Source: a bacterium (lineage in GTDB: Bacteria > UBP7 > UBA6624). From it: a stretch of 20,266 nucleotides of DNA. The translations under genes were made by a program, and so were the position numbers. Every line of letters begins with the position of its first letter. The stretch's first letter is position 1. Where the stretch lies: contig PBAU01000007.1 in NCBI GenBank assembly GCA_002716355.1, positions 1 through 20,266 of the forward strand, given 5' to 3'. Below the pieces are notes generated by a model that had not been told where the DNA came from, did no database searches, and saw only the letters and a list, made by a program, of their open reading frames with translations. Below are positions 1-20,266 of this stretch, piece by piece.

Positions 1-69
1 CAAGGCGGACCACCACAAGGCGGACCACCACAAGGCGGACCACCACAAGGCGGACCACCACAAGGCGGA
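1..69 (+). repeat. Perfect 15-bp tandem repeat (caaggcggaccacca) x4 plus a 9-nt partial copy
   Basis: Direct reading: 1-15, 16-30, 31-45 and 46-60 are identical, and 61-69 repeats the first 9 nt. The period is a multiple of 3 and lies inside the truncated CDS. Confidence 0.95.
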
Positions 70-75
70 AGATAA
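1..75 (+). CDS. 3' end of a CDS (5' part outside window) ending in a (Gln-Gly-Gly-Pro-Pro)x4 tail; product unknown
   Basis: Frame 1 reads QGGPP x4, then QGGR and TAA (73-75). All three frames are open across the repeat. Only this frame has A-rich third codon positions (CAA GGC GGA CCA CCA), like the rest of the window. Confidence 0.5.
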   Translation, partial: QGGPPQGGPPQGGPPQGGPPQGGR

Positions 76-116
76 TTTTTTAAAATTTTTAATTATTTTT
101 TTACAATACTTGATTC

Positions 117-758
117 ATGGTCAACCGCAATCGTAAAAATGCATATCCTTTTAACTGCTATGCAAAATTAGGTTTAAATGTAAAGGTTTCAAAATCAGAA
201 ATCGATAAAAGGTATAAATTCTTATCTAAAGAAAATCATCCAGACTCTAAACCAGCTTCTCAAAAGAAAGAATATACAAAAAAGCAATCTGAAATTAATA
301 AAGCTTATCAGGTTTTAACACAAGACAGAAAAAATCATGATTGGTGGCTTTTAAATATAAAGAAAGATCATTCTTTATCTCAGAAAGATCACAAAAAAAC
401 AAAAAGAGCAAATCCAAAGTTTGATGAAAGCTATACAACAAAAACAAAAGAAGAAATAGAAATAGAACAAAGAAAGAAGAAGGAAGCCAGGAAGAAAAGA
501 GACAAGCAGTATAGAGAATTTATCAAAAACGCCGAAAGAGAGCGAAGGAAAAAAACGAAAAAAGAAAGAAAGTTAGAGGAATTGCTTTCTGAAGAGAGAA
601 AAGCCATTAGGCTTAAAAAAGAGAAAGAAGATTTTAAATATCAAAAAAACGAAAAAAGAAAACAGAAAAAAATTGAAGTTTTTTTTACAAGAACGGTTAT
701 TTTTTTCTATGTTATTGTTGCGATAATAATGTATTTAAATAGATTGTCTAATAATTGA
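117..758 (+). CDS. J-domain (DnaJ-like) protein with a long Lys/Glu/Arg-rich linker and a C-terminal transmembrane anchor
   Basis: ATG at 117. J-domain pattern YAKLGL...IDKRYKFLSKENHPDS...INKAYQVLTQ includes the HPD tripeptide. About 110 aa of K/E/R-rich sequence follows, then one hydrophobic helix (VIFFYVIVAIIMYL) at the C-terminus. No Zn-finger or DnaJ C-terminal domains. Confidence 0.85.
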   Translation: MVNRNRKNAYPFNCYAKLGLNVKVSKSEIDKRYKFLSKENHPDSKPASQKKEYTKKQSEINKAYQVLTQDRKNHDWWLLNIKKDHSLSQKDHKKTKRANPKFDESYTTKTKEEIEIEQRKKKEARKKRDKQYREFIKNAERERRKKTKKERKLEELLSEERKAIRLKKEKEDFKYQKNEKRKQKKIEVFFTRTVIFFYVIVAIIMYLNRLSNN

Positions 759-759
759 T

Positions 760-1452
760 TTATTTGACTTTAAGGAATCTCTCTCCGTCCCATTTGAATC
801 CATCAAGCTCAAATTGAATCATTTCTTCAAATTTTGTTATCATGTTTCTGCAAACAAATTGTATAAATTTGCCCTTTATCATTTTTCCATTATGGCCTGC
901 AGGTGTTTTTTTTCCGTTTTTTATTATTGAAAAATCAATATTTACACAATTTTGATGTTGAGTGTAAGCTTTTTTATGAATTTGTGGCAAAAGATCCACA
1001 ACAAGATTTTCTTTTTTGAGCTCTTCGGTAAGGGCTGGATTCCAGAATTTGTAGAGCTGCAAGACATTCATTTTCAACTTGTAGTTCGGAATGAGAGTCA
1101 TTGGGGAAACTGCTCCAAATAAACCACTGAAAATTAGAAAATGTCTATCGAAAAATTCTTTTTGTTCATCGTTGAATGATTGCCAATTTATGTTTGAGTA
1201 AACTGTTCCGGTATATCTTAAAATTGCAGGAGAACATAAACTTTTTTTTATCATTTTGTTCTGTTTGTGGATCAAGGCTGATTTTTCTGAAGTTGTCCCA
1301 TATATCTTTTTAAAGTCTTCAGGTTTGATTTTTATCAGTTTTTTAATTATCTCATCAACTTTTTTAGAGTGTTTGAAATTTGTTTTTTCAAAAATTGTAT
1401 TTGTTATGTTGTCTTTTGATTTTCCTTCGCTTGGTGGTATTAGAAATTTCAA
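760..1452 (-). CDS. yaaA: YaaA-family (DUF328/UPF0246) peroxide stress protein
   Basis: N-terminus MKFLIPPSEGKS matches the LLPPSEGK-type YaaA start. Internal LRYTGTVY and IPNYKLKM motifs fit the family, as does the length (230 aa). The start codon is TTG (1450-1452), with an in-frame stop two codons upstream. Confidence 0.8.
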   Translation of the reverse strand: MKFLIPPSEGKSKDNITNTIFEKTNFKHSKKVDEIIKKLIKIKPEDFKKIYGTTSEKSALIHKQNKMIKKSLCSPAILRYTGTVYSNINWQSFNDEQKEFFDRHFLIFSGLFGAVSPMTLIPNYKLKMNVLQLYKFWNPALTEELKKENLVVDLLPQIHKKAYTQHQNCVNIDFSIIKNGKKTPAGHNGKMIKGKFIQFVCRNMITKFEEMIQFELDGFKWDGERFLKVK

Positions 1453-1465
1453 AACTTATTCTCGA

Positions 1466-1840
1466 TTACCTGTTTCCAAAAAACCAATCATTTTTTTTCA
1501 GCAAAGAAAGGTTTTTAAAATCTTCCATTTCCCTTAGGCTTTTTAGGTCAGGGTCTGAATTCATCCAGCCTATTATTGACAGATCTATGCTGATTGCTTT
1601 TTTGAGCATTTTTATAGATTCTTCAAAATTACCTTGAAGTGCATATGAGCAGGCAGCATTGTAAGGATGCGATGCATCTTCTGGATACAATTCAACGAGA
1701 TTTAAAAATATCTTCAAGGCCTCTTTAAATTTTCCTTCGTACGTTAAGTTGTATGCTTCAAATGTCAGAGCGAGGGGCCTTCCAAGGTTTAAGAGTCTCT
1801 CGAGCTCTTTAAAAGGGTTTTTTGAATCGTCAACTCTCAA
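1466..1840 (-). CDS. TPR-like repeat segment; probably the C-terminal part of the upstream DUF1028 gene rather than an independent gene
   Basis: TPR-like helices (FEAYNLTYEGKFKEALKIF, YNAACSYALQGNFEESIKMLKKAI). The ORF-caller start is TTG. It shares a frame with ORF 1865-2494, separated only by TGA plus 8 open codons. Its N-terminus (RVDDSKNPFKELERLL) looks like the end of a DUF1028 domain. Confidence 0.6.
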   Translation of the reverse strand: MRVDDSKNPFKELERLLNLGRPLALTFEAYNLTYEGKFKEALKIFLNLVELYPEDASHPYNAACSYALQGNFEESIKMLKKAISIDLSIIGWMNSDPDLKSLREMEDFKNLSLLKKNDWFFGNR

Positions 1841-1864
1841 ATCGTATTTAACGTCAGTATAGCC

Positions 1865-2494
1865 TCAATATCCAGCCCCTTCCTTTTCAACCAGCAGTGC
1901 TGCTGACTGCATTCCTCTTATGTCTCCACCTTGCTCTTGTCCCGCAATCAATGCTGCAACAAGCCTTGCCGCAAAATCAAGATGAGTATTTTCGTGCATT
2001 GCCTCAGCCATTGCTTCAACAACTTTTGCACTGGCTAAAATATTCCCCTGTGCTGCAAATATGATTCCATCTTCTGTTGTTTCCACCGTGCCTCCAGCCC
2101 AATCCATACATTCTTCTCCAGTGTAAGTAAATCCGGTTCCGTCTGTTTTAACAAGACCAACCTGTCTCATTCCTGGATTGTCATCGGTTTTAATTAATGT
2201 ATTCAGGGTTTCTTCAGGAGACATTCCTTTTTCCATCATTTCGAGACCTCTGGGCCCAAAGGTTGTATTTGCAAAAGATTGTGTTGCAATGGCTCCAACT
2301 CCTGCTTTCACCCATGGAACCACAACACCGACCCCAAAGAACTTGCTTTGAACAGCAACTCCAACTTCTTCAGTTCCTGAGTGATAGGCTGCGACTGAAA
2401 ATGTGGAGATGATTTTTTCATCGCATGTTTCTGCATTCAGATTCAAGGGAATGAAAACAAAAAACAAAAGTAGTATTTTTTTAATTTTTTTCAT
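1865..2494 (-). CDS. DUF1028-family (Ntn-hydrolase-like) protein with signal peptide, ending at an in-frame TGA
   Basis: Signal peptide MKKIKKILLLFFVFIPLNLNA. DUF1028-like blocks follow: TFSVAA...GVAVQSKFFGVGVVVPWVKAGVGAIATQSF...MRQVGLV...GNIL...GGDIRGMQSAALLV. A strong SD (AAGGAGA) lies upstream of ATG 2492-2494. Confidence 0.8.
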   Translation of the reverse strand: MKKIKKILLLFFVFIPLNLNAETCDEKIISTFSVAAYHSGTEEVGVAVQSKFFGVGVVVPWVKAGVGAIATQSFANTTFGPRGLEMMEKGMSPEETLNTLIKTDDNPGMRQVGLVKTDGTGFTYTGEECMDWAGGTVETTEDGIIFAAQGNILASAKVVEAMAEAMHENTHLDFAARLVAALIAGQEQGGDIRGMQSAALLVEKEGAGY

Positions 2495-2505
2495 TTTTTT
2501 TCTCC

Positions 2506-3612
2506 TTAGGGCACTAATTTTATAATTATTCCCGAATGTGTAATTAGGTATATCTCTCCTTCTTTATCTTCAGCAAAAGATGAGACCCTGTCTTCGAATG
2601 GTTTTTCATCTGGCCATACTAATTCTAATTTTTGCTGGTTTGATTGTTTATGCATGGTATCGATTGCGGCTACCCATTTTTTAACATAATCTGCAAATAT
2701 GTATTTTCCCTGTAGTTTTTCTATTGCTTTTCCCCTGTAAACATAACCTCCAGTTATTGAAGCCCCTACCGAGCGATCATATACATGAAAAGGGATATCC
2801 AAACCTTTCTTTAAACAATTTTTTGAAGGTTCATAACATGCTTCTCCTTCCATTATTTTCCAACCAAAATTAATACCTGCTTTATCAAAGGGTGATTTAT
2901 GAATTTCTTCCCATTTATTTTGACCCACATCAGCAATCCATAAATCTTTTTCAGTTTTATCAAAAGAGAACCTCCAGGGGTTTCTTAAACCCCAATGCAG
3001 GATTTCTTTTTCAGATTGATCCGTTTTGTAAAAAGGGTTTTCTTTGGGGATTTCATATTTGGCATTTTTGTTTGGAGCAGGTTTGATTCTGAGTATTTTT
3101 CCAAGATAGCTTGATTTATTTTGAGCATAATTTCTTGGATCTCCACCTGCTCCTCCATCACCCATGCCTATATACAGATAGTTGTCCGGCCCAAAAGTTA
3201 TGTATCCTCCATTATGGTTTGCCCAAGGTTGTTCTATTTTTAGCAAAATTAATTCTTCTGAGGTTTTTGGTTTGTTTGTTTTCTCATCTATTGGAAAAGC
3301 AGATATTATTGTTGCTCCGTTTGGTTTTGATGTGTAGTTCACAAAAATCCAATTTTCAGATTCTGTATTTTTTGGGCCAATTGCAATTGAAAGCAGGCCT
3401 TTTTCCCCACCACTGGAAACCCTGTCTCTTATATCAAGCCACACCTCTCCAGGCCTTTTATTTTTTACACCTCGAACAGTGCCTCCCTGCTCAACAACAA
3501 GCATCATTTCATCCTGCCATGTTAAATGCACTGGATATTTAAAGTTTTCAGCTATTAGCTCTATATTGACTTTTGAAAGAAATAAAGATAAGCAAAATAT
3601 TAAAATATTCAT
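2506..3612 (-). CDS. PQQ-dependent (soluble) sugar dehydrogenase, glucose/sorbosone dehydrogenase family
   Basis: Beta-propeller family motifs: HNGGYITFGPDNYLYIGMGDGGAGGDP, LGKILRI, WGLRNPWRFSFD, GWKIMEG, ITGGYVYRG. Short N-terminal signal. ATG at 3610-3612. Confidence 0.85.
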   Translation of the reverse strand: MNILIFCLSLFLSKVNIELIAENFKYPVHLTWQDEMMLVVEQGGTVRGVKNKRPGEVWLDIRDRVSSGGEKGLLSIAIGPKNTESENWIFVNYTSKPNGATIISAFPIDEKTNKPKTSEELILLKIEQPWANHNGGYITFGPDNYLYIGMGDGGAGGDPRNYAQNKSSYLGKILRIKPAPNKNAKYEIPKENPFYKTDQSEKEILHWGLRNPWRFSFDKTEKDLWIADVGQNKWEEIHKSPFDKAGINFGWKIMEGEACYEPSKNCLKKGLDIPFHVYDRSVGASITGGYVYRGKAIEKLQGKYIFADYVKKWVAAIDTMHKQSNQQKLELVWPDEKPFEDRVSSFAEDKEGEIYLITHSGIIIKLVP

Positions 3613-3635
3613 ACTGATAGTGTAAACTTTTTTGA

Positions 3636-3992
3636 ATGAATAATACTTTTTTTACAATAATTTTGGCTTTTGCATGGCTGAATGTTTTGACTTTTGAAAA
3701 AAGGGCTAAGAGATGCGTTATTGAAAGCAAATGGGGCAAATGGAAAGGTATACCTGTTTACAAGATTGGATGGTTTGCATATCCGATTATTTTTCTTTTG
3801 TGGGCGTCTTCAGATTATTATTTTCAAGATTTAAAAGAATTTTTTAGATGGGGGATTTGTGTTGGTCTTTTTGTTTCAAGTAGTAGACAAGCTTGGGGTT
3901 TAAGGTGGTTGGATGATCCATGTACTGCTTGTTTTTCAGGCCATTTTTGTAATTTACTTATAATTCTTTTACTTGCCTTGAAGGTGTTTTGA
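3636..3992 (+). CDS. Small (118 aa) four-helix membrane protein with a membrane-embedded CxxC; possibly VKOR/DsbB-like
   Basis: ATG at 3636 and about four hydrophobic segments. The loop C-x3-S-x-WG-x-W-x-GIP-x-Y-x-x-G and the late CTAC at the start of the last helix resemble VKOR-family patterns, from memory. Its stop TGA (3990-3992) abuts or overlaps the ispH start region. Confidence 0.55.
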   Translation: MNNTFFTIILAFAWLNVLTFEKRAKRCVIESKWGKWKGIPVYKIGWFAYPIIFLLWASSDYYFQDLKEFFRWGICVGLFVSSSRQAWGLRWLDDPCTACFSGHFCNLLIILLLALKVF

Positions 3993-3994
3993 TC

Positions 3995-4933
3995 ATGAAT
4001 AATTTTGAAATAAAAATAGCTCAGCCAAGAGGTTTTTGTGCAGGTGTCGACAGAGCAATTGAAATTGTTGAGCAGGCATTAAAGATATTCGGGTCACCTA
4101 TTTATGTTAGACATGAGATAGTTCACAATAAAAGAGTGGTTAACAATTTAAAAGAAAAGGGAACAATATTTATAGAGGATATTAATGATGTCCCAGATGA
4201 TTCAATTTTAATATTTAGCGCTCATGGCACAGGGAAAGACTTGCTGCAAAAAGCAAGAAGCAGAAAGTTAAAAGTTATTGATGCTGCTTGTCCTTTAGTC
4301 ACAAAGGTTCATATGGAGGCAATAAAGTATTCACAAAAAGGGTATTCAATTGTTTTGATTGGACATGAGGGCCATATAGAGGTAGAAGGAACAATGGGAC
4401 AGCTTCCCAAAGGTGAGATCACACTAGTCGAAACAGTTCAAGATGTAGAAAAATTAAGCTTTGAAAATGATGAAAATGTTGCTGTTATCACTCAGACAAC
4501 ATTAAGTGTTGATGACACCTTTTACATTATGGAAGCTTTAAAAAATAAATATAAAAATTTAATTAAACCAAAAGCGGATGATATTTGCTATGCTACACAA
4601 AATAGGCAGGATGCAGTTAAAGATCTTGCGAGAGAATGTGATTTAATTCTTGTTTTAGGCGCTAGGAATTCCAGCAACAGCAATAGGTTGAGAGAGGTGG
4701 GAGAAAAATGCGGTGTTGCTTCTTTTTTGATTGATGATGCATCGCAATTTCTTCCTGAATGGATAAAGGATGTTGAATCTGTAGGCGTAACAGCTGGAGC
4801 ATCTGCACCTCAGGTTTTAGTTGAAGAGCTGATAGAAACTTTAATCAAACTTGGAGGTGATTTTCCAAAAGCGATTAAAGGCAAGGTGGAGAAGATCTCT
4901 TTTCCATTGCCTATTGAAATTAGAAATGTTTAG
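3995..4933 (+). CDS. ispH: 4-hydroxy-3-methylbut-2-enyl diphosphate reductase (IspH/LytB)
   Basis: MNNFEIKIAQPRGFCAGVDRAI aligns with the canonical IspH N-terminus. Three cluster cysteines are in context: GFCAGV, ACPLVTKVH, ICYATQNRQ. I prefer ATG 3995 (SD AAGGTG at 3981-3986) to the TTG 3989 used by the ORF track. Confidence 0.95.
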   Translation: MNNFEIKIAQPRGFCAGVDRAIEIVEQALKIFGSPIYVRHEIVHNKRVVNNLKEKGTIFIEDINDVPDDSILIFSAHGTGKDLLQKARSRKLKVIDAACPLVTKVHMEAIKYSQKGYSIVLIGHEGHIEVEGTMGQLPKGEITLVETVQDVEKLSFENDENVAVITQTTLSVDDTFYIMEALKNKYKNLIKPKADDICYATQNRQDAVKDLARECDLILVLGARNSSNSNRLREVGEKCGVASFLIDDASQFLPEWIKDVESVGVTAGASAPQVLVEELIETLIKLGGDFPKAIKGKVEKISFPLPIEIRNV

Positions 4934-5003
4934 TTTATTTTTTTGCATATCGCTTCTGTCGCAATAGACCTTCCGGAATTATGACCACACAAAAAAAGAA
5001 TTT

Positions 5004-5390
5004 TTAAAGACATTTGACTATTTCAGTTTTTTTTGGAGTTGAGTACACTATCGCTTTTTGTTTGAAAAGTGTTCCTAATGCAACAATAATGTTTTTTTCT
5101 ACATTTTCAACTGTAAAACTTTCTTCAAAATGCTTTGAGTTTCCGCATTTTGTTTTGTAGTATTCAAGACCAAGTTCCATTAGCTTTGATTCAAGAATAT
5201 TATTTGCTTTTTCATTTTTTTCTTTGCTTGTTTTTTTGTTTAAAGGATTCCATGCAGTTATTATTCCGAATGTTTTTTTGCTCAGGGTTTTGCATGCTCC
5301 TCGTTCATTCACCTTGAATGACACGAGTACATTTTTGTCATTTTTTATCCAGTATTTACTTTCGTAATACTCTTTGGGTGTATTGTTCAT
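5004..5390 (-). CDS. Hypothetical protein, DUF3293-like
   Basis: 128 aa. The FGIITAWNP core and following helical region resemble DUF3293, from memory only. Its ATG overlaps the upstream symporter stop (ATGA at 5387-5390), suggesting translational coupling. Confidence 0.7.
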   Translation of the reverse strand: MNNTPKEYYESKYWIKNDKNVLVSFKVNERGACKTLSKKTFGIITAWNPLNKKTSKEKNEKANNILESKLMELGLEYYKTKCGNSKHFEESFTVENVEKNIIVALGTLFKQKAIVYSTPKKTEIVKCL

Positions 5391-6574
5391 TTTAAAGATG
5401 AATCAACAACTGCAGCACCAATTGAATCACCCCAAACGTTAACAGCTGTTCTGAACCTATCTAAAAACCAATCAACACCAATGATCAGCCCAACTCCTTC
5501 TAATGGTAATCCGACAGCTGTGAGAACCAACGACATTGTTACAAGCCCTGCTTGTGGTATCCCTGCAGCACCAATGCTTGCAAGCGTTGCTGTAAGAGCT
5601 ATGATGACTATTTGACTAATGTCAAGATTCATACTGTATGCTTGTGCAATAAAAACAACAGCAACAGCTTCATAAAGAGCTGTTCCATCCATGTTTATAG
5701 TTGCACCAAGCGGTAGAACAAATTTTCTTGTATCCCTGGTTACTTTTGCATTTTTAACACAATTCATTGTGAGCGGCAATGTCGCGCTGCTGCTTCCTGT
5801 AGAGATTGCATTTAGTATTGCAGGACTCATAGCTTTTGCATAATCAGCAATTTTTCTTTTTGTTCTAGCTAAAATGACAGGTAAAGTGATTGTTGAATGT
5901 ATCAATAGCCCTAAAAGAACAACAACCATATACATCATTACAAAATTCAAAGACTCTAGGCCTCTTGTTGCTATAGTGTTTCCAATAAGTGCAAATATTC
6001 CATATGGTGTTAAGTGAATTACCCACATGGTCATCTTTAGAACAGCTTCAAACATTGATTCAAAAAAATCAGCTGCAGGTTTGCCTTTTTCACCTGTTGC
6101 TCCTATTGAAAATCCTAACAATAAAGAAAAAACTATTATTGAAAGTATTTTTCCATTTGATAATGCTTCAATAGGGTTTGTAGGGATAAAGGAATACAAA
6201 AGTTCTTTAATTGTTGTCCCATTCTTTACAACATCTGGTGTAGAAAGGTTAACCCCTTCTAAATTTAAGCCATTTCCGGGTTGAATTGTGGTTACTAAAA
6301 TCAAACCTAAAATAACAGCAAAGAAAGTAGTCAAAAGGTAATATCCAAAAGTTTTTAAAGCTAATTTTTTTGCTTGATTCTTACCGCTTTTTATTGCATT
6401 TATAGAACCTGTTGTCATTGAAAAAAGAACAAGCGGCACTATTAACATTTTTAAAAGTCTCATGAATATGTCTCCGATTGGAGCTATTGCTATAGATAAA
6501 TTGGGAAATTGCCAACCGAAAAGAATGCCTAAAAGCATGCCCAGACCAATTTTTTTTGTTAGTGATTGTTTCAT
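5387..6574 (-). CDS. Dicarboxylate/amino acid:cation symporter (DAACS, GltP/DctA family)
   Basis: Family signatures GSSSATLP and NMDGTALYEAV, GIPQAGLVTM and VDWFLDRFRT blocks, and a multi-TM profile. 395 aa. Confidence 0.9.
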   Translation of the reverse strand: MKQSLTKKIGLGMLLGILFGWQFPNLSIAIAPIGDIFMRLLKMLIVPLVLFSMTTGSINAIKSGKNQAKKLALKTFGYYLLTTFFAVILGLILVTTIQPGNGLNLEGVNLSTPDVVKNGTTIKELLYSFIPTNPIEALSNGKILSIIVFSLLLGFSIGATGEKGKPAADFFESMFEAVLKMTMWVIHLTPYGIFALIGNTIATRGLESLNFVMMYMVVVLLGLLIHSTITLPVILARTKRKIADYAKAMSPAILNAISTGSSSATLPLTMNCVKNAKVTRDTRKFVLPLGATINMDGTALYEAVAVVFIAQAYSMNLDISQIVIIALTATLASIGAAGIPQAGLVTMSLVLTAVGLPLEGVGLIIGVDWFLDRFRTAVNVWGDSIGAAVVDSSLK

Positions 6575-6588
6575 TGAATTAGATATGA

Positions 6589-7413
6589 TTGTACTTACTA
6601 TCGCAGTATGTTATGTTGAAGTTAAACAATTGTTATCTGATTCTTTTCACTTTTGCGTGTATTTTTATCGTTTTAGATGATTTGAATAATTTTTTTATTG
6701 GCAACTTGTTAATGATTGCATCCTTGGTTTTGATTTATTTTTATGCTAAAAAAGATTTTAAAAATTATCTTTTATTGGCAATTTCATTTTATATGGCTCA
6801 TTATGCTGAAATTAATACTAATTTGGATTGGGCTAATATTTTAATTTTGACCTCTGTCTTTTTTCTTATGGTTTGGGTTCCAGCAAAATTTTCCTCTGGG
6901 CTTATTAGTTTTGATTTCACATTTAAGAAATGGAGTAAAGATCAGTTTAAATGGTTCTTAACGACTGGTTTTTGCGCATTGATTATCTTGTATTTTTATT
7001 TCAATGATGCTTTAACAGCTACAGGTTTACCAATTCATCGTAGCTGGTCGATAGAGGGTGGAACCGGCTTGCCTTTAGATTTTATAAATTTTGAAAAAAG
7101 TTTAGTTTTGTTTTTTGCGTGTATGCTTTTGGGATGCTGGGATGAAATGTTCTTTGTTAATACGGTTTTAACCATATTTAAAAAATCAAATCCATTTTGG
7201 CTCGCTAACACTTGTCAATCTTTATTGTTCGCGGCTTTTCTTTATGAGTTAGCTTTTCAAGATTGGGGACCCTGGATGATTATCTTTTTTGCATTCATTC
7301 AAGGAAATATACTTAAAAAAACTCATGATTTGGTTTATGTGATATGTTTGCATTTATTTGCAGACACAATTTTATTTGTTTACATACTGAATGGTCATTA
7401 TTCCTTTCTTTAA
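6589..7413 (+). CDS. Polytopic membrane protein; possible divergent CPBP/Abi-family member
   Basis: About 7-8 hydrophobic helices. CWDEMFFVN, FAAFLYE and HLFAD are spaced like CPBP motifs EExxxR / FxxxH / HxxxN, but key residues are substituted. The start is uncertain: TTG 6589 or ATG 6613. Confidence 0.6.
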   Translation: MYLLSQYVMLKLNNCYLILFTFACIFIVLDDLNNFFIGNLLMIASLVLIYFYAKKDFKNYLLLAISFYMAHYAEINTNLDWANILILTSVFFLMVWVPAKFSSGLISFDFTFKKWSKDQFKWFLTTGFCALIILYFYFNDALTATGLPIHRSWSIEGGTGLPLDFINFEKSLVLFFACMLLGCWDEMFFVNTVLTIFKKSNPFWLANTCQSLLFAAFLYELAFQDWGPWMIIFFAFIQGNILKKTHDLVYVICLHLFADTILFVYILNGHYSFL

Positions 7414-7877
7414 TTTTTCTCTTCAAGATATGAGATGAGATTCTTAATACATTTGTAAACTAGAGTAAAAACATGTTCAAACCCATCAGGCCCTCCATAG
7501 TATGGATCTGGAACATCAAGATTTGAATTTGAATTTGAATAAATATTTTCAAAATCTCTCATCAGTTTTATTTTTTGTTTGTATTTGTCAGATGTTGCTA
7601 AATTCATTAAATGATTTTTGTTTTCTCTATCCATTGCGATAATTAAATCAAATTTATAAAAATCAGAAGATTTAACCTGCCTGGCTCTGCTTTTAAGTTT
7701 TATATTGTGTTTTTTTGCAGTCTCACTCATTCTGCGATCAGGAAGATTGCCAGCATGCCAGTTCCCTGTTCCGCAAGAGTCCGCTTTAATTTGTTCGTTT
7801 TTTGAAAGGTGCTTGAAGATACCTTCTGCTAATGGGGATCTGCATATGTTTCCAAGACAAACGAATAATATTTTCAT
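7410..7877 (-). CDS. Low-molecular-weight protein-tyrosine phosphatase
   Basis: N-terminal P-loop VCLGNICRSP (CX5R-S) and a C-terminal DPYYG Asp loop. 155 aa. Confidence 0.9.
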   Translation of the reverse strand: MKILFVCLGNICRSPLAEGIFKHLSKNEQIKADSCGTGNWHAGNLPDRRMSETAKKHNIKLKSRARQVKSSDFYKFDLIIAMDRENKNHLMNLATSDKYKQKIKLMRDFENIYSNSNSNLDVPDPYYGGPDGFEHVFTLVYKCIKNLISYLEEKN

Positions 7878-7897
7878 TATAGAATAACTGATTAGTT

Positions 7898-8674
7898 ATG
7901 AAAGATGACTATATTTTAAACATTAATAACTTAAAGGTATCGATTGACGATAAGCAAGTTTTGCAGGGAATTGATCTTAGTGTTAAAAAAGGTGAAGTTC
8001 ATGCCATAATGGGACCAAATGGATCAGGAAAAAGCACTCTTGCATATTCGTTGATGGGGCATCCGTCTTATGAATTGGATTCAGGAGATATTGAATTAGA
8101 TTCAGAAAGTATTGTTGACCTGGAACCTCACGAAAAAGCTCAAAAAGGTTTGTTTTTAGCTTTTCAGTACCCAATGGAAATTCCAGGTCTTCAAATGGAG
8201 AGCTTCTTAAGAAGTGCTGTTTCTTCCATAAAGGGTTCAGAGGAAACAAAAGATGTTTTTGATTTTCATAGGAAAGTTTTAAAAGAGATGAGATATCTGG
8301 GGATTGATGAATCTTTTGCTGACAGATATGTCAATGATGGTTTTTCTGGTGGTGAGAAAAAAAGAGCAGAGGTTCTTCAGATGCTGCTTCTTCAGCCAAA
8401 ATTAGCAGTTATGGATGAGACTGATTCAGGTTTGGATATTGATGCAATCAAAGTGGTTGCAAAAGGTGTAAACAGACTAAAAGAAAAAGGTATGTCTATA
8501 TTGATAATTACACACTACCAAAGAATACTGGATTACATTCATCCTGACAGGGTCAGTGTTTTAAGTGGTGGAAAAATATTGAAAACAGCCGGTCCGGAAC
8601 TTGCAAAAGAATTGGAAAAAACTGGATACAAAGATTTTGTTCCTAAAAAATCTTCCTTGGATGTTAAATTTTAA
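7898..8674 (+). CDS. sufC: Fe-S cluster assembly ATPase SufC
   Basis: Walker A GPNGSGKST, signature FSGGEKKR, Walker B LAVMDETDSGLD and H-loop ITHY. Position at the head of the suf cluster. Confidence 0.95.
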   Translation: MKDDYILNINNLKVSIDDKQVLQGIDLSVKKGEVHAIMGPNGSGKSTLAYSLMGHPSYELDSGDIELDSESIVDLEPHEKAQKGLFLAFQYPMEIPGLQMESFLRSAVSSIKGSEETKDVFDFHRKVLKEMRYLGIDESFADRYVNDGFSGGEKKRAEVLQMLLLQPKLAVMDETDSGLDIDAIKVVAKGVNRLKEKGMSILIITHYQRILDYIHPDRVSVLSGGKILKTAGPELAKELEKTGYKDFVPKKSSLDVKF

Positions 8675-10089
8675 TGAGTAAAGAAGATAAATTTAGTCAG
8701 GATTTTTCTGAATTTGATAGTTACCAGTTTGGTCATTACGATAAGGTAAAGCATATTGCTTCTACAGGAAAGGGTATATCAAGAGATGTAGTAACAAAAA
8801 TATCAGAATTAAAAAATGAACCTGGATGGATGACTGATATTCGTTTAAAAGCTTATGAGGTTTTTGAAAAAAAACCCATGCCTTCTTGGGGTCCAGATTT
8901 AAAGGAGATAAAATTTGAAGATTTTACCTACTTTATTAGATCTACTGAAAAAGAGAGTGATCAGTGGGATGATATGCCAAAGGAAATTCTTGAAACTTTT
9001 GATAAGCTGGGAATACCTGAAGCAGAAAAGAAGTTTTTAGCTGGCGCAAGTGCTCAATATGAGAGTGAAGCTGTTTATCACAAGTTAAACGAAGAGCTTG
9101 GCAGGGAAGGTGTTGTGTTCTTGACAATGGATCAGGCTGTAAAAGACGAACCAGACTTGGTGAAAAAATATTTTGGGTCTGTTATACCAGCATCAGATAA
9201 TAAATTTTCAGCTTTAAATACTGCTGTTTGGTCAGGAGGATCTTTTATTTATGTGCCTCCTGGAGTTGAGGTTAGCACTCCATTACAAACTTATTTCAGG
9301 ATAAACGAAGAGGAGTTTGGTCAATTTGAAAGAACTTTAATTATTGCCGATAAAGGCGCTAAGGTTGTTTATAACGAAGGTTGCTCTGCTCCAAAATGGG
9401 CAAAATCATCACTTCATGCTGCTGTTGTAGAGTTGGTGGCTTTAGAGGATTCCCGTATTGACTACCAGACTATTCAAAATTGGTATAAAAATATTTACAA
9501 CCTAGTCACAAAAAGAGCAAAAGCAGAAAAGAATGCTACTGTAACTTGGTTAGATATAAATGTTGGTTCACGTATAACTATTAAGTATCCATCAGTAATG
9601 ATGATGGGAGAGGGTGCTAGAGGTGAGGTTCAGTCCATAGCTTTTGCTAATGAGGAACAGCTTCAAGATTCTGGAGCAAAAATGATACACGGAGCTCCCA
9701 ATACAACAAGTGTAGTAACAAGTAAAAGCATCTCTAAAGGAACGGGAAGATCATCTTACAGAGGTTTGATAAAAGTTTTAAAAGGCGCAAAGAATTCTTC
9801 TTGTAGGGTTGAGTGTGATGCATTGTTGATAAATGAAGAAAGTAGAACTGACACTTATCCTGTTATGGATATAGCTGAAGATGAAACCCAAATTGCACAT
9901 GAAGCAAGTGTGTCAAAAGTTAATGAAGACCAGATTTTTTATTTACAAAGCAGGGGAATACCAGAGATTGATGCTATGAAAATGGTTGTCAATGGTTTTC
10001 TTGAGCCAATGGTTAAAAAATTACCTTTAGAGTATTCAGTAGAGTTTCAACGCTTAGTAGAACTTGAACTTGAAGGTTCTGTAGGATGA
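8674..10089 (+). CDS. sufB: Fe-S cluster assembly scaffold SufB
   Basis: 471 aa with conserved SufB C-terminal half (IQNWY, ISKG-G-SSYRGL, FYLQSRGI), ending ...EGSVG like canonical SufB. The ATG overlaps the sufC TAA by 1 nt. Confidence 0.95.
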   Translation: MSKEDKFSQDFSEFDSYQFGHYDKVKHIASTGKGISRDVVTKISELKNEPGWMTDIRLKAYEVFEKKPMPSWGPDLKEIKFEDFTYFIRSTEKESDQWDDMPKEILETFDKLGIPEAEKKFLAGASAQYESEAVYHKLNEELGREGVVFLTMDQAVKDEPDLVKKYFGSVIPASDNKFSALNTAVWSGGSFIYVPPGVEVSTPLQTYFRINEEEFGQFERTLIIADKGAKVVYNEGCSAPKWAKSSLHAAVVELVALEDSRIDYQTIQNWYKNIYNLVTKRAKAEKNATVTWLDINVGSRITIKYPSVMMMGEGARGEVQSIAFANEEQLQDSGAKMIHGAPNTTSVVTSKSISKGTGRSSYRGLIKVLKGAKNSSCRVECDALLINEESRTDTYPVMDIAEDETQIAHEASVSKVNEDQIFYLQSRGIPEIDAMKMVVNGFLEPMVKKLPLEYSVEFQRLVELELEGSVG

Positions 10090-11207
10090 ATCATATTTGG
10101 CCTGATAGAAAAAATGAATACTGGAGAAGGTCTGCTTTTCTTAGGCCACCAGAAAATTTAAACCATTCTGCTGTTCCTTCTAATCAAAAATGGGAATCGA
10201 CGCTGAGTTCTGATTCGGTAATTTCTTTTGACAACGGAGTTCTTTTAGAGGATTCGTTCGTAAAAGGTATAAAGATTGATAAAGTTGATCCAGGTTCATT
10301 TTTAAAAAAAGCTGGTTTTATTTCTGGTGGGCAATCTTGGAATGACTGGACTATATTGAATGGTAATGTTTATGAGGTTACGATTAGCAAAAACTTCACA
10401 GCGGATCAGCCATTAATTGTAAGAGAGAAGATTTCTTCTGAGGGCAATATCACGTCTAGTTATATTTTTTTTAATATTGAGGAGAATGTTGAGCTTTCAG
10501 TTTGTTACCTTATGGAAGGTTTTGGTGATGGTTTCCATTCTGGTGGCTTTACTTTCAACCTAAACAATTCATCCAATTTAAAACTTATGCATTTTCAAAA
10601 TATATCCAAAGAGAGTAAAGCTAGATTCAACTGGGAAGTAAAAACTTCAGAAGGTGCGAATGCAGAATGGCATCTAGCTGCCTTTGGAGGTAAGCAGGTT
10701 CGACATGAATGTAGACTTGAAATGAAAGGAAAGGGTTCAAATTCAAGTTTGAAAGGAATTTATATCCCCTTTAAAGGTCAGAGGCATGAGTTTCAAACAC
10801 AACAAGATCATCAGAAAGGCGATTCAACTAGTGATTTATTGCTGAAGGGAGCAGTGTGTTCTGCCTCTAGAGGTATTTTCCAAGGAATGATAAACATTAG
10901 GCCTGATGCTCAAAAAAGTAACGCTTATCAGACTAATCGTAATTTATCTCTTTCAAGTAATGCTAAAGTAGAAACAATTCCTGGTTTAGAAATAGAAGCA
11001 AATGATGTAAAGTGCTCTCATGGTGCGACTGTTAGCAAAATTGACCCTTATTCTCTTTTTTATTTAGCTGCTAGGGGTATTGATAAAAAAGAAGCAGCAC
11101 AGCTTCTTGCTGAAGGTTTTTTCTATGAAATTTCTGATGATTTTCCAGATGAAATGAAAAATATCATCAACAGTGAAATCCAAGAAAGGCTTCTAGAGGC
11201 CTTTTAA
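10086..11207 (+). CDS. sufD: Fe-S cluster assembly protein SufD
   Basis: N-terminal E-YWRRS motif. The C-terminal beta-helix block NAYQTNRNLSLS...EANDVKCSHGATVSKID...LFYLAARGI is typical of SufD. ATGA overlap with the sufB stop. Confidence 0.9.
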   Translation: MNHIWPDRKNEYWRRSAFLRPPENLNHSAVPSNQKWESTLSSDSVISFDNGVLLEDSFVKGIKIDKVDPGSFLKKAGFISGGQSWNDWTILNGNVYEVTISKNFTADQPLIVREKISSEGNITSSYIFFNIEENVELSVCYLMEGFGDGFHSGGFTFNLNNSSNLKLMHFQNISKESKARFNWEVKTSEGANAEWHLAAFGGKQVRHECRLEMKGKGSNSSLKGIYIPFKGQRHEFQTQQDHQKGDSTSDLLLKGAVCSASRGIFQGMINIRPDAQKSNAYQTNRNLSLSSNAKVETIPGLEIEANDVKCSHGATVSKIDPYSLFYLAARGIDKKEAAQLLAEGFFYEISDDFPDEMKNIINSEIQERLLEAF

Positions 11208-11210
11208 GCA

Positions 11211-12425
11211 ATGTTGTCTTTGGGAAAATCTTTAAGATCTAAATTTCCAATATTGAAGAGAAAGATCAGAGGAAAAAGACTTGTTTATCTAGATAGCGCT
11301 GCCACAACACAAAAACCTATAGAGGTTATTCGCGAGATTGAGAATTATTACATGAATACAAATGCAAATGTTCATAGAGGTTTGTATAAATTAGCCGAAG
11401 AAGCAACATCTCAGTATGAATCATCAAGAAAGAGGATTGCAGAATGGTTTGGTTCAGAATCAGAAAATTTAATTTTTACAAGAGGCACAACTGAGTCGAT
11501 TAATTTGATAGCAAAATCATGGGGTAATAAGTATGTATCAGCTGGCGATAGAGTCTTAGCTCCATTGTCAGAACATCACAGTAATTATGTTCCATGGCAG
11601 ATGTTATGTGAGCAAAAAGGTGCTGAATTCGTTTCTTTGCCTTTATTGGAAAATCTTGGAATTGATAAAGTTATTTTGGAAAAAAATCTTGCAATGGATG
11701 CAAAAATTTTAGCCTTTTCAGCACAAAGTAATGTTTTAGGGAATAAGGAGAATGTAAAAGAGATTTGTGAGCTTGCTAAAAAATATGGTGTTACCACGAT
11801 TGTTGATGGAGCACAAATTGCTGGCCATTCAAGATTTAGCATTAAAGATTCTGGATGTGATTTTTTTGCATTTTCAGGACATAAGATGTTTGGACCAATG
11901 GGTATAGGTGGGTTTGTAGCTTCAGATGAGGTTTTGAAATCCATGCCTCCTTGGCAGGGTGGAGGTGAGATGATATCTGATGTAAAAAGAGACAGCTGGA
12001 CTGCTGCTCAGTCACCGTACAAGTTTGAAGCAGGGACTCCTAATGTGGTAGGTGCTATTGCCTTGTCTAAAGCTGTTGATATTCTTGATGAAGTTTTTGA
12101 ATCAGGTTTAGAGGATCATATTTTAAATTTATCTAATTATGCTTATGAAAAACTTAAAGTTTTTGAGAATGTTAAGTTTTTAGCAAAAGAAAAGCCTTGC
12201 GGTGCAATTTCTTTTTGGGTTGAATCTATGCATCCTCATGACCTTGCAACGATATTGGATCAGGATGGGATTGCAATAAGAGCAGGTCATCATTGTGCTA
12301 AACCTTTGCACCAATATCTTAATGTTCAAGCAAGTGTCAGGCTAAGCCTGCATGCTTATAATGATATTGATGATATTGATGATTTTATAGATTCGTTAAA
12401 AGGAGCTTTCTCTTTCCTTTTATGA
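11211..12425 (+). CDS. sufS: Cysteine desulfurase SufS (class II)
   Basis: PLP-lysine motif FSGHKMFGPMGIGG and catalytic Cys loop RAGHHCAKPL. YLDSAATTQKP N-terminal block. 404 aa. Confidence 0.95.
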   Translation: MLSLGKSLRSKFPILKRKIRGKRLVYLDSAATTQKPIEVIREIENYYMNTNANVHRGLYKLAEEATSQYESSRKRIAEWFGSESENLIFTRGTTESINLIAKSWGNKYVSAGDRVLAPLSEHHSNYVPWQMLCEQKGAEFVSLPLLENLGIDKVILEKNLAMDAKILAFSAQSNVLGNKENVKEICELAKKYGVTTIVDGAQIAGHSRFSIKDSGCDFFAFSGHKMFGPMGIGGFVASDEVLKSMPPWQGGGEMISDVKRDSWTAAQSPYKFEAGTPNVVGAIALSKAVDILDEVFESGLEDHILNLSNYAYEKLKVFENVKFLAKEKPCGAISFWVESMHPHDLATILDQDGIAIRAGHHCAKPLHQYLNVQASVRLSLHAYNDIDDIDDFIDSLKGAFSFLL

Positions 12426-12871
12426 GTCTAGAAGACCTATATAGAAGTGTTATATTGGATCACTATAGATCTGCAAGAAATAAGGGAACAATAGAAAATC
12501 CTGACTTTCATGCAATTGGTGACAATCCTGCATGCGGAGACCAGCTAGAGGTTTTTATATCTTTTTCAAAAGACGGCACTGTTGGTGATGTGAAATGGAA
12601 TGGGGAGGGTTGTGCAATATGTTGTGCAAGTTCTTCCATAATGACAGAATCTGTTAAAGAAAAATCAAAGCAGCAAATATTTGAATTATGCGAAAAGGTT
12701 AAAAGGTTAATAAAAGGTGAACCTTTAGACCCTTCTGAAAAAGATGATTTAGGTGAACTTGTTGTTTTAGAAGGTGTTTCTAAATTCCCTGTTAGAGTTA
12801 AATGCGCCACTCTTCCTTGGGTTTCGATTGAGATAGCCTTACAAGGAAAAAAAGAAGCCTCTACTGAGTAG
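12422..12871 (+). CDS. sufU: SUF-system sulfur-transfer/scaffold protein SufU (IscU-like, Zn-type)
   Basis: NPACGDQ, GEGCAICCASSS and VKCATLPW ligand motifs, with the insertion before the last Cys typical of SufU. ATGA overlap with the sufS stop. Confidence 0.9.
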   Translation: MSLEDLYRSVILDHYRSARNKGTIENPDFHAIGDNPACGDQLEVFISFSKDGTVGDVKWNGEGCAICCASSSIMTESVKEKSKQQIFELCEKVKRLIKGEPLDPSEKDDLGELVVLEGVSKFPVRVKCATLPWVSIEIALQGKKEASTE

Positions 12872-14084
12872 CTTTTTCTTCTGAAAATTTTATTTTTTTA
12901 AAAAATACATAATAAATTATTGTGGATACAAGGTATAAGAATGACGTGAAGAGAAAAGGTTCTTTGTAGCTTTGGTTAGTGTCTATCCATACTCCGCTTA
13001 TCGCGGGACCTATAGTCCAACCCAGGGCCCATATTATCCCTACTACTGCTAAAGATTTGCTTCTATGCTCTTGAGGTGTTATCTCCATTAAGAGTCTTGA
13101 TCCAAGCGGGTGTGTTGCATTGATAAGAGTTGCTCTTGCGACAAAAGAGAATATTGCAATTGTGGGATTGGTTGTAAAAGCCAGAATTACCAAGAAAGGA
13201 ATTGAGAGAAAGTTAAGTATTGCAATTGTTATTGTCGATTGAGTTTTTTTAGCTAATACAGGAGCGATTAAGTAACCGACAACAAGCATAAATTCTTGTA
13301 TTGAAAAAGCATTTCCTATCTGATCGTTAGTAAGTCCTATTTGGTTTGAAAGATATAAATTCATAAAAGGAATTGACATACCTGCCCCTAATGCTAAAGG
13401 AGCATGATATATCCAATATTTAGCAATAAGCCCATTATTAACTTGTAAGAGTTCTTTGAATTTTGTATTTGATTTTTCTTTCTTTTTTGAATGATGAACA
13501 TTTTTTAATTTTTTTAGTATTGAATACGAAAGAATATTGATAATTCCTAATATTAAATACATGATTTGAAAACTTTCCTTGTTTCCTTTTTCATTAATCA
13601 ATAAAGGTATCACTCCGCCTAGGTAAGAACCAGCTGTTTGAAAGATTCCCCCAACAACAAACCCTAGAGTGTATCTGTAGTTTGCGTATTTTTCCTTTCC
13701 GATAGCTAAGAGAGGTTCAAACGCATGTAGCAAAGGGCGAAATATCATTCCTGCAAAAAAAGATGATGCAATTATTGTTGTTTGAGTTGTTGAAAAGCCT
13801 TTAGCTATAACAAATATGCCAAGTAAAGGCAAACCAATGCTTATCATTTTTCCAACTCCATTTTTATCCATCCATTTTCCTATTTTGTATGCAACAAGCA
13901 TGGAGCCGATAGATGCAGCAGCAGCAGCATAGCCAGCTAATTTTTCATTAAAGCCAAGGCTTTTTAGATAAAGGTTATAGGAGACTCTGGTAATCCCAAA
14001 ATTAAGACCAAATATTGCCCATGATATCAGTAAGGTGTTAAACCAATGTGGGGCATCTTTGTAAGATTCTAAGTATTTTTTCAA
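12861..14084 (-). CDS. MFS transporter
   Basis: About 12 hydrophobic helices and an MFS motif-A-like loop (GKWMDKNGVGKM). The start is TTG 14082-14084, with an in-frame TAA five codons upstream. Its 3' end overlaps the sufU 3' end by 11 nt (convergent). Confidence 0.85.
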   Translation of the reverse strand: MKKYLESYKDAPHWFNTLLISWAIFGLNFGITRVSYNLYLKSLGFNEKLAGYAAAAASIGSMLVAYKIGKWMDKNGVGKMISIGLPLLGIFVIAKGFSTTQTTIIASSFFAGMIFRPLLHAFEPLLAIGKEKYANYRYTLGFVVGGIFQTAGSYLGGVIPLLINEKGNKESFQIMYLILGIINILSYSILKKLKNVHHSKKKEKSNTKFKELLQVNNGLIAKYWIYHAPLALGAGMSIPFMNLYLSNQIGLTNDQIGNAFSIQEFMLVVGYLIAPVLAKKTQSTITIAILNFLSIPFLVILAFTTNPTIAIFSFVARATLINATHPLGSRLLMEITPQEHRSKSLAVVGIIWALGWTIGPAISGVWIDTNQSYKEPFLFTSFLYLVSTIIYYVFFKKIKFSEEKATQ

Positions 14085-14109
14085 AATGTATCCATTTTAG
14101 TATTGGAAC

Positions 14110-14182
14110 CACCCTCGGAGAGACTCGAACTCCCAACCTACGGCTTAGAAGGCCGTCGCTCTGCCAGTTGAGCTACGAGGGC
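14110..14182 (-). tRNA. tRNA-Arg (anticodon TCT)
   Basis: Manual cloverleaf on the minus strand: GCCCTCG TA GCTC AACTGGCA GAGC G ACGGC CTTCTAA GCCGT AGGTT GGGAG TTCGAGT CTCTC CGAGGGT G. Total 73 nt, no encoded CCA, and a G1-U72 wobble. Confidence 0.9.
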
Positions 14183-14397
14183 TATTTTATTCCTGGTAAA
14201 TTCTGTTTTCTTTTTTCAAGAATCTCTTTAAGGTTTGGGTGAACCCTTTGCATGCATTTGCCATGTTTGTAAGGTGCAAGGTATTCCTCGTTGCATTCTG
14301 GACAGGTTCTTTGTCTGTACTCAACTCCACCGTTATATTTATCCCAAATGAAATTGGATTTTTTCTTATATTTTCCAGAACTAACTGGGCTGTCCAA
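14182..14397 (-). CDS. Possible small basic Cys/His protein (about 71 aa; up to 83 aa if TTG 14433 is used)
   Basis: An open frame ends with TAG at 14182-14184, and the G of that stop is nucleotide 1 of tRNA-Arg. It contains CPEC-x12-C-x4-H (zinc-ribbon-like). TTG 14395-14397 lies just after the upstream gene stop. No homology recognised. Confidence 0.35.
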   Translation of the reverse strand: MDSPVSSGKYKKKSNFIWDKYNGGVEYRQRTCPECNEEYLAPYKHGKCMQRVHPNLKEILEKRKQNLPGIK

Positions 14398-14399
14398 AA

Positions 14400-15617
14400 C
14401 TAAAAACCTGCCTGTTGATGTCCTACAGGGCAAACAGAGAAACTCAGACCTGCCGCTGCAACTGATCCAGCTGAAGACCCAAAGCCTAATTGAGCAGTTT
14501 CTTCACATATTAATATCTGAAGACCTTGCTGGATTATTTCTCTTCTTTCCTGAGCTTGCCTATATGCTTTTGTTTCTCCTGTTGGAATTTGGTTTTCGTA
14601 AACTTTCATATTGTTTTCAAGAGTGACAAGAACGTCGATTAATTTGTCGGTTTCAGGATTAATGTATGCTCTTCCACTTAACTCTAGCGTTCCAATGAAA
14701 TTCCTATCAATTCTCCATTCATTTTTTTCACTTACTTCATTACCATCAAATCTTGCAAAACCAAACATGTCGATAACGATTGAAGGTTCCAGTCTGTATG
14801 CTTTGAGGTTTGGAAGACTTAGCATTGTTCCTCCAGAAACAATACCTTGAACAAATCTCACATCCCTAATTGGAAGTCTATATTCAATATCTATTTTTTG
14901 AAGAGTTCTTAAGCCAGGAATTGTGAGGTAGACAGGTCTAACCCAAGTTTCACCTAATTGGACTGATCTGTCAGGGAATCTCAATATATGAAAGTATTCC
15001 ATTATTTGTTGAAGTGATACATTGGCTCTTTCTCTCTCATTTTGAACAAGTTCTAATGGAATTCCTTGACTAGTTAAAACCTCACCATTTTTATTTCTTA
15101 TTAAAGTATGTTCCTCTTGAAGTAAATCAATTACTGAATCTTCAATTGCAGTGCCTTCAGAACTTCCAGAACCTCCTCCTCCACCAACTCCCATGCCCAT
15201 TCTTAAATCTGCACTTCGACCTTCGTTTCCGCCGTCGTCACCATCGTCGCCACCACCATCGTCGCCACCGCCATCGTCGCCACCGCCATCGCCACCAGCA
15301 CCACCTGAAATTTCAAACTCTTGTCTCTGGTAGGAATAATCATCAAATCTTATTTTTGACCATGTTAAATTGAATTCTTCACTCTCATGACTCTCGGAAA
15401 GAACTGCTCTTGTGAAACCTTCAAGGCTTTCAAATTCACCTGGAGCCCATATTTGACCACTGGATCCAGCTTGGATGATATACCTGTGTGGAGTTGCATA
15501 CATCGGTATAGGAGGATCATAGGAAAGTTTAATAAAGTCAGATTTTGTTGACATTGAAGAAGCAACTAAAAGTACAGCAGGAACCAAGAAAAAAAGTCTA
15601 ATGCCTTTTATTTTCAT
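14400..15617 (-). CDS. Secreted protein of unknown function with an internal Gly/Asp-rich repeat linker
   Basis: ATG at 15615-15617 and signal peptide MKIKGIRLFFLVPAVLLVASS. An N-domain of about 100 aa is followed by GGAGGDGGGDDGGGDDGGGDDGDDGGNEG...GVGGGGGSGSSEG, then a C-domain of about 250 aa. No family recognised. Confidence 0.8.
   Translation of the reverse strand: MKIKGIRLFFLVPAVLLVASSMSTKSDFIKLSYDPPIPMYATPHRYIIQAGSSGQIWAPGEFESLEGFTRAVLSESHESEEFNLTWSKIRFDDYSYQRQEFEISGGAGGDGGGDDGGGDDGGGDDGDDGGNEGRSADLRMGMGVGGGGGSGSSEGTAIEDSVIDLLQEEHTLIRNKNGEVLTSQGIPLELVQNERERANVSLQQIMEYFHILRFPDRSVQLGETWVRPVYLTIPGLRTLQKIDIEYRLPIRDVRFVQGIVSGGTMLSLPNLKAYRLEPSIVIDMFGFARFDGNEVSEKNEWRIDRNFIGTLELSGRAYINPETDKLIDVLVTLENNMKVYENQIPTGETKAYRQAQERREIIQQGLQILICEETAQLGFGSSAGSVAAAGLSFSVCPVGHQQAGF
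15229..15305 (-). repeat. Imperfect 15-bp tandem repeat (ccatcgtcgccaccg on the + strand) encoding (GGGDD)n
   Basis: Units at 15241-15255, 15256-15270 and 15271-15285 differ by at most 1 nt. Degenerate copies flank them. The repeat is in frame inside CDS 14400-15617 and is locally GC-rich in an AT-rich window. Confidence 0.85.
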
Positions 15618-15668
15618 AACCAGACTATCTTACTACATTTTGAACGCATGAATGATTTTTTTAAAAGG

Positions 15669-16775
15669 CTAATTTCCCTTGAGTCCTTTTATTAAACCTC
15701 TATGGGAAATTTTTAATTCGTAATTTGAATTGTATAAAGAGGGATATTCATATTTATTATTGTGAAATTTTAACAACCAACTATCATTGTCTCTCATTCC
15801 CCAAAATGTCATTCCAAATTGTTGATTTTTTGGAATAGACATGTATATTTCGGCTATTTCTTTATATTTCTCCTCTTGAATCAATGCCTTTTCGTAATTA
15901 AGTCTTTTAAATGATTTTTCTTTGTTAACAGTTATGTCAATTTCTGAAAAATGAATCAATAATCCTGATTTAATAATTTTTTCTAGATTTTGCTTAATTG
16001 TTTCTTTTTTTGGATTTAGATGATCTATATGCATTTGGAAACCTATTCCATCAATTGGGATATTTTTTTCTTGAAAATTTTTAATCATTTTTTGCACTTT
16101 TTTAATTTTTGAAGGATAACTTTCAAGGTTGTAGTCGTTGTAGAAGAGTTTTACGTCCGGATCTGCTTCTCTTGCCCATTTAAAACACTTGCTCACATAA
16201 TCTTCACCAATTTTTTTTCTAAAGATACTATTTTCTGCTCCTGTAGTGAAAGCTTCATTGACTACATCCCAACCTTCAACAATTGAAACTTCTTCTCCAT
16301 CAATCCTTACTTTTTCTTTTGCAAAGTGGGAAACTGTATTTTGTATATAGTCTTTTATAAGACTCTCAAAGTCTTCATCGGTTCCTTTGTAATTTTTTAG
16401 CCATTTCGGTATTGAGCTATGCCAAATTAAGGCATGACCGAAGACGCGAAAATTGTTTTCTTTTGCAAATTTGACAATCTCATCACCATCACTAAAGTCA
16501 TAAATGCCTGGAGCTTTAAAGATGTTTGCCATTTTCATTTGATTTTCTGCTGTCATGCTATTGAAGTCTCTTTTGAGCGTTGAAACAAACAGGGGGTTTG
16601 ATTTTAGCTTCTCAGAAGAAACAACATTGCCTATAGGAAAAGAGGCGATGTTTTTTATTGACTCTTGAGTTTTGTAGGTTGTGCCACTTTCGTATGATGG
16701 ATTTAGCAAAAAGCTTACAAGGAAGAAAAGAAAAGAAAAGTTTTTAATTATGAAAATTCTCCAGTATTTCTTCAC
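15669..16775 (-). CDS. Secreted glycoside hydrolase family 10 endo-1,4-beta-xylanase
   Basis: GH10 blocks GHALIWHSSIPKWL, WDVVNEAF (acid/base Glu), LFYNDYN, IDGIGFQMHI, FSEIDIT (nucleophile Glu) and TFWGMRDNDSW. N-terminal hydrophobic signal. GTG start at 16773-16775. Confidence 0.9.
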   Translation of the reverse strand: MKKYWRIFIIKNFSFLFFLVSFLLNPSYESGTTYKTQESIKNIASFPIGNVVSSEKLKSNPLFVSTLKRDFNSMTAENQMKMANIFKAPGIYDFSDGDEIVKFAKENNFRVFGHALIWHSSIPKWLKNYKGTDEDFESLIKDYIQNTVSHFAKEKVRIDGEEVSIVEGWDVVNEAFTTGAENSIFRKKIGEDYVSKCFKWAREADPDVKLFYNDYNLESYPSKIKKVQKMIKNFQEKNIPIDGIGFQMHIDHLNPKKETIKQNLEKIIKSGLLIHFSEIDITVNKEKSFKRLNYEKALIQEEKYKEIAEIYMSIPKNQQFGMTFWGMRDNDSWLLKFHNNKYEYPSLYNSNYELKISHRGLIKGLKGN

Positions 16776-16776
16776 A

Positions 16777-16851
16777 TGGTGGAGCTGGAGGGATTCGAAC
16801 CCTCGACCCCTTGTATGCCATACAAGTGCGCTACCACTGCGCCACAGCCCC
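16777..16851 (-). tRNA. tRNA-Ala (anticodon GGC), CCA encoded
   Basis: Manual cloverleaf: GGGGCTG TG GCGC AGTGGTA GCGC A CTTGT ATGGCAT ACAAG GGGTC GAGGG TTCGAAT CCCTC CAGCTCC A CCA. The G3-U70 alanine identity pair is present. Confidence 0.9.
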
Positions 16852-16853
16852 TT

Positions 16854-17198
16854 TTAAGATTCGTAAACTATCAAGCATCCTTCCACTAATCCATCTATAT
16901 CCCAATAATCCCTTGCTGCTGGAGTCATGAGATGAATTATCGTGTCACCCAAATCTAACAAAGTCCATTCTGATTCAGCTTTAGACCCTTCAGGGATAAT
17001 TCCATTGAAGCCATTTTTTTTCAACCATATTTTTGCATTTTCCCTCAATGTTCTTAAATGCGTTTTGTTTTGTGCTGTGGCAATTATGAAATTTTTTGTC
17101 CATGTTATTTTTTTTTCAACATTGATTAGTTTCACCTCTTCAGCAAGTTCTTCAACTAGCATAAGGCTTATTTCTTTTGGTTTGGCGTTCTTCGTCAT
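16854..17198 (-). CDS. rsfS: Ribosome silencing factor RsfS (Iojap family)
   Basis: C-terminal signature EGSKAESEWTLLDLGDTIIHLMTPAARDYWDIDGL matches the RsfS EG...W.L.D.G...VH.F....R..Y.LE.LW pattern. 114 aa. Conserved position after nadD. Confidence 0.9.
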   Translation of the reverse strand: MTKNAKPKEISLMLVEELAEEVKLINVEKKITWTKNFIIATAQNKTHLRTLRENAKIWLKKNGFNGIIPEGSKAESEWTLLDLGDTIIHLMTPAARDYWDIDGLVEGCLIVYES

Positions 17199-17201
17199 TG
17201 T

Positions 17202-18023
17202 TTATTGGTTTATATTTTTTGCAACCCATTGATTCAATTCGCTCATTTCAGGAGACCAGAAGGGACCCATGAATTTACCTGGGAGTATTTCTGTTGTTGG
17301 AGCTTCACCAAGTGTTCTTATCCCGAGTATTAAGGCTTCTTCAATTTTTAAGTTAGTTTCAATGTTTTTTAAGAAATTTTGTATTATGAATATTTTTTTT
17401 AATGTTGCTGTTTTGTGAAATTTTTTTAAAATAGCGTGGGCTAATTTCTGTTGTCTTTGTATTCGTCCTATATCCCCCAATGCATCACTTCTGAACCTTG
17501 CATAAAGCAAAGATTGACGACCATTTAAGTTATGTATGCCAGGTGAAAAGTCAATCAATAGGTTTTGAGATTTGTCTTCATATTTCATTTCTTTTTCTAT
17601 ATGTATTTTTATTCCACCCAAACCATCTATTAGCTGCTCCAGGTTTTTAAAATTTATAACTAGGTATTTGTCTACTGGAATGTTTGCTAACGAGGTTAAA
17701 GCCCCTCTTAAACCTGTTATGTTGCCATTTTCATGCCAACTATGGTTGATCCTGTTTGTTCCATTTTCAGTTTCAACTAAAGTGTCTCTAGGTATTGAAA
17801 GTATTTTTGGGGAGCCCCCTTCTTTAGGTAACGCTGTTAAAAGAATAGTATCAGGGTTTATATCTTCTTTTGATTGGTCTAGCCCGACAATTAAAATTGT
17901 TTCAGATCTTTTTTGTTTGTTTTTTTTGAAGCTTTCTGGAAATTCAAAATACGAAAGAGTCAAAAAGGTCAGTATGGCAAAAAGCATACTTGAAAAAGTT
18001 AAGTTTAAATACCTTCTAATCAC
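17202..18023 (-). CDS. LytR-CpsA-Psr (LCP) family protein with N-terminal membrane anchor
   Basis: LCP blocks ILIVGLD, DTILL, SIPRDT, INFKNLEQLIDGLGGI, LNGRQSLLYARFR and GDIGRIQRQQ. GTG start at 18021-18023 overlaps the nadD end by 8 nt. Confidence 0.85.
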   Translation of the reverse strand: MIRRYLNLTFSSMLFAILTFLTLSYFEFPESFKKNKQKRSETILIVGLDQSKEDINPDTILLTALPKEGGSPKILSIPRDTLVETENGTNRINHSWHENGNITGLRGALTSLANIPVDKYLVINFKNLEQLIDGLGGIKIHIEKEMKYEDKSQNLLIDFSPGIHNLNGRQSLLYARFRSDALGDIGRIQRQQKLAHAILKKFHKTATLKKIFIIQNFLKNIETNLKIEEALILGIRTLGEAPTTEILPGKFMGPFWSPEMSELNQWVAKNINQ

Positions 18024-18579
18024 TGTAAAGACCGTTTGTTTTTATTTGTTGTTTTATTTTTTTTGGCACCATTTCATCAATTGATTCCTTAAGTTTAATT
18101 TTATTTCTTATTTTCGATGATGATATTTTAACAATTTTGTTTCTAAGGAGAGTGCCTTCTTTTTCTTTTTTTGAATTTGTTCTTTCTGCTATCACCATGG
18201 TGCATATTTGAATTAATTCTTTGTAATCTTTCCATTTTTCAATTTTTCTTAAATTATCATCACCAAGCAGTAATGATATTTTTTGATTTTTGTGTATTTT
18301 TTTTATAAATTTAACCTGGTCAATAGCATAGCAAGTTTTTTTTGTTTTGCCTTCAAAATCAGACACTTTTACATTTTTGATCCCCAATGTTCCTAATTTA
18401 CATAATTGCAATCTTTTACTGTAAGGTGCATGAATTTTCTTGCCTACCGGTGATTTGAATGTAGGAATTACATATATAGGGTTATATTTTTTTTCCTCCG
18501 CCATTTTGATTAAGTGTAGATGACCGTTGTGAAACGGATCAAAAGCTCCTCCAAAAATCAATGGTTTCAATTTGGCCAT
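18016..18579 (-). CDS. nadD: Nicotinate-nucleotide adenylyltransferase NadD
   Basis: GGAFDPFHNGH (T/HxGH nucleotidyltransferase motif) and C-terminal SSSKIR (ISSTxIR-like). 187 aa. The ATG overlaps the obg-like gene end by 13 nt. Confidence 0.9.
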   Translation of the reverse strand: MAKLKPLIFGGAFDPFHNGHLHLIKMAEEKKYNPIYVIPTFKSPVGKKIHAPYSKRLQLCKLGTLGIKNVKVSDFEGKTKKTCYAIDQVKFIKKIHKNQKISLLLGDDNLRKIEKWKDYKELIQICTMVIAERTNSKKEKEGTLLRNKIVKISSSKIRNKIKLKESIDEMVPKKIKQQIKTNGLYSD

Positions 18580-19391
18580 TTTTCGATCTCGGTAATGTTT
18601 TCTGAAAGGATTGGTATTTTTGACAATCCATAAGTGAATATCTTTGATTTTGTTGGAATGTTTTTTTGAATCTCTTTAAATTCTTGATTTTTAAAAGATC
18701 CGATAAAAACAATATTCTTTGCGTTTCTTATGTGGTGCAACCATTTTTTTTCTTGATCGAAGTTTGGTATCAGTAATATTTTTTCATTTTCTTTTAGCTT
18801 GTTTACCTTAACGCCTATTATTGGATAGTTTGGCACCATATTTTCATACCTTCTTCCTGTAAGTTTTTCATGAACATCTAAACAGAGGGTATCATTTGAA
18901 ATGATTGCAGTATCGCAGGGTATAAAGTAGTTCATTTTCAAACTTTTTTCATCACCCATTTCTCCTTGTGTGTGTTTTCTTGGAGATCTGTTAACAGAGC
19001 TCGCGAAAGATCTATTACCTTTTCCTCCGCGGCCTCCTTTTAAGGTGAATTCTTGACCATGGCCGTTTAATTTTTTTATTGTCTTGTCATCCATATCTTT
19101 AAGAACTGTTCCAATTGGAACTTTCAACACTAGTGTTTTTCCATTCTTTCCACTTTTTTTGTTTTTTCCACCGGGTTGACCATCTTCAGCCTTGAAGGGT
19201 TTTATTTTTTTGAATTTGTAGAGATCGAATATTGAGGATTCAGCAGTGATCTTCAAATCTCCACCTTTGCCACCATTACCTCCATCAGGACCCATGCTTG
19301 CTCTGAATTTTTGCCTCAGGAAGGAAGTCTTACCATCGCCCCCAGCCCCAGCGATAAAATGAGCTTTAGCCGAATCTACAAATGAACTAAT
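18567..19391 (-). CDS. obg: Obg-like protein: intact Obg N-terminal glycine-rich fold, degenerate P-loop-less remnant of the GTPase domain, non-canonical start
   Basis: Located in the rplU-rpmA-obg-nadD-rsfS position. Obg-fold blocks present: FVDSAKAHFIAGAGGDGKTSFLRQKF, GPDGGNGGKGGDL, VLKVPIGT, KGGRGGKGNRSFASSVNRSPR. The track ORF starts at an internal ATG (19295). The frame stays open up to TAG 19407-19409 and contains only ATT (19389-19391, 19404-19406) or CTG (19401-19403) as possible starts. Confidence 0.8.
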   Translation of the reverse strand: MSSFVDSAKAHFIAGAGGDGKTSFLRQKFRASMGPDGGNGGKGGDLKITAESSIFDLYKFKKIKPFKAEDGQPGGKNKKSGKNGKTLVLKVPIGTVLKDMDDKTIKKLNGHGQEFTLKGGRGGKGNRSFASSVNRSPRKHTQGEMGDEKSLKMNYFIPCDTAIISNDTLCLDVHEKLTGRRYENMVPNYPIIGVKVNKLKENEKILLIPNFDQEKKWLHHIRNAKNIVFIGSFKNQEFKEIQKNIPTKSKIFTYGLSKIPILSENITEIEKWPN

Positions 19392-19395
19392 GAAT

Positions 19396-19650
19396 TTACT
19401 CAGAATCTATTTGTGCCACTTTTTTATTGCCTCTTTTTTTGATGTATTTGACTACTCCATCATCTAAAGCAAATAAAGTGAAATCTTTTCCAATACCAAC
19501 ATTTTTTCCAGGATGAATGCTTTTTCCTCTTTGTCTAACTAGAACATTTCCAGCTGCAACTTTTTGACCATCTGAGCATTTGATCCCAAGACGTTTTCCT
19601 GCAGTTGATCTTAAATTTTTAGTACTACCTTGACCTGTTTTGTGTGCCAT
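19396..19650 (-). CDS. rpmA: 50S ribosomal protein L27
   Basis: [24 protein letters not shown]...GNVLVRQRG...HPG.NVG.GKD.TLFAL matches the canonical L27. 84 aa. Confidence 0.95.
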
Positions 19651-19651
19651 A

Positions 19652-19966
19652 TCAACCCTCGATTTTTAATACCTTTAATTGAGTGTATTCTTGTCTATGC
19701 CCAATTATTCGTTTGTAATTTTTTTTAGGTTTGTATTTTTGAACCCTTACTTTTTTGTCTTTTACATGAGAAAGGATTTGACATGTTACTTTTGCTTTTT
19801 CCACAAGTGGTTTCCCAATTTTGACCTTGTCTTTATTGATTGTCATTAAGACTTCTTTGAAAATAACTTTTTTCCCTTTCTCTTCGTCTATCTTGTCTAC
19901 AAATACAACATCTCCAGAAGAAATTAACATTTGTGTTCCTGATGCTTTAATAATTGCTCTTTTCAT
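19652..19966 (-). CDS. rplU: 50S ribosomal protein L21
   Basis: 104 aa. The L21 pattern ([19 protein letters not shown]... basic C-terminal half ...GHRQ.YT.LKV..I) is present, immediately upstream of rpmA. SD GAAGG lies 8 nt before the ATG. Confidence 0.95.
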
Positions 19967-20070
19967 AAATCAAACCTTCGTAATATACTATTATATAACT
20001 TTTATGGAAAGATTTTTTGGGCAAGTAACAAATCTAACTTTGATTCTAGGAATCATTGGAGGTTTGATTT
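19967..20070 (-). promoter_or_regulatory. rplU 5' leader with a possible SD-sequestering long-range helix
   Basis: In mRNA sense, AAATCAAACCT (20070-20060) is the perfect complement of AGGTTTGATTT (19977-19967). The latter covers part of the SD and the whole spacer up to the rplU ATG. Two further CCTT(C) anti-SD-like elements lie upstream. Confidence 0.3.
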
Positions 20071-20099
20071 GGTTTTTTGTATCAAGGTTGAGAAGGTAA

Positions 20100-20265
20100 T
20101 CAATCTCCTTTCCAGACAACCGCCAATAACGCAAGACACATTTCATCCAAAGATGTGTTTCCAAGTCTGACATCTATAGGCTCATTGATGTCATCGTATT
20201 CTTCGAGAGCATAGGCAAGGAAAGGATTGTTCATCGTATTGTCAAAAGTGCATTTGAATTCAATA
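20100..20265 (-). CDS. 3' end of a CDS (5' part outside window); C-terminus carries a T-x-DEMC motif
   Basis: The frame is open from the window edge: IEFKCTFDNTMNNPFLAYALEEYDDINEPIDVRLGNTSLDEMCLALLAVVWKGD, then TGA (20100-20102). The [ST]xDEMC motif recalls the C-terminal domain of copper type II (DBH/PHM-like) monooxygenases, from memory only. Confidence 0.45.
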   Translation of the reverse strand, partial: IEFKCTFDNTMNNPFLAYALEEYDDINEPIDVRLGNTSLDEMCLALLAVVWKGD

Positions 20266-20266
20266 G

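What the first reader, a model, noticed from the sequence alone, without database searches (positions are those of the whole stretch)
18567..19406. Obg in its conserved operon position has lost the GTPase P-loop and other G motifs
The gene after rplU-rpmA and before nadD-rsfS is unmistakably Obg in its first ~160 residues, where the glycine-rich Obg fold is well conserved. The C-terminal ~115 residues only faintly track the G domain. Compared with E. coli ObgE from memory: LLADVGMLGMPNAGKST becomes FIPCDTAIISNDTLC, about 8 residues shorter with no GxxxxGK[ST]. TTLVPSLGVV becomes NMVPNYPIIGV. DIPGLIEGA (G3, DxxG) becomes LIPNFDQEK. FLKHLERCRVLLHLID becomes WLHHIRNAKNIVFIGS. No NKxD motif is present, and the protein ends early, at about 275 codons in total. 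The only GK[ST]-like string (GKNGKT) lies in the N-domain, where ObgE has GKRGKD. No alternative frame across 18880-18940 encodes a P-loop, so a simple frameshift is not the explanation. The ORF is intact and overlaps nadD by 13 nt, so it looks expressed. Obg GTPase is regarded as universally essential in bacteria. A natural pseudo-GTPase Obg would therefore be unusual, whether it retains ribosome or ppGpp-related N-domain functions or is backed up by a second obg elsewhere.
Basis: partly seen in the sequence, partly recalled or inferred. Interest (0 to 1): 0.7.

Follow-up and report, generated by a model that had tools for sequence, protein, structure and literature searches.

The report
Obg without its GTPase switch
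An uncultured, deep-branching bacterial lineage keeps the ribosome-assembly factor Obg in its usual operon, but its GTP-binding domain has shrunk to a conserved remnant with no nucleotide-binding motifs, so Obg may work here without GTP unless a normal copy lies elsewhere in the genome.

Summary
The minus-strand gene at 18567-19406 has a normal Obg N-terminal domain (Pfam GTP1_OBG, E 6.5e-42). Its 120-residue C-terminal half matches no Pfam family and has no G1, G3 or G4 motif in any frame.

It is neither a pseudogene nor an assembly error:
- The same architecture and the same rplU-rpmA-obg-nadD-LCP-rsfS synteny recur in dozens of independent marine assemblies and five GTDB species representatives.
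- They also recur in sister clades of 51-71% GC, whose UvrB is only 57% identical.
- dN/dS of C-half residues 161-225 is 0.02-0.23, as low as in the N-domain.

AlphaFold2 predicts a shortened Ras-like fold for the C-half, with or without canonical Obgs in the alignment. Foldseek aligns the whole model to Obg structures.

A profile search of 1.84 billion representative proteins found only this small family, and I found no published report of it.

The start codon is non-canonical (conserved CTG, or ATT) and overlaps the rpmA stop, so gene callers truncate the protein.

Most likely it is a nucleotide-free pseudo-GTPase Obg that still docks on the 50S subunit. I could not test whether these genomes also carry a canonical obg.

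The parts
18567..19406 (-). Coding sequence of the P-loop-less Obg. It has 279 codons from ATT at 19406 (as in GenBank MBG98273.1), or 278 from the conserved CTG at 19403. The stop is at 18567-18569.
19401..19406 (-). Non-canonical start region ATT-CTG, overlapping the last codons of rpmA (…TCT GAG TAA). CTG is conserved in every low-GC orthologue and in L029 and L033. ATT is ACT in L008 and L014. The first ATG is at 19295.
   Evidence: dN/dS of codons 2-35 is 0.02-0.37 in 20 of 21 pairs.
18930..19379 (-). Obg fold (GTP1_OBG, PF01018), residues 10-159. The equivalents of ObgE K27, R136 and R139 are kept. K31, R76 and R82 are replaced, but their loops remain lysine-rich.
   Evidence: Residue roles are from PMC4028186.
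19326..19349 (-). GAGGDGKT, a chance match to the Walker A pattern inside the first glycine-rich segment of the Obg fold. It is not a P-loop.
   Evidence: The K is R in L011, L001 and L005.
18570..18929 (-). Degenerate, shortened G-domain remnant, residues 160-279. The predicted topology is β1-α1-β2-β3-α2-β4-α3-β5 plus a short tail ending in a conserved W-P.
   Evidence: AF2. (Foldseek). (weak colinear sequence signal). (no Pfam hit). (dN/dS).
18879..18899 (-). Site where the P-loop should be. SNDTLCL replaces GxPNAGKST, with about 8 residues deleted across the P-loop and helix α1.
18762..18773 (-). Remnant of G3 (switch II). L-I-P-N replaces D-x-P-G. The following 'EGAxxGKGLG' loop is deleted in the low-GC clade and partly kept in the sister clade ('GGGLGASFLHH').
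19652..19966 (-). rplU (ribosomal protein L21), first gene of the operon.
19396..19650 (-). rpmA (ribosomal protein L27). Its stop codon overlaps the obg start region.
18016..18579 (-). nadD (nicotinate-nucleotide adenylyltransferase). It overlaps the obg stop by 13 nt.
17202..18023 (-). LytR_cpsA_psr (LCP) family gene, conserved between nadD and rsfS throughout the lineage.
16854..17198 (-). rsfS (ribosome silencing factor), last gene of the cluster.

Best explanation
This is the lineage's own obg gene, the orthologue by operon position, and its GTPase domain has decayed into a nucleotide-free pseudo-GTPase domain.

The P-loop and part of helix α1 are deleted. The switch I threonine, the DxxG motif and the NKxD motif are all gone. 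The last third of the domain (α4-β6-α5) and any C-terminal domain are missing. What remains is a small α/β core that selection keeps intact.

The gene is translated from a near-cognate start (CTG or ATT) that overlaps the rpmA stop codon. This probably works by termination-reinitiation coupling to L27 synthesis (inferred).

The N-terminal Obg fold is as conserved as in ordinary Obgs. It most likely still inserts into the peptidyl-transferase-centre region of the 50S subunit (H89-H93, as shown for E. coli ObgE). There it would act as a late 50S assembly checkpoint or anti-association factor, alongside the co-encoded RsfS.

Binding and release would no longer be gated by GTP, GDP or (p)ppGpp. 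They would be governed by protein level, which is coupled to L21/L27 synthesis, or by 50S maturation itself.

Shown here: the architecture, the motif loss, the conservation, the synteny and the predicted fold. Inferred: ribosome binding, independence from GTP, and the translational coupling.
For: **N-domain intact, G motifs absent.**
- Pfam finds GTP1_OBG at E 6.5e-42 and nothing else.
- Obg equivalog models match only their N-terminal half and score half of their cut-offs.
- No G1, G3 or G4 motif occurs in any frame.

**Orthology.** The order rplU-rpmA-obg-nadD-LCP-rsfS is the same in all relatives. This includes the sister contig L029 (GC 51%, UvrB 57% identical). It also includes L032 and L033 (GC 66-71%).

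**Selection.**
- dN/dS is 0.02-0.23 for residues 161-225, against 0.06-0.22 for the N-domain.
- 23 C-half residues are invariant across family members that share only about 33% identity.

**Fold.**
- AF2 with canonical Obgs in the alignment gives pLDDT 84.7 and pTM 0.80.
- AF2 with family members only gives C-half pLDDT 75-91 and the same secondary-structure order.
- Foldseek aligns 280-310 columns to Obg structures at E about 1e-20, with the best TM-scores for ribosome-bound ObgE and its mitochondrial homologue (7bl2, 7o9k).
- For the family-only model, the next-best hits are Rab, Rho and Arf G domains over about 110 columns.

**Weak colinear sequence signal to G domains.**
- hhalign gives P=0.009 over 96 columns.
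- Five of the nine weak PDB profile hits are ARF GTPases aligned across β2 to β4.
- The sister clade keeps 'GGGLGASFLHH' where canonical Obgs have 'GKGLGxxFLRH', an intermediate state.

**50S-binding residues.** The equivalents of ObgE K27, R136 and R139 are kept. PMC4028186 shows that the loop 1 and loop 3 mutants almost abolish 50S binding. It also names the N-terminal domain as the main activity centre for anti-association.

**Not an artefact.** The protein occurs in many independent assemblies from five sources.
Against: - No experiment or expression data supports ribosome binding or the lack of nucleotide binding.
- I could not scan the whole genomes, so a canonical obg elsewhere is not excluded. 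If one exists, this protein need not carry out Obg's essential role.
- Three of the six basic residues tested in ObgE (K31, R76, R82) are not conserved.
- Sequence-level evidence that the C-half derives from a G domain is weak on its own: hhalign probability is 4% and PDB profile E-values are 0.4-1.6.
- There is no Shine-Dalgarno sequence close to the proposed start.
Confidence: 0.6

Rival explanations
1. These genomes carry a second, canonical obg, acquired by duplication or horizontal transfer, and it supplies the essential GTPase. The operon copy was then freed to lose nucleotide binding and took on a specialised or regulatory role, for example as a GTP-independent competitor or placeholder on the 50S subunit.
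For: - Obg GTPases are essential wherever they have been tested, and GTP binding is needed for function (background in PMC4028186 and PMC6982127).
- Nothing I ran covers more than about 50 kb around the locus, so a second copy remains possible.
- In human mitochondria two Obg paralogues, GTPBP5 and GTPBP10, coexist on assembly intermediates. Both appear among the Foldseek hits.
Against: - The degenerate copy, not a canonical one, holds the ancestral rplU-rpmA position in every member of the lineage.
- The family-profile searches returned no canonical Obg that stands out as a close paralogue. After the family, scores drop from 223 to 143 bits into the general Obg crowd.
- The best canonical hit, P0007, comes from an unrelated MAG with a different gene context.
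- One low-GC marine candidate, P0480, sits on contigs of 27% GC, against 34.5% for this lineage.
Confidence: 0.4
2. The gene is a decaying pseudogene, or the missing P-loop is an assembly or sequencing deletion.
For: - There is no canonical start codon upstream of M37.
- The G domain is truncated and has lost its motifs.
Against: - The reading frame is intact in all ten orthologous loci examined, across 33-98% protein identity.
- dN/dS is well below 1 in every segment, including the 35 codons upstream of the first ATG.
- The same sequence is found in NCBI, JGI, ENA, Tara and Logan assemblies. P0005 alone is indexed in 52 blocks of the collection.
- Sister clades have a TTG start at the equivalent position.
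Confidence: 0.02
3. The C-terminal half is not a decayed G domain. It is an unrelated domain that replaced the G domain by recombination, and it has a function of its own.
For: - The C-half has no significant Pfam or PDB sequence match.
- hhalign probability is only 4%.
- New invariant residues (C163, H178, E179, T182, R184, E207, W276-P277) have no counterpart in canonical Obgs.
Against: - The alignment to the G domain is colinear and starts exactly at the domain boundary.
- Core strands and the 'FLRH'-like helix are recognisable, and the sister clade keeps part of the switch II loop.
- AF2 predicts the G-domain order of strands and helices without canonical Obgs in the alignment. Foldseek then finds small GTPases for that half.
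- The weak PDB profile hits are enriched in ARF GTPases aligned at homologous positions.
Confidence: 0.08
4. The protein still binds a nucleotide or another small ligand, through a non-canonical pocket built from the newly invariant residues, and so remains a switch of a different kind.
For: - A set of polar residues is invariant in the C-half across the whole family: C163, T165, H178, E179, T182, R184, E207 and H223.
- Purifying selection on residues 161-225 is as strong as on the N-domain.
Against: - There is no P-loop, no Mg2+-coordinating Ser/Thr, no DxxG and no NKxD specificity motif.
- By alignment, C163 and D164 lie at the N-terminal start of strand β1. That places them near the interface with the Obg fold, not at the former nucleotide pocket.
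- I had no coordinates, so I could not check whether these residues cluster in space.
Confidence: 0.07

Closest known systems
Canonical bacterial Obg/CgtA/ObgE (TIGR02729; PF01018 + PF01926; structures 1LNZ, 1UDX, 5M04, 4CSU, 7BL2)
   Same: - It has the same N-terminal Obg fold, 33-46% identical to canonical Obgs.
- It sits in the same operon position after rplU-rpmA.
- It has the same two-domain layout in the predicted structure.
- The counterparts of the 50S-binding residues K27, R136 and R139 of ObgE are kept.
   Different: - It has no P-loop, no switch I threonine, no DxxG and no NKxD.
- The G domain is about 60 residues shorter, and there is no C-terminal domain.
- It scores half of the equivalog cut-offs.
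- It uses a non-canonical start codon.
Eukaryotic class I pseudoGTPases, which have a G-domain fold but bind no nucleotide. Examples are CENP-M, the p190RhoGAP pG1/pG2 domains and the AAGAB N-terminal domain (PMC12490416).
   Same: A Ras-like fold is retained as a structural or interaction module after the G motifs are lost. The domain is kept under selection.
   Different: - Those proteins are eukaryotic and unrelated to ribosome biogenesis.
- Here the pseudo-G domain arose inside a GTPase that is otherwise universally conserved in bacteria, and it stays fused to that GTPase's effector domain.
- Which examples belong to the class is from my own recollection plus the abstract of PMC12490416.
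Mitochondrial Obg homologues GTPBP5 (MTG2) and GTPBP10
   Same: They are the best Foldseek TM-scores for the model (7o9k 0.77, 7odt 0.62). They show that Obg-fold proteins act on late large-subunit intermediates next to the RsfS homologue MALSU1.
   Different: Both mitochondrial proteins keep functional G domains. They are paralogues that coexist, whereas here only the degenerate form has been seen.
RsfS (ribosome silencing factor), a GTP-independent 50S anti-association factor
   Same: It is encoded in the same gene cluster (16854-17198). It is a nucleotide-independent protein that binds the 50S subunit and blocks subunit joining. This is the kind of action proposed for the pseudo-Obg.
   Different: It has an unrelated fold and binds uL14, not the peptidyl-transferase centre.
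Other Obgs with damaged G motifs among the 50% representatives (P0331; P0284, P0304 and P0347 with GK→GR; P0338 with GK→GT)
   Same: They show that loss or alteration of Obg G motifs has happened more than once.
   Different: - They are full-length (315-420 aa) and keep the P-loop spacing.
- They are not related to this family.
- Their origin and genomic context are unknown, and I did not examine them further.

Membership tests
Obg/CgtA GTPase family (TIGR02729, NF008956) | N-terminal glycine-rich Obg fold (PF01018) | tested here: met
   GTP1_OBG at E 6.5e-42, covering profile positions 1-152 of 155. phmmer to ObgE 5m04 and 4csu gives E about 5e-32.
Obg/CgtA GTPase family (TIGR02729, NF008956) | TRAFAC-class G domain with G1 GxxxxGK[ST], G2 T, G3 DxxG and G4 NKxD (PF01926) | tested here: not met
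   No MMR_HSR1 hit at E<=10. No motif in any frame. Alignments show deletion of the P-loop and replacement of DxPG by LIPN.
Obg/CgtA GTPase family (TIGR02729, NF008956) | Whole-protein score above the curated equivalog cut-off | tested here: not met
   TIGR02729 scores 148.7 against a cut-off of 280.25. NF008956 scores 153.2 against 300.
Obg/CgtA GTPase family (TIGR02729, NF008956) | Conserved gene neighbourhood downstream of rplU-rpmA | tested here: met
Obg/CgtA GTPase family (TIGR02729, NF008956) | Guanine-nucleotide binding and hydrolysis; 50S binding | not testable with these tools
   This needs biochemistry. The sequence predicts no nucleotide binding. The N-domain residues K27, R136 and R139 (ObgE numbering) are kept, while K31, R76 and R82 are not (PMC4028186).
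PseudoGTPase (G-domain fold without nucleotide-binding motifs) | Ras-like α/β G-domain fold | tested here: met
   This rests on prediction only. AF2 gives β1-α1-β2-β3-α2-β4-α3-β5 in two independent alignments. Foldseek matches Obg G domains and Rab, Rho and Arf proteins.
PseudoGTPase (G-domain fold without nucleotide-binding motifs) | Loss of the G1-G5 motifs while the protein stays under purifying selection | tested here: met
   Motif loss. dN/dS is 0.02-0.23 for residues 161-225. 23 residues are invariant across the family.
PseudoGTPase (G-domain fold without nucleotide-binding motifs) | Experimentally shown absence of nucleotide binding | not testable with these tools
   This requires purified protein.

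The most novel reading that the evidence does not exclude
This free-living, deep-branching marine lineage has no canonical Obg at all. Its only Obg is a nucleotide-free pseudo-GTPase. That would mean the indispensable part of this 'universally essential GTPase' is the Obg fold's interaction with the 50S subunit, and that GTP and (p)ppGpp gating can be lost in nature.
Probability: 0.4. Interest if true: 0.85.

Novelty: new variant of a known kind. Interest (0 to 1): 0.66.

Why it matters
Obg is among the most conserved bacterial GTPases, is essential wherever tested, and is an antibiotic-target candidate. As I recall, it is also one of the 120 GTDB marker genes. How its GTP and ppGpp cycle relates to its essential function is still debated.

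A natural Obg that has discarded every nucleotide-binding element, yet stays under strong selection in the ancestral ribosomal-protein operon, is a ready-made separation-of-function variant. It allows a direct test of whether the Obg fold alone can carry out 50S assembly or anti-association.

If no canonical copy exists in these genomes, the assumption that Obg's GTPase activity is universally required would fall.

There are also practical consequences:
- These genomes will score as lacking the Obg marker in completeness and phylogeny pipelines.
- Gene callers truncate the protein by about 36 residues because of the non-canonical start.

Tried and rejected
**Looking for a second, canonical obg.** The tools offer no whole-MAG scan.
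- The single genome-contig scan returned only the pseudo-Obg loci plus unrelated canonical Obgs.
- I checked the closest canonical hit, P0007. It comes from an unrelated MAG with a different gene context.
- I checked a low-GC marine candidate, P0480. Its contigs are 27% GC and lie next to a rhodopsin gene, so it is not from this lineage.
- I extended the view to about 50 kb around the locus and found no other GTPase.

**Taxonomy.**
- A UvrB search gave only within-clade hits, one sister at 57% and then unrelated phyla at 52% or less. Every source calls the organism 'bacterium'.
- Rfam found only tRNAs.

**Hypotheses rejected.**
- A frameshift or alternative frame encoding a P-loop.
- An L27-Obg fusion by ribosomal frameshifting. 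The obg frame has a TAG just upstream, and the overlap contains no slippery sequence.
- The internal ATG (M37) as the true start. The 35 upstream codons are conserved at the protein level with synonymous changes, and sister clades have TTG upstream.
- The N-domain string GAGGDGKT as a relocated P-loop. Its K is R in orthologues, and it lies in the polyproline-II glycine segment.

**Idea dropped.** I considered a Cys/His metal site replacing the nucleotide pocket. By alignment C163 sits at the start of β1, away from the pocket, and I had no coordinates to check.

**Literature.** Searches for a P-loop-less or pseudo-GTPase Obg found nothing relevant.
Full report
**1. What is in the sequence**

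The gene lies on the minus strand. Reading from 19412 down to 18567 gives a TAG stop, then ATT CTG AGT AAA …, and an open frame of 279 codons to the stop at 18567-18569.

- The first ATG, GTG or TTG is at 19295 (M36/M37), which is why the ORF lister reports only 242 aa.
- rplU (19652-19966) and rpmA (19396-19650) lie upstream.
- nadD (18016-18579, 13-nt overlap), an LCP-family gene (17202-18023) and rsfS (16854-17198) lie downstream.
- A pattern scan finds no terminator-like site on that strand between rplU and rsfS.

**2. Domain content**

- Pfam reports only GTP1_OBG (residues 10-159, E 6.5e-42). No MMR_HSR1 appears even at E<=10.
- The C-half searched alone also matches nothing, and the same holds for four relatives.
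- NCBIfam Obg equivalogs match only their first 164 positions and reach about half of their cut-offs.
- A motif scan of all six frames of the region finds no NKxD and no DxxG in the gene's frame. It finds no Walker A motif in the C-half, so no frameshift restores a P-loop.
- One string does fit GxxxxGK[ST]: GAGGDGKT at 19326-19349. It sits in the first glycine-rich segment of the Obg fold, where canonical Obgs have AGDGGNGC, and its lysine is arginine in orthologues.

**3. It is a conserved family, not an accident**

- A search of 5.8 billion protein clusters found six close clusters at 62-98% identity. All carry PF01018 only and all were called from the internal ATG.
- The window is GenBank contig protein MBG98273.1, 'hypothetical protein [bacterium]', 279 aa.
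- The relatives come from Tara, JGI, ENA, NCBI and Logan assemblies on contigs up to 164 kb. They always show rplU-rpmA-obg-nadD-LCP-rsfS.
- Five GTDB species representatives carry the gene.
- UvrB from a neighbouring position shows how isolated the lineage is. Hits are 78-96% within the clade, then one sister at 57%, then 52% or less to unrelated phyla.
- That sister contig is 218 kb at 51% GC. It has the same synteny and again a PF01018-only Obg with '…LFLPCNTLLLSRG…TGR…ILLLPK…FLHH…'.
- Two further members, at 66% and 71% GC, also sit between rpmA and nadD.
- An exhaustive HMMER profile search of 1.84 billion 50%-identity representatives found only this family above the general Obg background: P0005, P0281, P0282 and P0379.
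- A family-profile search shows a clean gap from 223 to 143 bits.

**4. Selection**

I computed Nei-Gojobori dN/dS for seven distinct low-GC orthologues.

| Segment (residues) | dN/dS |
|---|---|
| N-domain, 36-160 | 0.06-0.22 |
| C-half, 161-225 | 0.02-0.23 |
| Tail, 226-279 | 0.12-0.61 |
| Codons 2-35, upstream of the first ATG | 0.02-0.37 in 20 of 21 pairs, 0.56 in one |

- dS is near saturation for the more distant pairs, so the close pairs are the most reliable. Examples are L015/L001, L011/L012 and WIN/L011.
- Across the whole family, at about 33% identity, 23 C-half residues are invariant: P162, C163, T165, H178, E179, L181, T182, R184, P191, P194, G197, V198, E207, I209, L210, L211, P213, L222, H223, A228, G235, W276 and P277. 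Numbering is from CTG = 1.
- This rules out a pseudogene.

**5. The C-half is a decayed G domain**

- Alignments place YFIPCDTAIIS on strand β1 ('LIADVGLVG').
- SNDT–LCL falls where GxPNAGKST should be, with about 8 residues missing across the P-loop and α1.
- PNYPIIGV aligns with 'PNLGVV' (β2), ILLIPN with 'vADIPG' (β3 plus G3), and WLHH…AKxIVFxG with 'FLRHIERT+vLlhlID' (α2-β4).
- The sister clade keeps 'GGGLGASFLHH' where canonical Obgs have 'GKGLGxxFLRH', an intermediate state.

Sequence statistics alone are weak:
- hhalign gives P=0.009 and 4% probability over 96 colinear columns.
- A family profile against PDB sequences gives E 0.4-1.6. Five of those nine hits are ARF GTPases aligned across β2 to β4.

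Structure prediction is clearer:
- With canonical Obgs in the alignment, AF2 gives pLDDT 84.7 and pTM 0.80.
- With only ten family members, it gives pLDDT 78 overall and 75-91 in the C-half.
- Both models give the same order β1-α1-β2-β3-α2-β4-α3-β5, followed by one more short strand.
- Foldseek aligns both models to Obg structures over about 270-310 columns at E about 1e-17 to 1e-20.
- TM-scores are best for ribosome-bound forms (7bl2 0.74/0.66, 7o9k 0.77/0.67).
- For the family-only model, the next hits are small GTPases over about 110 columns at E from 6e-4.
- The α4-β6-α5 part, which carries G4 and G5, is absent, as is any C-terminal domain.

**6. The start codon**

- In all low-GC orthologues the frame opens with TAG A[T/C]T CTG AGT AA…, overlapping rpmA's …TCT GAG TAA.
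- ATT, used by GenBank, is ACT in one subclade. CTG is invariant.
- The 66%-GC member has the same CCC CTG AGT AG arrangement.
- The 51% and 71%-GC members have a TTG at or next to this position.
- I infer initiation at a near-cognate codon coupled to termination of L27. No Shine-Dalgarno sequence lies at a useful distance.
- A frameshift fusion with L27 is unlikely. The obg frame has a stop immediately upstream, and the overlap is not slippery.

**7. Likely function**

Feng et al. (PMC4028186) report the following for E. coli ObgE:
- The ObgE N-domain inserts into the peptidyl-transferase centre (H89-H93 and the A-loop).
- A construct lacking only the C-terminal domain still has anti-association activity, and the authors name the N-domain as the main activity centre.
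- K27/K31 and R136/R139 mutants almost lose 50S binding.

In the HMMER alignment to ObgE, K27, R136 and R139 are kept. K31, R76 and R82 are not, although loop 2 remains lysine-rich.

I therefore propose a GTP-independent 50S-binding assembly or anti-association factor. Its level would be tied to L21/L27 translation, and it would act beside the co-encoded RsfS. This step is inference.

**8. What remains open**

- Whether these genomes also hold a canonical obg could not be tested.
- The candidates I could check were from other organisms.
- About 50 kb around the locus holds no other GTPase gene.
- The organism's phylum is also unknown.

**9. Novelty**

- I found no report of a P-loop-less Obg.
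- Other Obgs with damaged motifs exist in the representative library, such as P0331 and the GK→GR variants. They are full-length and unrelated to this family.
- I rate this a new variant of a known kind.
- Interest is moderate to high. It would rise sharply if whole-genome scans show that no canonical Obg is present.

Noticed in passing
window 19401-19406 (-); also L001 5890-5898, L033 about 300-312, L029 12983-12995, L032 about 790-800: The obg reading frame opens over the rpmA stop codon throughout the family. Low-GC members and L033 have no ATG, GTG or TTG there, only a conserved CTG (ATT in most). As a result, automatic gene callers start at an internal Met and drop about 36 conserved residues.
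   Followed up: yes
window 19326-19349 (-): GAGGDGKT fits the Walker A pattern GxxxxGK[ST] but lies in the glycine-rich Obg fold. The K is R in several orthologues, so it is a chance match that a motif scan could mistake for a P-loop.
   Followed up: yes
window 1466-1840 (-) and 1865-2494 (-); compare L037 11350-12378: A TPR ORF (124 aa) and a DUF1028 ORF (209 aa) are separate in the window. In a nearly identical 118-kb Tara contig they form one 342-aa gene. The window copy therefore carries a frameshift or stop, either a sequencing error or a real disruption.
   Followed up: partly
window 15669-16775 (-), next to tRNA-Ala 16777-16851: A GH10 (xylanase-family) gene sits between rsfS/tRNA-Ala and the next conserved gene in the window and in L008-L010. 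It is absent at that position in L001-L007, so it is a variable insertion beside a tRNA gene.
   Followed up: partly
window 17202-18023 (-): A LytR_cpsA_psr (LCP) family gene lies between nadD and rsfS in every member of the lineage, including the high-GC sister L029. This is an unusual insertion into the widespread nadD-rsfS pair.
   Followed up: partly
window 14400-15617 (-) and 3636-3992 (+); L001 8570-10023: Genes conserved across the lineage have no Pfam match. One is a protein of about 405-412 aa, followed by a 71-aa ORF in the related loci. Another is a 118-aa ORF upstream of ispH.
   Followed up: no
L001 2311-5185 (outside the window, between uvrB and rplU): Two tandem paralogues of about 477 aa have only faint Cu2_monoox_C hits. 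There is one copy in L003 and none in the sister L029.
   Followed up: no
proteins P0331, P0284, P0304, P0347, P0338: Unrelated full-length Obgs in the 50% representative library have altered G motifs. P0331 lacks G1, G3 and G4. P0284, P0304 and P0347 have GK→GR in the P-loop, and P0338 has GK→GT. Many others have non-DxPG switch II motifs. Their origin and context are unknown.
   Followed up: no
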